Made by a program: the position numbers and the translations under genes. From contig NW_018480043.1 in NCBI RefSeq assembly GCF_002113885.1, forward strand, positions 200,955 through 264,954: DNA of 64,000 nucleotides. The letters run 5' to 3'. Positions 1 to 64,000 of this stretch are shown here, in pieces (position 1 is the stretch's first letter; the number at the start of each line of letters is the position of its first letter). The DNA comes from Mizuhopecten yessoensis. Taxonomy: Eukaryota. The notes below the pieces were generated by a model. That model worked only from the letters and a program-made list of their open reading frames with translations, did not search any database and was not told the origin of the DNA.

Positions 1-329
1 CAGGTGCAAGTTCTTGAAAGCCTAGGGTGTGTCAACATCTATTTGAGTGCGGTAATGTGTGTGGGTGGTAGGTAACGGTAATTTGATAGAAGTGCAGGTG
101 ATTGGGTGATGGTGTGACACAGATATATGGTTGATGTAATAGTTTGTGATTACTGATATGTGGTTATGATTTAGATTTGTACAGAGGTTGGTCTACAGTA
201 GGTGCGGTGTGTGTGTTAGTCTGTCCCAAGGCACAGATGATGGTAACGGATGATTGGTATATGGGAAGCTGGTATGACCTAGGTATGGATGGTTGAAATG
301 TGTGACCTACATGTGGAAATTGGGTGTGT

Positions 330-1155
330 TCTGTGTGTGGATGGTGGGTTTGATCTAGGTATGGATGGTGGGTGTAACCTATATGAATGGTGGGTGTGAC
401 CTATGTGTTGATGGTGGTTGTGACCTATGGATGGATGGAGGGTGTTACCTATGTGTGGATGATGGTTGTGATCTATGTTTGGTTGGTGGGTGTGTTGATT
501 GTGGGTGTGACCTATGTGTGGATGGTGGGTGTGACCTACAGTTTATGTGTGGATGGAGGGTGTGACCGGTGTGTGGATGGTGGATATGACTTACATGTGG
601 ATGGTGGGTGTGACCCATGTGTGGATGTGACCTATGTGTGGATGGTGGGTGAGACCTATGTGTTGATGGTTTGTGTGACCTATGTGTGGATGGTGGGTGA
701 TACCTATGTGTTGATGGTCGTTGTGACCTATGGATGGATGGAGGGTGTTACCTATGTGTGGATGATGGTTGTGATCTATGTTTGGTTGGTGGGTGTGTTG
801 ATTGTGGGTGTGACCTATATGGATGGTGGGTGTGACCTATGTGTGGATGGTGGGTGTGACCTACAGTTTATGTGTGGATGGAGGGTGTGACCGGTGTGTG
901 GATGGTGGATATGACTTACATGTGGATGGTGTGTGTGTGGATGGTGGGTGTGACTAAAGTGTGGATGATGGATGTGACCTATATGTATGTGTGGATGGTG
1001 GGTGTGACCCATGTGTGGATGTGACCTATGTGTGGATGGTGGGCGAGACCTATGTGTTGATGGTTTGTGTGACCTATGCGTGGATGGTGGGTGAGACCTA
1101 TGTGTTGATGGTTTGTGTGACCTATGTCAGTATGGGTGGATGGTGGGTGTGACCT
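330..1155. repeat. GT-rich minisatellite, ~24-bp unit (GTGTGGATGGTGGGTGTGACCTAT) with a ~300-bp higher-order duplication
   Basis: The unit recurs throughout, and a variant block at ~400-650 reappears from ~700. It probably lies in the 5'UTR intron of the phosphatase gene. Confidence 0.9.
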
Positions 1156-1486
1156 GAATGGTGGATATAACTTAGGTAAAGTCTACATGGCTGATGGGTG
1201 TGACTGACATATTGATGGTGGTTGTGAATTATATATGGATTGTTGATGTTAGCTAAGGTATGGATGATGGGTATGGATGACTTTGGGTATGTAGCTTTAG
1301 ATGTCTGTTTGATCAGTGTCTTCATGTTTAAAATTTTAATTTAAAAAATATCATAAGCTTTTTGAAAGATTAAAAATACTCTGTTTCCTTATATAACATA
1401 TATATAGCAGTATTTCAGACAAATTAATGGTGAGTTGTGCTGATTCAGTAGCCAATGTCTGTATTGACCATTCTGTTGTGTTGTAG

Positions 1487-2236
1487 ATGACTGGACGATT
1501 GCTGCTGGCTTTTGACTTTGACCACACAATGGTTGAAGAGAACAGTGACCTATGGGTGAAACGGCTGGCCCCAGGGGGAGAACTTCCCCAGGAGATTGAG
1601 GACAAATACAGTAATGATGGCTGGACAGATTACATGGCCACCATCTTTGAGTTCCTCCACGGCACTGGTATAAGACAGCCTGACTTCAAACAATGTCTCG
1701 CAGAGATCCCACTGACTGTTGGGTTTAAACATCTACTCGAGCATGTTCATAAACAGGGACATGAATGCATCATCATTTCAGACTCCAACTCCACCTTTAT
1801 AAGATATCTCTTAGAACAAAACAATCTGGAAAATATGATTTCTAAAGTGTACACTAACCCAGCGAAGTTTGATGAGGAGGGCTGCCTTAGAATTGACTTT
1901 TACCACCACCAGGACTGGTGTGACCTCAGCACTGTGAACTTGTGTAAGGGTCACATCCTCACCGAACACATCAGGGAACAGGCTGAACAAGGACGTACCT
2001 ACAGTCATGTGCTGTACGTCGGGGACGGCTCCAATGACCTCTGTCCCTCCCTGACCTTGTCAGACAAGGATTATGCCTGCCCAAGGGTTAATCTTAGTAT
2101 GTGGAAGAAGATTAATGCCATTCTCGCTGGTGACGACAATTATAAACAGTACAGTCTGAAAGCTAATGTACTGGAATGGGAATCTGGAGCAGACATTTTG
2201 AAACTAGTCAAAGAACTGGAATCTGGAAAGTCATGA
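1487..2236 (+). CDS. PHOSPHO2: PHOSPHO1/PHOSPHO2-family HAD phosphatase (pyridoxal phosphate / phosphoethanolamine phosphatase-like), single coding exon, 249 aa
   Basis: HAD motif I FDFDHT, motif II ISDSN, motif III NLCKG and motif IV YVGDGSND are present. The ATG directly follows a splice acceptor (ttctgttgtgttgtag|ATG). PHOSPHO1 versus PHOSPHO2 orthology cannot be resolved by eye. Confidence 0.88.
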   Translation: MTGRLLLAFDFDHTMVEENSDLWVKRLAPGGELPQEIEDKYSNDGWTDYMATIFEFLHGTGIRQPDFKQCLAEIPLTVGFKHLLEHVHKQGHECIIISDSNSTFIRYLLEQNNLENMISKVYTNPAKFDEEGCLRIDFYHHQDWCDLSTVNLCKGHILTEHIREQAEQGRTYSHVLYVGDGSNDLCPSLTLSDKDYACPRVNLSMWKKINAILAGDDNYKQYSLKANVLEWESGADILKLVKELESGKS

Positions 2237-2980
2237 TCATGATTTTTCTGTTCTCTTGTTTTTGACCTTTAATTATGACAGACAAAATGACTGTTTCCAT
2301 GATCACGAGTCTGATATTATACAGAATTAAACAAGAATACAAAAATACCTGTCCAATTTAATTAGAATTTGATCTTAATATACATGTCCAACATGATTAT
2401 AGGCATAAGCTGATCTAAATGCACCCGTATTATATGATAAAAAGCAGACCTTTCAATGACATATTTAACACTCAGCTGTGGTATCATGTGACCTGTAACT
2501 ACAATACCTAGGCAGCTAGGGCTCAGCTAGTGCACATGTCAAAGATGCAGAATTTCATTGATATTTTACACTTGAGTGATTAAGAACTAAACGGTTATCT
2601 TTTGTCATTTGTCGGTTACTGTAAAAGTTAATTTAGACAGCTATATTGATGAATTTAACATATATTTTACACAAGATTGCATTCTTCAGGAATAATTGGT
2701 GAAAATACTAATAATGTTAATACCTTTGCTTTATTCATACATGTATTTTGGTTTGATTGATGTAAGAAACATTAATAATATGAAACGTGGTGCTCTGTAG
2801 CAATCATAGTGAGGTATGCTACATGAATTGTAACCAGGGTGTCATGACTTGTATACTGAGCAAGGGATATCAATGATGACAATTATTATTATTTCTCCTT
2901 GTTGCAATGTTAATCAAATTCAGATCTTCACATTGCTCCTGTTAAGTGTTATGCCAAGTACGTGACATATTAGTAAAATA

Positions 2981-3064
2981 AAATCTATGCATCGCTCCCA
3001 TTTACTGATATGTCACCGTCTCACGTACATGGCATATCCCTAAATGGGAGCTATGCATAGATTT
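2981..3064. mobile_element. Small hairpin / MITE-like inverted repeat
   Basis: AAATCTATGCATcGCTCCCATTTA (2981) pairs with TAAATGGGAGCTATGCATAGATTT (3041-3064) at 23/24, with an inner stem gatatgtca/tggcatatc. No clear TSD. Confidence 0.6.
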
Positions 3065-3329
3065 AACCCCGGTACTAAGATTGTCCTTGTTGAATTATAT
3101 ACATCTGTAATTTACTGAATATCTAGTCGAACATCCAGAACATCTACCACAATGAAGGCCTATTGTAATATAGAATTTATATACATCTACTGCAAAGATA
3201 ACGCAAAGCGTGACATTATCCCCCACGCCCCGCTGCTTAAAAGAAAGACACACAATCATATTTAAATATATATTTGTTAATATTACAATAACTGAAGTAT
3301 TAACTCCATTCCACCACTCAGTTACTGAT

Positions 3330-4025
3330 ATTTTGATGTAGATCAAAAAAGGCTTGATAAGAGCACTAGCTTCATAAGTGTACAAAACTTCCTGTATACA
3401 TCTTGAATGCAAACGGCTCCAATAGAGTGCTAGGTTGATAAGTGTACAAGTTAAATTTCAATTTGTTATTTTTAATAGTTTTAAGATCATGCTAATCAGA
3501 AACCTCAAATTTCATATTATTGCCTTTTTCCATGGCAACAGAAAAAAAAAATCCAAAATAAGAACTCCTCCAGTAGCAAAATGCACCAAGAGAGTGCTAG
3601 CTTGTACAAAGTGGACAAAGTTTCAGGAACATGTAGTTCTATCTTGAAAGGTTTTGACATTTTACTCTGGAAGCAGCAACATTTGTAGTTTTGCCTATCT
3701 TTTTCCATGGCAACATTTTAAAAAAAAATGAGAACTCCTCCATAGCAAAAGTCACTACCAGAATGCTAGCTTGATAGTTATACAAAGTTTCAGATAGTTA
3801 TCATTGGAGTCATAATCCATTCAACTGAAATTTGTAATTTGGCCTATCTGTTACCATGGTAACAGAAAAAGTATTCAAATGGGGAACTTCTCCATAGCAA
3901 AAGGTACTACTAGAGTACTAGCTTGACAACTGTACAAAATTTTGAGTAGTTACCTTGAACGGTTTCAGGGTCCTTTCGGAAAAAACATATGCACGGAGTC
4001 GCACAGACACCGACACATTTCTTAA
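3330..4025. repeat. Degenerate ~170-190-bp tandem units inside an interspersed repeat
   Basis: The blocks 'gagtgctagcttg..tacaaagtttcag', 'ccatggcaac' and 'gaactcctcca.tagcaaaa' recur 3-4 times. Confidence 0.6.
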
Positions 4026-4274
4026 GCTATAATGATTGGGTTTACCAAACAACTGTTGTTGTACATTTTACATGGGTATCAATATCTGACATGTGTTAAC
4101 TAATTATTAAGGTAATTATGGCCCTTTGCATACTTCATGCAAGCATTAACAACTTGTTTAGACAGATGTTTTTCCGTCTGATTTCCTTCAAATTTGCTAA
4201 GATTCAATATTGTTATTATAGTAGCTGTATATCTGGATATCAATACCTTACAGGACCTTTTTACATGTAGACAT

Positions 4275-5332
4275 ACGCGCAACGGGAGATCAGGGATATA
4301 CACTAATCCCGTAGCTGGAGTGCGCAATGGGCGATCAGGGATATACACTAATCCCGTAGCTTGAGTGCGCAATGGGAGATCAGGGATAGACACCAATCCT
4401 GTAGCTGGAGTGCGCAATGGGGGATCAGGGATATACACTAACCCCGTAGCTGGAGGGCGCAATGTGATATCAGGGATATACACTAATCCTGTAGCTGGAG
4501 GGCGCAATGGGAGATCAGGGATATACATGTACACTAATCCCGTAGCTGGAGTGCGAAATGGGAGGTCAGGGATATACACTAACCCCGTAGCTGGAGTGCT
4601 CAATGTGATATCAGGGATATACACTAATCCTGTAGCTGGAGTGGGTAATGGGAGATCAGGATATACACTAATCCTGTAGCTGGAGTGCATAATGGGAGAT
4701 CAGGGATATACACTAATACTATAGCTGGAGTGCGCAATGTGAGATCAGGGATATACACTAATCCCGTAGCTGGATTGCGCAATGGGAGATCAGGGATATA
4801 CATGTACACTAATCCCGTAGCTGGAGTGCGTAATGGGAGATCAGGGATATACACTAAGCCCGTAGCTGGAGTGCGTAATGGGAGATCAGGGATATACACT
4901 AATCACGTAGCTGGAGTGCGCAATGGGAGATCAGGGATATACACTAACCCCGTAGCTGGAGTGCGCAATGTGATATCAGGGATATACACTAATCCTGTAG
5001 CTGGAGTGCGTAATGGGAGATCAGGATATACACTAATCCTGTAGCTGGAGTGCGCAATGGGAGATCAGGGATATACATGTACACTAATCCCGTAGCTGGA
5101 GTGCGCAATGGGAGATCAGGGATATACACTAATCCTGTAGCTGGAGTGCATAATGGGAGATCAGGGATATACACTAATCCTGTAGCTGGAGTGCGCAATG
5201 GGAGATCAGGGATATACACTAATCCCATAGCTGGAGTGTGCAATGGGAGATCAGGGATATACACTAATCCCGTAGCTGGAGTGCGCAATGGGAGATCAGG
5301 GATATACACTAATCCTGTAGCTGGAGTGCGCT
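4275..5332. repeat. 45-bp minisatellite (GTAGCTGGAGTGCGCAATGGGAGATCAGGGATATACACTAATCCC), ~23 copies
   Basis: High-identity direct repeats; they produce the 15-aa periodic ORFs in the track. Confidence 0.95.
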
Positions 5333-5645
5333 GGAAACTCAAGTCCTCTAATGTTATTGCACTCAACCTTGTCCAGCAGTTTGTTCCAGTCAGCGGCAGT
5401 CTTTGGAAAAATTATATTTTTGTAGAGGTTTGTCTTGGATTGAATAATTTTGAAACTCTTAGTGTTATTTGTTGATCTCTTGCCTTTTGATGTGGTTTGA
5501 AGAGACCGTCACAGTCAGTAAAATGCTTGGCTTTCCTCAGCCGTTATAGGGGTTAGATGAGTATGACATGGTTGGCACTTGCCCCTCAATCGCACCTTGT
5601 AGAAGATTCCTTCCTATGGTTTCTGAGTGGTGGAAGATCTATCTG
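5333..5645 (-). mobile_element. Degenerate 3' fragment of a CR1/L2-type LINE ORF2
   Basis: Minus-strand translation includes FYKV and KSFKIIQSKTNLYKNIIFPKTAADWNKL, resembling the CR1-clade ORF2 C-terminal YKNSFFPRTxxDWNxL motif. The frame is broken. Confidence 0.6.
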
Positions 5646-7734
5646 TAACTACAGAGAGTAATTTCCATTTGTGTACTATATTCTACATGTATATATATAA
5701 ATATACCTTCATCAAGCTGTAACAGATTAATTTCCCTTTTGATAACATGATACGGAATAATTTCCAATATTGCATGGATGGAGGTCTTAATTAATTATTT
5801 ATTTACCTTGATTATGTACCATGATTTGTTACAGAGTAATTTCCATTGAAGTATTATGATCTATTACAGTGTAATTTCCATTTTAGTTACATGATATTTA
5901 CAGAGTAATTGCCCCTTGTGTAACAGGATCTAATACAGTGTAATTTCCCTTTGGGTATATATATCCACTTTCATAATTTATTAGATAAGACATATTACTA
6001 GAATTAGTTATGTAGCTTTGCTGTATTCTTATTGGCAGCCATTAATGAAGATATTTTTTTTTCCAAATTAATTTGAATTTACCACTGCATAATGGGTTTT
6101 TGTGATACATTTAATGAAATACAAAATGACGGCACAATTTGGAATAAATATTTATGTGAAACCAGATGTATGTAGCTTGTTTTTAAACTGCATTATCAGT
6201 ATTATAGTAATGTATCAATAATATCAATATGACACCAGGTACATGTATACATTATCAATATTATAGTGATGTATCAATAATATCACTATGACACCAGGTA
6301 CATGTATACATTATCAGTATTATAGTGATGTATCAATATTACACCAGGTACTTACATGTGTACATGGAGCTTAGTTTGACACTCTAGGGCTGATATTCAT
6401 AATAAAGCTCAGAGGACAAATAAATATGTTTATTCACAACATAGGTCATTGGACCCGAATAATCTGCTTGTTTGGAATTAAATAATTTGCTAAACTTGTT
6501 TGGAATTATATAATCTGGTAAACTTGTTTGGAATTAAATAATCTGCTAAACTTGTTTGGAGTTAAATAATCTGCTAAAAGTTTGTACAGTAATGAAGTGT
6601 GAACGAGGACCCATTTTACCTGAATTTTTTAACTAAATACTCTGTTAAATGATTGTACAGCAATGAGGGTCAGGGAAACCCAATAATCTGTTCAGAACAC
6701 ACAGGACTTCTGTTGTCTCTCATGGGACTGAAATAATCTTTTGCAAAACAAAGTTTGTTTCTTAAATTTCTCTTCACCAACAGGGAAACCAGAGTTCACA
6801 ATTTGATTTGTTACCACATTCGTTGTTCTTTCAGTGATAAATAAGATTACCAAATTGTATCTACAATACACAAAACAAAAATTCTAATGGTGTTTGTGAG
6901 AATGAAAGACTCATTTAATCAATACACAACAGCAAGGTTTACGAGTTAACAAATCAAGGTACAGTATGCTACAAAAATTACAATATATATCAACAAAACC
7001 ACAATTGGCTCTAATTTCTTGAGAAATAAACTTATGTTCAGCATGAAGTTTACCACAATTTTTGGTTTGTATTGGTGTGGTTTTTAAAAAAAAAAATTGA
7101 AATCAAATAACATCAACAAAGAAATAAATAGTTCATAATCCTTATTGTTAAAAATATTTATTGGGGTTTTCTAGATTCCCAAGTGATTTAAAAACGATTT
7201 TTGTTTTTTTAATTTGAGTGAAACATTTTGTTTGTAAGTTTTATGTTTTCATGATTTATGATTTATTTCTTTTTTTTCTTCATAAAACGTGATCAGAAGT
7301 GTTAATGAAATGAAAAATCAAGATAAAATCAAAAAAACATTCAGGACCCCAGTGTTTACCTGGTATCTTCTCAAAACTGTATTTGGTTGTACAGGACTCC
7401 TATAACAGCAGATGCAATGATCTGTATGTCAGTGTGTGATCAAAGTAGTGGAATTTCATGTTTAGGATATTTTTTGACAATGTGTTATTAATCACACTTC
7501 AATATACAATGATCAAGATGTAAAAGTACAGGTGTGGAATCGTGCTGCATTGAAAACGCCTTGGGTCAACTACTCCACCATATTGGTTTGATTTTAGGAC
7601 TCCCATGTTACCATGTCCTGCTGTACATTTCCATCCGGGTCAACAAGAGTCATTTTTTTATATACGTGTAATTACTTATATTATTTTTGTCAAAGGAGTT
7701 TCATTTTAAATTCATACAAATTATATTTATTGAC

Positions 7735-7774
<40 letters not shown>

Positions 7775-9498
7775 ACGGTCAAATTTAATGTCCGAATAAA
7801 TATCACAGTAACCTATCTGTTATCACAGGATGTCAGATATACACATACTTTTGAATAAGGAAAAACAATGTATTATCATCACATAAAATGCACAGAGTAA
7901 AGCACTGAAAAACACCTAATATTGAAGACAACATACACTGTTTCTGGCTGCTGAATCCCAGAAAAAACCCCAGATAGATTGCGGTCCATGCCTACAAGGG
8001 AACCTCCTCCCTTAACTCCCCAATGTACTATACTTATCAGTGAAAGTAATTGCTGTTCCCACCGACAGAATCTCTATTCTGGAAGTGGGGTGTGGAGGTC
8101 GGGCTTGCTCGAAAATCTTACACAAATGAACTCTTGAAACTTGCAGTATTAGAACTTAGTTTATATAGCTTGTATGCATCTGGCAATAAGCCCATGCTTG
8201 GTAATAAGCCCACCCATGTCAAATACAGTCCAGTAGAAATGCTAACAAATGGTGTTTCATTGTCCTGCAATAAGCCCACCCCTACTCCGAGTTAGAGTTA
8301 ATGTTCCTTGGCTTATAGCAGGAGAAATATGGTATACAGATTGATGTATATATATATATTATATGTAAAACCATGTGTTATAATAAATACTTTCTATATA
8401 AAGTCAGGCACATTATTTGTAGATATATATTTTGGTTTATAATCAAAGAGTAAATTAATTTGAATTGTAAATGATAACTTAACCACAGATCATATAACTG
8501 ACCTATTATAGAAGTTTGCTATATATTAAAATGTATGCATATACCAAAATGGATATGTTACATACAGCCATGATCTAGTTCAGTTTGAATTTGAAATAAA
8601 TTGGCAATAAGCAGTATGCTGGGCTGTCCATGCACTGAAAAGATTTGATTCCTATCAGCATATATACTTTAATCCTTTGATTTGTTGTATGTTATATTTG
8701 ATTTGGTGAATCACTCTCAATGATCAACTGTGAGATTAGTGTTATTATTACTTGTTAGTTAGAAGCCATTACCATCATGCTATTTCCTTAGTAGGAGTGT
8801 CACAGTCTGGTGTAGTGTATTTGGCTTTCCACCATCATAAACATTTCCATTACATTTGTTCACAGTGATAAGTGACACAGCACTACAGACATATTGTGGT
8901 GGAAGGACAATATACATATAATTATTCATTTGATCTCATTGGAGCAGCTACTACGAATTTCAAAAGATTACTGAAATTCCTCTTATTTCTAACTAAATCT
9001 AATTTTTCTAATATGAACTATTACTTGTCATTAGTTATGAAGTCACTGTCATCGTTTTCAGTGACTAAATAGCTGTCACATGTCACTAATTATTATATGT
9101 TACATTTCACAAATAGTAAAAGTCAATGATCAGATCTATACGATTGTCTAGATGAACGTTAATGGGCATTTTAAACATAAAAATAAGCTAAAATATAAAC
9201 AGACAACTGCACTAGTACTTCTGACTGTCCAGCAGAGGAATTGTTTGTGAATGGGATCATCCCACCACATACTAAAACCATGGCTCAGCAAAAAATATCT
9301 ACAATCAATTTCAACCATTTTTGTAATAAAAACAAAATATTGCTGATCAAACAAAACTTGAACATTAACAAAATCAAAAAAAATCAGAAGAGTGTCTTCA
9401 GAACTAAGTCACAGTGACCTTTTAACAAAGGTCGTCCAATGTCCTTGTGATGGAAGTCACCTTGTCACTGTAACAGATGACCTATCACCCTTGACCTT

Positions 9499-12400
9499 TT
9501 ACTTTCTGGGGAGTCCAGCTTGAGGTGGGTAAGGTGAGTACTGTAAAAGAAATGTCACACATTCAGATAACTCTTGACTGTAGATTTAGACAAATTTGCG
9601 GATAGAAAGGAAAGGGGTTATACTAAAGGATAGGGTTATACTAAAGCATAGGGTTATACTAGCCAGTATTGTAACTGTGGATGGATTTTTTCTGGTTTTC
9701 TGGTAATAAATAAATTCCTCTCAATTAGGCATAATCTTTGTTCCAGTATATTTAAATGGTAACAGTCATTTCACAACATTTATTTCATTCTGTGTTAACT
9801 TGAAAATAATAAATCTACAAAATGTAATGTAAAACTATTTCGCATATCCACAGTTTTTCAGTATGTATTTCCAAACACACTCCACATTTTTCTTTTTTAA
9901 TCACTTAACTAAAACATATTATTGACCTAACAACACCATATCTTAATACACCCTAAAAGTTGTTACTATCTGTTTATGTCGTCAAGGAATTATATAAACA
10001 TCTAACAATACAGTAGTGACTTTGTGATACTTACGATGAGTCGGACACCAAACTGTCCGTGGTCACCACCTCCTGTGGCGAGGGCAGACTTGAGTTGTCC
10101 TGAGGGAATCACACCAACATACTGTCCACCCACCTTCTTAGACATGATGGTGACAAACTGTCTACCAGCCAAGGACAGCTGTAGAAGTGTCTCCACACCA
10201 TGCACGGCTCCTGGGGGCTATTAACAGACAAACAACTAAATATAGCGTATCCACACCATGAACGGCTCCCGGGGGCTATTAACAGACAAACAACTAAATA
10301 TAGCGTATCCACACCATACACGGCTCCTGGGGGCTATTTACATAAAAACAACTAAATATAGTGTATCCACACCATGAACGGCTCATGGGGGCTATTAACA
10401 GACAAACAACTAAATATAGCGTATCCACACCATGAACGGCTCATGGGGGCTATTAACAGACAAACAACTAAATATAGCGTATCCACACCATGAACGGCTC
10501 CTGGGGGCTATTAACAGACAAACAACTAAATATAGCGTATCCACACCATGAACGGCTCCTGGGGGCTATTTACATATAAACAACTAAATATAGTGTATCC
10601 ACACCATGAACGGCTCCTGGGGGCTATTAACAGACAAACAACTAAATATAGCGTATCCACACCATGAACGGCTCCTGGGGGCTATTTACATATAAACAAC
10701 TAAATATAGTGTATCCACACCATGAACGGCTCCTGGGGGCTATTAACAGACAAACAACTAAAAATAGCGTATCCACACCATGCACGGGTACTGGGGGCTA
10801 TTAACAGACAAACAACTAAATATAGCGTATCCACACCATGAACGGCTATGCATGGCTCCTGGGGGCTATTAACAGATAAACAACTAAATATAGCGTATCC
10901 ACACCATGCATGGCTCCTGGGGACTATTAACAGATAAACAACTAAATATAGCGTATCCACACCATGAACGGCTCCTGGGGGCTATTTACATATGAACAAA
11001 TAAATATAGCGTATCCACACCATGAATGGCTCCTGGGGGCTATTAACAGATAAACAACTAAATATAGCGTATCCACACCATGCATGGCTCCTGGGGGCTA
11101 TTAACAGATAAACAACTAAATATAGCGTATCCACACCATGCATGGCTCCTGGGGACTATTAACAGATAAACAACTAAATATAGCGTATCCACACCATGAA
11201 CGGCTCCTGGGGGCTATTTACATATGAACAAATAAATATAGCGTATCCACACCATGAATGGCTCCTGGGGGCTATTAACAGATAAACAACTAAATATAGC
11301 GTATCCACACCATGCATGGCTCCTGGGGGCTATTTACATATAAACAAATAAATATAGCATATCCACACCATGAACGGGTCATGGGGGCTATTAACAAACA
11401 AACAACTAAATATAGTGTATCCACACCATGCACGGGTACTGGGGGCTATTTACATATGAACAATTAAATATAGTGTATCCACACCATGAACGGCTCATGG
11501 GGGCTATTAACAGACAAACAACTAAATATAGCATATCCACACCATGAACGGCTTATGGGGGCTATTAACAAACAAACAACTAAATATAGTGTATCCACAC
11601 CATGAACGGGTCCAGGGGGCTATTAACAGACAAACAACTAAATATAGCGTATCCACACCATTCAAGGCTCCTGGGGGCTATTAACAGACAAACAACTAAA
11701 TATAGCGTATCCACACCATAAACGGCTCATGGGGGCTATTAACAGACAAACAACTAAATATAGTGTATCCACACGATGCAAGGCTCCTGGGGGCTATGAA
11801 CAGACAACCAACTAAATATAGCGTATCCACACCATGAACGGCTCCTGGGGGCTATTTACATATAAACAAATAAATAAAGTGTATCCACACCATGCATGGC
11901 TCCTGGGGGCTATTAACAGATAAACAAATAAATATAGCGTATCCACACCATGCATGGCTCCCGGGGGCTATTTACATATGAACAACTAAATATAGCGTAT
12001 CCACACCATTCAAGGCTCCTGGGGGCTATGAGCAGACAACCAACTAAATATAGCGTATCCACACCATTCAAGGCTCCTGGGGGCTATTAACAGACAAACA
12101 ACTAAATATAGCGTATCCACACCATGAACGGCTCCTGGGGGCTATTTACATATGAACAACTAAATATAGTGTATCCACACCATTCAAGGCTCCTGGGGGC
12201 TATGAACAAACAAACAACTAAATATAGCGTATCCACACCATGAACGGCTCCCGGGGGCTATTTACATATAAACAAATAAATATAGTGTATCCACAACATT
12301 CAAGGCTCCTGGGGGCTATGAACAGACAACCGACTAAATATAGCGTATCCACATGATGCACAGCTCCTGGGGGCTATTTTCATATAAACAAATAAATATA

Positions 12401-15400
12401 GTGTATCCACACCATTCAAGGCTCCTGGGGGCTATGAACAGATAAACAACTAAATATAGTGTATCCACAGCATGCACGCCTCATGGGGGCTATTAACAGA
12501 TAAACAACTAAATTTAGTGTATCCACACCAGGCATGGCTCCCGGGGGCTATTAACAGATAAGCACCTAAATATAGCGTATCCACACCATGAACGGCTCCT
12601 GGGGGGCTATTAACAGATAAATACCTAAATATAGCGTATCCACACCATGCACAGGTCCTTGGGGCTAATAACAGATCAACAATTAATATAGTGTATCCAC
12701 ACCATGCATGGCTCCTGGGGGCTATGAACAGATAAACAACTAAATGTAGCGTAATCAAACGGTGCACGGCTCCTCGGGACAAACAACATTTAAACACACA
12801 AAGGAGGACAGCGAGGACTACACTAAGGATGTCTTTCCATGGACCGCAGTAGCTGTGACAGTCTGTCCTCATCTGAGGAGCTGTCCGACCTCAGATTGTG
12901 ACCTTGATGGGCAGGACTTTTGAATCTAAGGGCCTGGTAAGCAGAAATTTACCCCGTCACGTCAAATTTATACACACAGTAGTGACCCCACACTGTACTA
13001 ACCAACCAGCTTATACACACAGTAGTGACCCCACACTTTACTAACCAACCAACTTATACACACAGTAGTGACCCCACACTGTACTAACCAACCAACTTAT
13101 ACACACAGTAGTGACCCTACACTGTACTAACCAATCAACTTCTACACACAGTAGTGACCCCACACTGTACTAATCAACAAACTTGAACACACAGCAGTGA
13201 CCCCACACTGTACTAACCAACCAACTTATACACACAGTAGTGACCCTACACTGTACTAACCAATCAACTTCTACACACAGTAGTGACCCCACACTGTACT
13301 AACCAACCAACTTATACACACAGCAGTGACCCAACACTGTACTAACCAACCAACTTCTACACACAGTAGTGACCCCACACTGTACTAATCAACAAACTTG
13401 AACACACAGCAGTGACCCCACACTGTACTAACCAACAAACTTCTACACACAGTAGTGACCCCACACTGTACTAACCAACCAACTTATACACACAGTAGTG
13501 ACCCCACACTGTACTGTACTGTACTGACTGGTCAGAAAAGACCTATGTGTGGTATTGCATATGAATCAAAGCATTAGTTAAATAGCATACGTTGAACATC
13601 ATATAGATTTCACGAGTATGGCAGAACAGTGATTTTTTTTTCAAAGAAACATGATGCAAATATTATTGCATCAAAAAAGGGTGGAATTAGTAGCGTAATA
13701 GTTGACATCAGGGTTTTAATGACATCACACTTGACAACGATTCTGTCATATGCTGCTATTATGATATTCTATTAAGATTTCAAAAAAAAAAATGATTTAA
13801 ATTGTGAAATTATGTGAACACCATAATTTACATTGTAAAGGTGTACCAAAATAATCACTAATTTTGTCATCGCTTCATCTGAACTTGAAGCTGAAAATCG
13901 ATGCAGTGAATAGAAAGTACCATTCTGACCTAACAAAACTGATAAGTGATATATCTTAACATGTTTAGATATAACATTTCATGTACCATAACTGCAGTGT
14001 ATGAAAATATAGTTTTTTATCAAAAAGGATAATTCCTGATATTTCACTGGTAAAAATGTAATAAGTACAGTTTATATCATACTGCATCATCAACAGAGAG
14101 TGAAATCCATTTAATACCGCACCTCAGAGAGTTGTGCCAGGACCTACATTGTATTATTGTGTAAACTTGTGATTGGGTAACATACCATGTTGACAAGGAC
14201 AGTGTTGCCGTTGACGATGGCCAGGTAGTTGTTGTTGTTGTGAAGGCGCACCTGGTTTTTCCCTTCGTTAATCACAGTCCAGACCGCTATAGAAAATTGA
14301 AGTATTCAACATTATCATCCTATAGGTTCATTGTTAAAATAATGTTTACATTGACATTTCAGTAATGGCTAATTACGTACTTCTGATGAAAACATGAAAG
14401 AATACCATTAATGATTACAATGCTAATAGCATGACATTGTTACAACAGGATAAGAACACAACCAACACTAAATATAAGATGTGTATCATCTATTACTGAT
14501 CTACAGTGTTTTCCCATCAAATTTTAACAACAGCCTTTTCCTATATAAATTGGGAAAATATAGCTTTATTGTTTTGAAACTGGGGAGATATATCTCATTT
14601 TTTCTTTGCTGATGAAAAAAAGAGCATTTTTTTATAGGGAATTAACATCGAAGCATCCAGCTGTATTCGGCTGTAAAAACGGCAATAAAATCACTGACCT
14701 ATGGCCCTTACTGACCACTGTAGTGGGTTTTTCTCCCCACTATTCCGTCTTTGCGTATTGCAGAGTTATCTTCTCTTGGGAGCAGGGATTGATTGTTACG
14801 TCACTTATTTATGAGAGTAACGTCATCAATTTTTGAGAAAACGACGTAATTTTCTCGCACAAACCAATGACGTAACAATCAATACCTGCTCCCAAGAGAA
14901 GATAACTCTGCAATACCAGAGACGGAATTCATTGACTCTCGGGTGTTTGCCCCTAAAGGTTAAATACTCACCATTGGGCACATTTGGTCCCTCTAGACCT
15001 GCCCCATCTACAACTAAATGACCAGTAGGAGCAGCCACAATCTGTAAGGTTCGGCCACTGGCTCGAGATATAAGCTGGACAATATTATTGGTCTTGAAAT
15101 GGTCCTGAAATTTAATTTTAATCATGATGATAAAACGACATACAGGATTTCTTACCAGATTTTCACATAAATATTATAAAATAAATGTGAAAATTGATCA
15201 TGAAAGTCAAACAACATTATTTAACAAAAAACGGTACTTTAAACACCAAAAAGATCCTGCTAGATAAAGCTGCAATATGATGACATAATATTACTCACAT
15301 TGAAATCTTATTTCAAAACATAAGCCGACATCTAAGGTAAATCCACTTCTTTTATAATTCTGAATTTTAAATTTTAATCAGAAATTTATTAAATTCCTTA

Positions 15401-16828
15401 CACATATATTTTGCTTTAAGCTGAATATTTAAAGCCTTTTGGTTTCCTTTACACCAATATAAATATCAGGTAAATAAATCCTAAACTTCAGTAAATACAA
15501 GAAAAATAGTAACTGTAACTGTAGTTCAGGCTACCACCCAGGGACAACTCCACTAATCTTATACCTGGGGCTAAAAGATTTCATGTTACAGCTAGTGAAA
15601 ATTTTCAGTATTTAATATGAATTTTATGTTGGGCCAGCAGAACTGTTTAGAATTGTTTGTGCACTCTATATATGAAATTGTACACTGTTGCTAACTATCT
15701 CTTGATGGACCATGTGACCTGTATATGGAGACCTGTCTAGTGAGAGACCAAATGTGAAAAGTTATGGGGTCACTTGCCCAACCATGTGGGTTGTCTTCAG
15801 GTGCTCTGGTTTCCTCCCACATTAAGACCCCCTGCGTGCTAACATCAGGGCCGGAAAGAATAATTAATATAAGTTGTAATAACTTGTTTCATAATTGATG
15901 TAAAATAAATAAAATTTATATTTGTTTTAGTAAGAGACCATGGGACCTGTCTAGTGTTAAGTAGTATAAGCAGTTTACCAATACTGGGCTGATAGCGTTC
16001 TGGTCTACATGCCCGACCGCCTTGTTAGCAACCCAGTTGATCTCGCGCTCAGTCATCCTCCCCATGGCGTCCACCTCCTTGGACAGGAACCCAAGTATAC
16101 CATGCTGGAAAATTAACCACACAAGGTTGATTTCACTTTGAAATATCTGACAATATCAAAAGAATCTTGCATAAAATATTCTTGGATGTTCAGACTCACA
16201 ACTGGGAGTATATTTTCTTAATTAAAGAATTATATAATATCATGTCAATCATAGATACCACAGCTAGGCTTCAAGTCTGAAATATTGTACATTTCCATCA
16301 CAAGCGGACACCATAGGGGTCAAGGGTCATGTCAAGGTTACCTTAGGAGTGTGTACTTACTGAGTTCTTCGGTGGTGGTGCGACCACTCGCTGCTGGACT
16401 ATAATGGTTGGCTGCCAAAAGAAATGAGGACAATCAATAAATGAACTGAGTAAAAATTACTGAATTCAGCTAGATTCCAGCGAGCGCTGATTATCAAATA
16501 ATAAATCTTCAATTTTATGAAATATATATTATATCTTTAAAAAATATCTTTTAATAAAGACCATATCACATGCACTTTGGGTAGATAGGTTACACTAATT
16601 TAAGTACTTGTTAAGTCCCTAATTCTAATCAAACAATAAGATAATAAGTCTGTGCTGTAATGCTAAATTTAACATTATGGCGCTACATACCCCAGCTGGG
16701 GCTGGGTAAGCTGGCTGTGGTGCGGCACTGTATGGGGGTGGCACTGGCCCACTGGGATAATAAGCTCCTTGAGGCTGCTGATAAGCTGGGGGCATGTTCC
16801 CACCAGGGTAACCACTTTTATCTGCCAT
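9499..16828 (-). CDS. Uncharacterised 257-aa protein: Pro/Tyr-rich N-terminus with PPxY motifs and a C-terminal probable beta-trefoil (FGF/IL-1/fascin-like) domain
   Basis: Coding exons 16828-16691, 16411-16361, 16104-15979, 15104-14972, 14286-14186, 10217-10035 and 9540-9499. All introns are GT-AG with consistent phases (0,0,0,1,0,0), total 774 nt, reading MADKSGYPGG...QLISRASGRTLQIV...VRLHNNNNYLAIVNG...YVGVIPSGQLK...QFGVRLIYSPYPPQAGLPRK*. The fold call is inferred from the strand pattern. Confidence 0.8.
10193..12780 (-). repeat. 58-bp minisatellite (~44 copies) whose unit is the splice acceptor plus the first ~25 nt of the exon at 10217-10035
   Basis: Minus-strand unit: ...ttagttgtttgtctgttaatAG|CCCCCAGGAGCCGTTCATGGTGTGGAtacgctatat. 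The real exon starts AG|CCCCCAGGAGCCGTGCATGGTGTGGAGAC. Confidence 0.95.
12968..13517. repeat. ~43-bp minisatellite (ACACACAGTAGTGACCCCACACTGTACTAACCAACCAACTTAT), ~13 copies
   Basis: Direct tandem repeats within an intron. Confidence 0.92.
14741..14929. mobile_element. ~190-bp MITE with ~60-bp terminal inverted repeats (copy 1)
   Basis: TATTCCGTCTTTGCGTATTGCAGAGTTATCTTCTCTTGGGAGCAGG... pairs with ...CCTGCTCCCAAGAGAAGATAACTCTGCAATAC...GACGGAAT. A closely similar copy lies at 42591-42780. Confidence 0.85.
15745..15915 (+). mobile_element. SINE remnant
   Basis: Contains 'caggtgctctggtttcctcccaca', resembling the conserved GGTACTCCGGTTTCCTCCCAC SINE core, followed by an A-rich tail. Confidence 0.5.
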
Positions 16829-17807
16829 GTTGATTATTTCTTGTGCTGAAAATGAATCAAAGATATATAGTGTTTAACAAAGTATATCAAGTGATACACT
16901 CATCCCTTCTGATCACAGCCGCTCAGCCTCATCTGCCAATACATCTAAAATAATCTATAATGCCGTGTTATCTATCAAGTGTATTGACAGGTGAGGCTAG
17001 CGGCTGTGATATACTTACACTGTACCACCCAATAGTGTTTTATTTTTACATGGTTGTGCAATGTTTGGGCAACTCTTTCAAACTTATAAAATAAACTTAG
17101 GTAGCAGAGTACAGTAGAAATGACTTGATCCTAAAAAATAAAGGGCATGTCTCAGATAAACATGGATAGCAGATTTATCCTGCACAACACACCTACATAT
17201 ATATATATTTATAAACTACGTTTTGAATACATTGTTTTTAGAAGAATTTTTTTTTTCAAAAAGTGTTTTCCCCAGATTAGCGACTTGTGAAAACCATGGT
17301 TAACACATCAAAAAATGCTAAAAAATGCCAAAAAACATGATTTTTAACCCAAAATTTGACCCATGCAAGTAGTATTTTTTTTCTTAAAACCTGTCTTAAA
17401 TGAATATCACATTTTAGCATAGGTCGTTCAACTGGATTTTTTTAAAATGTGAAGCCCACATAGTCCACTTCATCATGTATATGCCAATTTTAGTGTTTTT
17501 TTTTTTAAAAACTTTGATACATGTTATATAACATGGGTTATACATTGTACAAAAATATCACCCATGGCCACCGTACGCTACTGAACACTGCTACCTTACA
17601 CATGTTATTTCATTTTACAAGAATTACGAAACAAGTTTTTCAAACTTCTAGTTTGATTTGATTTATTTAGATAATTTTGACAATATTCATTTTTATTTAC
17701 ATAAATGAAAAATGTTAGGTATTACATCTGAGCTGGGTGTCAGACGTTTCGCCCCAAAACCGTTACGCCCAAAATTTGATTCATATCACCCCAACCAGTT
17801 CGCCCCA

Positions 17808-18350
17808 AAACAAGAGGCCAAAGGGGCCTGATTCGCTAACCTGGTATTAATCTTACACTTGTTATCTAAAATAATGCTACAGGCAAAATAACAGTAATTG
17901 ATTCAAAAGAATCTATTTAAAGATTAAAATATGTGACACATGTGACCTTGAAAGTCAAACAAGGATATTAACTTGAACAGACTTTATAGCCTTTCATACC
18001 AGCATGCTTCTGGCCAAATATTATTACCCTAGACCTTTAGATTATTTAGAAGTTGTTTGTACAAGTCAAAGTGGTTCATTTAACGAACGTATCACTTTGT
18101 CCCAGCATGTTACTGGCCAAATATCATCAACCTTAGGCCTCTTGGCTATTGAGAAAAAGTTGTTTTAAAGGTTTTAAACATATTTGACCCCTGTGACCTT
18201 GAATATAAGTCAAGTTCATTCATTTGAACAAACTTAGGCATTCATCCCAGCATGTTACTGGCCAAATATAAACACCACAGGCCTCTGACTTATTCAAAAG
18301 AAGTTGTTTATAGGTTTTCAACGTTTTTGACCCCTGTGACCTTGTAATTG
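17808..18350 (+). mobile_element. Interspersed element with internal tandem units (TGACCCCTGTGACCTTG motif), bivalve HINE/pearl-like
   Basis: Starts aacaagaggccaaaggggcc and contains repeated 'cccagcatgttactggccaaata' and 'tgacccctgtgaccttg' blocks. The family assignment is inference. Confidence 0.5.
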
Positions 18351-20184
18351 GAATTGGTTAACAAATATCCTGTGTGTGAAGATTTAATCGTGGAGTGCAG
18401 GCGGTCTTGTAACGTGTACCCTTGCACCCTTTAATTAGCATCATGTGTTATATGTCAAAATCTGTCCGCAACCAGAAAGTTGACTTAAAATCCTGACATA
18501 TTATGTCTCAATATACGTGTACATTCTACTTGTAAATTATTGTTATCATTATAATGCATTTATTCAAAAAGCTAAATTGTTTAAACAAGTGCATTAATAA
18601 AATTCACAACATGTGTATATTTACAAACGTGTTATTTTATCTACTGAAATGGTATTTATATGGTATAACTTTTGGTCGGATGTATACGATCTCAAAATAG
18701 TTCATTGAAATTTTGAATTACATTTAATCATAGGAATTCAGCATTTTTTCAATATTCAATGACTATTGAGAAAGTTTTGACTCCATCAAATGATCTTTGA
18801 TTCTGAAATATTAAAGAACATGTCTATTTGATATGTTTCATATCTTTGCTGTAACCAAACCATTACACATTGTAGTATCTTTTTAACATAATAAGCAACC
18901 CCCCCCCCCCCCCAAATAATTTTTCTTGTCCCCCTAATCCATAACTTACCAAATGACAAATAATGTCTATTATGGCTTATCTATATAATTTTGAAAGATT
19001 CAGCAAATATTCTTATTTTCCCAAATTGTTTTCAATAAATTATTGATACAGGCCTCACAAACAACTACATTTATATATAGCTATGTAACTAGTTTGAGGT
19101 ATACTAATAATTAGGAACCAGTATGATTTAAATTTGCATAAGTCATTTTAAATTTTTCAATATCAAATTCAAAAACATAACTTTAAAAGTAACAATCCAT
19201 AATGTATTCTGCCCAGTTACATTCACGTCCTTGTACATTTCAAACCAGCTTAAGCATTTTTGTTGTTCCTATTAGAAAATGTTAAATGGCTGACATTCTG
19301 ATATCTTAATATGTTTAGGGTAAGAACAGTAATTTTGCTTCTCAACTGATTAAGTCCGGGTAAAATACTTATATAATTATCATGTAATAAGAAGGGCAGA
19401 AACTCAATTGGCATATCATTCTGCCTATATTTTACTTTTCAAAAATTGACAGACAATCTCTTTCATCAACATGCAAACTGTAAGTCATCAAAACAATTAA
19501 TATTTTACAAAAACATTACCAGATCATTAAAACAAATAACAATGTAAAAAAAATATACCAATTGAGTCTTTGGGTAACGTGTTCCTAATCAGTTATATTC
19601 AAGCGAAACTGGCAATAATTACCGACACTTTCACACAAGATCAGATCAGACTGGATATTAGATATTCGAAACAAGAAATGAATAATTAATATTGACAAGG
19701 AAATAGTCACAGCTCTGATCTACATGTATATGTACATACATATGGGTAACTTCATATTTTAGAATTGTAATGATCACTCACTGGCTAGTGTTATATACTT
19801 ATTTAAACCCCTGGTATACCACAAACACTGGCCTCCCTGTCAGTTCACGTGAGTGTATGTACACAGACGTAAATAGAGACAGCTAATAATCAGGCTATTT
19901 ATTGTCAATTTCAAACACGTCTGTTATTTTTATTTTGCATTAATGATGTCCTAGCAACATAACAACTTAGAACTGTGTTAAATTTAACACTTGCGAAGTA
20001 ATGAAATGGGACAACTCTTTTGAAAATTTACAAAGATAAGATTAAAGACTCAAAGACTAAATACTGAAATGCACACACTTGTGCACACACTTGTAGGACT
20101 ACAATAGACTAAATAATGAAATGCATGAGTGTCCATTATTCAACATTCTTATAAAGTTATGATATCATAAGACGTCGACGTACC

Positions 20185-20457
20185 TGTGTAATCTTTTCGT
20201 GACTGTGACACTTCGCCTGACAACTTGGTTCTGATTAAATAATGCCTGATGATTCGTAGTCACAAGGCACAACAAATATCTACTTCCGCGTATTCGAACT
20301 CCTCGGATTTTTTCATACAATTATTGGACAATGACGAAAGAGGTACCGAATGACAAAAGACAAAAAATCTTAGACTTTTGCACGCTTAAAACTTGATAAA
20401 TATTACTACTGCAAATGCAAACGCACGGACGACTGTCAGTGTCCTCCATCGTCCATC
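20185..20457. promoter_or_regulatory. Putative bidirectional promoter between the beta-trefoil gene (-) and OAF (+)
   Basis: A minus-strand donor (cacag|gtacg) at ~20183 would end a non-coding first exon, and the OAF ATG is at 20458. The region is CpG-enriched with an ETS-like ACTTCCGC at 20282. Confidence 0.5.
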
Positions 20458-23400
20458 ATGGACACTTTGCTTGAGGTATTTCTGTTAATATCGTTTGTGT
20501 TTTTCCTACAACAAACAAGTTCTCAGCTGGTTGTCAATGTCAAAAACCGTGGAGGAGATGTTGTAATTGAAACCATCCAGGCAAATACATCGAACGACGT
20601 CGTTCAACTCCAGTTCCAGAACACGGATGGCACTATTGTACATCAGTTCATTGACTACAAGTCTGTAAGTCAATTAAAAACAAAACAGGATTGAACTCTT
20701 CTGACTTGAGAGCATATGCAGGAACTCCTCAAAACACATTTGTATACATCTATCTGTGAAAGATTTACCCAATACAACCCAATACAAGTGTCTATTTACC
20801 CAATACAACCCAATACAACCCAATACTACCCAATGCAACCCAATACTACCCAATGCAACCCAATTATGCAATACAAGTATCGATTTACCCAATACTATCC
20901 AATATAAAGTTAAATGTACCCAATACAAGTAACAATGTAGTGCGGACCTGGGTATTTTTTGGCAAGATCGTCGTTATTTGGAAATCCTTGATTCAACCAT
21001 TTCATTTCAAAATATTTCATTGTTAATGAAAACAAAGATAAATACAATTATTATAGAAGAAATATAACAATACATGTATTAACAAAGGGACGAGACAACA
21101 GGCTTAATCTATAAAGTCTTTTCCTATAGATACTGGTATTCAATCATTTTTATTTCATTAATGTATTGAAGTTATGGGTGGAAGATAGCTAGGACAATAA
21201 CGATTTTTTTTTATTTATTAACTATAATGAACGAGCACATATGCTCACGCACTTTCTACTACCATTCATAATTGGTATATTTTATATCGTTTGAACTTGC
21301 ATGTATAAAGATATTACTTATAAATTGAGGATAGTTCTTTATGGGAACTAGTATGATTAAGTATATTTCTATTAGTTTCGTTAGACATATCAACGACACC
21401 ATGACAACATGAAGATTTACAAATCCTAATAGATTATACACAAAGAAGATGTGTTGCCTAAAATACCTATAAAGAGGACATTCAAAGAAAAAGTGTACTG
21501 TTTTTTTTTCTATATTTTGCACCACATGAATAGGAACTCAAGCTATGTTTCATTCACGAATGGAACAGTAAACGAATGGATACACATTAGTGAAATGCTT
21601 TTCTTGATGAACCTCGCCATATATTTTTTCTTGACAACAATATACTAACAAGTAAACGATGTCTGGGAAGAGTGCTGGAATATTTCATTAGTGGTAGCTA
21701 GATAGGACAATAACGGACAAAACATCATTACAATCACTCACTCTCATATACTACCATTTGTACTTGTTATATGTTTTGTTGTATTGTTAGAACTTACATA
21801 TATAAAGACATTACATAACAATTCATATTTTTTAAAAAAAAGGGTCATTGACAATATTTCTGTTTGTTTCTAGAATAATGTATTGGAATATAGGAGATCA
21901 CGAGCAGCAACTAATTAAGCATCATAGTTATACTAGTATTTTGAAAACTTACGAATATATATATGTGTAAATATTTGTATTCAAGTTTCGTTGTTCTTGG
22001 TTTTTTAAAATTAAGTTACCATTTTGATGAAATTTTAACCTTTTATTATTTCTGGGTAATTGAATGTTCCATGTATATATTTAGTGTATGCCTATTTTTG
22101 TCTAAATAGTGATTGACTATTAGTTCTATTCATAATTGTACGTACACAGACGGACGGAGAGGAAAACTATAGTCCCCCCAAAAAAGTTGATAATTTCTGG
22201 CATCTATCTTTATGTACTAAAAATGATTCTTTTACAAACAACAAAGGACAGCATTTTACTTTCAGAGAATGATTACTCAGATTATTAATATATACACATT
22301 CTGCTAGGATACAAACCAGTTATTCTTTAAATTACAGTGATCAAATTAATATTTTATATTATAATAAGCACCAATTCTAATTGTAGGAGGCCCAAGTTTT
22401 TCGAGCTCATGTCCTGTGGGAAGAAGAGCAGGGATTTTCTCAGTACAAACCACAAGTCCTCTGTTTTGTAACTCGTTTTAACAAGAATGAGTTTATATCT
22501 GCAGATGCTATGTCAAAACTGCGACAGGTATGTACTCTCGTAGACATGGAAATTGGAATCCCACAATTCATCCTTGTTAGAACACAAGAGTAGTGCCAAA
22601 TAAGTAATACTTTTGTAAAATATACTGAATATTTTCTATATTGTTTTAATGAGTATTCCAATAAGTCGAGATGAATAGATATCAGTTATAAAATATTATA
22701 ATTTTACTCTGACTTTTTTGTTATTTTTGCTTATATAAAAAATATTTGTATTGTTCAGACTATATGATTCATCAGTTTCTATTGGTGATAATTAAAGTTA
22801 CTAACACAGTTTAATACCCAGAATTTTTACCACAATCACCACTTACTGTCTTAAAAATAACTACATTTATTGATGATTAATCACGAACATACAAAGTATT
22901 ATATGTGGTCATGCAGTATTGATCATATAACTTCCTAAAAATCTTGTTTTAACCCTTTCACTCCTAGGTAACTTTAGTAGACTCTACCAGACATCGATCT
23001 GGCTGAGTCCATTATAGTCTACAGTGGTGAAAGGGTTAAGATTTTTTAGTAGTTACAATAACCAATGAACTTAAGTGAGAATTTCCTGACGGTGTATCAT
23101 ATAAGTGATATCATTTGTATTCAACATACATCCGTATAGACTACAGGAACCTGGCTGTTGTTTGTTGTAGAAAAATCCAACAGCCATCCGTCAACCAGAA
23201 GAGGAACGCCCCCCAGAGTTACACACAATGGACACTCAGGTGTACCTGGACCGGGCAGGACTCATCTCTCCACATCTCACCAACACCTGTAGTGATGCTG
23301 CCGAATCCATCTACACCAAGGAAAGTGACATCAGACTCTGGGCCAGGGGTAAGTCATTTATAGTACAGTGATGTTGTAAACACCATCTACACCAAGGAGA

Positions 23401-24314
23401 GTGACATCAGACTCTTGGCCAGGGGTAAGTCATTTATAGTACAGTGATGTTGTATACACCATCTACACCAAGGACAGTGACATCAGACTCTGGGCCAGGG
23501 GTAAGTCATTTATAGTACAGTGATGTTGTAAACACCATCTACACCAAGGAGAGTGACATCAGACTCTGGGCCAGGGGTAAGGCATTTATAGTACAGTGAT
23601 GTTGTAAACACCATCTACACCAAGGAAAGTGACATCAGACTCTGGGCCAGGGGTAAGTCATTTATAGTACAGTGATGCTGTCAACACCATCAACACCAAG
23701 GAAAGTGACATCAGACTATCGGTCGGAGTCAAGCAATGAATAGTGTAGTGAGAAAAGACTAAAAGTAATATTTTAGTCACCTGTATTTGTTTCTTCCTTG
23801 TCTAACTACATGTAACTGTATGTGTGACCAGTATAGATGTTTGTTACAGGCCTTGGGAGGGAATATTTTCCCTATCATTTTGATCATGTTTCTTATTCAA
23901 GTAACCTCCACGAGGCTGCTGCCCTTCATGTGTGTATGATAGTAACAGAGAAGGAATGCTGCCTTCTTGTAAACCACAATTTTGTTGCTTTCTTGTCACA
24001 TACCTTTCTTTGTTGTCAGTGTTTATGTGGTGTTTGTTGCAGCCCCAGGGAGAGATGGCCTAATGGGCACTGTCCAGCGACTTTACCCAACAAAATACCA
24101 GCACTGCCACCTGGTGGAGGACGTCACCAAGCCGTGTCTGTGTACCTATAGTCTCACTGTGGGTTGGTACCCTTGTGGCCTGAAGTACTGTCGGGGCAAA
24201 GACTCTACCGGCAAATATGTTAGCTACCGCTGCGGCATCAAAACCTGTAAACGGCATCTCTCCTTTGACTATGTATCCAAGCAGAAAATGTTTTGTATGT
24301 GGGATGAGACCTAA
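20458..24314 (+). CDS. OAF: Out at first protein homolog, 265 aa, secreted
   Basis: Exons 20458-20664, 22387-22527, 23171-23348 and 24043-24314 (phases 0,0,1). Signal peptide followed by family-typical LVVNVKNRGGDV, EFISADAMSKLRQKNPTAIRQPEEE and WYPCGLKYCRGKD...YRCGIKTC...CMWDE. Confidence 0.93.
20765..20930. repeat. ~10-bp short tandem repeat (ACCCAATACA)
   Basis: Repeated in OAF intron 1. Confidence 0.8.
22949..23039. mobile_element. 83-bp piggyBac-type MITE with TTAA TSD (copy 1)
   Basis: TTAA|CCCTTTCAC...GTGAAAGGG|TTAA; homologous in reverse orientation to the copies at 30107 and 32837. Confidence 0.85.
23307..23735 (+). repeat. 76-bp tandem repeat (6 copies) containing the 3' end of OAF exon 3 and its splice donor
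   Basis: Unit CCATCTACACCAAGGAAAGTGACATCAGACTCTGGGCCAGGG|GTAAGTcatttatagtacagtgatgttgtaaaca, starting at 23307, 23383, 23459, 23535, 23611 and 23687. Confidence 0.95.
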
Positions 24315-25595
24315 TAGAACGGGGAAAAATACATAGTGATTGAAACGTCAAAGACAAGGTAAAGTACTTACCTGTTACATTTCTAATGGACAGATAGGTA
24401 GCCTGACCAAGAACTCCCAAACAGTCTCGGCGACTTAATGGTTTGCACACGAGAGCGCCACTGGTTTTGTCGATGACAGTGTATACAGTAATGATCGATT
24501 GGTTTCAGTGTTAGCCCTGCATGTTTTCATATAAAGGGTCCTATTCAGTGTAAGCAGGGTCCTAATGGAAATTGCATACCAGCTGACGTTATCCCTTCAC
24601 TGCAGGAAAAAAAACAGTTTGGCCAGTGCAACTTTTTGCCGTTTACATTTAATTACTAAATAGTGTACGAGCTGTAAAATTATTCACTCTCATGAATAAG
24701 ATACCTTCATTGCTCAGTCTGAAAAAAGTGAAAGTGAAACTGCAGTGGATATTTCCCTGTGAAAAGTAGTTACAGTGATTTAAATGAAACATTATGAGCT
24801 ATTTTTGAGTTCTTTCCTCAAAAGGACATGAAGAGGAATAAATGCAAAACCTGAGTTTTTTTGTTTTTTTTAGAAAGGGACCATAGATGCTAAGTTAACT
24901 CCCTATGACTGTACCCAAATATAGAGACTTTCCTGGATTACAGAATTAATATGCCTAGATAACAGGTTTCAGAGATCATGCTAGCCCTCAGTATCTGTAG
25001 AATAACTATGCAGACCCTCCTGGGTCAACTGATGTGCAGGTAGAGAAACAATGATATAAGGTCGATAATAGAGTGTGTGTAACCTCGTAGATTATGTGAG
25101 AGGTTTTGTATTATACCGAACGATTACAGAGCAGTAGTTGTCATATCTACAGTGCTTTCATTAGTTATGTTGTGTTTGTTTACAATGTGAGAATGATCTT
25201 CAGTCCTATGTTCATATTTGTGACAGTGTAGTATTCTTTGTTTATAGTTGTAACATTATATACAATTTGTATCATTTTATCAAGTTTTATACCAGAAAGA
25301 TGTTATCCAGATAAAAATCCAGTGATGTACATGTACTTTATAGTTACATTTCTGAGGCTGACAGTCTCCAAAATCAACAGATAAGCACACAAAGTCATTT
25401 TCATGTTGTAGTTTTGTACATTTTACATTTTGTTTTAGTATAACGTTATAAATTATTATTTGCATGAATAAAATTTTCATAAAACATTTTTGATGTTATT
25501 CTGAATTTTCTATAGCTGTCTTTTCATAAAAAATCTGTTTCACATGCAAGAGACATATAATTACTGCCATACTTGGTTGTAAGACATACCATGTG

Positions 25596-26408
25596 ATCTT
25601 TTATGTTTTCGAAAGAAAATTCTACCTTATTTGTCCCTCTTTATCAACTCCCAGAACAATTACAGAAAGTGATCTTATGACAGAAAATGCCTGAATTCTC
25701 TACGTTCAATGGAAAATGATCAAGTGAAAAACAGTTCTATTAAAGTGGAACATTTCTTCGTGATTGTAACTTGACCTTTACCTTAACAAATGGTCCAACA
25801 CTTCATTAGGAGCTCTACTTCAGTGCTACTTGTAGGTTTGGTCCCAGACACCAGTACCAACTGTGTTTCTTCACATGTGTTGTAAGTCTATGTAGTTGAT
25901 CATTGTGTTTCTGTGTCAGTGTTTGAGGTGGTTCAACATCTCTCCGCAGACACTCCATATATACTATATACAAGGCTTATTTTGTTTCAATCTGATTAAA
26001 ATCTTTTATGTTTTCGAAAGAAAATTCTACCTTATTTGTCCCTCTTTATCAACTCCCAGAACAATTACAGAAAGTGATCTTATGACAGAAAATGCCTGAA
26101 TTCTCTACGTTCAATGGAAAATGATCAAGTGAAAAACAGTTCTATTAAAGTGGAACATTTCTTCGTGATTGTAACTTGACCTTTACCTTAACAAATGGTC
26201 CAACACTTCATTAGGAGCTCTACTTCAGTGCTACTTGTAGGTTTGGTCCCAGACACCAGTACCAACTGTGTTTCTTCACATGTGTTGTAAGTCTATGTAG
26301 TTGATCATTGTGTTTCTGTGTCAGTGTTTGAGGTGGTTCAACATCTCTCCGCAGACACTCCATATATACTATATACAAGGCTTATTTTGTTTCAATCTGA
26401 TTAAAATC
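25596..26408. repeat. 405-bp apparently identical tandem duplication
   Basis: 25596-26000 matches 26001-26405, with ATC microhomology at the junction. Confidence 0.9.
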
Positions 26409-26480
26409 ATCTGTTACATGGCTCCGCATGCGTAGTACGAAGTTAACGAAGCCATGTAACATATTATTTTAATCAGATTG
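26393..26480. mobile_element. 88-bp MITE with ~31-bp TIRs and a 9-bp TSD (Mutator-like)
   Basis: CAATCTGATTAAAATcATcTGTTACATGGCT...AGCCATGTAACAtATtATTTTAATCAGATTG, flanked by ATTTTGTTT at 26384-26392 and 26481-26489. Confidence 0.8.
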
Positions 26481-27294
26481 ATTTTGTTTCCCAATGTTTG
26501 TAGACCTGCAGTATGTTTTACAGATCTGCTATATATATACAATGTATAACAAATTCCTCACGAATTGACTAACAATGGAAAAAGTTGTCAACTCAAACTT
26601 GGTAAGACATTTAAAATTATAGCCACTAGCTGTACTCTAAAAGTGTGTGAATAACCATCTGCTGTTCATGGATTGTAGCTCTCTTGGTAACAATGTGAAC
26701 AGATCTGTGATACAGACCTTGGAACCGCTTGTGGAGAAATGCCTTAAAATTCAAAAAATATTTTTGTGTGCCTCTTGTCTTTAGATGAATAGTTTGAATA
26801 CATTTTTGAGACATTTTTTTTTCAGTACAATTTGGTATAATATTGTATAAGTTACAATGTAAATATGACAGATCTTCATCAGTAGCCTCAACATTACAGC
26901 ATACTACAAACGTTTCTTGTTGTCATTTCCATATAGTGTTGGTAATGTTAGTGCTGTTGATGAAATAAAGAGTTGACATGGGGTACACCCTAGTACATAT
27001 GTAAGTAATGATATGTCAGCAACCCCAACATTATTGGGAAATGTGTAATGCAATAAGACTTATAGAGACTCTTTGCACAATTATCACATTTACTGCATAA
27101 ATAAGTATACAAGGACATAATATATTGACTCCAGAAGGCCAAACTCTTCCATTCATACAAAAAGAAAATCCATGTCCAAAAGGAATACAGATGATAAAAA
27201 AAATATAGCACTTGCGAGTTGTTCAATCAAGTCCACTTTGGAAAAACAAATAATTGCACATTAACAGAATAGATCTTATTGCATTACACATCTG

Positions 27295-28075
27295 GTCACC
27301 TTAAGTAACCATGTCACTGAACAGCCATGAGTCAACCTGTTGCTCAGCAGCCAAGAGACACCATATCACTTAGCATAAATGAGTCACCATGTCACTTACC
27401 AACCATGAATCGCCATTTCACTAAAGTAGTCACGAATCACTGTTGATGAGCAGACACAAGTCACTGTATTACTGAACAACCATGAGTCACCATAATGCTG
27501 TGCTGCCACCAGTTGCCTTTTCATTGAGCAGCTATGAGTCAATGTCACAGAGCAGCCATGATCGAGACAGTCACTGAGCAGCCACGAGTCACCCTGTTGC
27601 TTAGCAGCAATATGACACCATCACAAGTCGCCTTGTCTTCGTGCAATTATAAGATAAAGCCACTGAGCAGCCATGGACCAGAAACTGAACATCAGATACT
27701 ACCACTGAGCAACCATGAGACACTGTCACTGAGTAGCCCTGAGTCACCATGTCATTGAGCGGCCACAAGTCACCATATCACTGAGCAGCCATGAACCACA
27801 GAAACTGAACATCAGATACTTCCACTGAGCAACCATGAGACACTGTCACTGAGTAGCCAAGTCACCAAGTCATTGAGCAGCCACAAGTCCCCATATCACT
27901 GAGCAGTTATGAGTAACCTTGTCATGAGCAGCCATGAGCCATCATGTTGCTAAGCAGATATAATGAGCTTGAGATGCTAGTCACTTAGCAATGAGTCATG
28001 AGTTATTGTGTTACTGAGCAACCATTTGACTCTGTCACTGAACAAAAATGACAAACATGTTATTGAGCAGATGGA
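27295..28075. repeat. Old degenerate minisatellite (~25-bp core GTCACTGAGCAGCCATGAGTCACCAT)
   Basis: The core motif recurs with many substitutions; there is a ~120-bp internal duplication at 27660-27900. Confidence 0.75.
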
Positions 28076-30106
28076 AATCAATGCTACATACATGTATATA
28101 AATCAAAGCTCTACAATGAAAGTTTGAAGACACATGTTTTATTACTGGAAATAGATATTTCTAATTAAATGCCACAACAGATTGAACGACTCCGATAGTA
28201 CAAACTTGTTGAACACTTCTTAAATATTTATGATATTATTAATATCTTAATATATTATATTGTAAGATTGCTACAAGAAGAGAGATAAAAGGTAATATCT
28301 AAACTGTGAGAAGATCAAGTTTTAAACCTGGTGGAGAATGCTGATGTTATCACTGGAACATTGTGAGCTTCGTGGTAATGATTAAACAACATCCAATACA
28401 TGCATCAAGTTATTTCCTGTTAAAATGAAATCATGAGCATCGACCAGCTTTGGTGGTCTTGTTAGTATATATAACATAAAAGAACCCGAGTGATAAATTG
28501 CACATGAATTTAAATGACTGGGGCCAGTTATAAGGTGTTCACTAATACTGGAATATTGTAAATGATTTTCAGTCGACAAAAATTAACAAATTATATTACA
28601 AGATGATACAACTCTTCAGCTCGGGTGTTTTTGAGTCACGTTCCTTGTCACAATAGTTCTTTGAATATCAATGACTTGACACATCACAATATAGATTTAT
28701 AATGACGTCATGACATTAAAACTGTTCAGTGTGTAAAGAATGGTTCTACCTTAATTGAGCTAGTTTCAGGTGATACTTGTTCAATCTTTAAAACAAAGTA
28801 GAAACCCAACATCCTGAAAATCTGACATAAAAGACATGTACATGTTCTATAATATGGTATGTGGTTCAATGTCTCAACAGACTGGTTTATCTGGCTTTAA
28901 CCCTACGAATACAGTATCCAACACAAACACCCGGCGCTAACTGATGTTGGATGTCCCTTTATTACAATTTCTAATCCTGAATATAATACATGTAGCTATA
29001 TAACATAAATATATACACTTTTTAAAGGTTTTAAATAAAAGACATTTCTTATAAAAATTTCAATACATTGATTTACATATAAGACTGCAAACAAACCTCT
29101 CATTCACAACATCTAACTGAAATTAAACAGGTTTTTTGCAATCTTAAACCACTCCAATCTGTACAAGGTCAAGGTAGCTTGGAAAGAAAGAAAATCATCT
29201 TTATAAATCGAAGCAAACATACTAACACAGACCTGAAGCATTAAGTTTATTAATACTATTGCACCGAAATACCCAAATAATTATCCTATACACGTTGAGA
29301 TCACATTGTTCATATTTGTCCCTTAACAATTGGCCATATAATGAAACCACAATGTCCTTATCTGTTTTATACCCTAATAATGCCAACATAACGTGACAAA
29401 GATATAAACCATAAAATTTTGTTGTCTCTGTAAGAGAACAAATTTGCTGGAATTTTATGTTGTAATGCTAAATGTCTAAAATAAGGCTGTACACAAAAAA
29501 TCAAATAGATTGCCCCCTCTTTCTCTTCAAGAAGTTGTCAACACATTTGACATACATGTATCAGTTTTTCTTTCCGGGGTGTATTTCAAATAGCTTGCTG
29601 AATAATTTCCAAAGCATAAATCAAACATTGTTTTTTTTAAGTTATCTTTCTTGCTGAAGCTCTTTTGTATCAGTTATCTCCCTTGTATAAATTAAAACTA
29701 GCTTCCCTGTATAACAAGTATATCTCCCCTGTATAAGTTATCTATCCTGCACAAATTGTGTGTCAATTTCTCCCCTTTACTTGTAAGTTGTATAGAGCAT
29801 GTGAATCACAGGAACTGGCCTTCTCTGTCAATACACCCATAATATAGGTGTTTAAATAGACGAGGCCAGTACCTGTGTGTGAATCACCCATTTATAAAGG
29901 AAGGCTAATTTCCCAGTATGATGTGAACTACGCCTGTATAACAGCAGTCCTTTTAGCCTTCATGATCACATGGAACAAACACAGTGTGGAATGATTTGAC
30001 ATACAGTTGATGCTTTGCATGCTGTTTCTCTACCAAATAGCAACGAGCGTAATAAACATGATCCTGCTTTGCAGAAATGTACAAAGTTTCTAAAAAAAAT
30101 TCCTAT

Positions 30107-30197
30107 TTAACTCTTTCACCACTGTAGACCATGATGGACTTATCCAGATTAATGCATGGGAGGGTCTACTAAAGTTGCATAGGGGTGAAAGGGTTAA
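30107..30197. mobile_element. 83-bp piggyBac-type MITE with TTAA TSD (copy 2)
   Basis: TTAA|CTCTTTCACCACTGTAGAC...GGTGAAAGGG|TTAA. Confidence 0.85.
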
Positions 30198-30768
30198 AGT
30201 GGCATTTGGGAAAATCTATTATAATAGAGGTTGATACACTTTACCAACCCAACAACATTGACTTTCACACAGAACTCAGAACTGTAACCAACTTTTATTC
30301 CTGGTTTATAAATCTTTCAGTTAATGGGTTGTATCACACACAAACAACAAAGCATGGAACATTGGTGGAACAGCCATTTCCTTACAGACACATCACTATG
30401 AACTGGACAGTAATTTCCTTTTTCTCCAACTTGACAAATTTATTATTATTATTTGACAATCTATTTTCTATTTGGACAAATCTGGTGCCAGCATCCTGAC
30501 TGTATATCCTGGATCAGATCTGAAAGAAAGAGTGAGGAAATTTACGACAAGTTTACATTATGACAGAAAACCAATGAACAGATCTGGGCGAGAGGTTTAA
30601 CCTACAGCTACATTAAGACTGAACACCATGGACTTTTAATAACTGAAAACACAGTTAATAACTTCATTTTACGACTGTGGTTTCAGTGATTCTCAAGGCC
30701 AATACTGATGATTTTCAGATATTTCATAGGATGTATCATTTTATGTATCATTTGATTATATTTTGCTA

Positions 30769-33700
30769 TTATTGTTTAGTTACCTTCATCATTTTCATTT
30801 TTGGTTGTTTCCTCTTCATTTCTCTTCTGCTTTCTCGCTCCTTAAAAACACAAGTATCGGAATCAGTCATTTCAGTAAATAACAGTGCTAAGAGTATCTG
30901 CATTTACAGCAAACATCAATGATAACAATCACAGATATAAATCACAAATTAGTTTAAGAGAGTAGGTCCTACAATGTCTGCACCTGCGTGGGGCAATACC
31001 TCAATTATGGTTAATAATGGTTGTTGGCAAACTAAAATGGTCGTTATCAAACTTATCCAAGCTTTTATGAATTAACCTTTTTGTGAATTTTAAAGTTTAT
31101 CTGTTGAAAATCACTCAAGATATCAAGCGAACTCTGTTTTTGCAAGTGAAAATACAATGTACAATAATATTGATCATCAAACTAGTCTGAACTTTCATGA
31201 CAATTAACCTTCATATGAAGTTTCAAGATAATCTGTTGAAAATAACTTAATATCATGCAGACACTGAGTGTCTCCTCACTTGATAACAATATGTCCCATC
31301 TTTAGAAGGGTGTATAAAAAGAAATCTAACCACAAAATTATAGCACAGATCCTATTAAATTTAGCAAATATTTTGAATATTATTTGAATACAGGAAATGT
31401 GTATTCCTTTGAAGGTAAAAAGTTCATCCAGGTGTCAACAAACGCTCATTATCTTAGGTAACCTTGATTTTAAGGACCCAGATAAAGGCTGAAAACATCC
31501 GAGATCTACCCCCTACTTGACCTAAAACTTTAGCCATGTTGGTAATGGCCACATACACTGACTCTGACCTACATCCATACAAGGTTGACCTACCTCCCAT
31601 TTCCTATACACTAACCCTGACCCTGACCTACATCCATACAAGGTTGAACTACCTCCCACTTCCTATACACTAACCCTGACCTACATCCATACAAGGCTGA
31701 CCTACCTCCCACTTCTTATACACTAACCCTGACCCTGACCTACATCCATACAAAGTTGACCTACCTCCCACTTCCTATAATCTAACCCTGACCCTGACCT
31801 ACATCCATACAAGGTTGACCTACCTCCCACTTCCTATTCACTAACCCTGACCCTGACCTACATCTATACAAGGTTGACCTACCTCCCACTTCCTATACAC
31901 TAACCCTGACCCTGACCTACATCCATACAAAGTTGACCTACCTCCCACTTCCTATACACTAACCCTGACCTACATCCATACAAGGTTGACCTACCTCCCA
32001 ATTCCTATAATCTAACCCTGACCCTGACCTACACCCATACAAGGCTGACCTACCTCCCAATTCCTATAATCTAACCCTGACCTACATCCATACAAGGTTG
32101 ACCTACCTCCCACTTCCTATAAGCTAACCCTGACCTACATCCATACAAGGCTGACCTACCTCCCACTTCCTATACACTAAACCTGACCTACATCCATACA
32201 AGGTTGATCTACCTCCCACTTCCTATACACTAACCCTGACCTTGACCTACATCCATACAAGGTTGACCTACCTCCCATTTCCTATACACTAACCCTGACC
32301 CTGACCTACATCCATACAAGGTTGACCTACCTCCCACTTCCTATACACTAACCCTGACCTACATCCATACAAGGCTGACATACCTCCCACTTCCTATACA
32401 CTAACACTAACCATGACCTACATCCATACATGGTTGACCTATCTCCCATTTCCTATACACTAACCCTGACCTACATCCATACAAGGTTGACCTACCTCCC
32501 ACTTCCTATACACTAACCCTGACCCTGATCCATACACGGTTGACCTACCTCCCACTTCCTAGTTTTATCAGGATCCTCCTCATTCATGATGCGTTCCTTC
32601 TCATTGCGACGTTTCTCTTCACGACGAAGCTGTGCTGCCTCTTGAAGCTGAGAATGAGCGGCTTTCAGGAATTGTTCTTCTGCTTTCTTCCTGTTCTTTT
32701 CTGATTTATTTCTTGCCTGAAGGATAAACTTGTTGTAAGAAATCTCTATATCAATGTATCTATGTGGACAAAGTCCAGTAAAGGCAATGGTCGATTACAG
32801 GACTCTGGTTTTTCTTTACATGACCTATTGGTTTCTTTAACCCTTTCACCACTGTAGACCATTATGGACTTGTCCATATCAATGCAAGGTAGAGCCTACT
32901 TTAGTTACATAGGGGTGAAAGGGTTAAGGCAGTTATAATGTGTGACAGCAATGCCAATAGAATTAAAAACATTCCTCTAGCCAAATCAATTACAACTGCC
33001 TAGATGGTTCACTACTTGAAAAATACTATTCCTCCATGGAAAGACCTCATCCTCGAGTCTTCTTCGTGCAAGCATGCTTGTAAGTGCAAAGCTAAGAAGA
33101 TTATGGATAATGTCTTGGTCCCTACATGGGCACTAATGTAACCCAGAGATGTAGTCAAGGATCCCTCCAAATATAATGAACTGGTCAAAATTATACTGAG
33201 GCTGAGGAGAGCTCCTACAGGGGGCCTTATAGCCTCCTAAAATTCAACTGATGACAAAGATTAAACAATAAATGCAATGCTTGTTTGTTCCAGAAAAGTA
33301 AGATAAATTCAATATTTTTGCAATAAGTTCCTCAACTATGTCCTTTTCTACATAAAACTTGTGTAATATTTGACAGTAACAGCATCTTGTCAGAGATAAT
33401 GTGACATTGCTATGATCTGCTTACCTCCTTGCCAAGCTGAAGGCGACTGACTTTCTCCAGGCAGTAGAAGACTAGCTGTAACAAGGGTTTCATCTGCTCC
33501 ATGTCTGTAGGCTTGCTCTTACCTTTACCAGGTACTGAAATGTAAAAACCAGAATATCACAATCCTGACAATTTCCTCTGTCCTCGTAGGTCTTGAAGTA
33601 ATTGAAGTGATATATGAATCATAACAATATTATAACAGGCCTAAGACTATAAACACCCTCCTCAAATTTCCTGTTATCACTTATTCCTGCTGTAGATTAA

Positions 33701-36700
33701 ATTTGACAGTAAAGGTTAAGTGCACTAGATCTACCCAGCATTCATTGGTTTGGGATCTTTGCCGGGTATCTATTACCCAACCTTTTTCTCTGTAGAAATT
33801 TCCAAATAAGATGTTACTTTAACAAAGAAGAAAATTTGATGCAGAGAATCGAACCCAACATTACATTTTCTGTAAAAATAAACGAAGTTTAATACAAGAA
33901 TTATGGAGAGGTGTCTTCAGTGCCAAAATGGAACAGTGAACTTTCCGGAAAACTTACCATTAAAACAAAATATCATTACAGGTTTAACCTCAGGCATTTT
34001 TGTGGCTTGGGACTCACTGTGGAAAAAACAAAACGTACTGTCAAACAAATGTATTCCATGTATTAAGGTGATACTGTTAACCGAAGTGTAAATATCAAAC
34101 TTTAGAGGAGTCATTAAAGCCAACTGGCGACAGAAATACAAAAACTCTGATCGGGCCCTCAAATATATACACTTACTCTTGTGATTTAACCCCCATAGAA
34201 CTGGCGACAGAAATATAAAAACTCTAATCGAGCCCTCAAATATATACACTTACTCTTGTGATTTAACCCCCATAGAGCTGGTGACAGAAATATACGAAAT
34301 AAACCAAGCTCTCAAATATATACACTTACTCTTGTGATTTAACCCCCATAGAACTTGCGACAGAAATATATGAAATACACCAAGCTCTCAAATATAAACA
34401 CTTACTCTTGTGATTTAACCCCCATAGAACTGGCGACAGAAATATATGAAATACACCAAGCCCTCAAATATATACACTTACTCTTGTGACCTTACCCCCA
34501 TAGAACTGGCGACAGATATATATGAAATACACCAAGCCCTCAAATATATACACTTACTCTTGTGATTTAACGCCCATAGAACTGGCGACAGAAATATAAA
34601 AACTCTAATCAAGCCCTCAAATATATACCCTTACTCTTGTGATTTTACCCCCATAGAACTGGCGACAGAAATATAAAAACTCTGATCAAGCCCTCAAATA
34701 TATACCCTTACTCTTGTGATTTAATCCCCATAGAACTGGCAACAGAAATATCTGAAATACACCAAGCCCTCAAATATATACACTTACTCTTGTGATTTAA
34801 CCCCCATAGAACTGAGGACAGAAATATGAAAACTCCAATTGGGCCCTCATATTTATACACTAACTTTTGTGACTTAACACCCATAGAACTGGCGACAGAA
34901 ATATATAAAATACACCAAGTCCTCAAATATATACCCTTACTCTTGTGATTTAACCCCCATAGAACTGGCGACAGGAAAATAAAAACTCTGATCGGGCCCT
35001 CAAATATATACACTTACTCTTGTGATATAACTAACCCCCATAGAGCTGGTGACAGAAATATAGGAAATACACCAAGCCCTCAAATATATACACTTACTCT
35101 TGCGACTTCGCTCCACAAAACTGGTCTGAGAAATGCATAAACTCCACCTGGCCCTCAAACTTGGTCAGCACTTGGCAAACCTGTCGACAAAACTCACAAA
35201 CTTTCAAAGACATCAAAAGTTATAAAAAAGGGCATTTGAAACAAGAAATATGGAATAACCTACCAATCAACAATAAAAGATTCCGTCGCTCATATACCAT
35301 GTTACATAAACTCAGCTCTTTTTCTTAATTATGTTTCTTGCTTATCAAGACATTATGTAGTATATTCGTATGAGACACATTGCTTAATTACTCATTTCAT
35401 TTAATAAGAAATCTCATGAAGGAAAATCTACTGTCAAGGTTTGGATACAAACTATTTTTATTTTCTCTTCAAACTAGACTAAGGAAATTAGTGAACAAGG
35501 GAGACTAAAAGGAGGAATGTCATACAATTTCATCAATGCCCAGAGCAAAATTATATAGACACTGTAGCAAATGGTAGTGGCAGATGGCAATTCTATTGGA
35601 ATATCGTTACGATTATCAGTTTTTTTCTGCTTATGGAGAGTGATTTATTGATTCTCTGAAGCTTTCAGAGATAGGTCTACTAATGATCACTTACCTTTTT
35701 ATCTAAAAGAGCATTAGATGCCTCTCCCACCTCACTCAGTAATTGGTATGAGCTTGGCATGTCAGAATATTTATCTAAATTCTTCTTTTCTGTAAACTGA
35801 CTCTGTCAAATAAAAACAGCACTTACAGATCACTTTGTGTCTCTTTATGTAACAGAAATCAACCACACATTTTATTTATTTACTTTGTGATAAACTTACC
35901 ATCCTTTGATTATTTTGTAATTTATATATACAGTCATTAAATTTCATCTCTGGTTCATTTTCTTTGTTAAAATATCAACAAAGAATAAACTCAACACAGC
36001 CATGCTTACCAAATCTATCATTTCCTTGTGTAGCTTGGCACAGCTCCTCTTCATAGCAATGGCGAAAACAAACTTGTCCATCACGTTCTTGTCTAGGTCT
36101 ATCGTCACCAACTACAGGTAATACAAAATAGCCGAATTATGAGTGGGGTCTTTATTGCTAAAATTTGGCATTTCGAGGGACACAACCTGAAAGTACTGAT
36201 CTGGGAACAATTTCAAATAGAAAAGTATTTTACATTTAAACTCTGTAGAAACCTGTAATTTTTGTTCGAAATGCTCTCCCTTTCCTTAGAAGTTAAAAAA
36301 GCAATTTTTCAAAAGAATGTTTTTCTAGTTATCAAAAATGATAAAGTAATACATGTACTTCAAACATAGACTATCATACTGTCTGTATTTTCGTGTTAGT
36401 TTGAACACAGCTTATAGATAATGTTTGTTGTTTTTACATTATATTGAATTGAATACTTTCTTGATGATTGAAAGAAATTCTGAACTCCCTCGAAATATGA
36501 TCTACTTATTTGACACCAGTTGCTACATACTATTTGATCTGAGGCAGGTTTAAACATGTTCGTCATGGTGCTGATGAGATCCTGTCTTTTCAGGAGTCTA
36601 AGTTCCACCAGCATACCCTCCAGAGCAGACCGTCCACTGCACCACAGCGCATACACATTCTCCGACTCCTTCATCAGGGTGCCAGCTTGTGCCTCCTTTG

Positions 36701-39122
36701 TGGATCCATCATCACCTGATGTACATCACATTATATAGCAGACATAATGAATGTCACATAACACAGCAGACCTGATTATAAAATGGTTGTTTTATAATAT
36801 AACAGTAACACAATTTAGTAAACCCTGGCATATAAGTTCACAAGCTTCTATAGCATTATCCATTATTAGGGTTTAATTCCAACAATTAGGATGCAGTAAA
36901 CTGTTTGACAAATTCAGACAATGGCCTCAATTACCCCCCCCCCCCCCCCCCCCCCCCCCCAATTTCTGGAAGTGTCTCTGTCCTGCACTGTTTGACAAAC
37001 TCACCAACAATATGGAAGTTGCTCTCCAGCAGGTCACGGTTGGACTGGAGCCAGGCCTGGGCTAACTTGTGGTTCTTGTTTTTACCGTGGATGAAGTTGA
37101 GGAAGTAAACAGCCAGACCAGCCAGCATCAGGATTTCCATGTAGAAACTGTCCCAGTTAGTACGTAGATGACCGGGAACCTGTTAAGGTCATGACCTCAT
37201 TATCAATAGCGGAACAAAATGTTGTAATAATACTTGCCTGTAGAAGCATTTTGTAATATTGATTTGTTTTAACATATATTTAAGTGCTGATATTTTTTTC
37301 GATGTTAAACTTCTCTATACTTAAAATTGAAACATCATTCAACAGGCGGTGAACAAGCTGTTATAGCTAGATCACGTATCTCCATATATCATTTTTTTAT
37401 TACAAACCTCTGTCATTTTCAAATTAGGAAGTTTGTCTTTAGATTTTCCTGAGCTGGGACTTTGACCCTTATCAAATCCAATGAACTCATCTTCATCTGT
37501 GAAGTGCTCAAACTCATCATCATCATCTTCATTCTGAATAATAAAAATGAATATGAAGAAAGACAAACCAAATTCTTGTTAAACGTTAACGTTGTACATG
37601 TAGTAATAATGGCTTTATTGGACACTGGAGATAGTTTTTCAGTCAAGGGAATGCTGACATTCTTAATTGAAAAAGTGTGAATTTCCTCATTTGTCTCTTT
37701 AAAATTACCAATGTTTAAATTTTTAAAAAAACACACATAAAAGCATGAATTTGAAGAAATTTCTTCACGTTCGACTGAGATCTCAAAATGCATCAGATGT
37801 AGTGTGTAGTATGCAAGTACCTTTTGGGATGGTTTTTGGCAATCTAGGATATAACACTGGTAGCCAAACCGCAACCAAGTACATGGTTTAATACCTGTTT
37901 CAGCCCCCGTTATGACAATTAATTCTTACTTATAAGTTAAACATTCTTACTTATAGATTTAGACATACAGCTAAAAGTCAAGGAGGCTAAAGATGATTAT
38001 TAGTTTACCTTCTAAACACAGTTTTATTCGTTTGTGTGGTAAATTTTGTTAGTTTAACAATCTGGTTATATAAGTACCTCTATAGTTGTCTCCTCATCGT
38101 CCTCTCCCTCAGCTCCTCCTTCCTTCTGTTGCTGAACTTCAACATCATCAGGAAACTCTGCCCTGTCCTCGTCCTCCAACACTTCAACTGTGGGGACAAC
38201 AAATAAAACTCCTGTTAGGCCAGTATCAATAACATAATTGTTTGATTAAACCCAACTCAGGATTTTAAGTTTCTTTTATCTATTTTAAAAAGTCACATTT
38301 TAACTGCTTGCAATAAATCCTTAAACCATTTCTTGGTTTGTTGCATGCTTTGAAAATGATATACCAGGTAGATAATATGTACATTGCCAGATATAGACAT
38401 TTTGGTAAAAGCAGATATATTTGAAAATAGTAGGCCTGAAGATGACCATTTGTCTTAAAGAAAGTCAGCCATGAAGAGCTATATTTTGTTCTGCTGCATT
38501 GTTGATGTTTGTTTCAGTCTGCATACATCTAAACAATTCTTATAAGACTGTACTATTAATATTTATTTTTTCCAACCAATATCTTTAGGATTAAATTATC
38601 AACTCTTGTATGACAATTTATTCTGAATATTAATTCAAATTTATCATAGGTTACCAGATTTGCAGACATTTTTTTCTACAATCAATGTTCAATCAAATTA
38701 TTTGAGCAGACTACTTTTTATTGAGTCAGCATATTTATGTAGGGGAACAGACACAAATAGGATTTTTATTAGGGCCTGATCATCATGACCACAGTTAGTA
38801 TAATATCCCTATACACTTAATTACACCCCAGTCAATTGTAATTTTCACATCCTCTATTAACAGAGCTACTAAAGATCAATTAGTTAGATATTTTGGTTTT
38901 CCCCCTAATGATTTATTACACTTGTTTAAACATGGGTTTTTTAACACCAAACTTTTCATGTTAGATATAAAGCTCACCACCATCTTCAAAATCTTCAAAT
39001 TCTGCGAAGTCGTTGTCCTCTATATCAGCATCATGTGGGTTCCCTGACTTTACCACGGTTATCCCTATCACAAGGATAAAAGTCAATACTAGACAGCAAG
39101 ATATGCTCTTCATGTTACTCAT
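30769..39122 (-). CDS. CCDC47: PAT complex subunit CCDC47 (calumin), ~480 aa
   Basis: Twelve coding exons with consistent phases: 39122-38978, 38187-38078, 37533-37408, 37179-37005, 36715-36531, 36111-36010, 35802-35695, 35180-35098, 34016-33958, 33534-33425, 32716-32549 and 30840-30769. Features include a signal peptide, [12 protein letters not shown], an acidic luminal tract, TM segment [38 protein letters not shown] and [20 protein letters not shown]. The last few residues are uncertain because aag|gtaact could be another donor. Confidence 0.93.
31555..32562 (-). repeat. 53/59-bp minisatellite (~18 copies) containing the end of CCDC47 exon 32716-32549 and its splice donor
   Basis: Minus-strand unit TAGGAAGTGGGAG|GTAGGTcaaccttgtatggatgtaggtcagggtcagggttagtgta. 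The exon ends ACT AGG AAG TGG GAG|gtaggt. Confidence 0.95.
32837..32927. mobile_element. 83-bp piggyBac-type MITE with TTAA TSD (copy 3)
   Basis: TTAA|CCCTTTCACCACTGTAGAC...GGTGAAAGGG|TTAA. Confidence 0.88.
34110..35160 (-). repeat. ~76-bp minisatellite (~13 copies) derived from most of CCDC47 exon 35180-35098 plus its donor
   Basis: Unit tttgagggcttggtgtatttcatatatttctgtcgccagttctatgggggttaaatcacaaga|gtaagtgtatata aligns colinearly with the exon tttgagggccaggtggagtttatgcatttctcagaccagttttgtggagcgaagtcgcaaga|gtaagtgtatata. Confidence 0.9.
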
Positions 39123-41479
39123 CTGGGAAAAAAAAAGAGAAAATATTTGAATTCAGTTATCACATAACACATAATTGATTTTATGTATATAGGTCTATAT
39201 TTCTATCTTCCTGGCCCTGGACGTCGGGCTAGTGGAATTGTATACAGGAGAGATTAGTATCAGTAGGACGAATCAACCAAAGGTTGCTCTCAAATATCCC
39301 TGGTTACACAGTAGATCACGCGGGAGCTTCATTCGTCCATTTAATGCATGTCGATTGTTGGTCTTGCTAAAAGTATATTAGTATGAGTATGTATTGGAAA
39401 AGATTCACAAATTTCAATCATCCGTCAAAAGTGGTGACGATTACGTTTACTCCGTAGTCTGATGCCGGTTCATCAATTATGCGAAACCGGACATTTCTTC
39501 GGGTATTATTCAATCGGTGATGCTAATTATTTAGTGGAGTAGATAACAACACATATGTGATCGTGACGAGGGATCAATTCATAACAATTTGGGTTCTGAT
39601 TGCATTTTAAAACACAAATGAGAACATGTGAAACTCACCTGAAGTAAAAGGAAGCCTGCCTCGTTCTGATATTAAGAGGAGAGTTCCAATAGGTTGTACT
39701 TGTGAATTACCTCCCCTGAACTAGCAGTGTCAAGCTGAGTTAAGATTTCGACGCTATGTATTTTTTCTTTAATTTCCACATCAAATATTGTTTTCAATGC
39801 TTAACCAAATAATTCATATTCTTATCACACACATATTTTTTGTTCCATGGAGTTAGGAAGAACAATCAATAACTAATCAATCATCAACGAATCAATTTAT
39901 CAATCTATCAATTAATAAAACAATTTACTAATAATAAACCACGCAAATAAAGCATCATAACATTTTGGTTACGTAAAGTCAAAAGAAAATTATGAAAAAA
40001 AAGTTTTTGTCTTTTTCTACAGCTACATATGTACATAACACATGCCATCAAGAGTCCAAAGTTGGTCACTGAAGCAAGAAGGAAAATAGCATCACTCAGT
40101 CTCCCCGTTGAATGTATCTATTGATGTTGATATGCAATTTGTTTTCTCCAATGTTGACAACTAGTCGCACAATCATCAAAATGAAAGTTTCAAGTGCATC
40201 GTACCATTGCACCCATCTAGTCCTAGAAATATTTTGAAGCTTTTGGCTTCTGGTTTGAATCTGGCGGTAGTAAGAGGGATTGTTCACTATAGGAAACTCT
40301 GGAGCTAAGGAGAGAAGTTAAAGAACCGCAATATTATAATCTTTTGGCAATGTCGACCGTGTTGCGAATCCCTGTGATAGATGATATGTCTTTTGCACAT
40401 TGAATAGATTCAGTTTATATATGAATTCCTTCAGAGGTGCACGTCTAAATAATTATTCACAAATGATATTTAAAGACCGTTTGAGATGTATTTCACAACA
40501 AGGTAGCATTAAATGAATGGCCGTTTAGTCCGTCATTATTCGTTCAGTTCGACGCTTCATCTTAAAACATAAAAATATGGAAAAAACCATAAATAAATGT
40601 GTTGTCAGCATACAATACATCTAATACCTTAATCCTTGTCATATATGTACATATGAGCCTCCTTTCCTAAAAATACTTCTTCTATCAGAACATTTCACTT
40701 ATACCTTATACATTCTTTATATCACACCTCATGAGAAACTAAGCAACGTCTTCGTTCTCTCAATTTATTTATTTTCCCAAGAAAGGTAAACGGCGATAAA
40801 AAATATAGTTGTAAACTATTTTGAAGTTTCTTTTGGGCAAAAAACATGGCAAATGTCAAAATGAATTTATGCTCGAGAATGATCGAGTTCCTGGTTGAGA
40901 ATAACTGTGTTGGGGTTCTGAAGTTCTGAAGATTTTCAAGCAAAAACATGCTTTTCTTTTAGGCGCTTTGTCTTTGTTTTCCATTGAAATTTATCAAGGC
41001 TGGTAACAAAAACCTTGCCAAGTTCTGCAATTTCACTTTGAGATATATCTATATTTAAACAACGGAAATATATTCACCACGTCGATCGTATACACTCATG
41101 AGCTTGAAATCAACGACACTAAAGATTCTTTACCTGCAACAAGACCAACAGGGACGGCTCACATCTAAGTTGTGCGATGAGCGCGAAGATTTCGATTTCC
41201 CCCTCCTTGACAGTAAACATATCTGCTCCCCAAACCTAGGGGTTTGACTCGGTATTCAAGAACTTGCTACGAATGTTGTGAGTTCAACGAGTTTCAAAAA
41301 CTTACAATACAGAATGTGCAGGCTGAGTCAAACTACGGTCACGTTTTTATGGGCGCCATCACGATGTATTGGGGAAAATGCTATTTCGCTGTGTGATTTG
41401 AAAGAGGTTGTTCTCAGAAGTGTGTTTTATTGTTTCGTTGTCAATACTCCGTTCCTTGATTTACTTCGATGAAGCATCT

Positions 41480-41744
41480 GGGCCGGTATTCACGAAACCG
41501 TTATCACGCTCATGCATGGATGTTGTACTCAAGTTTTATTTCTTGTTTTAGTGTTAAATTGATAAATAGATCTTATTTTTTCAATGATTTGGAAAACAAT
41601 TAAGAGGTTCAAAGCATAAAACTATTATCAATATTTCCATTTGACGTTTTGATCGTTTGACATGACTTAAGTGAGTTACAAAAAAGCTGGTATGAGCACA
41701 AAATCAATCCTTGAGCATGAGAACGTTTTCATGAATACGGGCCC
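41480..41744. mobile_element. 265-bp MITE with GGGCC-type TIRs (PIF/Harbinger-like)
   Basis: GGGCCGGTATTCACGAAACCGTTATCACGCTCA at the left end pairs imperfectly with TGAGCATGAGAACGTTTTCATGAATACGGGCCC at the right end. The superfamily is inferred from the termini. Confidence 0.7.
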
Positions 41745-42590
41745 TTTAATTGTACTTTTAATTGAGTTCAAATTAAGGTTTTGTTGACATATGTGTATTG
41801 TCCCGATTGTTTTTTTTTTCTTCACATTCTTGACAATTTTTTTTTACGAGTGTCTGTATTTGAAAGATAATCTTGCGTTCCTCATATTGGTCAAACTGGA
41901 CAAGGGGAATGAATACATTCAGTTTTGTATTGAAACAGAAAAATATGTTTGTTCGGTTTCCTTCAAGGAAATATCTAAATGAGTTTACCTTAACCCTTAC
42001 CCCGACACGTGTCATTAAACTATTTCAAATTGTGTAGTTTTAAACAATCTGGTTCTAGAACGTCCTGTCACCATGACTTGACAATACAGTATACGTGTGT
42101 TGTGGATAGCAATACACCCGTAGTCGATACTAGCATTGCTGTCCTGTCTACTGGTTTACATAGATCTGTGTAATATGTGTTGAATTTGCAAACAATTAGA
42201 AGAAACATACAAAAAGTCACAATCATCACAGTTCGCTTTAATACTGTTATCTGGATATATTGGACACATCTATAAAACAAATACCATAACATAATTTGAA
42301 CACGAGAATAAAGCCAACTTTTTGTAGAAATGTCAAGAAAGATATTTCTACATTTTCATCATCATATATTTATAAATTTTTTTGCACAACAAATTAAATA
42401 TACATTTCTGTACACTATAACACTAATAATACATAGCAGATTAAGAGAATATTGCTGTATATTGAGGAATACCACAAACACTCGTGGATTTGTTACAGTT
42501 TTTTATGTTTGGCCCTATCCTGATATGTAGAGAGTGATATTAAAAGCTTAGGTTCAGAAAAAACATCTCTCGCTATGATATATAAATACA

Positions 42591-42780
42591 TATTCCTTTT
42601 TTTCGTATTGCAGAGTTATCTTCTCTTGTGAGCAGGTATTGATTGTTACGTCATTTGTTTGTTAGAGTAACGTCATCATTTTTTGAGAAAACGACGTAAT
42701 TTTCACGCACAAACCAATGAGGTAACAATCAATATCTGCTCACAGGAGAAGATAACTCTGCAATACGCAAAGACGGAATA
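42591..42780. mobile_element. ~190-bp MITE with long TIRs (copy 2, same family as 14741-14929)
   Basis: Full-length homology with copy 1; the ends read TA...TA, compatible with a Tc1/mariner TA TSD. Confidence 0.85.
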
Positions 42781-43149
42781 CATCATGATTGTCCAATCAT
42801 ACAGACTGTAACAAACCCCGAGGTCCCATTGGGAAAACCACCAACTTTTCATCCAGTGTGATAAATACTGTGTTATTTAAACAGTGTTCATGGGAGTTTT
42901 GAGAGGTATAGATAAACATGAAACCCATTCTTATTATCACAGACTTAAAGTGTTCATCTTTAACGTTTGCTAAGATATAATATATCCGGACTGGATATTA
43001 GACAAATGTTGACTTAAAATGTCTACTTGTACGTTAAATCCTGAGTTTACCGACATCCGATACACAATAAACGACCAAATTAACCCCGCCCCCTTAATGT
43101 CGGTAACGTCAGGTTTTACTGAACATGTAAGGTCAGTGCTCATAAGAAA

Positions 43150-44113
43150 TTATAACTTCGGCACGTCTCTAGCTTCGATCACCCAGCTCGTTGGAAACTC
43201 TTTCTTTCGTCGTTCTCGTTCACTTTCAATTGCCTCATGATAGTAGCCATAGTAATCGCCACGCCCTTTTCGCTCTACCGGAACAAATGCATCACTCTTC
43301 GGCCAGGGATTTTGGAAAATGTCTTTTGATGGCATTGCAGGAAGGTTCCGAGTGTATCCGAAGAGCTTCAGATCGGCTTTACCAGTCTGCAGTAGGCCTA
43401 TGTTTTCATTGTAGTAACCTGTTAACAACAAATGATTCAATAATTATTGAAAAGAAAAGAATTAATGAATGTTTGTCACATTTAAAATCATATGGTACGG
43501 GAACTAAATGTACAGTCGAAGATATGCAGAAATTTACAATATATGTAAGGCAGGGAATACAAAAAAAATGAAACAAGGTCAAATTAACGAGCAATTATCT
43601 GTTGCCATTTTATTAAGAAAAACTAAGAGCAATTAAATCTCATCCGTCGAAATTGAATTCAAAATTGGAGAGTTTAAACTCCAAAAACGAACCAGAGCAC
43701 TTTTTCGTTTTCGGTGTGATCTCTATAATGCTGACAAGTGACAAGGAGCGTTGAATTACACATTCGTTAATCGGAATTTTATTCCAGCTCCAATATTCGA
43801 TAATATTAGACTCGGACTAATTTGGGGATGCACCGTTCAATTATTTACCAGAAGGCGTGTCTCGGTTCCTCATGAAGTCCACCCACTGGTCCTCTGACTG
43901 AATATCGATAGCGTCACGTTTGGTTTCACGTGGCAACGATCGAAACTGGTCCTTGGCGATCCAGGCCCTTTCTGAGGGGACGTAGTGGGCCATGCCTCTG
44001 TACGCGTGCGACTTTCCGTCACCACTGACGTAATTGTGGAGGGGGACGGCGTTAGTGGGACCACGCTCCTTGAGGTAAGTCCCTCCACTTGTGGCGTACT
44101 CCTTCCGGTGCAT
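43150..44113 (-). CDS. Uncharacterised 177-aa protein (paralog A)
   Basis: Exons 44113-43849 and 43418-43150 joined by a phase-1 GT-AG intron, with an acceptor at 44128 upstream of the ATG. Reads MHRKEYATSGGTYLKERGP...QSEDQWVDFMRNRDTPSG YYNENIG...ARDVPKL*. Clear protein-level homology to 48465-48738. Confidence 0.82.
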
Positions 44114-44771
44114 GGCTTTCTGGTTACCTGGAACACAAAACCTGGACAGGTCATTTTTTATAACAAACATTTTCTCCAAAGAAAATAACAAAAATCATTT
44201 ATTTTGTGTTCCGAATAACCATTGGGTTGGAGATGGGATGGAGGAGAGGTTATTTAGAAAAAGACGGAGAGAGAGATTGGTGATTTAAGAGATAGCCCTG
44301 GATAAAGATGTGGAAGGGCGGGGAGATTGAGAGAGAAGCCGAAGATGGCATTCGATGAAAGATAAAGGGGGACGGGATACAATCACAGGGATTGAAGGGA
44401 TGGAAGGAAAGAACTCTGTAAAAGGGAGATACGGTTATTGAAAAAAACGTGGAAAATTGGGGGGGTGGGGGGGGGGGGGGGGGGGGNCTATACTAATGAA
44501 ACATAACGTGACGATATCTACCTCGATCTTTCTGTTACAACTCATGTATTTTATTTTACATTGTATACTCGATTTGATTGGAATTCGAAATTTAGTGCAC
44601 ATACAAGTTCAAAAACCCTTCAAGGCTCCCGCCTTTCACATCAGCAAGTTTCAAACAAATAATTTCAATAGGAGTAATCTCCCCTCCATCATGTAGATAG
44701 CTCCTGTTAACACCTGCGATGCAATTTGACACACCTGCACACAACTGCGTTCAGCTGCAGTAATGTCTTAC

Positions 44772-44994
44772 CTGTGTTTCAGGTAAAACAACAACCCGAT
44801 TGTTAGTATCCTCCCGTGCTTAGCCTGTACGGTCTTCCTAAGCTCCTCGTGTTGGATAAAGTTTAAATGACCCGTAGTCAACACTGCACAATCAGCCGTC
44901 TGTGTGTAGATGGCGCCCTAATCAGTTTACATTGGTTACACGACGTAACACCACACAGGTAAACATCCGGTTTGCTCAGTCACGACAGCCACAG
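44772..44994. promoter_or_regulatory. Putative compact bidirectional promoter and non-coding first exons of the paralog pair
   Basis: Outward-facing consensus donors: minus-strand CAG|GTAAGA at 44771 and plus-strand CAG|GTAAGT at 44995. Both genes have an acceptor just before the ATG. An X-box-like GTTTACATTGGTTAC (44925-44939) and a forkhead GTAAACA (44959) lie in between. Confidence 0.5.
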
Positions 44995-45659
44995 GTAAGT
45001 GCACAGGTGTGATTGTGATCAAAGTCATGAATTACAAAAAACTATTTTATTGTGTTCGTGATGGAAATATTATTCCACATAAACAAAACCTTATTGTCGG
45101 GTTACTTATATAAGCGCATGCGGAAAAGGAACGTCACACCTGTATACAGGTGTAGTATACAGATGAGAAACGATCGATAATCATGTAATAAAGGGGAGAT
45201 AACATCTACAGGTAGATATAACACCCCATTCGTCAAACCTAATCAACACCTCAATACGATAAAGAATATATACTGACTGGGCGATGGTGCAATGCAAAGT
45301 TTGCAAATAGTGCCAAACACCTTCTATTACTATAACATTCAACAACAAAGCCTAAAAACCCAGTCGAGATCTACAGATCACACTGTTTTTGAGTTCAACA
45401 CATACTGTGTACAAGTATTCGTATATGATATTTATACCGTATACGGGTGTGGTGTTCAATGTTGTGGTGTAGGGCGGCTTTGTGTTAAGAAAGACGATTG
45501 ACATAGAAGGGGTTGTAATATATATGGGGGCTCGTTGGTTGCATTTGCTTCCTGAACATTCAGGTGTCATAGAAAAAAATATTTTATTAACCAATTATAG
45601 AGAATGTCACTATTTGAAGTAAATGTATATGATACCCATGGTGTGTGGTAATATAGGAA

Positions 45660-47235
45660 ACAATGACATAGTATAACAACCATGACACGGTAATATTACA
45701 ATCACGACACGGTCATATAACAACCATGACACGGTAATATAACAATCATGACAAGGTTATATAACAACCATGACACGGTAATATAACAACTATGACAAGG
45801 TAATATAACAACTATGACACGGAAATATAACAACTATGACACACTAATATAACAACCATGACAAGGTAATATAACAACCATGACACGGTAATATAACAAC
45901 CATGACAAGGCAATATAACAACCATAACACGGTAATATAACAACCATGATAAGGTGAAATAACAACCATGACACGGTTATATAACAACCATGATGAGGTC
46001 AAATAACAACCATGACATGGTAATATAACAACTATAACACGGTAATATAACAACCATGACATGGTAATGTAACAACCTTGATGAGGTTATATAAAAACCA
46101 TGACAAGGTAATATAACAACCATGACATGGTAATATAACAACCATGACAAGGTAATATAACAACCATGACAAGGTAATGTAACAACCATGACATGGTAAT
46201 GTAACAACCATGATGAGGTTATATAACAACCACGACACGGTAATATAACAACCATGATGAGGTTATATAACAACCATGACAAGGTAATGTAACAACCATG
46301 ACACGGTAATATAACAACTATGACACGGTAATATAACAACAACCACGACACGGTAATATAACAACCATGATGAGGTGAAATAACAACCATGACATGGTAA
46401 TATAACAACCATGATGAGGTCAAATAACAACCATGACATGGTAATATAACAACCATGATGAGGTTATATAACAACCATGACAAGGTAATATAACAACCAT
46501 GACACGGTTATATAACAACCATGACATGTTAATATAACAACCATGACATGACAATATAACAACCATGACACGGTAATATAACAACTATGATGAGGTGAAA
46601 TAACAACCATGACATGGTAATATAACAACCATGAGAAGGTCAAATAACAACCATGACATGGTAATATAACAACCATGATGAGGTTATATAACAACCATGA
46701 CACGGTAATATAAGAACCATGACACGGTAATATAACAACCATGACAAGGTTATATAGCAACCATGATGAGGTGATATAACAACCATGACACGGTAATATA
46801 ACAACCATGATGAGGTTATATAACAACCACGACACGGTCATATAACAACCACGACACGGTAATATAACAACCATGACACGGTAATATAACAACCATGATC
46901 AGGTGATATAACAACCATGACACGGTAATATAACAACCATGACACGATAATATAACAACCATGATGAGGTGATATAACAACCATGACAAGGTAATATAAC
47001 AACCACGACACGGTAATATAACAACCATGACACGGTAATATAACAACCATGATCAGGTGATATAACAACCATGACACGGTAATATAACAACCACGACACG
47101 GTTATATAACAACCATGACACGGTAATATAACAACCATGATGAGGTCAAATAACAACCATAACACGGTAATATAACAACCATGATGAAGTGATATAACAA
47201 CCATGACAAAATAATACAGCATCCATAACACGGTT
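45660..47235. repeat. 22-bp minisatellite (ATAACAACCATGACACGGTAAT), ~70 copies
   Basis: Direct tandem repeats with interspersed variants (gacacgg/gacaagg/gatgagg). Confidence 0.95.
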
Positions 47236-47365
47236 TACCTCCTATTAACAGCTATGGTCATTTAAGGACGTGCCAGTTTTTGAAGGTGGATGAAAGCCGG
47301 AGTTCTGCGACCCAGTGATGGAGTGCTAGTGGTAGCAGAATGTCAGACGTGGCCACCGCGGCCCC
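47236..47365 (-). mobile_element. Internally deleted tRNA-derived SINE
   Basis: The minus strand begins GGGGCCGCGGTGGCC (tRNA-like head) and contains ACTCCGGCTTTCATCCACC and the tail CTGGCACGTCCTTAAATGACC..GCTGTTAATAGGA. Confidence 0.65.
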
Positions 47366-48464
47366 TTTGACTGTAAATGCTATGGCCTATATATATACGT
47401 GTTGAGGTCGTAGCTGTAACGTTAGATACCATTGACCCTACATGAAAGATGGACGTTCCATTCATTGAAGAGGCACACTCTAATCAGAACTGAACGCTGA
47501 ATATTAAGCAGCATCTTTCAAAATACTTCGAAAAAAGTAGATATAAGCATTGAGCACCGTTGATATGTCAGTTACAGTTTAAGTGAATGATACAGCTTTG
47601 CAGGCAAACAAACCATAACATGCTAGCGAGAATTATGATGTTTTGCCTGCAGAACTGTGTCGTTCATGTAGACTGTAAAAGCCATATCAAAACAGTTCAA
47701 TGCTTAGATATTTACCATTTATGGTATTGTCACTATAGGAGTGATGCAGTGACTGTAGAAGATACTGTTAAGGAAGACAAACGTTTTGAGTTTTAGTTTT
47801 GAGATTCATTGTTGAGGTGTATGATGACGTGTATGAATAGATCATATGAAATCAGTAGAACTAGACATACACAATGTGAATGACATTTACAAATTACTAA
47901 GAAAACCCGTTACTTGTAGTCAGCCTGCCCTGCACTCTAATGTTATGATTCCTAACCACGCTCAAATATTCACATTTAAAATCATGACATTTTCAATGTT
48001 TTTCCTATTTGACGATTTGCCGTATCCAAGAGAACATTTTTAAACTTCGAAAAAGGCAAATGAAAAAAGGAACTTAACAAAAATAGTGAAAATGAAAATG
48101 TCAGCTCCCTTTGGTACAAGTATATATCAAAAGGTCGTATCAAGGAGACAGAAATGTCCGTTCTAGTCTGGAATCGAATTGACCGAGATAACCTTTCCCT
48201 GTCATCTAGCCTCAGCCAGAGTACACTTCAGACAGGCATCTGTGTAGGAAGCAGTCTATAAATTTTAACCAGGTTCTTGATAATAAAAATAAAACGTGTA
48301 GGAAGTTATTTTTCTTATTTCAAATATGCAGTTACAATATGTCACGATACACCCCCCCCCCGNAGTATAAATTCTCATATATTTTTTCACTTAGAGTACG
48401 ATATAATCTCTAATATGTTGTTTTCACTTGGAGTACGATATAACCTCTAATCTATATTTCCAGG

Positions 48465-49378
48465 ATGCACAGAGTGGAGTACGCAACTAGTGGAGGGGTG
48501 AACCTGAAGGAGAGGGGACCCTACAATCCCACCCCCGTCCACAACTACCTCAGCGGTACGGGAAAGTCTCACGTGTACCGGGGGCCGGGCTACTACATCC
48601 CCTTATCCAACTGCTGGATCCAGTTCCACGAGTATAAGGCGCTCCCTCCGAAAACCAAAAGGGACGCGGTACTGTTTGAGTCGGAAGACGCCTGGGTCGA
48701 ATATCAACGAATGCGGGACGCTGCTCCAAAGCCTAGTGGTATGTTTATTAATCTAAAACAGCTGAGAAGAATGTTTTCATGTCGACTTACGAACAACAGT
48801 TGAAGAACGTCGATACGTTGACCATCTTTTGCAGATTGCATGTCTTTATGTTTCTATACAAATGTACGTACAGACTGTTTCTTGTGTGAATCATTGTTAT
48901 GTATCCATAGCGAACAATCCTACTCCATGTTACAGTTAAAGGGAAATCGTGCTTTGGTAATGTGTAAGAAGTGGTTACAATACTTGTCAGCACATAGCTG
49001 AAACCAGAAAATAACTGGATTGCATTACTTTCATTTCTTAACCAACTTTCGATATCGGGTAAAGTATTCATATACTTTTGTGATCAGTTCTGTGTTATTC
49101 AATACATTTCGTCTTGTCTTGTTGTAGGTATCACGTTGTCAGGAGTACCCACACAGTACACCGGTGTCCCAGTGCCAAACCTACTTCCGTTCCAGACTTC
49201 CGCTTGGAGTAGACGCTGGGATGGTGCGGGGTACTTTTTACCCTCCGGTGAGAAATGGTTCCACGACCATGATAGTCCCGCTATCCCTTCTGAGTCAAGG
49301 CACTTTTACAATGAAGAGGACTGGATCAAATACAAGTACTTGCTGGATAAGCCAAGCATGTCGACGCTTCAAAAATAG
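48465..49378 (+). CDS. Uncharacterised 174-aa protein (paralog B)
   Basis: Exons 48465-48738 and 49128-49378 joined by a phase-1 GT-AG intron at the position equivalent to paralog A, with acceptor ttccag|gATG. Reads MHRVEYATSGGVNLKERGP...FESEDAWVEYQRMRDAAPKPSG ITLSG...EEDWIKYKYLLDKPSMSTLQK*. Confidence 0.82.
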
Positions 49379-51124
49379 TACTCTTAACAGACAAATATAA
49401 TTATATCGACTATTGAACAACTGTAGGGACACCGGAGAATTGTTTATGAAGGGAAGAAGGGTAGTAATTATACCAGCCGGACTGGACATGCGTATAACAG
49501 TTCAGATGTATTCCCTAGTGGCCTTACCATTGTTCCCAACTGAAGCCTAAATGCTGATGGCTGCCGTGAACAATGCTACAGTTAACTGCATGCTGTTTTC
49601 CATTTTAAAGTTTAATGCTCCTCTACTCTAAACACGCTCATTTGACGAGTCGTCAAAGGCGCTGAACGAATTATGAAAAAGTTGATGGGCGAATTTTCAT
49701 GGTTTCTTTAATTGTGTGTGACGAACATATCCTCGTGTCTAATCTAGTTTCAAACTCGCACAATATGAACCATTAGCTCCTTTGTGCAGTCCGCAGGAAG
49801 GCCAGTACGGTAACCAGCTACAACACCCTATACACTGTAATACATTGATAGGACTTTACGGTTGGGATGAGGAACAGTGCGAGTGATGAGTGAGGATTTT
49901 ATGCCACCAATCAATGGCAGGATTCACTCAACTCGGCAACAATTTGCAATCTAGAGTGAAAAGGACCCGCGGTTTTGTGTATACTGAGAAGGTAATTAAC
50001 TGCCTCGTGCTGCAAAGTGTCTCAGACATTTATCAACGTACGTTTATTACCTCACCACTAGGTGGCGGCTGTAAACACGTTAGATATCGCGACTAAAATT
50101 TGCATACTTTATTCGCGTAAATTTGAATTAGTTAATGTGACATTGCTGCCCTCTAGCAGTGAATCTGGCTCTTGGAAATAAACTAGAACTCCCGTTCGCA
50201 ATATATCTTGAGATTCCGTTTACAAGAATAAAAGCACATCTAGTTTATAGAACAAACTGAAGGCAAATCTATAGGTCTGATTTCATTAAGTATGTCTAAC
50301 TTTTAATTATTTACATTTGATCTGGAACTTGTACACACTGGTCGACACATACAAACAAAACCAATCCCTAAATAGATATATAAGTATAAACTTTTGCACA
50401 TTTTATTTCTTATCTATATTTGAATTTAAACAGCAGAGATGCGATTGAATATAAGAGATAATGGTAAAACATGTACATGACCTGTGCTCCTAGTTAGGTC
50501 CCCGAGTTTGACGTAATGGTGTTCTTGACTATTTTGTATGGATTCTGCGACAGTTAAAGTAATGCGACAGTTAAAGTGATATGTTTGAAATTCTGGTAAA
50601 GAAGATTGATATACATGGTAAGTAAAGTGTGTTAGAAGCTGAACTACACGTACCCCATATCTGACAGTGTGCAGCGAACAATGGGTACAAACCTATCAGG
50701 TCTACGTCCCTGTTTAACAACAGATGAGAGACGTGTAACAGTTGTGAGAGGGTGTTAATTTGATATACATTATTTCAATCAATGTTTGTTTTTTTTTGTC
50801 TCATAATTATTTTTATGTGTTACGGTCCACTATAATTTATATAATAAACAACTATCTGATATATTGTATTTCTTTGTTCTGTGTAATACTAGGTATGGGC
50901 AATGATATTGCAATACCATTAGGTTGCAATATTTGTTAAGCAATATATGTATTGGAATATGATTTTGAAATGGCAAACATATTGCAGTAGTGTTTGGACT
51001 TATCGTTTGGCAGTTAAGAACAGTTATGAAATATTTACAGAAATAATGCTATGATTGAACCAATATATCCAAATGCAGATTGCTTTGTATTCCATACAAA
51101 GCAATCTGCATATGAAATACATAT

Positions 51125-52140
51125 TACTGACTTACTTACTGCCCATTACGCCCAGTGGCGTGTGGGGCAGCAACGAAATTCCTCCACAACTGTCTGTCGT
51201 TGGCTAGCTTCTGTATTGATCTCCATGTCTGATGTAATTCGTCTAGCTCGGCATTGACGGTCCTCTCCACGTTATCTTGGGTCTTCCTCGTTTTCGTTTT
51301 CCCTCAGGTGTCCAAAAAAGAGCTGTTTCAGTGATGTTGGTAGGGTTCTTTCGAAGAACATGACCAATCCATTTCCAACGTCTATCTCTAAGGATAGCTG
51401 ACATGTTTTTTGTGGTTGTATCTGTTGAGAAGGTCCTTGATTGAGATCTTTAGTGGCCAAAATATTTTAAAGATCCTTCTCAAGCTCTTTGTATGGAATG
51501 TTGACAGCTTTAATTGGTCTAGCTCTGTCATTCTCCAACATTCTGAACCATACAGAAGGATTGGAAGTATGCAGCCGTATGGTGTATTGTCCGGATCGCC
51601 ATACTGGTTGCAAGTTGTTGAATGCTGCTCTGGCTTTCGAAAGTCTCTGTTTTATGTCTTTGTCGGTGCCTCCATCTCTGCTAACTTTGCTGCCTAGGTA
51701 AGTGAAAGTGTCTGTTGTCGGGAGGGGTTGTCCGTTTATTATGACTGGTGTTGGATTGGTGATGTTTAATGTCATAACTTCTGTTTTCTTTTTGTTGATT
51801 TTTAAACCTATTTGTCCAGCATATTCTTAAAGGAGATTGGTCTTTTCTTGAATGTGTTGATGTTTGTGTGAAAGGATGTCTTCAAGTGTTGTGAATGCGC
51901 CCCATCTAATGCCTCTGTTTTTGACTGCTGTTGTTCTTCGCATGACCCAATCTATTGCAATGATGAAGAGGGTAGATGACATAACGCACCCTTGATGGAC
52001 TCCAGTCCTTACCGGAAAATACACATCGCTGGATCTTACTCGGCAGTTGAAATTGTGGTAAAAGGTTTTAATCAGGTCAATCAGCTTTTGAGGAATGCCA
52101 TATGATCTTACTATCTTCCAAAGGCTATCTCGGTGGATGC
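51125..52140 (-). mobile_element. 5'-truncated, dead RTE-clade LINE with a 13-bp TSD
   Basis: RT motifs HRDSLWKIVRSYGIP, TGVHQGCVMS, GLKINKKKTEVM and FTYLGS..DGG..KDIKQRLSKAR are present, with stops and frameshifts. The 3' tail is GTAAGTAAGTCAGTA, and the TSD ATGAAATACATAT lies at 51112-51124 and 52141-52153. Confidence 0.92.
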
Positions 52141-53334
52141 ATGAAATACATATAAATGCCATTAAAATTATATACATTTTGTGATGGTGGAGAGCTGAGT
52201 ACAAAAAGTAGGTCACTGTGACATAAGCTTTGACCTTTGACCTAACATGTTTATAATATATATATATATACATGCTTACATTATTTTTCACTCTATTGAA
52301 GCCAAGTGCTTGCTGAACTGATGCTCCCTTTGCCTATTTATACAATAAATATGATTTTAAATGCACTGAATTTATATGAATACAATATATTATTGCAACA
52401 TGAATATTGCTTACAGAACCCACCATTTTTGATATCGTGTCAACCTCCCCTCGGTCAATGGACCTATGGTGCCATGTCATCATCGACGACATACATATAT
52501 TTGTCGTGCATGTATTATTGGTTTATATTTGTTCCTGAATTCAAAGACAATATGTCTGGCTATGATAAAATCAAATGTGGTGATATATTTAATGACCAAT
52601 TCATATTTTCAAATTAATACAAGGGGTACTAAATTAACATTAAACAAATAGTATTTTTGCTTATTATGGTTTCGAATAACATCTTTTTTTTAAAATTAAT
52701 GCTGATAACTATTAAAGTATGAACTAATCTGATTCCGTGTATGGTTTTGACGCCTGTCACGCCTGAGGCAACATGAAAACGTTACATCTAAATATATCAG
52801 CTAAATGACCTTTTACAATGTTGTGGGTACTCTTTTCAAATCTATCTGTTGAAAAATGTGTACAACCTCAATATTTTAGTGAGGATAATCGTTTGGAATG
52901 TCCGATAAATATTTTTTCTTTTTCTTTTTCAGGAAAATACATCTGATTCAACAGTTACCTTAAATGTGTGTAGAATATAACTTGGTAGATTAATTAACTG
53001 TATACAATAACACTTGGTCAAGTTATACTAAAACTGACTGATAAATACCTCACTTAAACGTGACGGATCACTTACAGATAATTCCTAAAGAGGAAAATCC
53101 TGATAGTACTGCTACAAACCATAAACTAGAAAAAAAAACCCATTAAAATTAAGATTTCGTTAATGAGTGTGAGACCATCTATAAATGTTAACGAAATCCT
53201 TCCTGTTATTTTAAGATCAACGCTTCATACGAAATAATTAGAACATATTTATTTCGTGGAATACAAAATAGTGATCAGCAGTACTTAGCAATTAGCCGAT
53301 GTATAACTGTAATAAGCCAGGTAACTAACAGAGA

Positions 53335-54625
53335 TGACCAGTTATTAGCTGTAATGTATTAACAGTGATTCGCTGTTATGTTATGTATTGACAGTGATAA
53401 GCTGTTATGTATTGTCAGTGATCAGCTGTTATGTTATGTATTGACAGCGATTAGCTGTTTTGTTATGTCATATTGACAGTGATTAGCTGTTATGTTATGT
53501 ATTAACAGTGATTAGCTGTTATGTTATGTATTAACAGTGATTCGCTGTTATGTTATGTATTGACAGTGATCAGCTGCTATGTTATGTATTGACAGTGATT
53601 CGCTGTTATGTTATGCATTAACAGTGATTCGCTGTTATGTTATGTATTAACAGTGATTCGCTGTTATGTTATGCATTAACAGTGAGTCGCTGTTATGTTA
53701 TGTATTAACAGTGATTCGCTGTTAATACATAACATAACAGCGAATCACTGTCAATACATAACATATCAGCTGATCACTGTCAATACATAACATAACAGCG
53801 AATCCCTGTTAATACATAACATAACAGCTAATCACTGTTAATACATAACAGCTTATCACCGTTAATACATAACAGCTAATCACCGTTAATACATAACAGC
53901 TAATCACCGTTAATACATAACAGATAATAACTGTTAATACATAACAGCTGATCACTTTTAATACATAACAGCTTATCACTGTTAATACATAACAGCTAAT
54001 CCCTGTTAATACATAACATAACAGCTAATCACTGTTAATACATAACATAACAGCGAATCACTGTCAATACATAACATAACAGCTAATCACTGTTAATACA
54101 TAACAGCTTATCACTGTTAATACATAACAGTGATAAGCTGTTATGTATTAACAGTGATAAGCTGTTATGTATTAAAAGTGATCAGCTGTTATGTATTAAC
54201 AGTTATTAGCTGTTATGTATTAACGGTGATTAGCTGTTATGTATTAACGGTGATAAGCTGTTTTGTATTAACAGTGATTATCTGTTATGTATTAACAGTG
54301 ATTAGCTGTTATGCATTAACAGTGATAAGCTGTTATGTATTAACAGTGATTAGCTGTTATGTATTAACAGTGATTAGCTGTTATGTTATGTATTGACAGT
54401 GATTCGCTGTTATGTTATGTATTAACAGTGATTAGCTGTTTTGTATTAACAGTGATTAGCTGTTATGTTATCTATTAACAGTGATTAGCTGTTATGTATT
54501 AACAGTGATAAGCTGTTATGTATTAACAGTGATAAGCTGTTATGTATTAACGGTGATAAGCTGTTATGTATTAACAGTGATTAACTGTTATGTATTAACA
54601 TTGATTAGCAGTTATTAGCTAAGTA
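53335..54625. repeat. 24/29-bp minisatellite (TGTTATGTATTAACAGTGATTAGC) with an internally inverted block at ~53720-54130
   Basis: Orientation runs forward, reverse, forward, with palindromic junctions at ~53715 and ~54133. Confidence 0.93.
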
Positions 54626-57600
54626 ACTACTTGTAGTAAACATTGTTTATCGATCATTAACAGTAATTAACAGCATTAAATACGACACAAAGACAAATAT
54701 CATAGAAAACCTTTATTGTATAACTCGCTCCATAGTTTGATTAACAAACATATTATGTACATAATGTGGCTGTTTACATCGAGAAATCAGACCCCATTCT
54801 TCGATGTTGTTCTCATTAAACATGTATAGCGTCACGTTTGCCAGCCTTTCTTCCCTTACTTTACTGTTGGCCTTATATTTACTCAGGGATTGAATGCCAG
54901 TTTTTGATGTTCACGCTACATCTTAATCGTAAATAACATGTAACCTATATCTCCTTGTGTTTTAAAAAAACATGTCCATTGCAAAATGCCATTCAATACA
55001 TTATGAATATATAGTTATTACCATTCTAAATACGATTATCCCCTATTGTCTGCAGATGTTTCTGTGATCATCAGTGCAAATACCTGGAACAACCTAACGT
55101 CATTCAAATGTTTGCTTCTTACGATCGCCTCATGTTATCCAAGGCATGAGAAGAAGCGTCGAAATGACGCTCATCCCATCCCTATCACCGCGATTTCTTC
55201 TTGTAGTATTTATTAAGTGACTTGCAATGGAAGTGTAATAAGTATATACATCAAACACTCATATATACTTGATACATTCTTGTTGTGTCTACTTACACAT
55301 ATTCAATAATGCATGACAAATAAAAGGGACCAAAACTTTGACGAAGTCATGGTGTGCTGGGATATGTCTGTTTCTCAGGATTCATAATCTATAATAAGTA
55401 AAGACCAGTTATTCACAGCGCTTGTATCTTCACGACACACTTGTTCTAGTGGATGTTACATTGCAGACTAATATAGAAGGCATTCTATATAGTCAGTATC
55501 CAAGCTTCATTTACATAAGTATACAAAGTATACAAAGTTGAATATTCGTGAAAAATCTGTTATTGAACCTTTAAGAGATCTAGTTTCACATGGAAATCCT
55601 GAACTTCAACACTGCCGTTGTTTGTTCTAAATTCCTCATAACGTTTTTCTGATACGTATCATTCGAGCAGGATGGTGCACGTCTGTGCTATGCCTTTACT
55701 ATCTATCCATATCTTTAGTGTAAAACAAGGTTTAAGGCTTTTTGCTACCTCACCTTTCATGCCTACGATTTTTATCATAGTTGTTGGTCGATAAAAACAA
55801 TCTTGGATTATCGGGCGTCAGGTGGGTGAATATATGAATTAGTAATTAAGTTGATGTAGCCCAATCAAAATATTAGATAAGTCAAATGTATCTGACATGT
55901 GATCCTGGCTCTACCAGTGTACCATAACCACTGGGAAAATATGTATATAGGCTATGCTTATAAACTTACCATTTCTTTTGAAACAATAAAAACATTTGAA
56001 TTGAATTGAATGTACGATAACTCTACACATCGCAATAGTTACCTAAATCAAGAGTTGATTATATCTTAAGTCTGTAAAACTGAAATAGTATATCTCATAT
56101 CAACTCATTGGCCAAGTTTACCAACTGATAAAGTTACGGCAACTCTTAAACCCTCATCTCTAAAAAATGGCCAGTTATTATACAAAGCAACAATTCTATT
56201 TGTCAAATACAATCGAGTGCATATCGCACTAGTCACTGAAACGGTACGAGTTCGACAGATCTCGTATGTGTTACATGAACTTAAATACATGTGTACGTGT
56301 GTCAATTACCGGACGGTGTCCTCATCCGAAAAAGAATGGAATATTAAATATCAATAGTATTAAATGTATGCTTTCTGTCCATCTATACCGGTAAGGGGAA
56401 GACTTATATAGACAAAGCCTGTTGTCTCATCCAATTGTTCATATATTTTTTGTCCAATAAAATTTGTTGAAATCAGAAATTCGAAAAAGAAGTATGACAG
56501 ATTTCAATGTGATATACCTGTACTTGTATCCCTAAAGTAAACCTGGCATGAACAGTTGTCCAGAATGGCCTGGCTGTGAATAACTGGGCAGGTGTTGCTA
56601 GTCTGCTTCATAGTGAGTATAATAAGTGATAAAATATAAGGTTAAGATAATATAAAATCAATGATGCGACACCCTCAGTAGAGTTATAAGTAGTATGACA
56701 CTGTATGTGTATCTATATCAATGCTATTTCACCCCACAACCATGACGCAAACAAAACTACAGGATAAAATAACCATTCAATGGTATCCATGCAACATTTA
56801 AAATGATTTTCTATACTAAAGTAATCAAACAAGAGAATATGTACAAAATGTTAGTGTTGTCATGAATTTTACACTGGTACACGTTTTGTTAGATATTGGA
56901 AAAGCAAGTTTAATTCGCCTGTGAACTACCCAGTCTGTGTAAAAGTACTGATGATCAATATTGTTTATATGCAGCGAGAAGGTTACCCAGTCATAGTAAC
57001 ACGAGCAGAGTTTACTGTGTTGTAACACTTGTAGTTATCTATTCACTGGACGTAATTTAGTCTAAATACATAGTAATAATACAGGAGCGAATCGCTTTAA
57101 TACACATTTCCATTAGTCATAACGGATCTTCAACATACAAATGTTGTAGGTTTCTACCTCTTATTATCATCTGTGGAAAGGGCACAATTACCGATGCAGA
57201 ATGGCTGACATGTCAAATCTTACTTTTCACTGCAGTTTTAAGTTACATCTTTATTGCATCAGTTCTAATAAAATAACTTACAAACACACCTATCCTGGGA
57301 CTTTAATGCTATAAGGTAAAATGCATTGATAATTTAGTAAAACAAAATACATATAATTATTTTATATAAAACAAAAATGTGTGTCTAAGAACGGAAAAAA
57401 CAGTATCATGTCATTATTTTAATTTCATTTTATTGGAACGCCATTTTTTATATACAGCGTTACCTGTGACGAATTCATGTTAAACACTAAAAAACCGAAT
57501 GTGCAATAATTGTCATTATATGACCAATGATCAGTGATTTTCTATACCAGATGTGCGTAGCTACATTGGATAAATTCATAAACTCATAATGCAATGACAA

Positions 57601-58654
57601 TTTATTTAAAGTCTTATTCATCCGAAGTGTATCTTTATATTATATTAGATAATAACGATTCGGAAAGCATCATTAATACATGTCTATATATTGTGCGCTA
57701 TATAACATACTATGACGGTTTGATGTGTGTATGATATGAATATCATGAACTACTCAACTAGTTTGTTTTTCATGAATGTCTTTTTTATTTATTTTTTTAT
57801 TTCAAGTGAATATTTTTCTGTCGGTGGTGACAATATCTAATGTATGATTGAAATAAAACTGAAATGCACAGAAGATATCATTATTGGTTAACATGTTAAG
57901 TATATTAACATGAACTCCTGTTTATTTAATGCTGTATACAGTGATATTGTAATAAAGGTACGGTTTAGTTATAAAAATAAAGATTAGTCCACCTTATATT
58001 TTGTCAAATGGCAAGTTCGTCTAACTACAGATGATTGAATTTATAGAAAGGCTATTTAAAGTTTCTTCTGTGAAATCCTCGATTACATGAATATTTACGT
58101 ATTTAATAACTACGAGGATAAATAATTACTCAAATTAATTCATAATCGTTTCAAATTAACATATATGATTTATCTTGTACCCGATTCATCTCGAGAGGTG
58201 AATGTCGGGTAAAGAACATATCGTCCTACATCCGAGCTTCATAAGTCAGTAACAAGTATTCTGATCGACTCGACATTAAACTTGTTATCAATCAAATTAC
58301 TCATAACTAATTAAGCGCGTAACATTCATCACTTGAAATATCTCGATCGACGTATCCTTATTGCATTAAGCTGTGTGAATGATAACACTTTCATCATCGA
58401 CTCTAACAGTACGTTGACCAATCATTGAGCAGGTTTTGTTTTTGACATCGTAAACAATAAGAATTAATACATTTCATCATTTCAGTAAACTATTGTTTGT
58501 CCGTGGCGTTATTATCAAATATAAAAAAAAACGTTGTCTCGCATTTGGTGCTATGTCCCATCACAAAAGTAACATGTTCACTGCATATAAGTGTACTATT
58601 TGTAATTTCGTAACGAATGCCAATTATATGTAACCTCGTAGGTTTTGTTATATC

Positions 58655-60032
58655 CCACTTGTTACTACCCACGTGGAACTCTCCACTTGTTACTACCCAC
58701 GTGGTACTCTCCACTTGTTACTACCTACGTGGTACGCTCCACTTGTTACTACCTACGTGGTACTCTCCATTTGTTACTACCCACGTGGTACTCTCCATTG
58801 GTTAATACTTACGTGGTACTCTCCATTTGCTACTACCCACGTGGTACTCTCCACTAGTTACTACCCACGTGGTACTCTCCATTTTTTACTACCCACGTTG
58901 TACTCTCCATTTGTTAATACTTACGTGGTACTCTCTATTTGTTACTACCCACGTGGTTCTCTCCATTTGTTACTACCCACGTGGTTCTCTCCATTTGTTA
59001 ATACTTACGTGGTACTCTCCATTTGCTACTACCCACGTGGTACTCTCCATTTGTTACTACCCACGTGGTACTCTCCACTTGTTACTACCTACGTGATACT
59101 CTCCGCTTGTTACTACCCACGTGGTACTTTCCACTTGTTACTACCCACGTGGTACTCTCCATTTGTTACTACCCACGTGGTACTCTCCATTAGTTAATAC
59201 TTACGTGGTACTCTCTATTTGTTACTACCCACGTGGTTCTCTCCATTTGTTACTACCCACGTGGTACTCTCCATTGGTTAATACTTACGTGGTACTCTCC
59301 ATTTGTTACTAGCTGCGTGGTACTCTCCATTTGTTACTACCTTCGTGGTACTCTGCACTTGCTACTACCTACGTGGTACTCTCCACTTGCTACTACCCAC
59401 GTGGTACTCTCCACTTGTTAATACTTACGTGGTACTCTCTATTTGTTACTACCCACGTGGTTCTCTCCATTTGTTACTACCCACGTGGTACTCTCCACTT
59501 GTTACTCCCCACGTGGTACTCTCCATTTGTTACTACCCACGTGGGACTCTCCATTTGTTAATACACACGTGGTACTCTCCATTTGTTAATACTTACGTGG
59601 TTCTCTCCATTTGTTACTAGCTACGTGGTACTCTCCATTTGTTACTACCTTCGTGGTACTCTGCACTTGCTACTACCTACGTGGTACTCTCCACTTGCTA
59701 CTACCTACGTGGTACTCTCCACTTGCTACTACCTACGTGGGACTCTCCACTTGCTACTACCCACGTGGTACTCTCCACTTGTTAATACTTACGTGGTACT
59801 CTCTATTTGTTACTACCCACGTGGTACTTTCCACTTGTTACTACCCACGTGGTTCTCTCCATTTGTTACTACCCACGTGGTACTCTCCATTGGTTAATAC
59901 TTACGTGGTACTCTCCATTTGTTACTAGCTACGTGGTACTCTCCATTTGTTACTACCTTCGTGGTACTCTCCACTTGCTACTACCTACGTGGTACTCTCC
60001 ACTTGCTACTACCCACGTGGTACTCTGCACTT
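58655..60032. repeat. 28-bp minisatellite (CCACTTGTTACTACCCACGTGGTACTCT), ~49 copies
   Basis: Direct repeats; many units carry the palindrome CCACGTGG. Confidence 0.95.
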
Positions 60033-62850
60033 CTAACAATGTAACTTGTATCAATCTGGCGGCAAGGAATACGCTCTAGTTATGACAAAGCAAAAACTGG
60101 AACCGAAAAAACATAAGTCACAGCAGGGAACAACAACATATACATCAATGTAGCGAAACAATTATAACATCTCATTTGTAGCTTGGTGGTAAATCATTTA
60201 GCAAAAACCATGAAAGTAAAACACTAAAATTTCTCGTTTGTTTTGTAAACAATTTTTTTGTGTGGAGTCTTTGCCTACATATCGTAAAGACGAGAAGTCT
60301 CCAGTTGTACATGTATCCGTGTTTGATTTATATCTGCTAGGAATCATAATTACTAAGTATAATTCAACACATTCCCGCTAGGCCAGTAAAAATCTTCACA
60401 CACCGTCAGTGCGGAGTCACTTTGTATCTAATACAAAAAGCCCCAACTTTCAAAAGCTACATATATGCATATTCTACTAATTGAAAAAGTAAATAAATCC
60501 TTTAACACAAAAAATACGAAAGAATTAATGGTAAGGAAAAAGATTAACATTCCTAATTAGACACTTCTTTTGCTTAAAATAGCAGACATGCTGCTTTACG
60601 ACTCCTATTAATTGTGTTTCGTATATTGAATTGAAACTCTTTTTTACGCTTAAGACAAAATGCAACATCATAGTCTTCATATATCCTGGTGCCCGGTTTA
60701 TTATAGGCCTGGGGATACAGCGGAGATGCCATTATTACCCACTGGCACTGTACATTCTCAAAGTTTGCAATTTTACAACGTAATAAGTTCTATGGAAAAT
60801 ATTGCTGACATACAAAAATATATATCTTCTATTTTTGTATGAAGTTCATTAAACCTAGGTTTTGTAATCTGTTAGCAGCAGCAATCTCCGCCTTTTCGTA
60901 CTCAAAAAGAGGTTGCCAAAAACGATGTCCTTTGCATGTGTTTCCGTGGAGTACATACAGTTGCATTTCTTCGGTGTTTTAGCGGACTTTCTACTTTGTG
61001 TATGGCCATTAAATTGTTTATACGCGTTTACGCACTACTTTGTGTATGGACGTTAACATGTTTATACGCGTTTCAATGCTCACACAATACTTGTAGAAGA
61101 CAACGTCAACATTACTGCTACTCACGTTAGTTTCGCTCCACTGACCACGTATACATTGGTGTTGATAGTAAGGTGTTTACCGTCATATTGAGGCCGACTC
61201 TATGGCCTTTCCATACGGTCTACACATTCACGGTAATTACCGGGAATTAGCATCCTCTTGTTTTGTCGCGTCGGGAAACTCATTTTACACAGGCAATATA
61301 CACGGGAAAATAAACAAACCATAATTAGTAGCTACATACAAGCGACATCTTACACAGCACAATAACACATTAAATGATGTCGGCGTTGAAGAGCGATGTT
61401 TTTCGGCTGGTAAGTAATCAAGTACGTATTGCATTACTGTAGCACTAAACTACCCACACCTATTAAACCTGTTTGTTGTGAAAGCTTATCGATTTTACAT
61501 TTACAAGTTGACATTGGCAAAGAGATGAACAACATTTGGAGTGGAATAATTTAACGTGTGATAGATGAGTTATCTGTATAAAAATCCGTTAGCGTCTAGA
61601 TACATCACACGTAAATGCTACTCTTACGGCAGAGCATTACCTGTTTTGTAATGATAACAAATACATATTAGCACTAATTGTACAATTATTAAATGTTCCA
61701 GTGATAACTCCAGTAAACTATTCAGTAAATTTAGTAACGAAATGATTTGGCATTTCAATCTTTCTTAATGAAGGCCTGCCGTAATGATATCGACTATTAT
61801 ATAGTGTACAGTTAGCATGCTAACGCTTATTTACGTGTAAAATCTGAAGCAGAAGCTGCTTTACCAGATCACACGGAAACCATAATAGCCAGTTGGAGTA
61901 GAGTTGAATATACCGATGGGTAATTTTGATTGGACTAATTACGAATAAAATATAACTGTTAGCTCAATTCTGTATTCAAACGAGAGAGAGAGAAAAACAA
62001 ATCTTGTTTTATTTTAATGTATTCAAGTTGAGTACCAGTACCATGCCTCGACGAGCTACAAGACAAATGCGTTGATAACTTTAATTGTGGGGACGGTTTC
62101 TGAATATGGCTCAGGTGTGGGATTCGACAGTTTTAAAACAAATGTCACTGTTATGACAGGACGAGGACCAGCTGTTGGATAAGTTTTGTTTTTTTGTGTC
62201 CATGATGCTGCTCTATTATATTAGAATTTTGCAAATAGACCCAAATGGAACGACTTTGTTCATCGATCGATCGCTATGTGATAATGATCACTGGACTTCC
62301 ATACACAACCAGTGATATATAACTAGCGTACTCGGTACACCAATATTATAGCCCGGTATCAGCCAGGTTAGAGCTATGATTTTCTAAACGCCATCCCAAT
62401 TATGACGATATAGCTTATTTGGGAGTGTCTAGTTTGAACGCGGTTACCAAGACGTGATAGGGTTTTCGAAAACGTTTTTCAAGAGATGGCTTTCCAAAAG
62501 CTTTTTGAAATAATTTAATGCTCTAAGTGTCCATAGTACGGTTGGCAGACTGTTTGCTGCTGTTTGTTGAATACTCGGCTTTCGTAAGTGACGGGTTGTG
62601 TTTTCGGGTAAAGTGTTTGTCTTACGCTGCAGTATTCAAGTTGGGAATAATACCACAATGTTGTTTCCGACGTCCAGGCGTTGAAATGTCGTACACGCAT
62701 GCGCATACTTCCGTTTCATACTTTGAAATGGGGTTATACACTCTATCGAACACTATATCGACTGAAAGAAAAAAATTGATGGAAATGAATTCATACGGGA
62801 AATTATACATACATACATATATATGCATTGTCATGTAATATGCTTTACAC

Positions 62851-63201
62851 TCAGTTACCCCTAAGACCCCCGAGTCCATCGTCAGGCGGGACCAGGATGG
62901 AAAGCGTCACAGCGAACATGAGGATAAGGAAGCAAACCAGCAATGTCCGATCTATCACTAGCGCCACCTGCTGCCACTCAAGTTTTATGAAATCTTTCCG
63001 ATCTTGGTCCGCTAAACGCATCTCATTCCGTTCAATAGTCCAATTCACTTTTTGCAATACCCGCACAAACTGTCGTTCACAATAGTCGCTGTTTGCTACG
63101 TTCAAGCGTCTGGTGAACCGTGGTGAAACCCCACCATTTTCAGGTGGAACTTCTGTTTCGAATTTGTCAAATTTGTAGTATTCTCCTTGTGGAACTTTCT
63201 C
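62851..63201 (-). CDS. Last coding exon of a nicotinic acetylcholine receptor-type (Cys-loop) subunit: end of the M3-M4 loop, MA helix and M4
   Basis: Acceptor tttgtttacag|GAG, then ...IKLEWQQVALVIDRTLLVCFLILMFAVTLSILV...*, matching the nAChR EWxxVAxVxDR plus M4 signature. The rest of the gene lies beyond the window. Confidence 0.85.
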   Translation of the reverse strand, partial: EKVPQGEYYKFDKFETEVPPENGGVSPRFTRRLNVANSDYCERQFVRVLQKVNWTIERNEMRLADQDRKDFIKLEWQQVALVIDRTLLVCFLILMFAVTLSILVPPDDGLGGLRGN

Positions 63202-63276
63202 CTGTAAACAAATTAGAACTTGCAATTATGATAATGAAATAAAGTATGACCATACTTAAGTGGAAGAAGACATCGA

Positions 63277-64000
63277 ATATCACCAATACTTGACGGAATC
63301 ATCATACCTTACAGCTAATATCACTAATACTTGAAGGAATCATCATACATTACAGCTAATATGACCAAAATTTGACGGAATCACCATACATTACAGCTAA
63401 TATCACCAATACTTGAAGGAATCACCATACATTACAGCTAATATCACAATACTTGACGGAATCATCATACATCACAGCTAATATCACCAATATTTGACGG
63501 AATCATCATATATTACAGCTAATATCACCAATACTTGACGGTATCATCATACATTACAGCTAATATCACCGATACTTGACGGAATCATCATACATTACAG
63601 CTTATACGACCAATTCTTGACGGAATCATCATACATTCCAGCTTATACGACCAATTCTTGACGGAATCATCATACATTCCAGCTTATACGACCAATTCTT
63701 GACGGAATCATCATACATTACAGCTAATATCACCAATACTTGACGGTATCATCATACATTACAGCTAATATCACTAATACTTCACGGAATCATCATACAT
63801 TACAGCTAATATCACCAATACTTGACGGTATCATCATACATTACAGCTAATATCACTAATACTTCACGGAATCATCATACATTACAGCTACTATCACCAA
63901 TACTTGACGGAATCCCCATACATTACAGCTAATATCACCAATACTTGAAGGAATCACCATACATTACAGCTAATATCACCAATACTTGACTGAATCATCA
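63277..64000. repeat. 41-bp minisatellite (ATCACCAATACTTGACGGAATCATCATACATTACAGCTAAT), at least 17 copies, running off the window
   Basis: Direct tandem repeats in the nAChR intron. Confidence 0.93.

Follow-up and report, generated by a model that had tools for sequence, protein, structure and literature searches.

The locus described here raises the question of how one 3' splice site is selected from a tandem series of 44 similar ones, and of how such a series could arise. It lies in an intron of the gene LOC110442690, within a stretch of 64,000 nucleotides of the scallop Mizuhopecten yessoensis (the window). The 183-nt exon downstream of the series is a 100% match to P0001, the 257-amino-acid protein of M. 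yessoensis LOC110442690, and also matches the proteins of three other scallops, at 72-82%. When joined, the window's seven coding exons give the P0001 sequence, which probably derives from the same assembly and is thus not independent of the window. The relevant features are as follows.

14972..16848, minus strand: four further exons of LOC110442690 (16848-16691, 16411-16361, 16104-15979, 15104-14972), with RNA joints and a joined frame that equals P0001
14186..14286, minus strand: upstream 101-nt coding exon ending in ...VLVNM, with an RNA loose end that reads into copy 44
10218..14185, minus strand: 3968-nt GT..AG intron containing the array, from the sequence and RNA contigs
10192..12778, minus strand: 58-bp x44 minisatellite (mirage array), the unit being the last 26 intron nt plus the first ~32 exon nt
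10275..12747, minus strand: 43 pseudo-acceptors, with their first exon-like bases at 12721 to 10275
10218..10243, minus strand: authentic 3' splice site, which is copy 44, with a U-rich tract and AG at 10219-10218, from RNA contigs and matrix score
10035..10217, minus strand: 183-nt coding exon PPGAVHGV...GVRLI, residues 184-244 of P0001, from the protein match
10029..10034, minus strand: downstream 5' splice site GTAAGT, from the sequence; likely partner in cross-exon definition
9499..9540, minus strand: coding part of the last exon (YSPYPPQAGLPRK*), from the joined frame

The protein itself offers few clues. Neither of the two exons flanking the intron matched Pfam (0/2), and the sole Pfam match of the whole protein, RicinB_lectin_2 (E 0.076), lies under its cut-off and was rejected. 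The N-terminus of P0001 is rich in Pro/Gln; the C-terminus is possibly a beta-trefoil fold, a weak lead from structure-atlas look-alikes, and an AlphaFold model of the protein, made with four sequences, had a pLDDT of 32.

The initial annotation had described about 44 tandem copies of a 58-bp acceptor unit, and this description was confirmed. TRF called a 58-bp unit at x44.4 (10192-12778, 87% matches), and 44 minus-strand sites with TAG followed by (C/T)CCC run from 12721 to 10217, with the TAG kept in 44/44 and a spacing of 58 nt in 40 of the 43 intervals (the remaining ones being 57, 59 and 68 nt). Two details had to be revised: the exonic part of the unit comprises about 32 nt, or 10-11 codons (PPGAVHGV[D/E]TL), rather than about eight codons, and the last 16 intron bases occur in 14 variants among the 44 copies rather than in two, the two that had been named accounting for 13 and 5 copies (18/44). 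The 26-nt intron end is identical to that of the authentic site in 11 of the 43 upstream copies and shows at most one difference in 20/43. The first fixed difference between the copies and the exon is found at +27, where the copies have T and the exon has G. The units are arranged head to tail, the unit spans an intron-exon boundary that RNA contigs and orthologs support as real, and the splice signal is duplicated in the copies, as in the minisatellites that have been termed 'mirages'. A second array in the same intron (43 bp x12.7, 12968-13515) spans no boundary; many of its AG look-alikes outscore the real acceptor.

Open read-through into the exon is obtained only from the copy with AG at 10219-10218 (copy 44), as had been claimed. 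All of the 43 upstream copies lead into a stop, including 13 that add a multiple of three nucleotides, and each premature stop lies at least 74 nt ahead of the last junction (43/43). The products of all 43 upstream copies are predicted targets of nonsense-mediated decay, and therefore steady-state RNA cannot separate copies that are never used from copies that are used and whose products are destroyed.

For the junction choice, RNA contigs of four runs (X1, X6, X7, X8) were compared with 13600-17400, the region upstream of the array. The contigs of all four runs skip four GT..AG introns and thus behave as spliced RNA. The junction letters were read for two of the four runs, X1 and X8, in which the loose end beyond 14186 is identical to the first 30 nt of copy 44 and to no other copy; X6 and X7 run on for 1539 bases past 14186 as single unbranched contigs of 2162 and 2221 nt. 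The main mRNA joins exon 14286-14186 to copy 44 and hence bypasses the upstream copies. The splice from 14186 to 10217, for which a cDNA check had been proposed, is the one present in assembled RNA contigs, with a junction specific for copy 44 in 2/4 runs. Use of the authentic site in the main mRNA is a further characteristic of mirages. At the protein level, the junction NM/PPG is kept, with no insertion, in the orthologs of all three other scallops.

It should be noted that the bypass is compatible with first-AG scanning. In that model, scanning begins at the branch point once this has been chosen, and it is the first AG beyond it that counts; the intron holds 233 AGs in total. The earlier view that the upstream copies are skipped holds for the main mRNA, and the supposed conflict with a first-AG model is unsupported.

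Which property, then, marks copy 44? The per-copy scoring that had been advised was performed with a crude acceptor matrix built from 19 other acceptors in the window. The authentic acceptor scored 3.1, compared with a median of 6.5 for those 19, and 24 of the 43 upstream copies, as well as 20 AGs of the intron outside the array, reached or exceeded the score of the real site. The predicted local RNA openness was greater in 20/43 copies than in copy 44. Acceptor strength and local RNA folding thus do not account for the choice of copy 44, and the cue must be downstream or positional. Unique to copy 44 are the exon body after +27 and the GTAAGT donor 183 nt away (10029..10034), which scored 8.8 with its own site included in the training of the matrix. 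The internal exons of the three genes of the window are 51-186 nt long (n=17), the exon of copy 44 has 183 nt, and exons of 241, 299 and 357 nt would result from the use of copies 43, 42 and 41, respectively. Exon length alone does not exclude copies 43 and 42, since both are less than 300 nt from the donor.

This leads to the strongest competing explanation, namely that the nearest copies, 43 and 42, are used appreciably and their products decayed, so that the length of the array or the type of its units tunes the mRNA level, as in a VNTR splicing or expression QTL. The weakness of the real acceptor, the identical 42-nt upstream context that copy 43 shares at a distance of 241 nt from the donor, and the position of the stop in every alternative product would all allow this, and human arrays in 6-16 and CBS (PMC1557585) and in ABCA7 (PMC5954066) are described as leaky. 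However, no alternative junction was present among the loose ends listed, in contigs that drop rare forms, and the contigs of X6, X7 and X8 are unbranched. Furthermore, the authentic site alone is used in the amphioxus mirages and in the human F7, LMNB2 and PDGF arrays, whereas two pseudo-sites are used besides it in 6-16 and CBS, as far as the accessible accounts go (PMC3087553, PMC3902484, PMC1557585). We therefore regard appreciable use of the neighbouring copies as unlikely.

The second competing explanation is that the array is for the most part an artefact of the assembly, or that its copy number is much inflated. The assembly is fragmented (82,659 contigs), the array contains an exact internal repeat of 255 nt at a lag of 232, which reflects either the recent duplication of four units or a local slip of the assembly, and a perfect 405-bp tandem duplication (100% identity) is found elsewhere in the window at 25596-26408, itself either very recent or a slip in assembling. 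Identical units would be expected of an artefact, and thus it counts against this explanation that 38 of the 44 units are distinct; in addition, the units show a gradient of divergence, the 5' edge of the array is decayed, and the array contains no N. Taken together, an artefact is very improbable. The divergence from the consensus drops towards the exon (rho -0.59, p 4e-5, computed on 42/44 units, the two units with indels being left out), and, judged from the sequence, this pattern of divergent outer units together with a higher-order four-unit repeat fits ordinary repeat turnover.

The unit also has a local origin. A 20-nt piece of it had four exact matches in the 988-Mb genome, all of them within the array, and the reversed control had none; the array is thus local and not a product of chance, and the repeat was made on the spot from the boundary of LOC110442690. 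For the same reason (4/4 exact matches inside the array), a dispersed satellite or a transposon-derived repeat was rejected. Within the repeated part of the exon, positions 10208-10203 (minus strand) encode A-V in this species and S/T-K/Q in the three other scallops. Conversion of the exon by the array is a possible source of this difference, seen in a comparison of four sequences.

Least probable of all is that the units serve as regulated micro-exons, each with an AG, 19 nt and a weak GT at +20, or as steps of recursive splicing: a weak donor-like site does occur in each unit (score 4.0, among the low values of real donors), and one AG/GT site exists at 12624, but inclusions of 19 or 40 nt break the frame, C and not GT follows the typical acceptor, the same weak GT is unused inside the real exon, and RNA contigs and orthologs are without an insertion. 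As a separate observation, copy 2 (12664-12620, minus strand) is followed by the donor-like AG/GT (score 5.9) and may form a pseudo-exon of 40 nt, such as has been proposed in the gain of introns from mirages.

The explanation that we consider highly probable is a minisatellite that was built from one scallop intron-exon boundary by local duplication and turnover and is removed with the intron, the last copy being used. A duplication of about 58 nt across the boundary would have been followed by expansion through slippage or unequal exchange, with the youngest units near the exon. Only after the last copy do the body of the real exon and a nearby donor follow, and thus the array is likely to be spliced out with the intron. 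The site would be picked by cross-exon definition, in which the donor at 10034 and putative enhancers in the exon body after +27 recruit the nearest upstream acceptor; the concept of cross-exon definition with exonic enhancers reportedly goes back to Robberson et al. in 1990 and Reed and Maniatis in 1986. Nonsense-mediated decay would dispose of any product made from an upstream copy. The array is likely harmless, and we assign no function to the extra copies.

The array thus has the testable properties of a mirage minisatellite and works like one. Since arrays of this type form a class that already has a name (PMC3087553, PMC3902484), the bypass of its copies is not surprising; the phenomenon is already known in kind, and known splicing rules are illustrated by it and not challenged. 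In amphioxus, mirages are described for the globins BflGb6 and BflGb9 and for Adh3, troponin C and PGBD5, with the same layout and, in the accessible parts of the two reports, without aberrant mRNA (PMC3087553, PMC3902484). As in the scallop, the unit of BflGb6 consists of the 3' end of an intron together with the 5' portion of the exon that follows, the splice signals are duplicated and the main mRNA is normal, and donor and acceptor types occur together in one genome, as they do in the scallop window. In contrast, BflGb6 is described with 3-6 units of 150-160 bp instead of 44 units of 58 bp, and length polymorphism has been shown in amphioxus, whereas the scallop array is known from one assembly (PMC3087553); moreover, the scallop host is a bivalve.

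The boundary-spanning arrays described in humans are F7 IVS7 (37 bp x5-9), 6-16, CBS IVS13, LMNB2 and PDGF, all on the donor side, and the F7 array has already served as a natural test, while engineered duplications of splice sites had conflicting outcomes (PMC1557585). These arrays likewise reiterate identical splice sites into the intron, with use of the copy that adjoins the true exon, but it is the donor that is repeated there and the acceptor in the scallop; in addition, the pseudo-sites used in 6-16 and CBS have no counterpart in the scallop contigs, the sensitivity of which is limited (PMC1557585). In the ABCA7 intron-18 VNTR (25 bp), the unit also carries a splice site, one unit is retained, and the products are out of frame and prone to decay, but this array is on the donor side and its length is reported to change splicing in people, in contrast to an acceptor-side array seen in one assembly (PMC5954066). 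A minisatellite in an intron of abalone TSSK1 was rejected as a relative, as the accessible part of its description does not present it as boundary-spanning. No report of a bivalve mirage was found in a literature search that had subscription journals mostly outside its reach.

The array is not the only one of its type in the window. Extra intronic copies accompany 4 of 40 splice sites of the three multi-exon genes, namely 42 copies at the LOC110442690 acceptor (by the threshold of the survey script), 4 at the OAF donor 23348, and 12 and 16 at the CCDC47 donors 35098 and 32549, respectively. The three additional arrays are as follows.

23307-23717, plus strand: donor-side mirage of OAF (out at first), 76 bp x5.4, comprising the exon end and donor 23348
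34155-35102, minus strand: donor-side mirage of CCDC47, 76 bp x12, donor 35098, the exon-derived part of which still translates to a decayed exon copy
31553-32561, minus strand: donor-side mirage of CCDC47, 59 bp x18, donor 32549

Among the five long arrays that lie within genes, four extend across a splice site, with a rough P of 0.004 against a simple null model adopted post hoc. The four repeated splice sites agree with ortholog alignments; a few boundaries of OAF and CCDC47 were set some bases off, so that these two joined frames do not read through. When 400 kb of the flanking contig were surveyed de novo, 11 of 96 arrays were flagged, compared with 6 of 97 in reversed sequence, and Pfam matched none of 14 candidate frames, which came from 10 of the 11 flagged arrays (one being too short), nor the one further candidate in the window (0/1). 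That the detector recovers the four arrays of the window is a circular result, since it had been trained with their sites. The 400-kb survey confirmed no array and neither supports nor excludes a genome-wide prevalence. An array with a 33-bp unit and at least 254 copies, which extends over more than 8 kb, is also present in the flanking contig (L036:1-8362). Elsewhere in the window, a single-exon ORF for a 249-amino-acid HAD phosphatase is found at 1487-2236 on the plus strand (Pfam Put_Phosphatase, E 1e-73), and the RNA loose end at 16848 matches the minus strand near 20190-20215 (region about 20184-20460), which places the first exon of LOC110442690 head-to-head with the start of OAF at 20458 and suggests a promoter shared by the two genes.

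A far-reaching generalization would be that scallop minisatellites are preferentially born at splice junctions and that long acceptor arrays act as length-variable dials, by which part of the transcript is diverted to adjacent copies and to decay; this would make them a widespread and so far overlooked source of variable expression and of new introns in bivalves. We consider this generalization quite improbable. With the highly probable explanation, a minisatellite built from a single boundary and spliced out with its intron, mirage repeats are extended to a bivalve. For the human F7 donor model, the locus is a clean counterpart on the acceptor side, with 11 decoys whose last 26 intron bases are those of the authentic site and which diverge from it only further downstream. 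If the copy number varied and altered the mRNA output, the array would lend itself to use as a marker in a species that is farmed.
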